Source of the DNA: Lytechinus pictus
Lineage: Eukaryota
Direction of reading: 5' to 3'
Assembly (NCBI RefSeq): GCF_037042905.1
Contig: NC_087245.1
Span: forward strand, 13,268,001-13,332,000
DNA length: 64,000 nucleotides
Position 1 is the first letter of the stretch. Every line of letters starts with the position of its first letter. Shown here piece by piece: positions 1 to 64,000 of this stretch. The notes under the pieces were generated by a model, which saw only the letters and a list, made by a program, of their open reading frames with translations, had not been told where the DNA came from and did not search any database. The translations under genes were made by a program, and so were the position numbers.

Positions 1-257
1 ATTTATGTGAATATTAATAGCCTATGAAACCTGTGAATTTCAATTCCAAATGCATGATGCATAAAACAAATTGAACCCTTATTATAATATACTCCTTCAA
101 AGTTATGGCTTTTCAACACTTATACATTTCAGCCAATTTAATAAAGTACCGGTAGTGTGATTTGCATATATATAAAAAAAATAACTGATTTCCTCAATCC
201 ATATTTAACCCAAATAAAAACATAACCATATGAAACACATGTATATACATGAATATC

Positions 258-1193
258 CTACAAATGTAAAGATTTAGAAACCAATAGCCTATGCTCCATA
301 CTATCTTCAACATAGCCATCTTTGGCCTTTTCGCTTCTCCACCCTCCATGTCTCTTCCACATCCTATCTGGTACCGAAGCCCTGGCCGCTGCCGTAGCTC
401 CACCAGCTCTTAAAGAATGAAGACCTAAATTTGCAGTACCGCAAACTTCTCGTAACCGGGCCAAAACTGTTTCACGGGCCCTTGTATAACTAATGGGCTT
501 GTTTTTCTTTGTTAGCCCCTTTTTTTTTCCTTTGTTACAATACAATGGTCTAAAAACATACTCATCAGACCCTGAAGCTACATTTATGTTCCCCATTTCA
601 ACATAAGTTTTCAAGACGCTAACAGGACAAGCACTCGTCTGCCCCATACTAATTACGACAGAATTACCCTGACGATATTGATCCGTTTTGCTCTTACGGA
701 TATGAATTAACATAAAATCATCCTGAAATTCAATATCAGCTCCCTTTAAAGATAATACTTCATCAGATCTCAAAAAACCAGAATAACTAAGCACTATATA
801 AGCGAGATCTCTCCACACTACAATGGCTTTACTCCCTTTGTATTTTTCACATAATTCAATGATTTGCTCAGATGTCACTATGTCCTTCTTCACAATCGGT
901 TTCGATGATTGCCTTTTTGCGCTCTCCATCAAGTTTTTAACAAAATAATTTTCAGTAGGATCACTTGCTCCAATCATACTGTGTGCCCATTTAATTGAAT
1001 ATAAAGCGGATTGCACAACACTGACTAAAGACCCTTGATTCATTAAACTAGAAATGTATAAAGCGACATGAATCGGCTGTGCTGGTAAAAGATCACCTCC
1101 TTCCGCTAAAATAAATGTCTTCCATCTATCAAAACCCGAACAATACCTCTTTGTAGTGCTTTCACTCTTAGCGTCCAACATCTGCTGAGCCAT
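258..1193 (-). CDS. Tyrosine recombinase (phage-integrase-like) of the DIRS-like element; ORF intact
   Basis: 311-aa ORF with catalytic R (FLRSDE), K (KSKTDQ), HSLR, HGGW and Y (KDGY). The open frame extends upstream to about 1276. Confidence 0.93.
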   Translation of the reverse strand: MAQQMLDAKSESTTKRYCSGFDRWKTFILAEGGDLLPAQPIHVALYISSLMNQGSLVSVVQSALYSIKWAHSMIGASDPTENYFVKNLMESAKRQSSKPIVKKDIVTSEQIIELCEKYKGSKAIVVWRDLAYIVLSYSGFLRSDEVLSLKGADIEFQDDFMLIHIRKSKTDQYRQGNSVVISMGQTSACPVSVLKTYVEMGNINVASGSDEYVFRPLYCNKGKKKGLTKKNKPISYTRARETVLARLREVCGTANLGLHSLRAGGATAAARASVPDRMWKRHGGWRSEKAKDGYVEDSMEHRLLVSKSLHL

Positions 1194-1302
1194 AATCCTG
1201 GAAAGCTCAGAAAACTTGTCCGATTTAATCCCAGCTGCCTCGATCTCTCCCTGAATTCTCTCCTGGATACCTAGATCTGGAAAAAATAAATATGAAACAC
1301 AA

Positions 1303-2042
1303 CTAAAAACGTACTTTGAGCGCTATCATGGAAAATTTACTCTTCTTGCTGCCAAATATTCCATTATTCCCTTTTCCTTTCTTGACAACATCAGAATTCA
1401 AGATCTCATAATCTTTAATGAAATAATAGAATTCCGACCCATTCCATACCTTCGACCAATATGGCGCAGATCTCCAAAGTGGCAGAATTAAAGAGCCATT
1501 TGCTTTTTTCCGAAACAACTTATCCACAGTTTTAGCAATCAAACGAGGTGTTGGTACCCACCAATTTAGACCATCTGTCCAACTTTGGCAAAGAGTGTCA
1601 ATACCACTTGTCCCTCTACACCACCATTTTGAATTGAACCTTTCACATTTAGCATTATAGTTACAAGCAAACCTATCAACTACATGCGGACCCCATCTAG
1701 CATATAGTTGTAGAAATAAACTCCAGCTTATATGCCAATCATCACTATCAGCCGTCCTACTCAAATGATCGGCCCATTTTTTTTTCAGTCCTCGGTATCC
1801 AAACCGGGTCAAATCTTCATTCCTGTTTCTTCACGTATTCTGCGAATCTCCATTGCTTTACATTGCAGAACAGAATTTCTACTGCCTGCATTCACAATTT
1901 TTGCCACATTTTTATTATCAGTGTACAACCGTACACTATGCCCTTCCAGGCTACTTTTACAAGATAAAGCCATTCTCACAACAGCTTCCAGCTCCCTCCA
2001 GGTGGAGCTTTGAATCCTCTCAGATTCTGACCAAACTCCCAT
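1303..2042 (-). pseudogene. RNase H plus DNA N6-adenine methyltransferase-like domain of the DIRS element, frameshifted
   Basis: SSTWRELEAV...YTDNKNV...GS...LQ (RNaseH). After a frameshift near 1810: ADHLSR, VDRFA..N.KC.RFNS, W..GLNWWVP (MT-like). Confidence 0.85.
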
Positions 2043-2055
2043 GAGTTCTGAATTT

Positions 2056-2916
2056 TCACATTCTACAACATAACCTCCATAACCAAAACCAGTTATGCCC
2101 TTGCTCCCTCCAATGACCTACAACTGCCCTCATGACCTTCGTGAATACATATCCTGCCGTCGAAATACCAAATGGCAATACGTTAAAAACATAAAATTTC
2201 CTTACACTATTACTTTCCCATGCAAAACCCAAATACCGTCTATGTTCCTCATGAATTTCGACATGATGGTAAGCACTTTTAAGGTCAAATGTAAACACAA
2301 AATCACCTTTTCCAAAAATATCTGCCACAACAGTTGAATCTTCATACTTAAATTTATCCTTAAATAAATGAGGATTAATATGCCTACAGTCCAATACCAA
2401 ACGTAATTTACCCTTGTTATCAGATACGGTCAAAGGATTTATGATCAAGGGATTCTCATTAACCTGTGAAACACAACCTTTCTCTAACAATCTACTGATC
2501 TCTTCTTCAACAAAATTAGAATTATCTAATGCCGAACGATTATTTGTCAAATCCACTCTTTCTGGATCAGAATAAAATGGCAATTTATATCCATGCTCTA
2601 TCACATCCATTACCACCTCATTAGCATTTATATTTGCCCAAGACTCAAGGTTTTCACGTAATCTCCCTACAGGAGATGACACTTTATCCGCACATTTTGA
2701 AGTGCCAACAAACAAAGCTTTCTTTATGGCCTCTGAGGCACGATTTGTCAAATTTAATGTGAAATAATTTTCACTTAACTTTGCTTTCTGTGAGGCATCG
2801 CCGCCCATCTCTCTGCACTCAGCCCTCCAGTGCCCCGCCTTGCCACAGGCGAAACACGAGCCAGGCTTCCTGCCAGCGAACAAACGCGTAGCTCTCGGCG
2901 GCTCCTGTGACTGCAA
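2056..2916 (-). pseudogene. Gag zinc knuckle plus reverse transcriptase of the DIRS element, truncated before YxDD
   Basis: CFACGKAGHWRAEC (CCHC). RT motifs RLVLDCRHIN, FDLKSAYHHV and VLPFGISTA are present. Similarity breaks off after 'HWREQGH', where the YLDD motif is expected. Confidence 0.88.
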
Positions 2917-3288
2917 AGGTGGTCCAAAACTTGTGCTGGTGCTCGAATTGCGTCAGCCTCCTTGAGTTTCCTCGTAACCTTCACGTTAACTTTATACTGC
3001 TCTTCGTTGTCGTGTTTGCGAAATTTGTATTGATCCTTGCTCATATCTTCAATCTTTGCGATTTGAGCCTCACTCAAATCACGTTGAGTGTCACTGATGC
3101 GTTGCTGAAAAGCCCCGAGTTTCAATCTTTGCGATTTGAGCCTCACTCAAATCACGTTGAGTGTCACTGATGCGTTGCTAAAAAGCCCCGAGTTTATTAG
3201 TAATAAGAGTATCAAGCTGCGTAAGTAAGCCCGCCTGGCTTTCACGTATTTTCGAGTCCACAAAACTGGCTACTGCGGTCGGCTCCAT
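2900..3288 (-). pseudogene. Gag-like ORF1 5' part of the DIRS element
   Basis: ATG at 3288 (MEPTAVASFVDSKIRES...), an in-frame TAG, and a 73-bp tandem duplication (3055-3196). The frame then continues YKFRKHDNEEQYKVN. Confidence 0.7.
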
Positions 3289-4070
3289 GTTGTCTTGGTG
3301 CTGTCACAAGCTAGAATGATTTACACATACACTTTCCATTGCCACGCCCTATAGCGTGTTCATCTATGACACCTGTTATGCATACCATTGTGCCCATTCT
3401 TCCTTTCAATCAAGGCGCCGGACCACGGCGTAAGAATGAATACATTAAAACGATAAAACAACATTTGCCTGCTATACAAACGTACCGCAGGCAAATAATA
3501 TTAATTGGGGCTCTTTTTAATTTCTTTACCTTTGGGATGTTCCCACTTATTCTCAATGTATCTCCCATGCCATAAAAAATTGAATCAAATGCATGTTATT
3601 CTCATTCAAAGTATGATTTTCTTTTTATGAAGCACAAACAGCCTTTTGAATGATATATCATGATTCCAAAACAACCCATGAAGGTTAATTAAACTGGCAT
3701 AACAGTTAACACCTACATAAAATAACAAAAAAATGATCTGTTGAAGAAACACACATATAATTCATATTTCATTGTCCCAATTTCAACCACTGTTGACATA
3801 GATGTAGATAAAAGATGAAATTCAACACAAAAACAACAAACATAACACTATAAAACAAGGCAATAGCCAGATTGTGTCTCGCCCACCCATGACAACATTA
3901 CATGAAGGTTGGTGGGACCAGCAGTTGACAAATTATGCCTCATAAGACATTTTGTGACAGAAGGACGAAAGACAGACATCAATTGGATCCCTAACTTTCT
4001 CCTTCATCTCCAATGGGCGACAAATATGATAAATGTGATTGACTTTATAGGGAGAATATTAATACTTTAC

Positions 4071-7000
4071 CTTTGCTTGTACTAGATTTCCATAATTTTG
4101 GATTCTGTAGACTAATAGTTCATTTCCAATTGTTCCAGCTACATACAATAACCTGAATGAAAAAAAGCAAGGGGACAAGAAAAAAAAAAAGATACATCAA
4201 AATGCTGACATTGCGGAGTCATGCAAAGGGGCAAAACTCTAGAATATTATATGTAAACCTTTAATTTTTCTTCTCAGTGACAGAATATCAAGAAAAAAAC
4301 TAACAATTTCTGGGGCATAACTTCACAGATTAATGACTCAAATAGCTTCTGTTCACATCATCATAATTCAAGCATATGGTACATGTATGTACCGGTAAAC
4401 ACAGTTTGAAGTTAAAGTGTTAAACCATTCTTTATTAATCACGAGAACAAAGACGAATAAGAAAACAAGTGGAGCGCCTCTGGCAGTCTCGCCCGCATTA
4501 TGTGATTCAATATAGCAGCATGCATGCAGTGCTGGCTTTGAAAATGACTATAGAATAATCATTCACATAAAACACCATTCATATGATAACAAAATACTAT
4601 ATGTTCATTGACCCTATATGACATTTGACCTTGATCGTGTGACCTAAAACTCATGCAGGATATTCACCGATACTTACACTTATGTCCAAGTTTCATGGAC
4701 TATATCCATATACTTTAAAAGTTTGACATTTCAAAAAAATTAACTTGAGCAGTTAACATTTCATTTTGATTTCCCAAACATAATCTAAGTTCATTGACTC
4801 TAAATGACCTTTGGCCTTGGTCATGTGACCTAAAACACAGGTCGTCAGTGATATGATTACTCTTATGTTCAAGTTTCACGAACTAGATCCACAAACTTTC
4901 AAAGTTAGGATGGCAATTCAACAAATGCCCCCATCATGGCCAAAGTTTATTGACGCTAAATGACCTTTGACCTCAGTCATGTGACCTGAAACTCAGGCAG
5001 GATGTTCAGGATACTTGATTACCTTTAAGTCCTAGTTTCATCAACTGGTTGCCTATACCTTCTAAGTTATAATGACATTTCAAAAACTTAACCTTAGTTA
5101 AAGATTTTGATGTTGATTCCCCCAACATAGTAGTTCATTGAACCAAAATGAACTTTGACCTTAATCATGTGACCGAAAGGTCTGGCAAGATGTTCAGTAA
5201 TACTTGATTACCCAATTGTTGATTGTCCACACACTTTCGAAGTTATGATGACAATGCAATAAGTTGCCCCCGGACTTATCCTCAGGTTAAAATTTCAATG
5301 TTGACTCCACCGCCACCCTTGTAAAGCAGCGCCTATGGTCTCACTCACTCTGCTATGCAGGCGAGACAAAAATCAATACCTCCAGGTATCAAGGGTGGGC
5401 TGAGGCAAACGCAAATCTTTGTATACATTACTTTTTGTCAGGTGATATGTTCACACCGTTGGCAAGTTTCACTCCTTCAGCAACAATCCTAGCCTCCTCT
5501 CCATCATAGTAGACCACGCTCGCTAATCCAAGTCGAAAAAACACCTCAAGCATGTTGAAAGGTTCTGGGAGATACTTGTCATTCGATGCATAAAAATGAT
5601 TTTCATCCACCAGAACTAGATCATTGGGACTGTTTGAATGAATATATAACATACATCATTTGTCTTATGCAGTCAGTTAAGCTATTATGGCTCATTCTCA
5701 TTAATTGATTTGAATAAAAAAAAAGATAAATCCAACAAGCATAACACTGAAAATTTCATCAAAATCGGATGTAAAATAAGAAAGTTATGCCATTTTAAAG
5801 TTTTGCTTAATTTCACAAAACAGTTATATGCACATCCTGGTCAGTATGCAAATGAGGAGACTGATGACATCATCCACTCACTATTTCTTTTGTATTTTAT
5901 CATTTGAAATATTCTAATTTTCTCCTCATTGTCAAGTGAAACTACGATTAATTCCTTCGTGAACATGTGGAATTAGCATTGTTTTATACTTCATGGCTCA
6001 GTCAAGCTTGTCCTTATTGTCAAATCTGTAAAAAATGAAATATTGTATAATTCAAACAATAAAAAAACAAAAGAAAAAGTGAGTGAGGGACATCATCAGC
6101 TGTCTCATTTGCATGTCACTGAGTTGTGCATATCACCGTTTTTTGTGAAAAATAAGCGAAACTTTAAAATATCATAACTTTCTTATTTTACATCCGATTT
6201 TGATGAAATTTTCAGCGATATGCTAGTTTGATTTTTTAATTATTGATTAAAATCAACATTTTTCCGGGATGGACTTGGTTAATAATGTGAATTATAATCA
6301 AGTCTCATCTAATATTCCAATCTCAAAAACTTGTAATTGCTGTTTAATCTTTTTTTTAAACCACTGATTCTCTGTGAAAACTATCAAATCAAACATATCT
6401 AGCACCCTCTCTGGGTGATATTTTTATTTTTCTTCAAAAAGGCTCTAGATTCGAGTATATTAGATAATAATTAAGGGATAGGATATCATGATGCTACAGA
6501 CAAATATTAAGTCCTGTCCATGCTTTGGAATTGATTCTATATCATATTGAAAAACGACACATATATTTTTACATTGATCAGGCACCCAATTATAATACAT
6601 TTTAATGTAATGTCCAAATATTATCCTGTAAAACACATCCACAATCCACATCAAAAATGTTTTAGGGCATACACAAAACATTGTAATTCATTCATTTAAG
6701 TCAGTCAAATTAATAACATTGAATTGGCCTAGATCATAAGTTTTTCAATGTAATCAATCATTCTTAATTCTATCATTTGCTTAAAAAGACATGTTTTTGT
6801 AAATCAAACTAAGTCATATCTGTGTAAAATTTCCTCCAGTTTTTAGTTTTGTATCATTAAGATTGAAAGTCTTTACCTAATTATAAAATGTAAGACATTT
6901 GTATCATAATTTTTATGATTATACATAGCACAATGAGCATCTTGCCCGACAGATGTGTGCGCTTTAAAAGAATTCACTATTATTAATCAACTGGAATAGT

Positions 7001-9392
7001 GATAGCTAATGACAAGCTTTAACTTAGGTCTTTTTTGTGTAGTTTACTCTCTTCTTGGCATAATCAATATTGACTTCTACTATATTACATGAAACAATAC
7101 AAGTTGGCAGGTAACAATTGAATTAAAGAAATAGGGCTGTCATGAAAATGATGGCATTGGTCATGTAAATTTGCTGTACTTGAAAGTTAATGCAGCATGA
7201 ACTTTGTAATTGCATTTACAAGTTTATTTTAGATTTCTCTTTTGTTTTGATTAACTTTGACTTTATACATATTTACTTCAGGTTTTTTAGAAATATTTTC
7301 AAAATTGACATTAGAATTGCCTCTTTACTTCCCACAAGTTTTATAAATTAAAAAAGAAATTATGAACAATACCAACCTCCAAATATTCTTGTGGTGTATT
7401 CTTCTCTGATGTGTTAAGGTAGGTATCTTCTTCTGGTATGAAAAGTCAAACACCTCAATCCCTATTCTATCGGGGTGCCGATTGATAACATACAGGGTCA
7501 GTGTGGGATTATCTAAATGAGAGTAATATTGACAATAAGTATAAATTAATGACTTTGAAATCCTAAATAAGGTACCTTGTCCAAAATCTCTTCCAAGTGT
7601 TTCAGCAGGAATCCAGCTCTAAAAGGCACTATTTACCTTTTCATAGCAGCTTCCCTGCATTGTTTTGTCTAAGTTGAAGTGTTAAAGGGGGAGTGAACTG
7701 TGTGTGGTCTCTCATTGACTGTGTGTTATATATACATAGTCTTAGAATATACATTTTCAGATATAATAATACAGATAATAAATTGACCTATAATTGTATT
7801 TGTGTAGAGAAACTAAAATGTTTGAGAGGAAAAGTAATTGTTTTGCTGCTTGGTAAAATAATTATTGCGGTATAAATGTAACGATTAGTTAATGAGCATG
7901 TTATCATTCAAGTGGGTCTATATCAATAGACTACACTAGCATTATGGGTCAGGAAACTGGCCAGGTATGAGTAGTTGAGGACTCGAGATGGCGCTATTGG
8001 TTCGTATCTGCTTTAAAATCAGTAATGTGAAGCTGCTTGCGGGATTCCGTGCAAAAGACATGCCTCTGACTTTGGACAAAGTACCTAAACTTTTATGACA
8101 TTCCACAAATACAATAGCAATAGTGGCTCCAATAAAATGAGGGGAGGGGGAGGCTAGGCTAAAGCTTTAGAAATGGATCATGATTTCTAAATGTTCTAGA
8201 CTGAGCAGCACAGAAAAACAATCAAATAATTAGAAATAGGTTTGAAAGGTAATCTGAATTTAATTTGAAAAGGCAAAATAGAATGTCCAATACCGGCTGT
8301 CACTTCATAGATCTATTGAATTCCCTTTTTCATACCATCTCCCACCAATCTATACTAATTTTTTGGGGAAAAAAATTCAATGTGTGTCTACTTCAAGCTT
8401 GTATCAAATATCAGCCCTTTTTCACAAAGCTATTAGATTAAAGAAACAAGTCTACAAAGTAATAATTCTTAAAATACCTTTTGGCCCACTCTCCCAAATG
8501 TCCATTCCAAAGGGTATCCAGTCTGAGGGATCAAATCCAACAATCTGGATGTTTTTAGGATCATCATCAGGATAATTGAAGTCAAAGAGAAAGACTTTAC
8601 CCAATATATCTTGATCAGGTTCAAATGCTTTCAAGACACCCTATTGAATGAAAGAAAATAATAGGCGATAGAGCATAATATTGTACTCAGATTTATTCTT
8701 ACAATTAAAGAGAAAGTTTACTTTAGTGTCAAGTTGGAAATACAAGTATAAATAATCCATAACGGATTAGACCTACAGTTTGTTACCTCAGCAATAAAAG
8801 CAATTACACAATATTATTATGGTGATGATGACATAAATAACAAAAATAATAATTGTAGTGATGATGATGATAACAAAAATGATTTGTTATTCAATGTTAT
8901 TCTTAATATTGATCAGTGTTTTGTTAGTGATTATTGTCATCATCATCTATAGGGATAATGACGACAACAACAATAAAAAAAAATAGTATATTCAATTTTC
9001 TTGCCAATATAATATTCTTTATTGGCAATTACCATCATAATAATTATCATAAAAAGTAGCAGCAGCAGCAGTAGAAATAGAAGCAGCCAGTGGCGGACCG
9101 TGACCCAGAGGAGACAAAGCATTGGAGGGGCACAGCATTGTTCACAAACAATACAGTGCCCCTCCAATGCTTTGTCTCCTCCGGGTCACGGTCCGCCACT
9201 GGTAGCAGCAGNNNNNNNNNNNNNNNNNNNNNNNNNNNNNNNNNNNNNNNNNNNNNNNNNNNNNNNNNNNNNNNNNNNNNNNNNNNNNNNNNNNNNNNNN
9301 NNNNNNNNNNNNNNNNNNNNNNNNNNNNNNNNNNNNNNNNNNNNNGAAGCTGAATTAATAGAAGTAGTACTAGATGTATACTACTACTACTT

Positions 9393-9426
<34 letters not shown>

Positions 9427-11936
9427 TACTAATACTACTACTGCTACTCCTATATTACTTCAACAAATAGTACTGATGATGATGATGGTGGTGGTGATGA
9501 TGATATTAATAATAGTTCTACTAACAATAATAGTAATAATAATGATAATTATTGTGATTTTACAAACAATCGATAAATACTTGCTATTAACACAAGTCTT
9601 GTGCAAATTTTGATTGAATTCATAGTTTTATGTTGTATTAATACTCTCTACCCTTGAGTATGTAATTCATACCAATACTTTGTTTCATATTTAACAAATA
9701 CATAAATGTTTTACCCTGTAAAGCACATAAAAAGGTGTTAAATCTACTAATGCGCTAAATGAAATTATCTTTATTATTATTAAACTAAATATAATATCAA
9801 TTAAAAATATATAAAAATAATAATAAAATATCATGATGATTATTATTTTCATTATAAAAGCTTCACATTAACTTACAGCGGATATGAATGCAAGTCCATT
9901 TGACGAGGTCACTATATCCTCAGATCCATTTTCTTTATGGTATAGATATAACAAACAGAAGTGAAATTGAAAATACAACTTAAAAAGAAACAAATATAAT
10001 AAAATTAAAAAGAGTCAAAAACACTTTAAGGATTACATTCAAATTATAACAATATCGTATTCTCTCACAAGGGGGAAATTGTTTCAGTATTCAGGGGCCG
10101 CGGAAGCAGGGTGGGGGGGGGGCTTTTTCCCAAACCATGTACAAAAACGTAAAAATGACCATACGATTGTGATTTTTTGCATGGTCAGCCCCCCCCCCCC
10201 GACTTTGAAAACCGTTCCGCGGCCCCTGGTTGGGGATGATTTCTCTACTCGTGTTATCTCTAATTTCTTAATTTTGTATTGAAATAATTTCCCTTATAAA
10301 GGAATCACTCCAGCCCAAGGTCAAGTGAAAAGTTGATGAATACAAAAAATCTGAGAAGCAGGTATTATTATTATTTAAAAAAAAAATATTTGTAAAAAGC
10401 AACTCTTCCAAAAATACTTCAATACACAAAATAACCATTGTTATTTTCTTAAAGTTATATTAAGAATGTAATTTCTCTTAAATAAGGATATGTAACAATA
10501 TCCTTTATGTTGTAATCAATCTATTAATTATTATTACTCCCAAATTATTCATATCACTCCTAATTTATATACTTGGATCAACTTTGATGTTCATCTATTG
10601 AACAATTCTTTAGATATCATAAAAAACATTAACAAAATTGACCGATGACAATCAAAATACATTAAATTCCTATAGCAACCATGTAAGATGGGCAGAGGCA
10701 TAAAAAGGAAAGAAAGAAAATGAATTAGTCAATATTTACCAATTCCTGGTAGAGCTCTACACTTCCCAGGATAATGTGTGTATACAGTCTTGTGAAATCC
10801 CATCATATATCTGTTTCAAAATGTAAAAAAGAAAATAGCTCCTGAATAACACCAGAAACAGGCACTTATGAAAATTCAAGAGTGGTCCAAAGTGATTTAC
10901 TCACCTTTTTGGAGTTTCAAAAGATTGCCTTGTTATAATCAATGTAAAGAATACAATAAAAAAAAATGGTGAAAACTGAGAATAAGAAACAAAAGATTTC
11001 AAGAAATTCATGGAACTATGAAAATTTGAATTGAAAATATGAATTGTTGTAATGGCTAATTTTCTTGTCAGTCCTATGATATGTTTCCATAGAGCATTAA
11101 AAAAACTCTTTATTTCCATACTAAATATAGGCCTACAACTATTTAAATTATTAAAATCAGAAGTTTGTGCCTTCTCTATTGGAGACAAAATGTCCCATAT
11201 GTAACTCCCCCCCCCCAAAAAAAAGTAACATAACACGTCCTCTTCGACTTCACCCACGGCTTTATTACAAAAATATCAACTCTTTCTTGAGTCTTGTGAC
11301 ACAAAACAACAACAAAAGTAACAAAGTCAAAGGGGAAAGACAAAGTCATAATCCTCTTCGACTTCACCCACAGCTTTATTACAAAAATATCAACTCTTGT
11401 GAAACAAAACAAAACTTGATCTAAACCTAACCCTGATCTGAATAGTCAATTTTTTTTTTATTCTCCAAACTTTACTTCTTGGGAGCGTTTCATGAAAGGA
11501 CTTGTCGGACGTTTTATCCGACAAGATCCATTTTATCCGACAGTTACCATAGTAACAGTACCTCTCAGCCAATCAACATCAGAGAAAGATGTCAGATCTG
11601 ACAACTTGTCGGATGAAAATGTTGATGAAACACTCCCCTTATCTATTAAAGACAGATAATCTAGTATTATTTAGTCACTGTATAAAAGGGGCGTGTCTAC
11701 GGAAAAATTATCTACCAGCGGCTGTTGTCTTCCCCCTAACTGCGGGCGGAGGCAAGCATCGATTCGAAAGGTGAGCCGTCGCAGGCCCAAAAGGTTCATT
11801 TTTAAATTTTAGGAGAGCTTTCAAACTTTTTTTTGTAAATCGAATCGAAAAGTCAAACTCACGCGATCCGAGCAAGCTGGTCAATCACTACAGCAAAAAC
11901 GATGTAGGTGACTATACTACGGATTGATAACCACAT
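4071..11936 (-). CDS. Serum paraoxonase/arylesterase-family (PON-like) gene, exons 1-7; the 3' exons lie beyond the left edge of the window
   Basis: Exons 11936-11863, 10810-10740, 9932-9877, 8640-8478, 7512-7377, 5629-5432 and 4152-4071, all GT-AG with consistent phases. The protein MWLSIRSIVTYIVFAVVID...GSEDI..SNGLAFIS...SPNDL...FYASND...ANGVNISPDKKLLYVA matches PON beta-propeller motifs and has an N-terminal signal anchor. Confidence 0.92.
4462..5372 (-). mobile_element. Helentron-associated (HINE/pearl-like) non-autonomous element with internal tandem repeats
   Basis: Reverse-complement copy of the element at 14272-15226. It has subterminal GTCTCGCC/GGCGAGAC repeats, a 3' hairpin, T-rich ends and repeated TGACCTTTGACC units. 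Confidence 0.7.
5700..6277. mobile_element. Non-autonomous TIR element (Kolobok-like family, related to 29031-29534 and 36610-37200)
   Basis: Long inverted arms GAAAATTTCATCAAAATCGGATGTAAAATAAGAAAGTTATG and its complement. The same motif recurs at other copies in the window. Confidence 0.65.
7571..8085. mobile_element. PIF/Harbinger-type MITE
   Basis: TIR GGTAC(C/T)TTGTCCAAA at both ends, flanked by TAA on both sides (7568-70, 8086-88). Confidence 0.75.
9088..9201. mobile_element. Tiny hAT-like palindromic MITE
   Basis: Near-perfect 114-bp hairpin CAGTGGCGGACCGTGACCC...GGGTCACGGTCCGCCACTG with 8-bp flanks GAAGCAGC/GTAGCAGC. Confidence 0.7.
9212..9560. repeat. Assembly gap (9212-9345) and adjacent (ACT)n/(GAT)n/(AAT)n microsatellites
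   Basis: N run and trinucleotide repeats seen directly. Confidence 0.95.
10092..10208. mobile_element. Short MITE remnant (CAGGGGCCGCGGAA termini)
   Basis: 14-bp TIR CAGGGGCCGCGGAA / TTCCGCGGCCCCTG with internal G and C runs. No clear TSD. Confidence 0.55.
11238..11410. repeat. Short direct duplication (~114-bp period)
   Basis: TCCTCTTCGACTTCACCCAC(G/A)GCTTTATTACAAAAATATCAACTCTT occurs twice. Confidence 0.85.
11481..11637. mobile_element. Harbinger-like MITE (paralogue at 60412-60560)
   Basis: GGGAGCGTTTCAT...ATGAAACACTCCC termini. The internal sequence is shared with 60412-60560. Confidence 0.6.
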
Positions 11937-12148
11937 TTTAATCAGAATTTGACGGAGAACTGCAACTGGGAGAATGGAGAGAAAATTGCAAAGACTCGAC
12001 TGTAAAGTTAGCATGAATGAAGGCGTGGCATGGCCAATAAAGTTGCGTGCGCATCAGATGTAAACGCAACAGCGAATGAAAAACGACTTCGTGGAAATTC
12101 TGAAAGGAGTGTTGAGCCGAAAGACCGGCGTTTTCACATGGCAAAAAC
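11937..12148. promoter_or_regulatory. Putative bidirectional promoter between the PON-like gene and DNAJB11
   Basis: 212 bp separate the divergent ATGs. The region is locally CpG-rich, with a CCAAT at ~12034 next to a CGTGG/CCACG half-site. Confidence 0.7.
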
Positions 12149-15100
12149 ATGGCTATTTATACATGGAATGTATGCTTATTTCTCCTCCAGTTGTCATTAA
12201 CTGTATTAGCAGGGTAAGCTATATTTGATTAATCTAGAAATTTAGAAAATTGTGTCTTTAAATGTGTTAAACCTGCAGAACTAATGTCAAGTAAAGCCTG
12301 TTCAGTCCCACTCGTTATAAAATATGTTTTAGTTGCTCACAAAGCCATTGGCATAATTAAACTTAATTAAGCCCAGATTCCAGAATGTCAATCGTGATCG
12401 TGTGTATGTGGATGCGTGGGGATAAGCAGATAAAAACATAATATTTTGCTCTGGATATTTTCAAAATCTGTGCATGAAATAGTAGGCCTAGGCCTAAATG
12501 TAATTTTTGATATTTCATTTATTTGATTTTGATATTTGAAATATTGTCAAACTAATCTCTGAGTATCAAAGTATCATGACTATCACTATCAGTAGACAGT
12601 ATCACTTAAAACAATTTATGACTAACGATTAACGTTGACTGATAATTGTCATTTGATAAATCCACATCCGCTGTTTCGGAGGAGTTTTAACTTTTAAAAA
12701 CATTTTCTGATTTTTTGGTCCTCCTACAACACAGATGACAGATGGATGATGGCTATTGCGCTCGTAATAGTGGAGCAAACAACCGCCGCTTAATTACACT
12801 GTACAGTGTCTATGGAGAAAAGGGTGCACTTTTTCACCCTCCTCGATTATGATTTTGCTTTTTGAGGTGGGAAAAAGTAATCTAAATAGGCCTAAAGATA
12901 AATTATTTAAATACATTCAGCTTACCACCTTTCCGAAAAATGTGCCAGAAATAAATTAAGGCTGTAACGGATTTTAAAATCGGCTCCCGATTTTATCAGA
13001 TTTTACCACAATCAGCGATCTCCTGCCGATCTTTGTCTTTGATTATGCCCATTGAAGGAAAAAATGCGAAGTCTCAGCGGAGCATATCTCTGACATCAGT
13101 CTAGACTAGAATCTACTATCTAGTCTACATGTAGGCTACTAATGATTGCAAAGTTCTTGATTATTTAATTGCATCTTAACTTCTAACCTGGCCCAGAGAG
13201 TTACCCTGGTACTACCCCAAATCTTTCATCATATCACACTTGATTAGAATTTTGATAATTTCATTTACATTTTTCAAATTATGCATTCAATTCTTTGAAT
13301 TAGAAATTGCTCTTAAGTGGCATGTTAGAGTTTACTGAAATGTATGCTTCTCTGACAAAATTACAATTGTTTTAAGGTGTTTGAAATTATTTTTTTTCAA
13401 ATCGAAAACAATATTATTTAGCAACAACATTATTTAGCTCCTTTTTTTTAAACGAAAGAACATTTTTATATCACAACTTTGTTGGGAAACTGCAGTGGAT
13501 ATAGCTTATTTCGAGGTATCTAAATACGCTATACTTTGAATTAGAAGCTCATAAATCATAAAATTTTGTTTATGCATAACAGGAGAGACTTTTACAAAAT
13601 CCTTGGAGTGCCTCGAGATGCTTCTACCAACCAAATCAAGAAGGCATACAGGAAATTAGCTATGCAGTATCATCCTGATAAAAACAAGGATGATCCAGAA
13701 GCTAATGAAAAATTTCATGATCTTGGTGCTGCATATGAGGTAGGCTTGATGTTTCCATTTTTTCCTTATCTTTATAGCATAGATATTAAAATGAATTTAT
13801 GGAAAGGCTGTATTATTGTTGAATATATAGTTAATCCCAGCCCATTCTTTCAGAGTTATGATTGATAAATTAAAATTGATCCTCATCTCTTTATTATTTC
13901 CATTTGCATCTCAGATTGATTTTGATTATATTGCAACTCTTTAAAGGCATGCCTCTGGAAGGAGGGGGTGGGGTGGTGGCATGGTAGGGGTTGTCATCTT
14001 ACTTTACTTTACATTGTTATAAACTTCGATGTTAAGGGTATCCTCATTTTTCCCCTCCAGGGAGTACTTTCTTATAGATATAGAACATTTTGTCAAATTC
14101 AGGTGTAAAATAAAAAATTATGACATTTTCAAATTTTGCAAAATAGTTATGCCCATCCTGGTCAGCCTTCTCTGTATACAAATTAGGTAACCAATGATGT
14201 AACCCATATACTATTCCCTTTGTAGTTTATACTCTAGGGTGGACTTGGCCTTTACGGGATGGCTATACCAATTTTTGTCTTGCCTGCATAACAGAGTGAG
14301 ACTATAGGCGCCGCTTTTCCGACGGCGGCATCAACACCAAATCTTAACCGAAGGTTAAGTTTTTGACAGCATAACTTAGAAAGTATATGGACCTAGTTCA
14401 TGAAACTTGGCCATAAGATTAATCAAGTATTACTGAATATCCTGCCTGAGTTTTAGGTCATATGACCAAGGTCAAAGGTCATTTAGGGTCAATGAACTTA
14501 GACCATGTCGGGGGAATCAACATCAAAATCTTAACCTAAGGTTAAGTTTTTGAAATGTCATCATAACTTAGAAAGTATATGGACCTAGTTCATGAAACTT
14601 GAACATAAGGTTAATCAATTATTACTGAACATCCTGCTTGAGTTTCACATCACATGACTAAGGTCAAAGGTCATTTAGGGTCAATGAACTTTGGCCAATT
14701 GGGGGTATTTATTGAAGTACCATCATAACTTTGAAAGTTTATTGGTCTAGTTCATAAAACTTGGACATAAGAGTAATCAAGTATCACTGAACATCCTGTG
14801 CGAATTTCAGGTCACATGACCAATGTCAAAGGTCAATGAACTTTGGCCATGTGGGGGAATCTGTACCATCATAACTTTGAAAGTTTATGGATCTGATTCA
14901 TGAAACTTGGACATAAGAGTAACCAAGTATCACTGAACATCTTGTGCGAGTTTCAGGTCGCATGACCAAGGTCAAAGGTCAAAGGTCAATGGTCAAAGGT
15001 CAATGAACTTTAGCCAATGGGGGTATCTGTTGAATTACCATCATAACTTCGAAAGTTTATGGATCTGATTCATGAAACTTGGACATAAGAGTAATCAAGT

Positions 15101-18100
15101 ATCACTGAACATCCTGTGCAAATTTCAGGTCACATGACCAACATCAAAGGTCAATGAACTTTGGCTCTGTGGGGGAATCTGTTGAATTACCATCAGAAGA
15201 GACCGCCAGAGGCATTCCACTTGTTTAAAGAATGTATCTAAAGTTGTTACACTTATTGCACTGACTGTCAAGAATAGAAAGAAATTCCAGTTGTTACAGA
15301 GTCACATAGAGAATGAATTTTGAAAGAATACAGGTTTGTACTTTTGCTTCTTTACTTTCATTCTGTGACCTCGTGTTGCTGAGCTTTGGTGGACCATATT
15401 TGATCAAGTCTTTATTTGTATTTTTGCTGGATCCAGGTTCTTTCAGATGAGGATCAGAGAAAGACCTATGATGCACGAGGCGAAGAAGGTTTGAAGGATA
15501 TGGGCCATGGACATCATGGGGACCCATTCTCCAGGTAAGATTCACATAGATTTCACTATGGATTTTTAGTTGTTATTGATTATACCCCCTATAACTTTCC
15601 TACAAGTTACAACTTTCACTAATTGACCTGTATTACCAAAATATTAATTACAAATTACTAAACTTGTTTGTGAAAATCTTTCGAAAGGGGAGAGGTTTGC
15701 ATTTTTCTGTTTGGACAAATAGCTTTTGCCTGTTAGAAGTTTAGATTGTAAACACACTGTATGAGACGACAGATGTTGATGTTGACAATTTCTGTTTAAT
15801 ACTGTTAGCTTCATCATTTTATTACTTAGAAAATATTAGCATAGTTCACTGTCAGTGTCACATGTGGTAGCTTTCACACAACTTTCACACCCCTTATGAG
15901 AAATCAAGACATTGACAAAGTCTAAACATTTCCAAACCTGATAAACCATTGCTGTTTACTCTATTGATGTAACAGTTTGTTATACTTCGATTTTGCCCTA
16001 CACAAATACACATTTTCTGCATAATATATTAAATAAATGGAAATACAGTTATGAACTGTATGAATCAGCATTTGTAGATATATTTAAATGCTCCCTTTTT
16101 CTTATTTTACTTTTCTGTGAAACCTTGAATTAAGTTAATTTGTATTTCATTTTTTGTTGAATAATTTAATTTGATCCATAGTTTCTTTGGAGACTTCAAT
16201 TTTGCTTTTGGTGGTGGAGGTGGGCAGAAGAGAGGTCATGACATTCCAAAGGGAGATGATATCACTGTTGACCTTGATGTCACCTTAGAAGAGCTCTACA
16301 CTGGAAATTTTGTTGAGGTGAATTTATTTGCATGCAGTGACATAGCGAGGCAAATACTTTTAAGGGTATTGAGATTTGATAAATGCTATATTAAGGGTTT
16401 GGTGAGAGTGTACTGATTGAGCCACAAATAATAGTGTTTAATTATAGTTTTTTTTATACAGTGCAGACTCGGTGTGTTGTTAAATTGATATTGACCATGT
16501 TTGAAAGTAGGCCTATATATTTGTTTTTTTCAAAATATGATATTTCTGTTTCTGTTTATGGTAACTCCCATAGGAACTCGGCAGGACAGCACTTTTTTGC
16601 TGGTAAATGCCAAGCTGGTATATAAACAATTACCTAGGAAACATTTTACGTCTTGGTTAATCAGTCATAGTGGCTGACTTTATAGACGACAGATATTAAT
16701 TACTCTTGGGCCTTTTTATCAAAGTGGAGACAATGGCAGAGTGGGGATTCGAACCCACAACCTTGAGATAATGAGTCCAATGCTCTAACCACTGGACCAC
16801 ACAACATGTCATATTGAATGAATACATTGCAGGTTTTTTTTATTGCCATGTCCTCTTAGGTCTAAGGAAACTCATATCAACAAATGTTGTATGGATTCTT
16901 TGACCAGTAAGGAAGGATTATAGATTTGGTATATTATAAGTTATCAATATCAATGATTTCCTTATTTTAAACACTAATTCAAGGTTGTGAGATATAAGCC
17001 AGTAGCAACACAAGCACCCGGAAAGAGGAAATGTAACTGTCGTCAAGAGATGCAGACTGTGCAACTAGGTCCAGGTAGATTCCAGATGACTCAGAAAGAA
17101 GTCTGTGATGATTGTCCAAATGTCAAGTAAGTCAATTTTAATAATGAATGTAGATGGTGATGGTGATGATGATAACGACAACAACAGACCTGCCAACCAG
17201 AACGTTTTAGGTGTATTTAGTACGTTTTTGCAACCAAAATACGGCAGTATGTTTTTTCTTTAAAAATATGATTTTTTTTTGCAAAAAACGTAATTTATTT
17301 CATAAAACGTACACAAATATGGTTATTAGATCAATGTAATTTCAGGTAACTTGTTTTTTTTGTCAATCAATTTGTAAAAACCAGGGTGAGATATACACAT
17401 GTTTCAATGTTTTTTTTTTTCATCTGCAAGAGCAGTGCACATTTTAGCTTGCATGCAGCTTGAGTGCCGCGATGAGCGAGTGCGCCAAGCATTTTATTAT
17501 GAAATACACTTTTTTTGGGGAAAATACATTTTTTAAAATCACAGAATACAGCTTTTCATTCCCAGAGGTTGGCAGGTCTGCAACAACGATGGTCGTGGTG
17601 ATGATGATGATATTGATGTTTATAATGATGATAAGATTTGTCAATCTAGATATTTGTTATAATATTGTTACAGCATTTAAAATTTATGAATGATACAATC
17701 GAGTCTGCAAAAGTAGACCACCTATAAATTAAATAACTCAAATCAGGGCAATTATTCCAACCAGATTATGCAAAACAGGTCTCTTCTGAAGAGAATTTTG
17801 GCTAAACATGTATGGCGTCCTAAAGCATTTGACTTTATAGAGAGACTTGCTTGTGATAGGATTCATGTTTAATATTCGGGTACAGCTGTGAATTCATTTT
17901 GTGAAGATGTACATGTATAGTCAAAATAGGATGCCAATCAATGTCTTTCTCACGTTTACTTGTAAGATATTTGAAAGAAATTGATTATATAATTAATACT
18001 TACTCATGGAATCACATTTGTTACTGCTCCCATCTTCTGTATCTCTGTCTTTCTATCTTTTTCTATCTTCTCCTTCTCTTTCTTTCTCCATCTGTCTCTT

Positions 18101-21100
18101 TCCCTCTCCCTCTCTTACTATGCCTGTCACCCTATTAGATTTGTTAATGAAGAGAAGCTTCTTGAGATAGAGGTTGAAGCTGGAATGCGTGATGGTCAAG
18201 AATATCCATTTATAGCAGAAGGTTAGTAGTTACATGTACATGTATATGTCCAGGCTGTACCCTTGCTTCAGAACCTCCTTTAAGTACCCTCAAGAAAGGT
18301 CAAGCGGATGCATCCATGGAAATTGAACGATAAATGTGACCAGCCACACCAACACCAATAATAAGTTCCCAAGGAAGGTTCTCCATAAATAGCCAAAATA
18401 ACACTTTGGTCTTCAAAAGTAAGCTGTAATATTTTGAAGTTGTAAAGCTGAATGAAAGACACGCTACAAGAGTTTCTTTCAGACTGTTTGGAAGTTTCGT
18501 TGAGATTGCACAGGGTGCACATCTCACATCTGCTTGAATGAACCTAGAACTTCAAGCTGTGTTTTTCTTACTTTTTCAAGCTCTCACTGAATTTCTACTA
18601 CATTTGATCACTTGCTTGTGTAGGTTTTTTAAAATCAATTTTGACAATTCATATATCATTTTAAAGCTTAGGATGCATGGCCGTATGCAGTGGGGTGGGG
18701 GGGGAGCAAACTTACATTTTTTACCGAAAATTTTCACAAAAGTCACAAAGTATTTACAAAATCCTTCAATTTCACTTCACAAAATGCAAAAGTGCCCCAA
18801 TGACCAGCTCGGTCGCTTCACTCCCTCGCTTTTATGTTTTTCGAAAAAGTTTACGCTTGCGTGCGTCCCCCCACGAAAAATTTCTGAGTACATTCATATT
18901 AGGATGTGTCATATCAAGCTCAATAAAAATCTCAAAATTAACTTTAGGCAACTTATTGTTGGTTTTGGGTGTCGGTTCACAAATGGCCTCGCACCAGAAG
19001 TGAGTGATGAATTCCTACCGTGAAGTCGTCATGGGCACACCTGGGTGACTTCTACCTTGGAAGGCCATTTCCATTTACTGTTTGTTGAAACCCTTGAATG
19101 TGTTTTGTCAGGCTTATTGCAACAACACTATAAAATTGTATGGCACTGTTTTGCTACTTTGATTGCATCACTATTTGGTTGTGTGAAAATAACTTCAAAA
19201 AGAGAGAAATTTGCCCAAGAGACCACTTTTTAAAGTCACCATGGTGTTAACTGTGAAAGGGGTATTAATATTTTGAATTTAAAAATAATAAGGTGATTAT
19301 CTATTTGAATTCAAATTATTACTTTGTTTTTCTAGTATATTGGATGTGAGCTTACACATTATACCATGTGAGTACCCCCCCCCCCTTGACACCTCACAAA
19401 TCCTCAATTTAAGGAAAAAATATGCCATGGACACATAATCAGAAATAGTGTCTTATCCCAAATAATTTGATACCATATGTATGTGGTATGTCTTCATGCA
19501 TGGATAATCAATTAGTAGGTATTGTTTGCTGTGATGTAAGTTTTGATTTGCGCCAAAGTAAGGCATGACTGCAATGAATTAATCCAGATGTCAATGATCT
19601 CATTATCTTACAAGGGTTGCATTAAATCCATTGCAAAACACCTGTTCAATAATTAACATTAGAATTGTTTAATAAACACTTTTTAGTATCAACTCTCAAG
19701 TTGACTTCATTGATAAGGGAATTGCAAATATGTTTACTACTGTAAACGCTGTTATTTTCGCGGGATTAATTTTTCGCGCTTGGCGGCTTCAAAACATATT
19801 CGCGGGTTCTTGAATTCGCGCTGCACACTCCATAATTAAAGTCACTTCCTTTTTGCCCATCTGTGAATGGTTTTAATTAACATTTCAGCAACAAAATTGT
19901 ATTTTCTGTTCATAATTCTAGCTCTAAAACGGCATAATTCAGCATTGTTTTGATCCAATCATGAGCTTTTGTGACATTTAGCGCAACTTTTCTTTGCGGG
20001 GCGGACATCGGGGAAGGCAAAACGGAGGCGCTGCTGGCCTGGTATGGACGGCCGAGCACCGGGTAAGAACCGGGAGGATTACGGCTATTCAAAGTGCATG
20101 GGATCAATCAACAAACATGGGCAATCGACCCAACGTCTTCTTAAAAACTAAACAGTTCTAAATACTCACCAATCAAACAGCAATAGCAATTTATATTTCA
20201 ACCAAAATCATGATTTAAATACCGATCTGCGACTGTTAAAAAAATGATCGCATTGCTTTGGAACAAATTCTCGCGATGCACATGATTTTGGAGCTCAAGT
20301 TTGCTTGCTTAAATGCCGTCCTCTATAGGTCAAATTATGCAATCTCTTTGCCAAAACGCAATTGAACCGCGGCTCAAAACTTGCATAAAAATAGATGCTC
20401 ATAAATTCGCGTGTTTATAAATTCGCGCTCGCCGATCTTGCCGCGAAATCCGCGAAAATTTCCACTTTTACAGTAACTCATGCAGGATTATGTCACCATA
20501 GGCATCTGGATTCATTAATTGCAGCCATGCCTTTGGCACAAATCAAACTGTACATCACACTATCACAGTAAAAGAAAACCCTCCTGATTATCCAAGCATT
20601 AACACATATAGCATAAATATGTTATCAAATAATTTAGGAGAAGATAGTCTTTCAGGCCATATATAATATAGATGTGTTCATGACATATTTTTTCCTTGAA
20701 TTGGGGTTTGTGAGGTTTCAAGTTTGTTTTTAATCACACGGTAGTCCCAAATGATTAAGATTTAAGTTATAATTAGTCTATAAAGTTTTTCTTTCACTCT
20801 ATACTTTGATTAAAAAACTTTGATTCACAAGTATTTGCCTATTTTTATTTCCTTTATTTCATTTCACTTATTTTCAGGTGAACCACATATTGATGGGGAA
20901 CCAGGAGATCTTCGTTTTAAAATAATTGCATTAAAGTAAGTATTTATGATATCACTGATGATGTCATTATTGTGTATCTGTAAAGAATGTGCCATGGTGG
21001 AGTGGTAAATAGAAATAAGTCTTAACAAACATCAATCTTGGAGTGAAGAGGTGCAAGACACATAATATAGCAATGATTTGGGGGTAAATCTTGCACAACA

Positions 21101-24100
21101 AACCATTCCTCAGTTTTTCACCCAATGCACTTTGGGACTGCATTACCATAGAATTAGATGAGGCATTAATCACCGTAGACAATCTTCAATATGTTCATCT
21201 TTCCTGTAGACCATCCTGTCTAAGAGTCAGGTCAATCAGGTTATGGGGTTGCTTCAAAAATCTGCTAATAGCTGCTTGACTTTATGCATGACTTGCATGT
21301 GCTATCAGACTCTCCATCATAGTTGTTCTCATGCATTCAAGCTGAAATCAGATCTTTGTACTTTATAGATCTTGTTGAAACTGAATGCAAAGTTTATCAT
21401 TAATCAAAATTGACAGATACAGGAAATTTACTCCCATCTCATTCAAACAGTAAAATTTGCGGATAACGGGTCCCTTGTCATCCATCATTGCAGGGTCGGG
21501 AGGATACAAGAGATCATTTTTAGAATCTCATGGGTAATCGAGTTGAAATTGAACGAGCACCTGTAACTGCAGCCGATTCTGATTATAAAAAAAAACAGAT
21601 CACACTTGCTTATTTCTGATTAATTGCAAGACTTATTGATTTTTGTCTCGCCTGCGTAGCGGAGCGAGACATAGGTATCACTATTTCCGGCAGTGTCGTC
21701 GTCGTCAACAATTGTGTTGTACACCCAATAACTTTCTATAGCTTCGAGGTGGGATCACCAAATTCATACCAGAGGTCCATCTCCTGAAGGCACAGGTCAA
21801 GTTCGAATGTGAATAAGGTCAAAGGTCAATGAACTTTCCATGACTGGCACTGTGCTGTGTTGTACACACAATAACTTTCTATAGCTTCGAGTTGGGATCG
21901 CCAAATTCATACCAGAGGTCCATCTCCTGAAGGCACAGGTCAAGTTCGAATATTAGTCGAATGTGAATAAGGTCAAAGGTCAAAAGTCAATGAACTTTCC
22001 ATGACTGGCACTGTGCTGTGTTGTACACACAATAACTTTCTATAGCTTCGAGGTGAGATCGCCAAATTCATAACAGAGGTCCATCTCTTGAAGGTGCAGG
22101 TCAAGTTCAAATGTCAGCCGAATTTGAATAAGGTCAAAGGTCAATGAACTTTCCATGACTGGCACTGTGCTGTGCTGTACACACAATAACTTTCTATATC
22201 TTCGAGGTAGGATTGCCAAATTTATACAAGAGGTCCATCTTTTGAAGGTGCAGGTCAAGTTCGAATGTGAGTTGAATTTGATTAAGGTCAAAGGTCAATG
22301 AACTTTCCATGACTGGCACTGTGCTGTGTTGTACACATAATAACTTTTTATATCTTCGAGGTAGGATTGCCAAATTCATACAAGAGGTCCATCTCTTGAA
22401 GGTGCAGGTCAAGTTCAAATGTGAGTTGAATTTGATTAAGGTCAAAGGTCAATGAACTTTCCATGACTGGCACTGCTATTTTGTACACACAATAACTTTC
22501 TATAGCTTCGAGGTGGGATCGCCAAACTCGTAACAGAGGTCCATCTCTTGAAGGTGCAGGTCAGGTTCGAATGTGAGTTGAATTTGATTAAGGTCAAAGG
22601 TCAATGAACTTTCACACTACTTTGTTCCTCTAGTGACATGAACTTTATAATTTTTAACTTTTTAACACTAACATTTTACTTCAGAACTCAGTACTCTCTA
22701 TACCTGAACCAGATTTTGTATTTTACTTGTTTATTCTTTAAAAACTGTTGTTATTTATTTTATGAGCTATAGTTCTTGGCACCATTTATAATATTCACAC
22801 ACATTTGCCAATGGTACAATAGAAAAGCTGTCAAAGTTTCTTAAATGTTACCCTTCAGATTTGACATGCAGTCTCTTCATGACTGCAATATGCAGGCGAG
22901 ACAACGCTTGGCGTTTGCCTTGTTTGATATAAGAGTAGCCTGTGTGTAATACCCTCCTAGCAAGTGAAAATTTGCCAAGAATGATTATGTCTAATGTAGC
23001 AATGCAAATTAATGTGTGTATTTGTGTTCTTTACTAAATTATTCAGGCACCCTATATTTGAAAGGAGAGGAGATGATCTTTACACCAATGTCACAATATC
23101 ATTATTAGATGCTCTAACAGGTTTTGAGATGGATATCAAACATTTAGATGGCCATGAAGTAAGTATTCAATATTGCACTTATATATTGGCTAATGGTGGT
23201 TCATGAATCATAGTTTGAATCATATTTATCAACACATTTCACACTCACCCTATTGAATTATGGCTCGAAATATTACCATAACCACAATAGTTTCCTTATC
23301 CTTAGAACATGAGGAAATATAAACAAAGGTTTTGAATTTTTGCTCTTCCATTGACGAGTTGATTTGGCTTTGAATGTTAGTTCCTTGCATCACCACATTA
23401 GACCATGGCTTGAATTATATCTGATCTCAGAAAACTAGTCAGTGTTTGTAAATGTGCTGTAATAAATACCATTTTTAGCTCATCCGGACCGAAGGGCCAG
23501 ATGAGCTTATGCCGTGGCGTGGCGTCTGTCGTCCGTCCACAATTTCAAAATGCTTCTTCGCCATTTCAAGTCCGATTTCAATTCTGTTTGCTTTATATAA
23601 TAGCACTAGGTGTGAGATTCAAAACTTCTACACAGAATTTTGAAACTCATTAAATATGCTAATTTATGTTCATCTTTCAAAATTCACAAAAAATGCTTCT
23701 TCTTTATTTGTTGACCTATTTTGAATATTTTGCTTCCATCTGGTAGAGCTTTATGAGGTTCACCAAACTTCCACACAGAATTTTGAAATTTTGACTAGAA
23801 CAATTTTTATGCAAATGTAGCCTTTGCATATTTTTAAAAATTCACATAAATTTCTTCTTTATTTGTTGACCGATTTTGATATTTTTCTTCCATCTGGTAG
23901 AGCTTCATGAGGTTCACCAAAATTCTACACAGAATTTTAAAATTTGGAGTAGAAAATTATTTATGCTAATTTATGCAAAATTCATAAATCACAGAAAATG
24001 CCTCTCAGTCTTTATTTGTTGACTGAATTTCAAAATGCTTCTTCTTCGTCACTTCAAGTCTGATTTCAATTCTGTTTGCTTTATATGATAGCATTAGGTG

Positions 24101-26603
24101 GGGGATTCAAAACTTCTACACAGAATTTTGAAACTCACTAAATATGCTAATTTATGCATATTTTCAAAAATTCACATAAAATGCGTCTGAATGGTAGCAA
24201 TTTCCTCATGAAACATGACAATGATAATGCTTTGATGTCAGTGACAATGAATGAATGAAGGGCTCCATCTTCTGTCGAGCTTAATGGAATATTGTTTCTG
24301 TGTCTTTGGAATTTGTTAGTTCCATAATATGCATAGGTTGCGCAATTATTTTGATGTCACTCCTTCATCCTGAGAGATTGGTCGACCTTTGACTGAGTTT
24401 AACACTAAATTAATCAATGGCTTTCTATTTCAACTTGAGGGCAATTCCATAAAACGTTTGACCCCCTATATGTGGGACCTTCATGAAATTTTCTGTCTCT
24501 GATTTCTTGTTCTTTTAACAGTCTATAATGTTCTCAAAGGACCGTGACTTGGTCAGTTTATGAACTGAAGTAAGACTTGAGAAAAATGGGGGTCGGATGT
24601 ACAAAAAGGTTGATCATTTTATGGAATTGCCCTTGATTAAAATCTTCATTTATACTCTACAGTTTTGCTGAGATCACACCTGTGGGTCTACTGATTATTC
24701 TTTATTCTTCCTTGCACTTGGAATTCATTGTTCAGTTAAAACTTTCTTTCATTGGTCAATTCCCACTTTTAGTGTTTGCTTATTAGGCATATAGGGAAAA
24801 GTAAGTTGGTCTACCCTCAAGGCCTCTTAGAAATAAATATTGGTTGTGCATATATTATGAAACACCTGAATTGAGAATCTCAAGTTACGAATGAGAATCT
24901 TTAGACTTTTAGTATGTATGACTTGCTACCAACTATGAAACAGAATTGCCAAATCTTTCTACACAATATGAAATAATTATTTCGTTTGTAATTTTCTTCT
25001 CTTTTTTTCAGGTTCATATAATGCGAGATAAAGTTACATGGCCAGGTGCCAAGATGAGGAAGAAAGGAGAGGGTATGCCCAGTTATGATAATAATAATAT
25101 CAAAGGAACTCTTATCATCACATTTGATGTGGATTTTCCAAAAGGCGATATGACACAAGAACAAAAAGACAGTAAGCCAGATTTTATTATTCTTTTACAC
25201 TGTTTCTCCACTTGTCCTTTTTAGTCGCATTCATGATGAATTCTTTCATAACATAGTGATATATTTATCCTTTGCTTCAAAAAGCCATTCAGTATTTTAC
25301 CAAAAAAATGTGGCTGTTAAGATTACTTTTTCCAATGATATAAAGCATTCTCTTTGACTTTTGCACAGTGGGGTCAGTTCCCTTTTTTTTTTTTCCTTGA
25401 TAGAGTGTATCTTGGAAAGGGAAACTGTTTATATACAGTCCGATCTCTATTATCCGGCCTCCCCTTATCCGGATCTCTCTATTCGGACGCACACTTGCTG
25501 AGATTTTTTTTTTTTTCCAATTCAATGTAGTGGGCCTACATGGGGAAATGAGATTTCAATCTAAACTCAATCCTACGCAAACTCACTTTGATTACATATA
25601 TTTTCCAATATAGTCTACTTACAACCACATTATTTTTCATGAAAAAATCTCACCCAAATCACAGAAAGAACTTAGACAGGAAAATTTTCCAGTGAATCGG
25701 AGCGCAGCGCAAACATGTCATCACGTTCTCTTTTTATTTCCCGGGGCAAAAACAACTCATGCCTCGCTAGCTAGCGCTAGGCCTCAATAAGGACAGCGCC
25801 ATCTATCATGTTTGAGCCTACAGTCAGTATAACAATGGCTGACATTGCGAAGTTGCGATACCCGCCGCGATGATCCAATTGTAAAACTTAGTTTCATCGA
25901 GTCATTCTCCTCTTTCGAGGTATGCTCGATGTATACCTCAATCATTTTAGCAGGTAAATTATCCTAGAGTTTTGGCCATAGATTGATTTAATTTCCATAA
26001 AAATACCGCCTATAATTTGCACTGACACTGCAGTGAATACTGTCTGTACACCCACTACATTAGATTACGTGTAGCTACCGCCGTTGGGAGGCAGCTTCGT
26101 GCATTTAATATTGGGTCTCCCAGATCCGGATAAATCCCTTATCCGGATTGGTGCTGGTCCCAACGTGTCCGGATAAGAGAGGTCTGACTGTAATATAAGA
26201 TAAAGTCACATGGGAACATTATCATTCAAACCAAACAGCAGGGTTGACTTTGATATTATTATCATCCATTGTGCAGATGGGAACAAATGAGCATATTACA
26301 TTGTGGGGTATGCTGGAATTTTAATGAAATAAACAGACAATTAGAGATGATAATGTTCCATGATTTGTACTTAAAGTAAAATCTTATTCAGAATAGAATA
26401 AATGAACATATCGTGAATGGTTATGGAACAGTGTTCATGTTAAGTGTGTGCTGTGAAATCTTATTTTGTGTCATACTCTTAGCAATGCATGCATATTTAA
26501 AAAAAATCTATGCTTGTTTTTCGTTTCTCTTCATGCAGATCTACAATCTATACTCAAGCAAAAGTCAGCACAAACTGTTTATAATGGTCTTCAAGGTTTC
26601 TAG
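12149..26603 (+). CDS. DNAJB11: DnaJ homolog subfamily B member 11 (ERdj3), complete, 10 exons
   Basis: Exons 12149-12213, 13583-13739, 15437-15534, 16182-16317, 16984-17126, 18139-18221, 20878-20935, 23047-23158, 25012-25171 and 26539-26603. Features: signal peptide, [10 protein letters not shown]-domain with HPDKN, G/F region, [10 protein letters not shown]...CDDCPNV, C-terminus VYNGLQGF*. Confidence 0.96.
14272..15226 (+). mobile_element. Helentron-associated (HINE/pearl-like) element with internal tandem repeats
   Basis: Head TTTTTGTCTTGCCTGCATA...GAGACTATAGGCGCCG, several repeated units containing AGGTCAAAGGTCA, and a GCCAGAGGC hairpin followed by CTTGTTT at the 3' end. Confidence 0.72.
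16543..16803 (-). mobile_element. tRNA-derived SINE
   Basis: Minus strand reads GTGGTCCAGTGGTTAGAGCA (A box)...GGTTCGAATCCC (B box)...CCA, then an unrelated body and an (ACAGAA)2 tail. Confidence 0.75.
17185..17580. mobile_element. hAT-like MITE
   Basis: TIR CAGACCTGCCAAC / GTTGGCAGGTCTG, inserted in a CAA/GAT microsatellite. Confidence 0.7.
19364..20741. mobile_element. Tc1/mariner-type MITE (host of a nested insertion)
   Basis: TA-flanked CC(A/G)TGTGA...TCACACGG ends. Homologous to the uninterrupted copy at 34679-35297. Confidence 0.7.
19740..20473. mobile_element. TA-targeting MITE nested in the previous MITE
   Basis: CTGTAAA...TTTACAG termini with TTCGCG-rich subterminal repeats. The TA duplication is confirmed against the empty site near 35035. 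Confidence 0.78.
21640..22925 (+). mobile_element. Helentron-associated element carrying ~6 copies of a ~154-bp satellite unit
   Basis: Head TTTTTGTCTCGCCTGC; tail GCAGGCGAGAC plus hairpin plus TTGTTT. Unit starts at ~21727, 21870, 22031, 22185, 22339 and 22491. Confidence 0.78.
23472..24180 (+). mobile_element. Pearl/DINE-like (Helentron-associated) element, 3' truncated
   Basis: Head TTTTTAGCTCATC...GATGAGCT, a (CGTC)n microsatellite, and repeated internal units. Confidence 0.62.
24438..24633. mobile_element. Short MITE
   Basis: TIR AGGGCAATTCCATAAAA / TTTTATGGAATTGCCCT. Confidence 0.62.
25436..26190. mobile_element. pogo/Tigger-like (Tc1/mariner) MITE
   Basis: TIR CAGTCCGATCTCTATTATCCGG versus CAGTCAGACCTCTCTTATCCGG, with TA on both flanks. 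Confidence 0.8.
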
Positions 26604-29030
26604 GCACACCAAATATGAGGTTGTAGATATTATCAGGAAAGATACTTTTTTATCTGTAGTTGTTAGATATTAATGGTATATTTGAGGAATATATTGATGA
26701 GTCTGTCCTTTACCATTTTATGTCCAGTGAGAGTGAGTAAGAGAGAGAGAGGGAGGGGGGGGGGGGAGAAACAGAGTGAGAGAGAGAGAACATGTTGACA
26801 ACTGATAATTTATTCATGTATTACTCCAGCCAAGCATTGAAATTTATCAAGTTTGACTAGGATTTTTTATTTAAATTTAAATCCTCATGCTTCTATGTAA
26901 ACTTTACGCTTGCAATGAGATGTTGATTTTTTTCTCTAAAATCTGTGCTGCTTCTTTTAGCAGGAATACTGCACAGTGTCTTTTTCATCAGTTTTCATAC
27001 TTTCCCCATTTTGTCTATTCTGAAATGAGTGAAGAAGATGAAAGATGCTGGCAGAATTTCCAGTTAAAGACAGCTCCGACTTTCAACAAGATGCCTAAAT
27101 CGCATTTCCAGATCGTTGCTATTCTTGATAATGATGGTATAAATTAGTGGGTCTTTGTTTTTACAGGAAGGTGATTATATGATTATGCAGATCAAACATT
27201 TCAAGAAAAAAAAAAAGATAATTTGCTGGAAAAGGAAGTAGAGGGTTACATTATGAAAATATATGTGTTGCTTTTAACGGTAACTATTCACAATATGATA
27301 TGATGGCAATATTACAGTGAAAAGGGGTCAAAATTGTAATAGAGTAGGTTCTGCACCTGTCAACCCTCATGAGTAAAAAAAACCAATAAATATCTTCAAA
27401 GTCAAAGTATTGGTCATGAATAGTACCCCTTTTCATTTAAGAATAGCAGGTCCTGTGGAAAGGTTCTGTCACCCCTGTTTTGGAATACATGTAGTTAGTT
27501 GTAGAGTCTTTCCAAAGGGAAATTTAGCTGTTGCCTGGAATAGCATTGCAGTTGAAAATGCAGTACTCAGATTATATCTATCACACACATTGGTGTCCCA
27601 TTCAATTTGTAATCAAGTGACATTGATTTATTTATTTGTTGATATGTGTGTTTCTAACCTTATGTTCCATGTTACCCTTTTCTAAAAGTGCATATTCATA
27701 TATCATCCTCATACTGGTTTACTTCACTTGTTTGTTCTCCTATGCATTGTAGGAACCCTTTTTTCATAGTTTTAGTGTAGTAATTGCTAGTAGCACAATT
27801 TTTTTAAGGTTTGATTTTGATTCTTTGGATTGAAACATTCCAGTAATTTTAGGAGTGGAATATATTTTGGGATTTAAAATATCTCTCGTGCACTTTCAAT
27901 ACAAAATGTCTGCAAAATAAAAGTGGAGAGATGTCCTCACTTTTCACTATGATAAATTTAAAAGTGCACACACATTGTACTTTATTTTTCCAGTGATGAT
28001 ATACATATTTATCAATAGTCAATACCCATTGAAGAATGCCGCATTGTAATTTTGCAAAGGGGCACATTGTGTGTTTAACACTGTGCACCAATATTATATT
28101 GGCTACTAAGAGCCAGAATCTACTTCCATGTAGTTGGTCCTTACATATTTCAATTACCATGTACTGTATTGTACAATTGGTAGATTTTAGGTATATAAAT
28201 GTTTTCAATATTTTTTTTTAAGTGGCTAAGACCAAAATAGTTTTTTGCCACAAACGATTTGATCACAATTTACTCTAGATACTAAATATATGATTTTTAC
28301 AATTGTTGTGAATTCTCAGTGTATAATAACTGTTCTTTACTATTTGAATGTAAAGATTTTGTATCAAGAAATTACCACTGATTTAAAATGGTATATTACA
28401 TTCACACCTTGTTACTTATCACTAGTACCTATTGTAAGGTATTCACTTCACTATCTGTCAACTTGGTCAAACCTGATCGATCTATTTGGGGGTCTTTCAA
28501 GTGGTATATTAGTTCAGTTTGGCAAGATCATCAGTGTCAAATAATCATGATCAGTATTGGTCTGCCTTAATCGTCATTACCCTTCTACTTAAACAAATAT
28601 TATGGACATGTCCAAAAATATGTATAGGGAGCCAGAGCATTGTGGATCAATGTTGATTGACCCTAATTACCTTTGCCAAGCTAGATCGAGCAAGCCCAAA
28701 ATTTGGTTGATCTGGACTGCCCGTAATCGAGTTAGATTGAGCTGGTAGATCGGCAGTGGGACCATAACCTAAAAGGAAAGTCCTCCCTAATTTTAAATAA
28801 GGTTTTAGAAAAAAAAGCAGATATGGTGAGTACAAGTGAGCAATATTTTGAGCAGGAACTCTGATTGAATTTGTTGAAATTAATTCAGGCTATGTTTATT
28901 CAAAGTGTGATAAAGCAAGCCCAAATTGTTCTGTTCTGTGATATATTGAGTGGGCTTCTTTTCCATTTTCATAAAATCTAGTTTTTCTTCCTGGTTGATG
29001 AAGGAATACGTACTTCCATTCAAGAATTAA

Positions 29031-29534
29031 AGGGATGGTCCGGGCTGAAAATATTTATATCTTAATACATAGAGTAGAATTCACTGAGCAAGATGCCGAA
29101 AATTTCATCAAAATCGGATAACAAATAATAAAGTTATTGAAGTTTAAAGTTAAGCAATATTTTGTGAAAACAGTCATGAATATTCATTAGGTGGGCTGAT
29201 GATGTCACATCCCAACTTTCCATTTTCTTATGTTATTACATATAATCATAATTTTTTCATTATTTCATACTTGTGTTAATAATATGTCTCCCTTATAATG
29301 AAATAAGTTGCAGCTATAAATATCTAATGCACTAAATCAGTTGTCAATCCAATTTTTCTAGTTCAGCCCACCTAATGAATATTCATGACGGCTGTTTTCA
29401 CAAAATATTGCTAAACTTTAAAATTCAATAACTTTGTTATTTGTTATCCGATTTTGATGAAATTTTCGGCATTTTTCTCAGTGAATTCTACTCTATTTAT
29501 TAAGCTATAAATACTTTCAGTCCGGACCATCCCT
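29031..29534. mobile_element. Kolobok-like MITE with ~170-bp TIRs
   Basis: TTAA|AGGGATGGTCCGG...CCGGACCATCCCT|TTAA with long near-perfect inverted arms. Purine-purine termini plus a TTAA TSD fit Kolobok. Confidence 0.8.
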
Positions 29535-29660
29535 TTAAACAAACAAATGTTTTTGTAATAAGTTATATATTTAGGATGCTTGTCTCTTACGAGAACAAAA
29601 AAGAAATATCCACAAAATCATAGTATATGGTAAATTGAAGATGGGCTCCTATGATACATG

Positions 29661-29933
29661 AGGACCCAATCTTACAAAGAGTTACAATTGATCTGATCAA
29701 CCTCAACTATGTAAAGCCAGCAACGTCAAAATCTAAAATGTAGGTTTATTAAAAAAAAAATTCTAGATATGTATATTCATACATCCATCATTTTCTTGAC
29801 AATTTGGTGTGTTCGCCTTTGTTTACATAGGACATTTTGCAAATTTCCTGAGGAAAAAATAATGACACCGATGAATTTGCATAGAGTTACGATTGATTGG
29901 ATCAATTGTAACTCTTTGTAAGACGGGGGCCCA
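29661..29933. mobile_element. MITE (Harbinger-like)
   Basis: TCTTACAAAGAGTTACAATTGATC / GATCAATTGTAACTCTTTGTAAGA inverted arms. Confidence 0.62.
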
Positions 29934-31050
29934 GAGTGATATCAATGTATAATTGTATTAGATTTATGAATTTACTTTCACTCAGAATTCACAGAAACTC
30001 CACCAATGTAATTCTTTTTCTTTTTTTTAATACTAAAATCATTTAAAATCAGGGAAAATTGCTCTGAAGATTTTGTGAAATTGTATGTATTTATTTTAAG
30101 TAAGCAATGTCATACCAACTCCTTTATTGGTTGTATCGGTATCATTATCTGGATTGGTGTGCACAGCATTTTAAGTCCCACGTGTTAGGGTCATGTTCCT
30201 TCAACTTTGTTTATCAATGACATATGGTAAAGCTGATATTGTGAAATGTGATTGGCTGGGTGCCAATTTGTCAGAAGCGTAGCAGTTATTGAAAAACAAA
30301 CCTTTAAGAAACAGAACCCAGACATCTGTTAAATGTCTGGATCATGATATATTTACAATACACCATTAGAAATTGCTCATTGTTTATCACTAAGTGCCTT
30401 GCAATATGAGAAATGAATGTTGAATCATCCACATTCACAAAAATAGTTTGTCACAATAATTATTCTACATGTGTATACGTTTGTAATTACATAATGTATG
30501 CACTCTGATTTACAAATATTTATGTATTTTGTGGAAGTATTGTTATGTATTGACTATTTTTTCACCTTCTGTTGTGCTTTTGTGTTTGTGCAGTACATGT
30601 TTGATGTATGGCTGGGAATAGGAGAGGTATTCAGAATATCCATGAATTTTATGAGTAAAAAAAACAAAATTATGTTAATGAAGAGATGATGCATTGCATC
30701 ATTCTTGCTCAGATTTCTGCAAAGTAATATAGAGCTTTAAGGAAACAACGCAAATTACTTCAAAAGATGAAATAAAAGTGTGGAGTTAAAGGGATACATG
30801 CAAGTACTTGGGTGTTGAAAGGGAAAATGCACGTTTTAGAATTTGTTGAATTATTGAATGCATATGTTACGTGGAATGTAACATGTTATCGGTGATGATG
30901 TCACTATCATATTATATTAATTAGTTGGATGGATGGAATATTTGTGTCTCATCTACCGTATTCTCTTTTTATATCTGAAACTACTGTGTGTTAACACATT
31001 TATTACCAAACTGCAGATATTTGGGCAGTTTAATGTTGAGGTGTTCTTAT

Positions 31051-31084
31051 ATCCAATCATAGAGCTATAGCTCTATGATCCAAT
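31051..31084. other. 20-bp palindrome flanked by a 7-bp direct repeat (probable P-superfamily transposon footprint)
   Basis: ATCCAAT-CATAGAGCTATAGCTCTATG-ATCCAAT. Confidence 0.55.
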
Positions 31085-32101
31085 CACCGGCATGGGGATA
31101 TACTATACAATACCAACAAAAACACAAAATTGTTTTAATGCAATGGCAGAGGTTACAGGATTCTATGAAATGGGTATTAGATTGACCTTGTGGTTATATG
31201 AAAGAGAACTTTTTGAAAACTTTGGAGAAGTGACCATGCCTCTTCACATGGTAACTAAACTATCTAGCATTGTTGGTTAATAGGAACTAATGTAATTTAA
31301 ATTATTTGTCCAAATAAGATTTCAAATCAAATATAAGGTTCTACTCTTAAATGAGTGTGAGAATTGTATTATTAATTTTCATAATTTGTATGATGATATC
31401 AGCCTCTTCTCTATGCATTGTCTCATTACATAACTGGTAATCAAAGGAGCACATTGCATGCATTAAACTGTATTAAGAGTTGCCCAGACAAAAGCTTATA
31501 CATTATTGTCAATTCGCCTCATTAGACTGATTTGAAAGTACAGTTCTGTTGCACTTATGGAATCAACACTCGTGTCCACCGAAAGTGTTAGTTGTTTCTT
31601 TATGTGGTGTCAAAATTACAAATGAATTTACTATTGTTAAGTTTATGAACACAATAAAAAAAAAAAAAAAATATTACAGTACACTCTGATTTACTTTGTC
31701 TTCTTGTTACCCCCTTTTTCCTTTTTTGTTTGTCTGTTAAATGCAATTTAATGTCAGGTAGTGGATGGGGGCACCCATTTTTCCAAAGTTAAATGACCAT
31801 GGTCTTTTTAATACTCTTAGCTGAAATTATGAGAAGATGGAAATGTCAAATTTTGCCTAAACTGTACTATTTTGACTATATTTTATTGTCATATTTTCAA
31901 GGTGAAGAAAAATATTCCATCTTTTTTTTCTCAGTTATAAATGATTTGGGCACCAAATGAACTTACTTATAATTGAACCTCTACTATTAGACATTTGTAT
32001 CACGCTATCTGAATATAAACCACAACTTCAGACCTGATTCTAAATTAAACCGATGTTCAGAATATGGGTCAGGGTGTTTGGCATATATGTGTACCTTCAA
32101 C

Positions 32102-32330
32102 NNNNNNNNNNNNNNNNNNNNNNNNNNNNNNNNNNNNNNNNNNNNNNNNNNNNNNNNNNNNNNNNNNNNNNNNNNNNNNNNNNNNNNNNNNNNNNNNNNN
32201 NNNNNNNNNNNNNNNNNNNNNNNNNNNNNNNNNNNNNNNNNNNNNNNNNNNNNNNNNNNNNNNNNCATCATAATCATCACTATCATCATCAGCACCATCA
32301 TCATCACCGTCATCATCATCATCACCAAAT
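32102..32330. repeat. Assembly gap (32102-32265) followed by a (CAT)n microsatellite
   Basis: Seen directly. Confidence 0.95.
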
Positions 32331-32635
32331 CATCGTAGAAAAAGGAACCTATAATAATAACAATCATTGTATTCATGAAGCAATATTTAAGAAAGCAACT
32401 GATACTCAAGAAATAAGGATAGGAAGGTAAGTGTTTTCAGAAGAGATTTTTAGAGTGGACTGACCTACGTAACGGAATATTATTGTGAGGGGGGGGGGGC
32501 TATACTGCCATTATCACCTGTTTCTAATCTTCCAGTCACGAGCACACACACAACACACACACCATGCACACACAACACACGCGCGCTAAGTACTGCTTAT
32601 CAAGCCGATTGCGAACGTTTTCTCTACATCGCGGT

Positions 32636-33700
32636 CATAGGCGGATCCAGGGGGAAATGACGAAGAGACTGCGCCCCCACCCCCTTCCCCATTGGATGCG
32701 GAAAAAGAGAGAAGGAAAAGAAAAGGGGGAGGGGAAGGACGGGAGAAAGAAGAAAAAGACAAGAGGTCACGAAGACAAAGGGGGAATATTATGTAAAATC
32801 AACTTTCAGGTTATTATAAAACATAGCCTAAATTTCGCTTGCGCTTCGAACTTGCATTGAATGTTGAGTGACATATTACTCTGCTCGGCATATTTTATTA
32901 TTCAGTGTGATACGCATCCTGTTCATGATTATCAAAAATGTGGTGAATACAAAAAAAAAAAAAGATTCAGCTTGAACAACGCGCTCGCATTATTAAGTCT
33001 TCTGAGATCATGGAGATACGAATTCCCACTAACAGTCCATGAATATAAACTGCACCCCCCCCCCATTTAGGTCAGTATATCAAACATTTTCAGCTTGCGC
33101 CTTTTCATTTAAATTAATTGTTTAGTTGGATACACATCCTGTTCACGATAAAAGTGCTTAGATAGAATGTCTCGTTCTTAGGTCCAATTAAGTCACCAAA
33201 ATATTTAGCTTGCGCATTATTTATTTAGTTAGATCCATTTCCCCTCCACAATTTTCACTCATGTCAAACATTGCTAAAACTGTACCGTTTCGGGTCAGTA
33301 TATCGAAATTTTCAGCTAGCGCTTCGCGCTCCTGTTATTGAGATACACAGCTTGTTCTTTATTTTAAAATCATGCTTGAAATTTTCAGCTTTCAAATCAG
33401 AATATCAAATTGTTTTAGCTCGCTGTCCGCATCATTTATCTATGAAGATATAGGCCTACCCATCTGTTTCCTGATTACATAAAAGTGTATAGATTATCCC
33501 GTTTTCATGTCTATATTTTAAAAGGGATCAGCTCGCGCTCTGCTCTCGCAATAATTGTAATCGAGATACATTAAAAATGTACTTGATTGTACAATATTTA
33601 AGGTTGGAATATAAAAAGAATTCAGCTCGCGCTTGCCTCATTGTGCTTAGATGAACCCTAAATAGGTTTGAATGAGAAAAAAAATCCCCTTATTTACCTT
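32636..33700. mobile_element. Degenerate non-autonomous element with repeated CAGCTCGCGCT motifs
   Basis: Head CATAGGCGGATCCAGGGGG and recurring AGCT(C/T)GCGC units. The right end is unresolved. Confidence 0.45.
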
Positions 33701-34678
33701 GCCATCCGCTCGTTTTTCGAGAAGAATCAAGAGTGTGAATAACTACTTATAAACATGCACTCTCATTCTGGTTTGTTGTACGACAGGCCCAAATACCATG
33801 GATACTTTTTACCATTCTTGATGACAGACTTTGATATGATATATTGCCCCTCAAAATCGGGACTGGCAGCAGTTTATACAGCGTTAACAGAATACCTTCT
33901 TAAAAATATCACAATTGGAAAGCACCTGGACTTCTCAGCAACCCAACCTTTTCTCAGCTTGATCATAATGGAAATCAAATAATATTTGGGCGAAAAATTA
34001 ACGTCTAGTAATTGACTGAAGAAAGATTTTGATCATGATTTTTACATCTCATGGCTTCCATTCCTTAGCTTTTCTGATTTCATCTCTTTTTACAGGTAAA
34101 TGAATTCATGTCTTTTCCTAAGGTAATTGAAATCTTGTTTTTTTTTTTTTACGATGCATCAGCAAGTTTATGTGTATCATGCTATCATTACCTGTTGATA
34201 TTATGCTATCATTTATACAATTTACCATTCATTTATCCATCATCCGATTTTTCCTTGATAATGTTGAGATGATAAACCAATTAATCAATTCAGTTATGCA
34301 TTTAAATTTTCATTAATATTTGCAATAGTTGTTTCATTGATTGATAAAACAATTTGAATTGCTTTTTGTGCACGAGTGCGATTGTATAGACTCTTAATTG
34401 ATTTCAAGGATTAAAAATGAATCCAGATCGGGTGTGATATGGACCACTCGCTTTTTGGATTTGTTCTCAATCATTAGGATTAACTTCTAACATCTCATAA
34501 GCTTTATAGTAGGATTTAAAAGTTAATTCATTTGATTAGAAATAAATCAAATGTTCAGGTAGCCACTGTTGACAGCCGATGTGGATTTTTTTTATCCTTG
34601 AAATTTAGAGTGTGCCTGGAACTCAAATTAAAAACAGTTTTGGTGTCTGGATGGTGATGATGAGATGGTTAACAACTA

Positions 34679-35297
34679 CCGTGTGAGTAAAAAAAAAACT
34701 TGACACCTCATAAGGAATAAAAATATGTCATCAACACGTAATTTTTATATATGGCTTGAAAAAGAATTCTCTCCCAAATAATTTGATACCATATTTATGT
34801 GGTACGTGTTAACCCTTTATTAAGAGGTATTTTTTTAAGTGATGTAAATTTTGATTTGCAAAGTAAGGCATGACTGCAATGAATGAATTCAGATATCAAT
34901 GGTGTCATAATCCTACAAGAGTTGCAGTAAAATCCATTTCAAAATATTTTCCCATTAATTTACATTATAATTATTTTAATAGTATCATTTTTTAGTATCA
35001 ATTCTTCATTGAAAAGGGATTTGCAAAAGTGCATACTAACTCATGTAGGATTATGACATCATTGACATCTGGATTCATTCATTGAAGTCATGCCTTAGTT
35101 TGGCCCAAAAATGTACATCACTGCAACGAATACCTCCTGATCCCCCAAGTGTTAACACATACCCTATAAATATGGTATCAAATTATTTGGGAGAAGATAA
35201 TCTCTCCTGCCATTTATAATGATTATGCATTCATGAAATAATTTTTCTTAAATTTGGGGATTTATGAGGTGTCAATTTTTTCTTTTACTCACACGGG
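34679..35297. mobile_element. Tc1/mariner-type MITE, uninterrupted copy
   Basis: TA|CCGTGTGAGTAAAA...TTTTACTCACACGG(G)|TA with long imperfect inverted arms. Confidence 0.72.
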
Positions 35298-36609
35298 TAC
35301 AGGCCTATAGTTCTACGGTTGTTGTTTCGTGTCGATTCGGAAATAGGAACCATAATTCTTTATTTATAAGCGGCAATTTTCAACATCTTTAGTGATCCGA
35401 TTTTAATCGAAAGTCTAATTATAGTCCATTTATTCAATTTCTAGGATGCTCTTTCATCAAAAGTGCCTTTACTGGGACTCCATGTACACCAATAGTACTA
35501 TGCCAAGATAACCCAATTGTGACTATCACTGGCTCCAACTCTAACCCTGATGGTCCAGCAACGCACTGCATCTGGAATATCACCAGTCCAGATAATACCA
35601 AGATTATTGTCCGTTTCAATCATCTAAATCTTGAAAATGGCGACAAGCTTCAGGTTTCATCTGATGCGAGAACATTCTTCCAGGTTGCCGATATTCGCAT
35701 ACAACTCCATCCGCTATAATTCTAACGTCAATAATGCAATTATCATTTTCCATTCTGCAGTAGCAGTTAGTGATTCTACGGCGACCTTAGAATTATCATA
35801 TGGAGGTAAAATATTTTCAGGAATTCGTTCGATATCCTGCAAATTTTCCTATATTTTCAGAAATTCCGAGAAAAAAGATCTACGGCAAATACGAATGAGG
35901 ATCTATTTCTAGGCTTATATACTATAGACCGACAATTTTGTCTTATGCCTCTCGTCAACAGTCTGACTTCTTTTGATTGAAAATAACAAACAACTTGAAG
36001 CTATGGGCATATAGAGTTTAATGATAAGAGAAAGTAAAATCAGAATCTTATCTTATTTTCGCCCCCCCCTGAAAGTGGCACCCAGGACATCACTAAAGAG
36101 GCAGAGGGGCGATCGCCACCTATATGGTTTTCCAATTAGTGAACAAATAGGAGAAAGAGTGTAAGAAATATAGGTATGAGTGTTATGTTACAACCGTTAT
36201 TCAATCGGGTAAAAAAAAACTACACCACCTTAAGGCTCTCCATCCCCCTACATCAAAATAGCCTTGTGTCTCTCTAAACTATTCATTTCATACTTTACTT
36301 TTTTTGTTGGCTCTTACATACTTTGATAGTGTAGAATTTTATGCTCTAAAGACATAATCATTATGTCATTGTATCAATGATATCGCTGGATGAAGTTTTG
36401 GATTGCTGTTCGGTGATCTAGCTTTATGTCGATGCAAATATCACAAGTTCAAATAGCATCGAGAAGCAGAGACAGTATATTTTTTGTGAGGGGCACCCTT
36501 TGGATTTTTCAAGAAGAGAAAGAGAGGAGAAAAAGAGGAAGAGATGAGAAGAAAGAAGTAAAAGAGAGATTAGTTGTGTAATTCTTATAAACTGACTTAT
36601 ATACTGACA

Positions 36610-37200
36610 AGTCGACCCAACAAAAAGTTTGAATAAAAGAGAAAAATCAAACAATTTTAACATTGAAAATTTCATCAAATCGGTTGAAAAATGAAAAAAA
36701 GTTATGACATTTAAAAGATTCGCTTTATTTTACAAAACAGTTATATTCACATCCTGGTCAGTATGCAAACGAGGAGACTGATGACATCATCCACTCACTA
36801 TTTCTTTTGTATTGCATTACACATGTTACATGAAATATGAAATATAATTTTCTCCTCATTGTCATATGAAACAAAGTTTGATTTCTTCCTGAACACGTAG
36901 AATTAGCACTGTTTTAGCATTTTGAGGTTCAAACAAGAGGGTTCTTATTGTAAAATCTGTAAAAAGTGAAATATTGTTTAATTAAAACAATGAAAAACAA
37001 AAGAAATAGTGAGGGACATCATCGAATTTCTCATTTGCATATCACAGATTTGTGCAATGAACTGTTTTTTTTAATGGGCGAAATATTAGAATGTCATAAC
37101 TTCATTATTTTACATCCGGTATTGATTAAATTTTCAGCGTTATGCTTCTTTGATTTTTCTTTGATTCAAATCAACATTCTTCCTGGGTGGAATCTTGATT
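36610..37200. mobile_element. Kolobok-like non-autonomous element (same family as 5700-6277)
   Basis: Long stretch of similarity to 5700-6277 (CACATCCTGGTCAGTATGCAAA.GAGGAGACTGATGACATCATCCACTCACTATTTC). Confidence 0.68.
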
Positions 37201-37323
37201 TTTCAAAATGCCATTCACTGGCACTATTAAATGGAAATTCACGACATGTTGATTTTTTTTCTTCAGATGGAGGACCGCAAGACGATGTTTTGCTCTTGTC
37301 AGGTGGATACATTGACCTGGATG

Positions 37324-37798
37324 TTTACACTTCGTAATTCCGAAGGTTCGTAATTCCGAAACACGCAAATTGCCTATACCTCGATGTTCGTTAATCCGAA
37401 AACGTAAAAGGGTTCGTTAATCCAAACATTTGTGGCGTTATTCCGAAGGTTCGTTATTCCGAAGGTTCGATAATCCGAAAACGAAATAAGGTTCGATGTT
37501 CCGAAGGTTCGTTAATCCGAAAACGAAATAAGGTTCGTTGTTCCGAAGGTTCGTTAATCCGAAAACGAAATAAGGTTCGTTGTTCCGAAGGTTCGTCAGT
37601 CCGAAAACGAAATAAGGTTATAGTTAATCATTTAGTTTTCGGACTAACGAACCTTCGGAATTACGAACCTCATTTCGTTTTCGGACTAACGAACCTTCGG
37701 AATTACGAACCTTCGGAAATACGAACCTTCGGAACAACGAACCTTCGGAATAACCGAACCTTCGGAATAACGAAGCTTCGGAATTACGAATGTATGCG
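37324..37798. mobile_element. Foldback (Mutator-like) element inserted into CUB exon 2
   Basis: Arms built from tandem TTCCGAAGGTTCG units in opposite orientations. 10-bp TSD GACCTGGATG at 37314-37323 and 37799-37808. Confidence 0.88.
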
Positions 37799-38959
37799 GA
37801 CCTGGATGAAAGCAAACAATCTTTAACAATCATATCACCAGAATATACAGAGACTTCTCATGACGTCTACCTGAATATCCACTATGTGGTGATTGCACCA
37901 GGAGATAGCAAAGTCCACGTTGCCTACGACACGCTTGCCATTGGTGCCGGTGTCGACTTGAGTGTTTACGATGGCATTTTTACCAAGAAGCTGATATCCA
38001 ACTTCAGTGGTTTTGGTGAGAAAGAACCAATTCCTTAAGGGAGTATGCTCAGCAGTAACGCAGTCACTCTTAGGCTGTACTCAGATTGGCAGTATCCAGG
38101 TGATGGATTCCAAATAACCATAAGCATAGACGGTGAGTGTCATGCCAATCTCTTTAAAACTAGTGTTATGTAGGTCTATGGCGCGTTTATTCCGTCAAGT
38201 TCAATGGTAAATATGAAGTTACATAATGTGGGCGACGTTGAATGTGGGTGCAATGGTGTAGGTTGGGCGTGTCTGGGAAGTGTACATGTATACGAAAAAA
38301 AGAGACATAACGTGGTGAAATATTATTTCTTTGATGGCAGGGTGAGACGTGATGAGAGGGAGGGAGGGAGGGAGAAAGAAGCAGGAATTAATAGATAAAG
38401 AAAGTTTTGGCGGGAAGAAAGAGAGAAAGAAAGAGGGGGACGGGATCATTAAAACATATAGGGGTCTAATCAAAGTTGAGCCTCCAACAGCTCGATCAAT
38501 AGTTTAGATAGTAAAGTATTTTGTATGAACCTGTTATTCCAAGAGTTGTGCTACAAGAGGCCTATAGGGCGGTGCGATCACCGACTTTTGAAGATAAAAT
38601 GGAAAAGAGAAAGAAGAAAAAAAAATGTTTAAAATAGAGAAGTGAGAATATCAGAGGAGAGAAATGAGAGGGAGATTGCTCAAATATTTCTATTTAGTTA
38701 TTTTTCATACATAAATACACCACACCTCTAGGTCAGCTTCTTCCCTATATCAAACTGTCTTTCGATCCCTGCCCTATATTGCCATTTTTGACCCCCACTG
38801 ATCACCAAATTTTGAAGAAAAAAAAATGTTGGATTTCAATTTTTTATATTGACCAATGACAAAAAAATATTTGGTAACGAAGGAGAAATTGTCATTGAAC
38901 TGTAGGCCCCAGAGGAAGTTGATTTCAGATCTCTGTAACCTATGACCGCCATAACAGGG

Positions 38960-39428
38960 TGTCGGGTAAAAATGGCAGAGGTAAAAATGGCAAAGGTAAA
39001 AATGGCAAAGGTAAAAATGGCAGAGGTAATAATGGCAGAGGTAAAAATGGCAGAGGTAATAATGGTAGAGGTAAAAATGGCAGAGGTAATAATGGTAGAG
39101 GTAAAAATGGCAGAGGTAAAAATGGCAGAGGTAAAAATGGCAAAGGTAAAAATGGCAGAGGTAATAATGGCAGAGGCAAAAATGGCAGAGGTAAAAATGG
39201 CAAAGGTAAAAATGGCAGAGGTAAAAATGGCAGAGGTGAAAATGGCAGAGGTAATAATGGCAGAGGCAAAAATGGCAGAGGTAAAAATGGCAAAGGTAAA
39301 AATGGCAGAGGTAAAAATGGCAGAGGTGAAAATGGCAAAGGCAAAAATGACAGAGGTAAGAATGGCAGAGGTAAAAATTATTACTTATCATTTGTCACCA
39401 TGATCTTTCCTATCAGCTTTACCTGACA
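38960..39428. repeat. 15-bp minisatellite (AAAATGGCAGAGGTA)~27 within short inverted termini; probable foldback remnant
   Basis: Array ~38967-39378 with TGTC(G/A)GGTAAA inverted ends at 38960 and 39428. Confidence 0.85.
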
Positions 39429-42179
39429 TTTTGTTTGGGAATAATTTCCTCTTTATCAGAAGCTACGCCTCAAAATGTAGCCAGCATGTGTGGAGGTGTA
39501 TTAACACTAGGCGAGACCCTTCCAAAGATCACCTTCACCACACCACTGTACAACTACCATAACTCCAAAGACCTCTACATGGACTGTTTCATGTTCTTCA
39601 GAAGTCCTGCTGGAAAGCAAGTGAAACTGACCATTACTCGCATGGTAACAGTGAACGAAATAATCACTATCTTCAACCACCCGTCCTCTTCCAGCTCCTT
39701 ACACCGTGTCAACACCCTGTCTGGGATAATGGACTCGCCACTTCAGGTCATCTCCTCAAGGGGTGGATTGACCCTGATATTTGATGACAGAGTATTTGGA
39801 CTGAACGGACCTGGAATAGAGGGTGATCTTCAAATCTTGGGTAAGTCTGGTATGAACATCTGTGAAGATGGCTGGTAGTTTCTTGAATTCCCATTTTCCC
39901 TGAACAATATAAATATTGTTTATTGGTAGAAAGTAATAGGTCACCTGATCAAAAAGGCTTGATGACTTTCTTGATGGTGTTGCTTGGGTCCATAACACAA
40001 AGATTTGTTAAAAGCTATAATTGCACAGGACAATCCTGATTAGGCCTACAACTATTATCTTTACTGGCTTTAGACTTTTTTTTATTATTTGCAAACATTT
40101 GGCCTGGTTTGGATGACTATCAGTATTAAGTACTTTGAGATTCGTTTCATAAATTCTTTTCTTTCTAGACGAGGTTCCAGATTCGCTTCCTGGTTTTTGT
40201 GGAGGGGTTATTGCTCTCACCGATGAGACACCACACGTCACCTTCTCCACCCCTCTCTTATACTATCGAACGAGCGATGATGTCATCATAGACTGCAAAA
40301 TGCACATAATGAGTCCTGTTGGGAAGCAGGTTAAACTGACCATAACTCATGTTGACACAATTAACGAGCAAATCAAAATCTACGATGACCAATCATCAAC
40401 ATCAAGCAGAAACCTTGTGACTTACTTTTATGGACACCTAGAGAAAAATGTCACGATACTTTCATCCCGAGGAGGACTAACAATAATATTTGCAGATCAA
40501 AGCTATGCAGAAAATTGAGGAGGATTCTATGCTATAGCAGAAACCTTTGGTATGTCTAGCTCGCTCTTTTACTTTGACGCCATATGCACTCTGACACGAT
40601 ATATTCATTTAGACCAAATGAAAAAGAAACATACATGCATCATTAACCCAACCGTTGGAAATGGGAAATGTGTTTGTTTTTCGTTGCATTCAAGTTTCAT
40701 GAATAATCATTCTCTGTAGATTCCGTACCATCAGATGAGCCAGGATTCTGTGGCGGTGTGGTTACATTGTCAGAGAGATCACCCGTGTTCACATTCTCCA
40801 CACCTCACTACAACAACCCTGCTTCTTCTGACATCTACATGGCCTGCCGGATGTACTTCACATGTCCCCAAGGACACCAGGTTCAATTCAACATTCAGGG
40901 TATGGAAACCAAGTCAGATGCGAACAATGGCGTCACAATCTACGACCACCCATCCTCGACAAGCAATACCTACATGGCCGCTCATCTGTCTGGTGTTCAG
41001 CCAGATACTCACCAGTACTACATATCCTCTCGTGCAGGGTTTACTATCACTTACGATGATATTGATGCAGTTGATGACAATGGAAAAGGAATGCTTGCTG
41101 AAGCTCGGATAGTTGGTAATTAATATGATTTATGATCATGATAGGGTATGGAGGGTGTTTGTGTGTGTGAATGTGAGAGAGCGGATGTTCATGTAAGGGT
41201 ATGTGTATGAAGGTGAGTGCATGTGGGAGTGTGTGATCGTGAGAGAGAGGGAGAGTACGAATAATCAGCAGTCGCACTTTTCCTTTGACCAAGTAATCTA
41301 GAAAGTTCTTTTGACATATATTGAAGAGAAATATTAGCTTTAAAGCTTAAAGTAAAGAAAATCTGCTTTACCAACAACCTGGCTCTCATCTTTGAGGTGG
41401 AAAGTTCGAAATCATTATTTGTAAAGGCAAGATCTACCAAACACATCTCAGATGCATGGAATTGCTCTATAACTCATCCAACATTAATCAAGAAAGGCGA
41501 TATATGTCACCAGAATATTCAACCATGTAGCAACAAACCAAGTCTTATCTCCCAGCTATCCTTAATCTTTCAAATTATAGATGGAATACAATCGGGACAA
41601 ACAATATCATGTGGTGGGACCATACCATTAGATGATGAGCTTCCCCTTGTATTCTTTTCGACACCCACCTTTCACCACCCTCTCAACATCGATGCAGACA
41701 ACGACTGTGTGGTTTACATAACAAGCACACCAGGCAAACAAGTTCAACTGACATTGAATCAAGTGGCGACAACACCTAATGAAGTAATCAAAGTTTACGA
41801 TCATCCGACGGATTCCAGAGACCGGAATCTTGTACTTAAGGCCCAGGGAACTCTAACACAGAAAGTATCGGTGTATTCAACAAGTGGAGGATTGATTTTG
41901 ACTTACACGGATAGTAGCACAGGACTCAATGGCCCAGGTTTTCTTGCAGAAGCTTTTCTATTAGGTAAGATTGCAGAAGATCTAATATTTTCTGAATTTT
42001 TTTAATGATTATATATTTGTTCCGGTTGTGGGCAATGCAAAAAAAAATAACGAGGTTAAAAATCTATCATTAAGCTGGTTATGCTCAGTTGCATTAAAAT
42101 TATGTGTAATCGATTGTACAAAATTATTATACAATCAATGAAATGTGTTATGAAACCAGGGATATACTGCATTACCTTT

Positions 42180-42650
42180 CCATATTCATTTGATCACAGA
42201 ATCATTTTATGTTCAATAGTGTTATATCATCATAAGATTTCTCACAAATTTTAGAAATGAAACCTACAATTTAAATATACAATTGATCGCTAAGCTTTGT
42301 GTCAGAGGGCCAAGATACATATACCTTTTTCTAATCAACCTTCAAGATTCATGTGATCAGACAAAATCATTCTACATTCAATAGTGCGAAGTCATCATAA
42401 GATGTAAACCTATTTTTACATCCCCCCCATCAATCGTACAACTCAAATCATCTGCAATCAGTTGCTAAGCTTAATTGTGTCAAGGGGCACAAGTAGCTAT
42501 TCCACCTTTATAATTCATTTGATCACAAAATCATTTATCTATAATATTGCTATATCATCATAAGATGTGAACTTATTTTCTCTCAAATTTTAGCAATCAT
42601 TCGTACAAATGGAATCTATAATCAATTGCTATGCCTTGTGTTTCAGGGTC
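42180..42650. repeat. Degenerate ~165-bp tandem triplication
   Basis: ATTCAT(T/G)TGATCA.A.AATCATT...TCATCATAAGAT occurs three times. Confidence 0.55.
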
Positions 42651-45137
42651 CACATACATATTACAATTTCAACTTCATATTCCAAGTTATTAAGAAAAGT
42701 CAAGTTTGGTAGTGCTATCTTCATAAGATGTAAACATATCTCTCACAATTTTTTGTATTTGTGTGATTTTGCGTATTTCACATAATTTCAATGCAACGGT
42801 CATTATAATTGTTCCCATAGGCCAGGCAGTGCTCTGACAACCCTGTCCCATGAAGGAATAGATTGGAAGTGGTAAATCTGCCATGCGACATCTTGCTAAG
42901 ATGTGGACTTGTTATTTTCCAAAAGATTACCTACTTCACAATATGACACTTGATCAGAGCAGTATATTTCAGTAGTCTCCACAGGACATATTCTGAGCAT
43001 TTAATGATGTTTCTGTCCTCAAAGAACATCAGTGTGGTGATAGTTGCATAGTGTTCTCTCAGTAAGATATGAATGCGTCTATTTTCACATTGATTCCACG
43101 CAAATCATTTAAGCAACATCAGAAAAACACAAAATTTATTGGAATGGTCTCTATATTGCTCCATACAGTGATGTTGCACATAAAAAGCAATTCAAAGCAA
43201 CAGAGGAAATGATGTTGATGGAAGTGGTTCAAATAAACACTCAATTAACTTTCTCCAACAAATACTGCAAGAGTTCTCCTCTTCCCCTCCCTTTGGTAGG
43301 GTCTAATCTGATTTATATCATTTTTTTTAAATTCAAAGATGAAGTTGCGACTTATCAGAGTGCATCATGTGGGGGATCAGTGATTCTCAGCGATTCCTTC
43401 CCAAGGGTGTACGCAACTACTCCATTCTTTTACCATTCACCCCATGCGGACATGGTCATTGAATGTCGATGGTATCTGATCAGCCAATCAAACCAACAAA
43501 TAAATCTCACTCTCAAAGACATCGACATGAGGAATGAAGTCCTCAGTATCTACGATCATCCAACCTTGATGATCAATCAAGTGGGTACTGTGGCACAAAC
43601 TACAGATGAAGTTTCTCTAAAGTCAGAACAGAGAGGGTTCATTATGGATTTTGCGGATGAGTCCCCTACAGAAAATGGACGTGGGTTCTTTTTTTATGCG
43701 AGATTAGAAGGTAATCTTCATAATCCTAATCAGACTTCTCTTTGTTTAGGTAAACCTTACTTTAAAGAAGGAAATCAACCAGGATCAAAATATGGACATT
43801 TTTAGTGGAACACCATAGTTTATAGGTGGCACGACATTTGTTCCTGCAATATTTGCTCTGGTCTTAATATCTCAGAAGGAATATGGTTAGAGTTAGGATT
43901 ATAATAGAATTTTTGGTTCAGAATAGTGTCAAGATAAGGATTAGGGTTTATTCAGTATTGGAGGTTAAGTTTTTGTTTGGCTTAAATAGATTTTCCATCG
44001 CAGCAATTGTCGCTGGAGCATATGTCATGGAAACATTTTATGAGATTCATTATAGTCACTAAGAAGAGACGTCTCCTTGGAAAATTTGGCAATCAGCTTA
44101 TCTTGCCCTATCTAAGCAGCTAAGGGAATACAACTACTCTGTATGATTTGTAATAGTAAGCTTAAACTGAATATATATATATCACTGAATATGATTTAGT
44201 ATTTATTGGTATTCAGAGTATTATTATTATTGCTTAGAGTATAATTTAGTGCAAATAATCAATCCCTTTTGATTTTCTGTAGACATTTTCTTCATTATTT
44301 TTAATGGTACATGGATCATATTATTGCATTGTACCATTAGAAAAATATGTATTTTTTCATACTTTTTGTATTAAAGAATTGTAATCATATTCCGTATCCT
44401 AAAAATATACTCCTAATAAGAACAAGTCTGACAGAAGAGAATCAAAATTTAATGATAATGAAATAATGATTATTATTACTCATGCATATTCTAATCAGGT
44501 ACTGAAGGAAATATTACAATACCTGATGAACCTATACAGAGCACAATACCAAACGAACCTATACAAACAACAGGTAACAAAATAAGTAACCTTATGATAA
44601 GTTTTCCATTTCTTACTTACACTCAAAATTTAATGTGAAATTGTCAAACTAAATCAAAACAAATGCTAGCACTAAAGAAAAGTTGACTATTAAATGAAAT
44701 AATTGAAGCCTACAAATGCATATTGTATTCCAATAGAATACATGCCAAAAGCACATGTACATGCACAGCCCTCTAGGAGACAATTCAGTTCTTGATTTTT
44801 CTTTTCAAAGTTTTATTTTACATAAACACATGTATGTATTTTTGTACATGCTGCTAAATACATGTATACTCTTTTAAGTAATAATAATAATTTTTCTGTC
44901 AGGGCACTTACAATTAAGGTGTCAACGGACATTTTCCAACCAGGGCGTGGTGTTAAGCTAGTTTATGTAATGTAATGTGCAGTCATCTTTTGGGAAATAT
45001 AAGGTCCTTGCTCTTGTTTTATATTATCTATCTTCAGTTCAAAGGCTTTATTGGGTAAATCAAACAACAGTCAGGGGATTTCAAGGGAAACTGAGGGCCA
45101 TGCTCACTGACGTGCACTATCTGAGATCTATTTCTTA

Positions 45138-45553
45138 AGGCGACCGCACACCTTACGACTGGTCTGCGACCCGATTTTAGAATAAAATGTAGTAGTATTT
45201 GATGCTAATATTAAGACTTGTAATATCTTACTGTGTAATGTTCTAAATCATTGTACGAATACCTATGATCAAATTTGTGACTATGCTCTCATCCTTCTTA
45301 GAATAAAAGCGAATTTGATATCTAGTCGTAATGACGTCATAGCAGTCGTACGATTGGCTACGATTTGTAACTAATTTTGACTTTACTCCAAAAAAAGGGC
45401 TTGCAATCTTTCAAAATGGTTATAATATTATTATTTCAATTAGTTTTAACCTCAAATAAAATGATATGTTCCATTCACATCTTCAAAAAATTAGCAAAAT
45501 GCGATTTGTTCCAAAATCGGGTCACAGACCAGTCGTAAGGTGTGCGGTCGCCT
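45138..45553. mobile_element. PIF/Harbinger-type MITE
   Basis: ~40-bp TIR AGGCGACCGCACACCTTACGACTGGTCTG(C/T)GACCCGATTTT, flanked by TTA on both sides. Confidence 0.82.
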
Positions 45554-48500
45554 TTAAAGTAATGGTCTCTTCAAAGTTTACAGGCTCCATTCCATTTTCA
45601 TTGCTATCAAGATTAAAGTCATTATGTAATTCTCTTCCATTATTTAGCCATTACCACATCAAAACCAAACACTTCTCCTGACTTGCCATCATCACCAAAA
45701 TCATGAACAGGTAAACAATTTTAGTAAAGATTTTGATTTCATATATTTGGTTGCCATTTGTTAAGTTTTAAAACCATCTTGTAACATATATTTTTAATTA
45801 ATGCGATACACTTTTCATTGGTCTGTAAACTTTAATCAATGATATTTTGTTTTTCACTTTCTAATTATATGCTTTGTTATCTTCTTTTAAATGGACCTAA
45901 TCATTATTTTTTACTTGTACACCATGACAATCTGACATGAATTTTATAAGTCTATTCATGAAATTTTCAAAGAATGTGAATGTTTTCACATAAATGTAAT
46001 CATGTCAGTGTTTTTCATATGGTAGACATAAAACATTTTATCTCATTCTCATATTCCGTTGATGAAAACATTGAATAAATACTCTCAAAAGGCCTTTTGC
46101 AAGAACACATTGCAAAACAAAAACATTTGAAACATTTACTCCTCTTTCACTTTACCATGTACATTTTTTTATCAAAAATTCAATAGGAAAGCGAGTCCAT
46201 GTCATTTCAGTCACTGTCATCGTATTCGCTGTGGCTATACTCTTTACCGTTGTTGTGTTGGTGGTGATCTATAGACGAAGAGGTCATCATGACTCAGACA
46301 CAATGGAACAAACGGAGGACAGTGCAAACAATATTATGGCAACACCAGACAAAACGGGCAAAGATTTAGGTACATCCAACGAAGTGGATCCCAGCTATAC
46401 AGAACTGAATGATATGAATGATACTGCTCAGCATCAAAATATATAGTCACCATGATGATGAGAATTGTGATGCCCTGTGAACACGAATCAACCAGCAAAA
46501 TTTTGGAGAAAATTTGAACTTGCAAGAATGACCTTGATACCTATGACTTTCCAGTATCAGCTCGACACTTTCTGAAGTTTCCAAATAAAGCCTAATTCAT
46601 CACCTTATTTCATACAATATGTTAAATTGTTTTTAAGCAACTGTACAAACATCTCAAATGAACTCAGATCATTATAGGTCTGATTATAAGAGCCTTCCTT
46701 GGATTACCATTACAGATTTTTTTTTCTTTGAATTTGCTTCAAAACTTTTGATCATGAGCAAAAGATTTGTGATGTGCTCATGAATACATTTGGGGGCATT
46801 AGCAATGCTTACAGATCTAGATATTTAGAATGCTCTTCAAAATATACAGGAATACTAGGAGTATTTCCATTCCAACTGCATCCCTGCTAATTCCACCTCT
46901 AGTACTACAAAAATATTACATGCAGGCTTGCAGTTGTGAACATTTTGTAAGCCAAATTACAAAATATATGAAAATGCGGATAATGAATAATCATAAATTC
47001 TTTTTGTTTAATTCAAAGAAGGAAATCTTTTTCAATGACATCAGTATAATAGAATGATAATATCTGTATACTTATCAGCACAAAGCCAGATTCTCAATGG
47101 ACCTCTCACCAAATAAGTGTACAGAGTTTGGAATACGAGGGGGTTTGAACTATAATTTGTAAAATAAATCTATGGTTTAAAAGGGTTTTCATTTCAATCA
47201 TGATTGACAAATTATTTTAACCATATCAATTACAGATTTCAATTGATTCAATTCTGTGTTTAAAAAAGAATTTATCTTTTAATGTCTATCAGTTATCAAT
47301 GTTATTATCAGTTGCAGAGAGACCACTTTAAAACATGCATTTGGCATCATATTACGTGTTTTGCAGAACTGATTATGTGATGTATATAGGCCTTCACAAA
47401 ATTTTGTTTAAATCCTTAAATAAAATGAAATTCAGACAGGACGGATACCAAGTTAAATTCCAGGTTTGCTCACATTATATGAAAGAAGTATACAAATTGC
47501 CATTTGCTAATAACTTTAATCCACAAACATAATTAAAACCAAGGAGAAATGATAATTTGGTACTTAGTTAATTTATTTGCTTCATAAGCATAATTTATAA
47601 ACATAATTGTTTTCATGTATGTACATACAGACAGGTGATACAAATGTACACATAAGTTATTGACATTATTGTCATCATTAAAGGCAATATATCAAGTATG
47701 AGTTTGTATATTACACCTTACCTCAGTTTCATAACAACTGAATGTAAACAGTTAATACCACGAACTACCAACAAATGTTATAAGACCATCAAATGAATTC
47801 TGTAGCTTGAAGTGTTACTCATTTAAATTGTTACTACTAATTTATTTTCATAATTAATATGACTGTATTTCTATGGTAACTCATTTGGAAAACCAATTAA
47901 TAACCTATTAAAAAAAGAACTACGGTATTAATTCAGATACAATATATTGCATAGCACATGTTTATATACAGGCTTTTTATTATCGTAGGATATATATGTT
48001 TTTATTTGTTCATATTTTATTAATGGGAGAGGGTTAACAATAAAACCAAGTATATACTGATTAAGTACATGAGCTAAATTAGTAAAGAGTCACCTGAATC
48101 AGGTGAGCATCGTTTAAAACCAAATCTGAGTGTAAATTGTTTTGAGAAGCCTGTTTTATTTATTTTTTCCTACATGTATGATGTATAGCCTAGAGGCAGA
48201 TGGAATGTCTGTCATTGACTGTGCAATCATAATGAACTTGGAATACTCTTTTCCCTGGGTGTAATCTCAAAATCATGTCGCTTTTTTAAGTCACTGCATT
48301 AATATCAATCGTACTCATCTCTGAATGAAATCAGACTTTTGTGCTTTAAATAACAAAATAGTGATTTGATTGGACTAATTTGTGGTATAAACAATCTCAA
48401 ATATTCTCAATTTATTAAAAGAAATTTTGTATTTTATGTATTTTGTTATCAATTTCTTACAATTTATTTGCAATTTAAACCTTTGTATTTCTGTAATCTT

Positions 48501-50121
48501 TCTTAATTGAGAGTCACATATTTTTTAGCATTTTTCTTTCAGCCTGCAGTAAAATAATTACTGTGTTAATTAGCACATGGCCAATATCAATTCTTCATAC
48601 TCAAGGATTTTACAATCTGCTCCAACTTCCAACATGATTATATCATATTCATTGTAGGGGGGAATGTCAGTATGGGGGAATTTTTAATCCTTTACATTCC
48701 AAATTTAATTGTGTATTGAATTGTAATTTAGAAATTTATAAGGGCTATTTTGGACATTTGGGGGCAAAATTACTCTCAAGACCAATGTATACGTATCCTT
48801 TTCCGCTCTATCAATAATTTGTGAACATTGAACAACTAATGCAAAATGAATCTCTTGACCGATGTCACTGGCAAAAGCTTTCTTTGGAGCTATAGTTAGA
48901 AATTACTTTGAAATGAGATTAAAGAACCTACCTTTTATGGCCAGAAATAAAGATAGTTCTTGATTTTGTGACCTGGATATTTCGTCTCATGACTTGTGAT
49001 ATTTGAAAATCTTTGGATAAGGATTGAAAAACAGTGCTCATGTCAAATGTTTTTTATGCATGCAATGTAGAAATTGACTTGACTACAATCAAATAAAGAT
49101 ACAGTTAAATATTTTCATAGTATTTATGAAAGTTGTGAATTTTCGCATTTCAATAGTACTTAATTCTTTCTCATAATGAAGTGTAAGTGTAGACCAGCTT
49201 TCAATTGAACACTTATCGGCATTTAAACAGTTGAATAATTTTTGAAGACCTATTTGGCAATAAAAAGGTCACTTCTTAGAAATTCTCATTTACAAATGCT
49301 GAAATATAGAGACCCTTTCAAATTCATAGGCCTATAAATAGATAAATATCTTCAAGTATCAATGGCTCTTGCACAATATTTATAACTTTTTTTTCCATAG
49401 AGTACATACCTCATAAAATTGGGAATATATTGTACAAAAACTACCCGACAGGTTTATATTTTAAGAGATATCTCATCTAAACCATGATTCCTATAGCAAC
49501 CATTTCCACTATTTGTTACATAAACTGGAAAAAGAAATTTACCTGTCTGCAACTTTTTTCTACATGTATACTGTACATGAATACATATATTCTATCAAGG
49601 AGCATGCACAAGTGGTTCAGCAATAGTGCAACAGTCTGGTGACTGGCAGGTTTTGAGTTCAAATTGAATTAAATTTGCTTGGACCTTTTGATTGGAGAAA
49701 AGCCGACCAGTTTGACAAGCAAAAAAGCTTCAAAATTCTGTGGGCTATTGCACATTGCGTCTTGCACACTGCAGATTTAATTTTCATACAGCATTGTTGG
49801 GTGTTGCCACCTTGTTCAATGTTTACAATAAATATTTCTTTTAAAATTGGTTATTATAAACTCATCAACTTGCCTTTCCACACAATGAATGTTTGTTTTG
49901 TGTGAAAATTTAAAAAGCCATCGAGTAAAGACTAACACATATACTGTTCAAGTAGTCTATTGAAACTCAAGGACAGTGATATACAAGATAGCATATACTT
50001 ATATGTGTCAAGCTGCAACAAAAGCACACATCTGGCTAGTATCGGCATACCTTTCATGACCATATACTTCAATATGACATTAACAGATAGCTCTTACTTG
50101 ATATTTCCTGTGTATGAAATG

Positions 50122-53100
50122 CTACGTATCTTCTTCAAGTCTCTGAACTACATATTGTCTTGCTTTCTCCTTGCACTCTTCCAAGCTATATGATGCTAAG
50201 CCACGCCCCCTAGCAAAGGTCTCTGAGCCGAAGCCCTTCCCCTCCATCTCACTCATCACAAAGTCCATCCACTGGCTGGCATGTAATCCCCTCGAAACAA
50301 ACTCCTGCACGAAACAAATGAAATGAAAAATGTATTCAATGAAGGCTGAATCTTCAATCATGAGAGTAGCAATGATAAAGCTTTAGAAATGAAATACTTA
50401 CATTGCTAATGCAACTGTCACAAATACCTTTACGAACGATTTTTATTCATTGCAATAGGTGGTATATTTGTATGGTGTTCGTAAGGGTATTTGTGACCAA
50501 AGCATTACTTTCATTACTAATGCCAAAGTTTGATGTTAATTTTTTAAATGGTTTAACGCTACTGAAAGAACAATTTCAGAAAAAAGCCATATTTTAGCCA
50601 CTGGATATGACCTCTTAAACTGAGATTTCATAATCAATGGCTAAAGCTTGTAAGTACAATTAATTATTGGGGGAGGGAGGGGTAGGTGAGAAGGTAAAAC
50701 AAAAAACATGTTCAATCTTTCTTGAAAGTCACCTTCAATATATTCTCATCAAGTGCAAGTGAAATCAACAAACGAAATGTCAATTAATTACAGGAAGTAA
50801 TGTACCAGACACTAGAAGTGTGGTATGAAATCAACAACAAGCAGATGTTCTTTCAACATTCCAAGTGTCATCAAACCATGAAATTAACTCTCGTGCAGGA
50901 TGAAACTGACAAGGAAGCTATCTTGAAAGGGAGTGAAATATACACTGGAGTTGTAAACACAGAGAAATGCAGGTCACAGTCGAGCCTTTGTTTAGTATAC
51001 TTGGAAATTAGGATCAGCATTGAGATATTTTATTGAGAATTAAAAAAAATGAAATTGCAAACAAGACAGATTTCAAATACATTTGATAACTTGGGCAATG
51101 TACAATAAACACTAGTTAGCCTGTGTTTATAAAGAGTTGCAGGTTGATCACTCATACCACAAAAATTAACAGGATATTGGTTTGATTTCAAAAATAAATT
51201 TCTTATCAAGAAATAAATTCAAAAACTTGATTTCATAGCTTGATTCTGTCACAGAACACCAGTACTAATAGATGTGTAATTATGCAAATTATTTTGCAAA
51301 TTGAATGAAGAAAAAATTACCTGAGGCACTCTGCAGATGCAATAAGCCTTCTCCTTGTCAGTACTGAAAAGCATGATGGGAGTAGAACCAAAGTCGTCTT
51401 CTAATGATTGTTGTATTTTCAAAAGCACCTGGAAGAGATATAGACATGCAATAAATAACAGATAATTACTTTAGAATCAATGTCAAAATTATATGAAATA
51501 ACACAGTAGCTACTAGGGTGACCTTTCACAATGGCAAATCAAAATAAAAGGTTCCACGGTGGCTATTACTGATAGAATAAGTTCTATCGGTGGTAGGTTT
51601 TTATGAAACATTGACATGATTAGGTAACATTGCAGCAATTCTACACTTCATTTCATTAACAAGATTCTCTTGACTTAAATACTAACTCTAACAGAAAAGA
51701 AAATGTCACTGCTTTGTACATCCCTTTATTTTCAAAATTGGTGGCATTAGCATTACAGATGGCACTAAAGGACAGTATATTTCCAAATTTTTCCTTGGTA
51801 CTTGCTATAGAGCCTATATCTCAAACTCTTAAAATTTTTTGAAAAGCATTTCTCCTACAATAAATGCCATCAATGTTAAATATAACATAGTTAAGCAAAT
51901 ATATTTCAATTTTCAAAACCTTCATGACTTCACTACATAGCCATTCTCGGCCCTATACAGTCAGAGCGCCACGCGTATGCTAATGAGCACGATCGCTGAA
52001 ATTTATTCAGAATCCCATCCGCCCGAAAATCATCTAGCGGGACTCTCGTAGATCGCGAGATATCACGAGAGTCATGCAGGTCTCGTTCTAATGACGTCAT
52101 ACTCTTCACTGGAAAAGCCAAGATGGAAGAATGCAACCGTAAGTAAATCTTGAAATCTTTAGCTTTATTTTGATATGAAATATGTGGTAATCCAGAAAAA
52201 AATTGAACCTGAAATAATGCTTTAGATCTAGGCAATATTTTAGCCGGATCGGAGATCGAATTTTTCATTAGAATGTTGTTTTTTACGTCCTGACCCTCCT
52301 CAGAATTTTTGGCTTTCGTGAAGCCTCCGATGTTGTAGAATATATTTCAGTGATGAACATGTGTAAATATCTCTGGGACGCAAAATCTCCTTCGTACTCG
52401 TATTTTACGATGAAACTACCTCAAATTTTCCATTTTGTCAACTGCACTGACGCTGATTCTTCTTTTGTACTTGTTTATTTTATTGAGTGATGACGTCAGC
52501 CATGGTCTCGCGCGGAGTAACCAACTGGTGGGTCAGTCCCATTAGTGTATTTTTGTGTCTTGTTTAAAAAGCTTGGTGCCCCCAATTCTCTCACATTGAT
52601 TGTGCGAGGGCCAAATCATTGCCATGCGAACTTGAAATAAAGATTAGATCTAGTTTGAAATTATTTTGTAATTATTCCATGAGGTTGCAATCTAATTTTG
52701 TGCCTTATATTCTGATGCATTTCATCCAAATCAGACTATTATTTGAGACTGAGATAGAGCTCGAGAGCTGTGACACTAGTGTCAGTGACATGACACTGTC
52801 AACAGTTGTCTAAAAAAAAAGGGAATTGACAGATTGAGATTGACTGACTTCTTGACTAGCCATGAGGCTCCTTGAGAGTAAATATCATTCATTAACGTGT
52901 GCTTACCCTCCTTGGAGCCAGGGATTGCATCCCATACATTTGCGTGTACCGCGAAAAAAAACCCAGAAATTTTACGCTCTCGAGATTTCTACTTTCCATA
53001 TAAGAGAGGTAGATCTAGTCCTAAATCATGTGAATGGGATATACAACTTCATCTCTGACATTTTTACATTTAAAACAAGAATTCATTAAAAAGACAGAAA

Positions 53101-56100
53101 ACTTTCAACGATGTTCATGTCACCATCATGTTTTTTTTTTTTTTTTGCCAAGGCTACAAAACGCCTATTGAGGAAATGAAGTTGTATCCCATTTACATGA
53201 TTTAGGTATAGATCTTTTAGAAGGAAAGTAGAAATCTTGGGGAGAGTATGCATTTTACTCTCTGGGTCAGGAGCCTCCTGGCTACAGGTATTCTCTCTAG
53301 TTGTCAGTACTAATAGATCTCTATTGTAATTGATTATTGAATTAAAGTTATTAAGTAAATTGAAAATGAATTATGGAAACCTCAATAATAAACCTTGGTT
53401 AACAAAGGTGTCATTATATATTTTTTTTAGAATTCAATTTAATCGTAGAATCTAATGTTAGATCTAAGCTTGATCTACTTTCTTTGAAAATTTAAATTCA
53501 AGACTCGGGCAATATACTAATCAAGAAGTTAACGTCCATGGGAACTCATTCATTTACTCATATTTTGTGGACTTTGAATTTTGATGAGACAAAAAGACAT
53601 TTTAGCCCAAGATTTATTCAAGAAAGTTTGCATTTTTCAGGTGACAATCTGACATAGACTCAGATTTGAATTTTATTGCATTTTTAAAAACATGTATCAT
53701 TACATGATTAATTGTGCAGATGGGTGAGGCCTGAGGGGCCCTGATATGGTGGGGGGGGGGGGGGCTTTCATTATCATAACTGCACTTTTTGCTATAAATT
53801 TTATTACAAACAGCTAAAACTTACCATCCAATTATGATTTTTTGCATGATCCCAGGCTAATTCTGCTCAGTCCTCCCCCTTCCCACTCCAAAACAAAAAA
53901 AGAAGAAACATTCTGCGGCCTTTGGGTATCCACACAGACAATGTCATTGTACAGATATTTTTAAGAAGTGCCATACTGATACAGCAATGCTTTGATAATT
54001 GAATTGTCACACTGCTGATTTTATTTTCTGGGGGAGCAGCAAAATTATTTTTTGATGGAGATGTGTCCCTCAAACCCTGAAATGGGAGTTCAAGAGGGAA
54101 ACATACATGAACATGTATTTGTTTTTAATATAGTTAGGAAATATGAGCAATATTTTGATAAACTAAAATATGAATCTATGCATTTTATTTATTGTAAATT
54201 ACTGAGCCTGCAAATTCTTTTTGCTTTGGGCAAAAATATTACTTGGATGGGCGCTTCTATTGCTATTTCAATAGATTTGTTTGCTATTTTTTCCACCGTG
54301 TCCTTCTTCATTAAGTGCTGACAAATTTTTATATGTGAACATTGTAATTTTGCTCTGAGTAAATAAATGATAGGAAGTTAAATGTTATGTTATTACATAT
54401 TGCAATTATTTTCTTTGTAATAACATTTAACTCTCTGTCCTTTTGTTTTATTGCTTTCCTAGTTTGGAATTTATTTTGTTGTAAAAGCAATCTTTTCTTT
54501 TTTTTTCTTTACAGATCACCTTCACATCTGGCTGGATGCCAAGTTCTTTTGATAGGAGACTCAATTGTGTGACACGCTGTTTTTAATGGACCCTTTTCTT
54601 CTGAAACTTTGTGCTTTCCAGGGGCTAATGTTACATCGTTAAGATCATCATTCGTCAAATCTTTCAGAATTACTTCGACTTTTCTACAAAGGCTGTTTTC
54701 ATCCATATAGGAACAAACAATTTAGAACATAGTGTTTGGGAAAAGGATTCCAAAGCATTTCACAATTTGTATATCAGTGTTAGAGAGCAATTTCGGTGTG
54801 CAAAGATTATTAACTGTTTGGGATAAAGTACAGATTCCCATATGCTATTATCCAGACATTGAATTATATGGCTTTGTTGTATCCAGGGATGATGGGGAAG
54901 TACATGTAGCATGCCAGTGGGACACAGATGAAAGTATTGAAAAGATTAAATCAAATGTTTTATATCTCACAAGGGGTTGTTCTTGTGCCAAGAGCAAATG
55001 TCATAACCGTTTATGTAAATGTAGAATAGAGGGTAGATTTTGTGGGCCAGGTTGCCGCTGTAGACAGTGCCAAAATCTTACTGCTGTAGAGAAACTGGCA
55101 AGTGATAGTGACTCCAGTGAAGAAGATTCTGATATTGATCATTTTGATTATGATTCTGATTTTGATGAAGTTCCTTGTGATAAAACAAATATCGAAGGTA
55201 CCATTGAAATCGACATTGATGGTGATTTATCTCTGTTTGAAGATTTGCAGGAAGACTGTTCAGATTATGAGTAGGCATTCTCTGTGTCATGTTCTTGTAG
55301 CCCTTTAAAATCATTCATCAGTCATTTAATCAGTCTATTATATGCCAGTATTCATTGGCTGCTGTGAGGGTGAAGTTTGTTACATTGAATCAATTCATGA
55401 TAGCTATTACTTTTATATTATGTACATGTTTTTTTTAATGGTTATAATTTTTGTTTAAAGAACATTTATAAGAAGGCATGACAGGCAATGTGGAAATGTT
55501 GGTGAGCATTTACACATGTTTTTTATGCATGTGATACCTTTTTATTTGTATATCATTAAGTGTCTGCAACATTACACTATTTCCACATTATGCATAACAG
55601 AAGAAGTTGAACTATTTTTTTTTTTCACAAGTATGCACATTTTTCATATATTTAACGTACCTTGCCATGTTATGTTTATTCTTGCTTTTTACTGCAATAC
55701 ATATGAGTCAGTGTATGTATACGTTTCTTGCCAGTTCCATTGAGGTCTTGCAGGTCAATCATTTTGGTAGCTGAAATAATAGTTGTCGTAGTTGTATGAA
55801 ACAAATGTGAAGTTTCTTACGACAATTGTGAGGCTTAAGCAGAATACATGATGGTTACATGTATTTTGTTAGATTGGCTAATTATTTCATTAGCAATATA
55901 TAGAGGTGCAGTACATGTATTTCCTCTTGAACTTTGACGCAGCTTTTTTCAATATGTGTGTGATTTACAATATCCTATAAAACAGTTGTGTATATTATTA
56001 TTATTATTTTGCCCTGTTGTTGCTTTGCTTTTGCTACTTATGATTATGATTATGTAAATGTGTAACTTTTTTTGCTTACATACATGTATTGAACCTTTTG

Positions 56101-59100
56101 TACAAGTTGTCATGATGGTGAGCATTGAACTACCCTTGTTCCTACTTTTACATGTACATTATATATATTTTCATGATCACCTCTTTATAAATTGTTTTTC
56201 CTTGTCATTTAGATAGTGCATTGTGGCAGTTTCTTGCAGGTCAATCATTTTGGCAACTCAGATAATAGTTTTTGTAGTCACATGTATATGAAACAAATGA
56301 TAAGTTTCTTACAGCAATTGTGAGGCTTAAGCTAAATACATGATGGTTACATGTATTTTGTTAGATTGGCTAATTATTTCATTAGCAATATATAGAGGTG
56401 CAGTACATGTATTTCCTCTTGAACTTTGACGCAGCTTTTTCAATATGTTTGTGATTTACAATATCCTATAAAACAGTTGTGTATATTATTTTACCCTGCT
56501 GTTGCTGTTCCTACTTATGATTATGTAAATGTGTAAATTTTTTGTTTATGTAAATGTGTAAATTTTTTGTTTATATGTTGAAGCACTTGTACAAGTTGTC
56601 ATGATGGTGAGCATTGAACTACCCTTGTTCCTACTTTTACATGTACATTATGTATATTTTCATGATCACCTTTTTATAAATTGTTTTTTCCTTGCCATTT
56701 AGAGAGTGCATAGTGGCAGTTTTAACATCTCATACACATGTTAACAATGGGGACATTATTACAGTTGGTGATACGTATATTGACCCCAGTAATTCCATAT
56801 ATTGTAATATGTATTACCTAGATATACATGTATGTAAACGTATGGCTGAATTATTTCTTTTATGAGGCAGTTTTGATGGCACTGACTTCTGTATACAAAG
56901 ATTATTTCACTTGTTTCCTGTCATGACTACCAAAGTAATTTCACTGATGACGGGCTTTCCTAAACAATACATTCCTTGTTTATAAAATTGTTTTAACTCA
57001 TATTTACCTCAACTACTGTCTGCTTGCCAAAGACATTCAGGGAGCATTAGATGTAAAACTGCCTTTATCTTTATTAACATGTTTGATTGTAAAACAAAAA
57101 CAGTATTCACTTATACTCTCTTCATGTACTTGCCTTGAATGATATTAGGTGCCAAAGTTTTTTGCTTGTATTTATATGTTTTGTAAACATGAGTTTCAAG
57201 AGTTTGATGTTGGAAATAAACTCTTTTTTTCTTGTTAAAATTGATCAGATATTGAACATGCTTTCAATTTTTTTTCTTTAGGAATATCCATTTACTATGA
57301 GCTAGATTTTGAATTCATGCATTGTATTGCACTGGAGATCTGAATATGAGAATATAGAAGAATAAATGAAGAAAGAAATAGAAAAAAATCAAGATTTAAA
57401 GAAAAAGAAGAGAATATGTGTATGAACTTAAGTTACAGTTACACAACTGTTTAAACACGTTTCTGTGCATGACAAAAAGAAAAGATGTGTTCGATTAGAA
57501 AGTCGGCTGGATGTGTGAGGAAAATATTACATGTAATATCAAGAGAGAGAGAGACAGACAGAGCAACACTAATAGAGAGGGAGAGAGATGGGTGTTTCCC
57601 ACGGAGAAAGGTGTTTGAAAATGAATAAAAAAACACAGTAGTGGGACAAGATTTGTGAATATGAGGAATTGAAAATTGAGGAGGAAGACGAGATCTGTTG
57701 AACAAATGATATCCAAGTATCCCACTGCACGATGGAATGTAATTGTTCAGAGAAAAGGGTGGATAATGAATCGTGATAAATAGAAATATACATCGCACCC
57801 AGGTGTGGAACCAGGGGGGGGGGGACACGTGCCCCCCCCTTGAGAGTATTGAGAGCAACTTGTCTATTTTTTTAAATGTAAACATACCGTAAATACACAA
57901 GTGTCCCCCCCCCCTTAGAGTGGCAGCAAATATTTTAAATGGGATTATGTGGTTCCTTTACAAGTGAGCCCCCCCCCCTTTTTTTTGGGGGGGGGGTTGT
58001 TAATTTCAAATGTGGCAAAATGTCAGTCATTTTTGGAGGGAAAACTTTTGCTTGTCAATATTTCCTACGAAATATTTGCCCCCTCCCCTTTTGGAAAATC
58101 CTGGATCTGGCCCTGATCACACCCCCCCCCCAAATAAATAAATAAATAAACAGAAATACTAGTGAATAAAACAAAATCAACTAATGGGAGAAAGAAAATT
58201 GATAAAATGGATTGATAATGATTTAGAACAGTAAAACAAAACACATGAATTATGGAGGGTGTCTTTGCATTTTTGTATTTTTTATGCTTTTCTAAACTTC
58301 CAAGCATGTTGACATTTATTAATTGTTCTATCCATTCTTGTTTGTTTCTGAAAACGGGATGTGTGCATGTATGTAATTCTTTTCAACAAATCTTGGCAAC
58401 AAAACCGGCCGGGGGGGGGGGGGGGGCAGCATCAATAAGTTAACTAAGTACATACCGGTACATGTAATTCAGAAAACGCAGAATTGCATACATGGGACTG
58501 AGTTTATTGATAAAACACAAATACGACTCTACTCACTTAGAATGGCTATAATAATGAATGCAGAGATATAAGGAAATATCCCATGAAATTTTTTGCATTC
58601 TTGTCAGTCTTCTATATTGAAAAATCTATCAAAAACAATTTTACGTCTATAAACTTTGTATAAAAGAACAAATACTCTATGAAAGTAGACGACGTTGTTG
58701 TTCGGGGTTTCGCTTCGAAAGTCGATGAGTAGAAAGGTCATGACCTGCGATCACGCGTTGAATCCATGGAATGCGTTGACCAATCAGATTGCTCTATTTA
58801 CGTAACTCGTTTGAAGCTCGTTTTGGACAGGCCCTCATAATGACTTGGCGGTATGTTTCCCTGGTTCCTGACTCTCCTCATTAATGAAAAACCATGAATT
58901 ATGTCTCATTTTAAAGAGTGATAATTCAGCTTTACAACTGTTATTAAATTTGAAGGACGCAAGAATTATGAAATGGTATTATACGTCGTTAAAGCTGAAT
59001 GATTTGAATTTTTCCGGGGGCAAAGTTCTAGGGCAGTTTACCTTACTAAGTTAATGAAATATGTCGATAATTATGGTATATATCGAATCCTTGATTCTTC

Positions 59101-62100
59101 CCCTTTCTATCGATATAATGTTTATGGTTTAAAACAGTAAATTAACCCGGTAAAACGCAGAGAAACTAGACCCTTGCGTTCCTCATTACGTATTCATGAA
59201 CCGAGCGGTCACGAATACGAGCTGAATAAATACGTGCGAATTAGCTCGCGCGGCGGAGTGACTGTATACAATTTGATGGATTCTCAATACGGTGCACCAA
59301 CTATCAGTTGTAGCAGACAAGGTCCAAGAGGTGGGAAAGAAATTTGTTTCATATTTCTTTTCGAATTTTAGACTGTTTTTGGTGAATTCTTCCTCCGCTT
59401 TTGCCCAATGGTTTTCATTTTAGAAGCATCAGAGTCACATTACAGTACACTAGCACTGCGATGCCTGCGCCTGCACGTGATGTCCATCCGAAGTTAGAGA
59501 TTAGGCTGTCCGCTGCAACCAATAGATGCTGCACCGTATTGTGAATCCACCATATTGATTGTAATTTTCCTAAATAGTTTACCATAGACTTAAAATCACA
59601 ATCCATTGTGTCATTGATTGTGCGTTTTAGGTTAATGAGCCCCTTCTCTTTACTTTATGTGCAGAGACATAGAATGGAGTAAACAATTTCAACATTTTAG
59701 CTACAGGAACAATGAGATATGGATAATTCTGTGGTTGACAGGATGGATCAAAATTAGCCTTACCTTGTTATCAATACTATTCCCTGCCATTCCTATCACA
59801 CATAACGGATTCTTATCACCAAGTCTGAACTCTTCATTTAGTCTCTCAGAAACCTACATGAGGAAAACAATGGATATTTTTATTGTTGGTTATTTGGTAG
59901 TTAGGTAATTCATTCCACCGTATTTGGTAGTTAGGTTGCACCTACATGTTTCCAGGGAGAATTTGCATCTCAAAAACATAAGTCCTTTCCAGGATTTCAC
60001 AAAGTTTCAAGAAAGGATACTCTGCACTCCCCCTTCTGTTTTATTTCATCTCCATCTTTTCTACAAATCTTCTATGAACCAAAAAAAACACCCCTCTAAC
60101 ATTGGATTTTCATCTAATCTTTAGCAATGCAGTACAATTTGAATGTATCTACATCACTGCTCCAATGAATACCTGTCTGAAACCAATATAGCCTGGGGGT
60201 GTTTCACAAAGATTTACATTTCAAGTAAGTATAACTTACAGTCGCACTTACATGTAACTGCCTTGTTGCGTGCTGTATAAAAGGCATGACTGTATCGGTC
60301 AGGTCATCCCAAGAGGACTCCCACTACTGCGTATTGATCTTTTAGATTACGCACCGTATGTAGCTAAGTGCGACTCTCAGTCATACTTAAATCTGTGTGA
60401 AACAACCCCCAGGGGAGCATTTCATAAAAAGACTCGTCAGATGTTTTATACGAAAAGTCTTTTTATCCGACTGTTACAGTGCTTCTTGGCCAATCAAAGT
60501 TAAGGAAAGACGTCAGATCTGACAACCTGTTGGACAAGGATGTTGATGAAATGATTCCCTGATATTTATTAGCATTTAGAGTCCATTTTTCCTAATTTAA
60601 AAAGTCTGACAATTCATCCCAAATGGATGATAGCAGATTATTTTCTTCTCTAATTTCCATCTAAGATTTTCTTAATCTCTTAGGCTTTCTTCTTTTCCCA
60701 AATTCTGCTTTGACAATGCTACCAGGGAGATTGCTCTGGTCCAATAACACTTACATGTACCTTGTACCTAATATTTGCATGACTTACATTAAATCATCCT
60801 AACAAATCTTCACGAAAACCACTTGTTATCTTAGGACTGACCTGTTTAATGACTGATCTCTTGTTGAGTTTTTCTGCTTTCTTAAGTTTATTCTGCATAT
60901 CAGCAACTCGTCTGTTCATCTCTCTCTTCTTCCATAGATCTATATGAGCCCCTTCAACATCCTGTACAAAGGTTTCTAAAGATTCCATCACACTGTCTCT
61001 GGACTCTGGATTATTTGAAGTCGATACATTGTGAATCTGAAGTTAATAAAATGACAGGAGAACATTTTTTAAAAAAAGCTAACGTACTGTGGTCAGCTTG
61101 CCATTAATGTTAAATACATGTATTCTGGAAACCTTGATTTTGATTGGCTGTTGAGCCCTGTTACCATGGTAAATGCGGACGTGGGCTGCGAGTGAGAATT
61201 AAAAATTAAAGAAATATCTAACTGAACGATGAATCCCGTGTAACTTTACATAAGATCCCAGGAAAACTAAAGTATTTAAATGAGGTTTATATAATGACTT
61301 TGAAAGAAAAAGACTGTGATTAATGCATGGTAAGAGTACACTGTGGTTGACTTATCTCTCAGGAGCAATGAGAAGGAGTGACGTTACAACAAGGGCACAA
61401 CATGCATCATGAAATGCACAAAAGTGACAGAAAAACCCTTGACATCTTTCTTTCTAAATCACACTAACCTCTGTCTCAAGCTGGCCGAGTCTCTGCAGAA
61501 ACTTGTTGGAGGTATAGTCAGCTAACATGACATCATTACTGGTCACTACGGTCAGTCTTCTCACACCCTTACTGACCAGCTTCTCAGATACAATGACCAA
61601 TCTACGGATGTGACCAGTGTTCTGGACATGCCTAGAAAGGACAGAGGAATGATGGGAAGGGATAGAACAAAATGAACTGTCAAAGCCGAATAAACATACT
61701 TCCAAAGTCAAGAAGTCAAAATTAAGACCTCCAATCAATAATAATGACAGTTCTGCCTTTGGTGCCAGCTGCTGTTTCCAATGCATTCAAGAAATTACTA
61801 CTATACAACAAATCAAAGCAAAATTATATTTGCTTTCAAGTCATTGTTTGCTTTTTTCACAAATAAGTATTTAAGTTTTAAGAAACTTTTTTACTTCATG
61901 ATATATCATAAAAGCTATGTAGAAACAAGTTACACTACATGTATTACATTTTAACATTCCCTAAACAAGTTTTCGCATATTCAAGTGATTTAAATAAATA
62001 AGGAAATAATAAAGTGAGAAAAAGTTTTGATATGAAAGAAAAAAGTAAAGGGACTGTTCATTTTTCTTCTAGTTGCACAGCATTTGTGGTATACAAATTA

Positions 62101-64000
62101 AAGAGCCAATGATGACACACACTTTTATAGTATTCCTTTTTTAATATCATATTTATTTCATTTTATCTATTTTCTGTATATCACTATTTAGTAAAACTTT
62201 TTGAAATTTCATTAATTTCTTACTTTACATTAGATCTGCAGTGTTACATTTTTATCTATTGTGTTTGCTAATCAAATGATCTTCTTGGGGTGGGTCTGGC
62301 CCTCAAATGTTTACATGAGAAAATTTTCATGTACACGTACCTCAATGAACTATTCACTGTAAGCAAAGAGCGAAATAATCAAGATTACAAAAAAATATAA
62401 GCAGGAGATACTCACGTTCCACCGCAGAGCTCTAGTGATGTCTCCATACCAAGCGCATTCATGTCCCCATTCAATCGACCATCATGATGACTAATACTGA
62501 CCACTGTGACAGGATCAGGGTATGTCTCACCAGTCATTGTCCGAAGACCCTCTATACAAAGGGCTTTCTGAAGAGGGATAGACTCACGATGGACAGGTAG
62601 GGATTCAGAGATGAGGTTGTTGGCAATGCTGGATATCTGTTGTAGCTTTCTGTCTGAGATTGATTTCTATATTCAAACACAATGTACAAATAGAGGATTT
62701 CTGAAGGTTTGCACAGCAGAATGGTTTATAGTTCATTATATTGTTAGTCATGACAAAAGTAGTAGAAAATAATCAAGAGTTTTAAAGGTGTGGGGGCATC
62801 GTGGTCTGGTGGTTAAGACTTGTCTTTCAATATGAGGGACATGGGTTCTTTCCCAGCCATGGCATGTTTTTCTTCAGCATATTATTCATTTTTTATCTTG
62901 TTTCCATCAATGGGAGAAGTTGAACACACTTGAAGCAATCATGCTCATCCCTCCTTGTACATTGCCCAATTTCTATAAAAATTCTTTTTATTTTTCTTCT
63001 GTAATATAACTATAATCATGACATTTCCAGAGTTAATATTGCTTTACTTTACCCATGTTACTCTTTGTGAAATTCAAAAAGATATTCATAATCTAAGGGG
63101 TGTTGCAAGAAACTTATTTGCATATGTCTGGAAATATGCAATTGATAAATAAATTTTAACAATAACAAATTGATCCATACTTTCTGTTTCAACAAAACAC
63201 AGACCAGCAATCAATTGCAATTCATTGTAGAACTTATGATTGATTCTTGGGACCTAAAATTGATATGCATGTTGACACCTCCTCTATATTTCATGATTAC
63301 CTCAGCATTGAAATCAAATCTGAACCTGTCTGGCGCCACCATTGACCCCTTCTGTTCAACATGACCCAGGACCTGTCGAAGGGCAAAGTTCAAGATGTGG
63401 GTCGCTGTGTGGTTCCTCATCAGTTTCTCTCTTCTATCCTATACATGGATAAAGAGCATGTTTACTGCGGAAATGATAGCATGTTTTAAAATATTAAGAC
63501 AAGTTCTGATCGAGAGGTTGAATTGAAGAAACTGTTTTAAAGTGGTTGGGAAATGCTGATTATATTTCACCTAATCAATAAGTATATGCTGTAAGAATAT
63601 GAGTCATCAAAATGATAAGATATTAATGCTAGTTAGCCGAGATACACATAAATGATTTAAACATATTTGAAGAATAATTCTTTGAATTTAAGAGACCTTT
63701 TTATCATAATATCCTTTCTAATAATTAAAGACAATCTGACAAGTTATATCTATGACCTCACTCCATGTAAGACTCAACTGCAACTTTCTCAATTCCTTGT
63801 TGTTTTGTCCATGAAGAAGTTTGAAGATTAGAACTGAAAAGATTCTCAGGGAGATTACTGCTGCAAGTATGAAAGGAACTTCTTGTAAAGTCTGGATGCA
63901 AACCCAGATTTTTCTTCAGAGAATAAACTCCTTCCCTCCAGGAACTTTTTTACTTTCTCGATGTATCATGATCCACTCACTCACCTCATTTACATATAAT
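50122..64000 (-). CDS. AARS2: Alanine--tRNA ligase, 3' part (editing and C-Ala domains), probably the mitochondrial enzyme
   Basis: Exons >64000-63985, 63438-63301, 62666-62416, 61631-61469, 61036-60842, 59853-59764, 51428-51321 and 50304-50122 (stop). Motifs RNHTATH, QKGS, RFDF, ETYPDPV.VVSI, ELCGGTH, KGVRRL. The AARS2 call is inferred from divergence relative to cytosolic AlaRS. Confidence 0.88.
52857..53284. mobile_element. Nested MITE with TAGCCA termini
   Basis: TAGCCA(T/G)GAGGCTCC ends. Internal inverted blocks GATTTCTACTTTCC...CCTAAATCATGT.AATGGGATA.ACAACTTCAT. Confidence 0.65.
54515..55274 (+). pseudogene. SGNH-hydrolase fragment joined to a transposase-type C-terminus with a CXC (TCR-like) Cys9 domain and acidic tail
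   Basis: [23 protein letters not shown]...AKII across a stop and a frameshift. Then VW...YP..ELYGF...WDTDE...CxCx4Cx4CxCx6Cx3CxCx2C and a D/E-rich tail. Confidence 0.72.
55746..56722. repeat. Tandem duplication, ~486-bp unit
   Basis: TCTTGCAGGTCAATCATTTTGG...GTGGCAGTTT starts at 55746 and again at 56232. Confidence 0.88.
59277..59549. mobile_element. MITE with ~43-bp imperfect TIRs
   Basis: TGGATTCTCAATACGGTGCACCAACTATCAGTTGTAGCAGACA matches the reverse complement of 59507-59549. Confidence 0.62.
60193..60560. mobile_element. Two adjacent Harbinger-like MITEs
   Basis: GGGGGTGTTTCACA.AGATTTA / TAAATCTGTGTGAAACAACCCCC, followed by a copy of the 11481-11637 family. Confidence 0.55.
62793..62880 (+). 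mobile_element. Degenerate tRNA-derived SINE head
   Basis: GGGGCATCGTGGTCTGGTGGTTAAGAC (A box)...GGGTTCTTTCCCAGCCATGGC (decayed B box). Confidence 0.45.

What the first reader, a model, noticed from the sequence alone, without database searches (positions are those of the whole stretch)
54515..55274. DNA-transposon-like protein remnant combining an SGNH/GDSL hydrolase with a Cys9 CXC domain
Seen: after a strong acceptor (TTTTTTCTTTACAG, 54514) the + strand encodes SGNH blocks I-III ([23 protein letters not shown], ...AKII), which the ORF track misses because of a TGA and a frameshift. At ~54812 it switches abruptly to VW..P..YGF..WDTDE..CxCx4Cx4CxCx6Cx3CxCx2C plus an acidic tail. Known: such a Cys-rich C-terminus resembles the end of XPG-nuclease-bearing Academ (AcademX) proteins, whereas SGNH esterases are known from CR1/L2 LINE ORF1 and some Ngaro elements, not typically from cut-and-paste transposons. 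Inference: this is an internal-deletion derivative of a spliced, large DNA transposon whose protein carries an N-terminal SGNH domain, possibly an undescribed Academ sub-lineage.
Basis: partly seen in the sequence, partly recalled or inferred. Interest (0 to 1): 0.72.

Follow-up and report, generated by a model that had tools for sequence, protein, structure and literature searches.

The report
Deleted AcademX-type transposon with esterase gene
The stretch is a broken, internally deleted copy of a 13-kb sea-urchin "cut-and-paste" DNA transposon whose intact master copy makes a LINE-type SGNH esterase and, from an overlapping reading frame, a giant transposase-nuclease-CXC protein, a domain combination I could not find described for DNA transposons in the literature I could reach.

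Summary
Window 54515-55274 joins the first three SGNH blocks to a Cys9 CXC domain and an acidic tail. The join (54811|54812) is a 6,381-bp internal deletion.

The whole element is window 51958-59264: 7.3 kb, 18-nt terminal inverted repeats, 4-bp target-site duplication TATA. The genome (Lytechinus pictus by RefSeq match) holds 13 such deleted copies, 96-99% alike, and one 13.2-kb full-length copy. All 14 have perfect 4-bp duplications of varied sequence.

The full copy encodes:
- ORF1, spliced from three exons: an SGNH esterase with nuclear-localisation-like basic runs and a Pro/Ser-rich tail.
- ORF2, 1,771 codons: zinc-finger-like N-terminus, DDE transposase (DUF6589; closest fold is P-element transposase), FEN1/XPG-fold nuclease, CXC.

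This anatomy and the 4-bp duplication fit AcademX. Comparison with reference Academ sequences was not possible.

The esterase is a conserved part of the element. It lies upstream in 7 of 7 testable foreign relatives and at least 10 paralogous loci. Its closest solved relative is the zebrafish L2 LINE ORF1p esterase.

New lead: in 11 of 11 loci ORF1 ends on GGGG-T-stop, overlapping ORF2 in the -1 frame, and ORF2 has no AUG for 100 conserved codons. This suggests translational recoding, which is unproven.

The parts
51954..51957 (.). Left 4-bp target-site duplication (TATA)
   Evidence: Same 4 bases at 59265-59268. 14 of 14 copies have perfect 4-bp duplications of differing sequence.
51958..51975 (+). 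5' terminal inverted repeat (begins CAGTCAGAGCGCC)
   Evidence: Inverted repeat I11. Homology between copies starts here.
52131..52138 (+). Coding end of exon 1 of ORF1: ATG CAA CC, followed by donor GTAAGT (52139-52144). A TGACGTCA palindrome lies about 30 nt upstream (52092-52099).
   Evidence: The RefSeq model P0071 begins MQP, and the only fitting exon is at the homologous place of the full copy.
52139..54514 (+). Intron 1 (2.4 kb), ending in a polypyrimidine tract and CAG
   Evidence: P0071 maps from the next base on. Depth in run X1 rises from 4 to 200 at the homologous place.
54515..54811 (+). Truncated exon 2 of ORF1: SGNH blocks I (GDS), II (PGA) and III (GTNN). Broken by TGA at 54570-54572 and a 1-nt loss at about 54665. 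Block V (DGLH) is deleted.
54811..54812 (.). Junction of the 6,381-bp internal deletion, without microhomology. It joins ORF1 exon 2 out of frame to the last 154 codons of ORF2.
   Evidence: The junction also appears as a loose end of an abundant contig in run X1.
54812..55274 (+). 3' remnant of ORF2: end of the nuclease-adjacent region, one CXC (Cys9) domain at 54972-55076, acidic tail, and stop at 55272-55274
   Evidence: A family profile hits the LIN54 CXC domain 5fd3 at E 3e-6.
55275..59246 (+). Non-coding 3' part of the element, with two ~490-bp tandem units (55746-56232-56722) and G-run/C-run inverted repeats at 57813-58138
59247..59264 (-). 3' terminal inverted repeat
59265..59268 (.). 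Right 4-bp target-site duplication (TATA)

Best explanation
Window 51958-59264 is a non-autonomous, internally deleted copy of a young cut-and-paste DNA transposon of AcademX type in a sea urchin (Lytechinus pictus by RefSeq match). The fusion is out of frame and further broken, so it makes no functional protein.

Shown:
- The copy keeps both 18-nt terminal inverted repeats and the subterminal DNA.
- It has 12 sister copies with the same deletion, each with its own 4-bp target-site duplication.
- One intact 13.2-kb copy (G000:C3:42730021-42743220) is present in the same genome.

Inferred: the deleted copies are mobilised in trans by the proteins of the full-length copy.

The full copy is one transcription unit (RefSeq gene LOC129268148).
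- ORF1 (529 aa, 3 exons) is an SGNH esterase with all catalytic residues invariant, basic nuclear-localisation-like runs and a Pro/Ser/Gln-rich tail.
- ORF2 (1,771 codons, no intron) has a Cys-rich N-terminus, a DDE/RNase-H-fold transposase (Pfam DUF6589), a FEN1/XPG-fold 5'-nuclease and one CXC DNA-binding domain.

Inferred mechanism of movement:
- The DDE domain cuts and joins the ends, with a 4-bp stagger at the target.
- The FEN/XPG-type nuclease processes flap or second-strand intermediates.
- The CXC and N-terminal zinc fingers bind element DNA.
- The esterase, by analogy with the LINE ORF1p esterase, acts on a lipid or acetyl-ester substrate, perhaps at the nuclear envelope.

Inferred mechanism of ORF2 expression: ORF2 is translated through coupling to ORF1 at the conserved overlap G GGG T(GA/AA/AG). 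The most likely route is a -1 slip of the P-site tRNA-Gly at the stop codon, giving an ORF1-ORF2 fusion of about 2,300 aa.
For: Deletion and copies:
- Searches show 13 deleted copies at 96-99% identity, one full copy and 6,381 bp missing.
- One search shows the inverted repeat CAGTCAG... and perfect 4-bp duplications in 14 of 14 copies.

Domains:
- DUF6589 E 4e-12, TCR E 1e-5, Lipase_GDSL_2 E 8e-8.
- the nuclease model has pLDDT 89 and matches Exo1 at Z 14.7, FEN1 at 13.6, XPG at 12.7 and XRN at 13.
- invariant acidic residues E-x-D, then D-x-D 21 residues later. FEN1 has the same spacing (own knowledge).
- the DDE model has pLDDT 83. In an unbiased search of 48,161 chains the top matches are P-element transposase (Z 11.7) and Hermes (Z 8.6), followed by integrases, RAG1 and Transib.

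AcademX features: PMC10045372 states that AcademX makes 3-4-bp duplications and encodes a nuclease.

Esterase linkage:
- Searches cover the foreign loci.
- Searches show the esterase 6.6-8.4 kb upstream of the CXC, on the same strand, at 10 paralogous loci.
- catalytic S, G, N, D and H are invariant.
- the best solved relative is 4c1b, the ZfL2-1 LINE ORF1p esterase (E 7.7e-25), against 1e-11 for the next chain.

Gene model:
- Searches show RefSeq isoform X2 = ORF1 and isoform X1 = ORF2 from its first AUG, in one gene. The same holds in L. variegatus.
- One search shows a GT..AG intron of 248 nt in contigs of run X1.

Overlap:
- Searches show GGGGT plus an ORF1 stop, in phase, in 11 of 11 loci at 39-100% ORF2 identity.
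- ORF2 residues 1-100 lack Met yet are 44-62% conserved.
Against: - No reference Academ sequence could be compared. Repbase/Dfam are absent, and Kojima 2020 and Yuan & Wessler 2011 are not held. Superfamily membership therefore rests on architecture and duplication length.
- No sequence method found XPG. The nuclease call is by predicted fold only.
- Trans-mobilisation is inferred from copy structure. No excision or empty site was observed.
- For the frameshift there is no canonical X XXY YYZ heptamer at the conserved site. No conserved or unusually stable downstream RNA structure was found (z from -2.1 to +1.2).
- The invariant GGG could instead reflect a conserved C-terminal Gly of ORF1.
- Run X1 is only guessed to be RNA, and the true RNA-seq raw reads were too sparse to help.
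- The esterase's substrate is unknown.
Confidence: 0.85

Rival explanations
1. Chance juxtaposition. An SGNH fragment from a CR1/L2 LINE or Ngaro element landed next to an unrelated CXC gene remnant, so the junction has no biological unity.
For: The SGNH domain's closest solved relative is a LINE ORF1p esterase. SGNH esterases are best known from retrotransposons (PMC3905857).
Against: - Both halves are colinear with one 13.2-kb element bounded by inverted repeats and duplications.
- The same SGNH-then-transposase order recurs in 7 of 7 testable foreign loci and at least 10 paralogous loci.
- One RefSeq gene holds both ORFs in two species.
- No reverse transcriptase lies between them.
Confidence: 0.02
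2. A real transposon, but not Academ. It belongs to, or founds, another DDE superfamily (P-like, Kolobok-like or new) that independently carries a FEN/XPG-fold nuclease.
For: The best structural match of the DDE domain is P-element transposase (Z 11.7). Pfam only calls the domain DUF6589. No Academ reference was compared.
Against: - P elements make 7-8-bp duplications and carry THAP and GTP-binding domains (own knowledge). This element makes 4-bp duplications, and no THAP was found.
- To my knowledge, a DDE transposase with a C-terminal XPG-type nuclease and 3-4-bp duplications is the published definition of AcademX only (PMC10045372).
- DUF6589 is reported as enriched in a rust fungus of the genus Puccinia. 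Academ is reported from Puccinia graminis and is most abundant in Pucciniomycotina.
Confidence: 0.1
3. ORF2 is not made by frameshifting. It is made by termination-reinitiation at the overlapping stop/start (GUGA), or by some other ORF1-independent route, so the esterase and the transposase are always separate proteins.
For: - 8 of 11 junctions read GTGA, a stop-start overlap with the near-cognate start GUG.
- No heptameric slippery site or stimulatory structure was found.
- RefSeq models two separate proteins.
Against: - In 3 of 11 loci the Val codon is GTA, which is not a near-cognate start, while the G-run and the ORF1 stop are kept with all three stop codons.
- The Gly codon is GGG in 11 of 11 loci.
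- In L041 the frame change must occur within 12 nt that contain only the G-run.
- Splice acceptors near the junction are absent in 8 of 11 loci.
Confidence: 0.3
4. The full-length locus is a domesticated host gene, and the 13 short copies are dead relics. There is no active transposon family.
For: RefSeq annotates it as an ordinary gene with isoforms. Only one full-length copy of this subfamily is present.
Against: - The full copy sits between intact inverted repeats with its own 4-bp duplication.
- Deleted copies are 96-99% identical and sit at different loci.
- Many paralogous families with long open ORF2s exist in the same genome, at 1,744-1,854 codons.
- The DDE profile matches 5,652 cluster representatives.
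Confidence: 0.05

Closest known systems
AcademX lineage of the Academ superfamily of eukaryotic DNA transposons (Kapitonov & Jurka 2010; Kojima 2020, as summarised in PMC10045372)
   Same: A single very large protein combines a DDE transposase with an XPG/FEN-type nuclease. Duplications are 3-4 bp (here 4 bp in 14 of 14 copies). Inverted repeats are short. The host is a marine invertebrate.
   Different: An upstream spliced ORF1 encodes an SGNH esterase and overlaps ORF2 in the -1 frame. ORF2 ends in a CXC domain. I found no description of the esterase or the overlap in the accessible literature, but Repbase entries could not be checked.
Esterase domain of CR1/L2-clade LINE ORF1p (ZfL2-1, PDB 4C1B; PMC3905857)
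   Same: This is the best solved relative of the element's SGNH domain (E 7.7e-25 over nearly the whole domain). The Ser/Gly/Asn/Asp-His set is the same. In both cases the esterase is encoded by the first ORF of a mobile element.
   Different: The host element here is a class II DDE transposon, not a retrotransposon. No coiled coil or RRM was detected by Pfam. Basic nuclear-localisation-like runs follow the domain.
OrfA-OrfB -1 frameshift fusions of bacterial IS1/IS3-family transposases, and the programmed frameshift of the domesticated hAT transposase KAT1 in Kluyveromyces (mentioned in PMC4316626)
   Same: An upstream ORF overlaps the catalytic transposase ORF in the -1 frame. The downstream ORF lacks its own usable start.
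   Different: The site here is a G-run abutting a stop codon, not an A AAA AAG-type motif. The host is an animal, the upstream ORF is an enzyme, and no experimental evidence exists.
Tesmin/TSO1 CXC (CRC) DNA-binding domain, e.g. LIN54 (PDB 5FD3)
   Same: Nine-Cys pattern CxCx4Cx4CxCx6Cx3CxCx2C. Pfam TCR scores above its cut-off. The profile hits LIN54.
   Different: There is a single CXC unit at the C-terminus of a transposase instead of the tandem pair of host CRC proteins. The DNA target is unknown.

Membership tests
AcademX (Academ superfamily) | DDE/RNase-H-fold transposase domain | tested here: met
   The model has pLDDT 83. An unbiased structural search gives P-element transposase Z 11.7 and Hermes Z 8.6, then Tn5, integrases, RAG1 and Transib. 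Invariant D536, D747 and E1001/E1004.
AcademX (Academ superfamily) | XPG/FEN-type nuclease in the same protein as the transposase | tested here: met
   Residues 1225-1630 have pLDDT 89. Matches: Exo1 Z 14.7, FEN1 13.6, XPG 12.7, Rad2 and T5 FEN. Invariant E-x-D ... D-x-D motif. Sequence methods found nothing.
AcademX (Academ superfamily) | 3- or 4-bp target-site duplication | tested here: met
   14 of 14 copies have perfect 4-bp duplications of varied sequence. The criterion comes from PMC10045372.
AcademX (Academ superfamily) | Significant sequence similarity to, or phylogenetic placement with, reference Academ transposases | not testable with these tools
   No Repbase or Dfam. The key papers are not held. 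Profile searches did not reach named fungal or AcademH members. There is only indirect support: DUF6589 and Academ are both reported as prominent in Puccinia rust fungi.
SGNH/GDSL hydrolases (retrotransposon ORF1p esterase type) | Blocks I (GDS), II (G), III (GxN) and V (DxxH) with the catalytic Ser, Gly, Asn, Asp and His | tested here: met
   All are invariant in 11 sequences at 32-92% identity. Pfam PF13472 scores above its cut-off in the full copy. 4c1b hit at E 7.7e-25. The window copy retains only blocks I-III and is broken.
Tesmin/TSO1 CXC domain (PF03638) | Nine-Cys CXC motif scoring above the Pfam gathering threshold | tested here: met
   30.6 bits against 23.5 in the window copy. LIN54 5fd3 hit at E 3e-6 with the family profile.
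Programmed -1 ribosomal frameshift sites | Downstream ORF in the -1 frame, overlapping, without its own start, with conserved coding upstream of its first AUG | tested here: met
   11 of 11 loci. ORF2 residues 1-100 have no Met and are 44-62% conserved.
Programmed -1 ribosomal frameshift sites | Canonical slippery heptamer X XXY YYZ at a conserved position | tested here: not met
   Only a P-site-type G GGG followed by a stop codon is conserved. A UUUAAAU in the full-length copy of this genome is not shared by relatives.
Programmed -1 ribosomal frameshift sites | Conserved downstream stimulatory RNA structure | tested here: inconclusive
   Single-sequence folds of 11 loci give z from -2.1 to +1.2 and no common helix. 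The alignment is too divergent for covariation.
Programmed -1 ribosomal frameshift sites | A trans-frame protein product is observed | not testable with these tools
   This needs proteomics, ribosome profiling or a reporter assay.

The most novel reading that the evidence does not exclude
An animal cut-and-paste transposon lineage (AcademX-like, in echinoderms and other marine invertebrates) expresses its transposase only as a recoded extension of a LINE-type SGNH esterase. The recoding would be a conserved -1 slip of tRNA-Gly on G GGG at the ORF1 stop codon. That is an IS3-like OrfA-OrfB strategy in a eukaryotic DNA transposon. The esterase module would be shared between class I and class II elements.
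Probability: 0.4. Interest if true: 0.8.

Novelty: new variant of a known kind. Interest (0 to 1): 0.6.

Why it matters
Esterase module. The SGNH esterase has been treated as an accessory of retrotransposons (CR1/L2, RTEX, Penelope, Ngaro), and its role is still unknown. Here a close relative, with every catalytic residue under selection, is an integral and conserved first gene of a DDE DNA transposon. Its function therefore cannot be tied to RNA or reverse transcription. It must serve something that both classes need, such as nuclear entry, membranes, or a host acetyl or lipid signal. That narrows a long-standing question and gives a second system in which to test it.

Expression. The invariant GGGG-T-stop overlap, together with an AUG-less conserved ORF2 start, predicts translational coupling. 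Such coupling is well known in bacterial insertion sequences. Among eukaryotic DNA transposases I know it only from the domesticated KAT1.

Annotation. RefSeq models these loci as ordinary 'uncharacterized' genes and starts ORF2 100 codons too late.

Tried and rejected
- Sequence searches for the nuclease and transposase found only DUF6589 and CXC (Pfam, PDB phmmer/hmmsearch). The question was settled by structure prediction.
- Foldseek on the DDE model gave nothing significant. The wide VIA search did.
- The key Academ literature could not be read: Yuan & Wessler 2011 and Kojima 2020 are not held. Searches for Academ with XPG found nothing.
- Profile searches meant to reach fungal or helicase-bearing Academ members returned only close animal relatives, or unnamed hits.
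The junction was therefore not read in the paralogous families of this genome.
- Raw RNA-seq reads were too sparse (5-20 reads per run). Only contigs of a run that is guessed to be RNA were informative.
- A canonical heptamer UUUAAAU at L038:8472-8478 was rejected as the general slip site. In L041 the ORF2 frame opens only 9 nt before the Val codon.
- Alternative splicing into ORF2 was rejected. There is no AG acceptor near the junction in 8 of 11 loci, and the phases do not fit in the full-length copy.
- The site read as a 5' splice site was considered unlikely. Position +5 is G in only 2 of 11 loci, and the sequence just downstream is conserved coding in the ORF2 frame.
- Transcriptional slippage was considered unlikely. 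Four G is too short a run, and the X1 contig shows no inserted G.
- No search was run with a joined (spliced or frame-shifted) model. Exons and pieces were searched by reference, and the spliced ORF1 was taken from the database protein P0071. One local script translated across the exon 1-exon 2 joint, only to read the phase.
Full report
**1. What is in the window**

- Block I (LLIGDSIV) is followed by TGA at 54570-54572.
- Block II reads CFPGANV.
- After a frame change, block III reads [10 protein letters not shown], and the frame runs on to ...AKII.

From 54812 another frame reads VWDKVQ...YGF...WDTDE, then a nine-Cys CXC motif and an acidic tail up to the stop at 55272-55274. Pfam confirms the CXC (TCR, 30.6 bits against a cut-off of 23.5). 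It sees the broken SGNH piece only weakly (E 0.038).

**2. It is a repeat with a full-length parent**

A search of the window's own assembly (811 Mb) with window 54400-55400 found 12 further copies spanning the whole query at 98-99% identity. It also found one locus where the query splits: bases 1-412 match C3:42732562-42732975 and bases 413-1001 match C3:42739357-42739945. The 'abrupt switch' at 54811|54812 is therefore a 6,381-bp internal deletion, with no microhomology at the break.

Window-to-parent homology runs from 51954 to 59268. Its ends carry an inverted repeat.

Reading the ends of all copies showed the following.
- The inverted repeats begin with CAGTCAGAGCGCC.
- 14 of 14 copies have perfect 4-bp target-site duplications of differing sequence (TATA, TGTA, TCTA, ATAA, TACA, AATT, TAGG, TGAC, CAAA, TGTC, GTAT, TACC and others).
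- The element proper is window 51958-59264 (7,307 bp). The parent is 13,200 bp.

Lesions in the deleted copies:
- The TGA at 54570 is private to this copy.
- The 1-nt loss at about 54665 is shared by all 13 deleted copies.
- The deletion itself joins the two genes out of frame. The deleted form therefore cannot encode an SGNH-CXC fusion.

**3. The parent's genes**

The parent has two long ORFs on the + strand.

*ORF1 (the esterase gene).*
- It matches Lipase_GDSL_2 above the cut-off.
- RefSeq's own model of it is P0071 (LOC129268148 isoform X2, Lytechinus pictus, 529 aa). It lies on a contig of 82,431,108 bp, the exact length of contig C3 here, which identifies the genome.
- P0071 maps at 100% identity onto three exons.
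  - Exon 1 ends ATG CAA CC|GTAAGT, about 175 nt inside the 5' end (window 52131-52138).
  - A 248-nt GT..AG intron follows. It is also seen as a joint in contigs of run X1.
  - Exon 3 codes a Pro/Ser/Gln-rich tail.
- Basic runs follow the esterase domain (RRRRRKR and KKRKKPKRKRKRK).

*ORF2 (1,771 codons).*
- It matches DUF6589 at residues 696-1008 and TCR/CXC at residues 1672-1706.
- An alignment of 30 relatives shows a conserved Cys-rich N-terminus and invariant acidic residues.
- The DDE region was folded with its alignment (pLDDT 83). In a search of 48,161 representative chains it is closest to the Drosophila P-element transposase (Z 11.7, 318 residues aligned) and Hermes (Z 8.6). Tn5, retroviral integrases, RAG1 and Transib follow.
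- Residues 1225-1630 fold with pLDDT 89. They match only 5'-nucleases of the FEN1/XPG/XRN superfamily: Exo1 Z 14.7, FEN1 13.6, XPG 12.7.
- The nuclease has an invariant E-x-D ... D-x-D set, spaced as in FEN1 (the FEN1 spacing is from my own knowledge).

**4. Classification**

A DDE transposase fused to an XPG-type nuclease, with 3-4-bp duplications, is how AcademX is described in the one accessible source (PMC10045372). The helicase-bearing AcademH lineage instead makes 9-10-bp duplications. All three testable features are met.

The fourth feature, sequence relationship to reference Academ proteins, could not be tested. There is indirect support: DUF6589 is reported as enriched in a rust fungus of the genus Puccinia, and Academ is reported from Puccinia graminis and is most abundant in Pucciniomycotina.

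I therefore file the element as AcademX-type with about 0.85-0.9 confidence.

**5. Is the esterase really part of the element?**

Yes.
- Relatives of ORF2 occur in other urchins, starfish, brittle stars, amphioxus and an annelid.
- In every foreign contig long enough to test (7 of 7, at 32-51% SGNH identity), an SGNH ORF lies upstream on the same strand.
- In this genome, 10 paralogous loci at 41-54% CXC identity have an SGNH match 6.6-8.4 kb upstream on the same strand.
- RefSeq places both ORFs in one gene in two species.
- The catalytic Ser, Gly, Asn, Asp and His are invariant.
- The family profile's best solved relative is 4c1b, the esterase of the zebrafish L2 LINE ORF1p (E 7.7e-25). The next chains, PAF-acetylhydrolase-like, score 1e-11.

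The module is thus the retrotransposon-type esterase, here in a class II element.

Some relatives additionally carry an OTU protease. It is inserted between the first and second catalytic Asp.

**6. The ORF1/ORF2 junction**

ORF2's first AUG is codon 101. RefSeq's isoform X1 starts there (P0209, identical to ORF2 residues 101-1771). Codons 1-100 are nevertheless as conserved as the rest of the protein and carry the CGPC...C and CICxAC motifs.

ORF1 exon 3 stays open right up to a stop that overlaps ORF2 in the -1 frame.
- The pattern holds in all 11 loci examined: the full-length copy of this genome, L041-L043 and L076-L082, at 39-100% ORF2 identity.
- The DNA there is GGGG-T-(GA, AA or AG), always in the same phase.
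- ORF1 reads ...(L/Q)-G-stop and ORF2 reads ...G-V-(K/R/D).
- The ORF1-frame open stretches upstream are 40-237 codons, far longer than chance allows.
- All three stop codons occur.
- The Gly codon is GGG in 11 of 11 loci.
- In L041 the frame change must happen within 12 nt that contain only this G-run.

The simplest reading is a -1 slip of P-site tRNA-Gly (GGG to GGG) while the A site holds a stop codon. This would yield an esterase-transposase fusion.

A rival is termination-reinitiation on the overlapping GUG. It is weakened by the three loci that have GUA instead.

Neither reading has experimental support. No conserved stimulatory RNA structure was found.

**7. How the window copy works**

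The window copy is a passenger. It keeps both ends, exon 1, intron 1 and 4 kb of 3' non-coding DNA. It encodes nothing useful, and has multiplied recently to at least 13 copies. It was presumably moved by the proteins of the single intact copy.

In run X1 the contig across the deletion junction has a depth of about 360, against 7-13 for parts unique to the full-length copy. If that run is RNA, the deleted copies are transcribed strongly.

**8. Limits**

- Repbase was not available.
- RNA evidence is thin.

Noticed in passing
window 55746-56722: Two ~490-bp tandem units (about 87% alike) lie in the 3' non-coding part of the element. The number or extent of units differs between copies: some copies align one unit further than others.
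   Followed up: partly
window 57813-58138: A cluster of G10/C10 runs forms several short inverted repeats (I17, I18, I22, I23) inside the element's 3' region. Their function is unknown.
   Followed up: no
window 52983-53237: A 255-bp palindromic unit sits inside intron 1 (arms of 31-35 nt, 80-90% complementary). It looks like a small nested foldback or MITE insertion. The full-length copy and the window differ by a ~60-bp indel at its edge (53238-53243).
   Followed up: no
window 52092-52099: A perfect TGACGTCA (CRE-like) palindrome lies about 30 nt upstream of the ORF1 start codon and about 135 nt inside the 5' end. It is a candidate promoter element of the transposon.
   Followed up: no
L038:8472-8478 (full-length copy, G000:C3): A canonical slippery heptamer UUUAAAU sits exactly where the ORF2 frame opens, 30 nt before the conserved GGGG-stop site. 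It is not conserved in relatives, so it may be a coincidence or a subfamily-specific second site.
   Followed up: partly
P0019 residues 604-768, P0031 residues 507-660 (relatives): One subgroup of the family carries an OTU cysteine-protease domain inserted between the first and second catalytic Asp of the transposase. It lies in the loop that is disordered in the model of this element.
   Followed up: partly
L038:6706-6976 and its junction (run X1): The contig spanning the deletion junction of the non-autonomous copies has depth ~360. Sequence unique to the full-length copy has depth 7-13, and intron 1 about 14. If the run is RNA, the deleted copies are far more expressed than the autonomous one.
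   Followed up: no
G000:C2:40869196-40869569, C5:10158909-10158967, C1:16167116-16167155: These loci hold solo end fragments of the same element: a 5' end at 94% identity, a 59-nt 5' tip, and a 40-nt 3' tip. None has a partner end nearby.
   Followed up: no
RefSeq models P0209 / P0004 (LOC129268148 X1, LOC121405715 X1): Public annotation starts the transposase at AUG codon 101. It thereby omits 100 conserved codons that carry two Cys motifs.
   Followed up: yes
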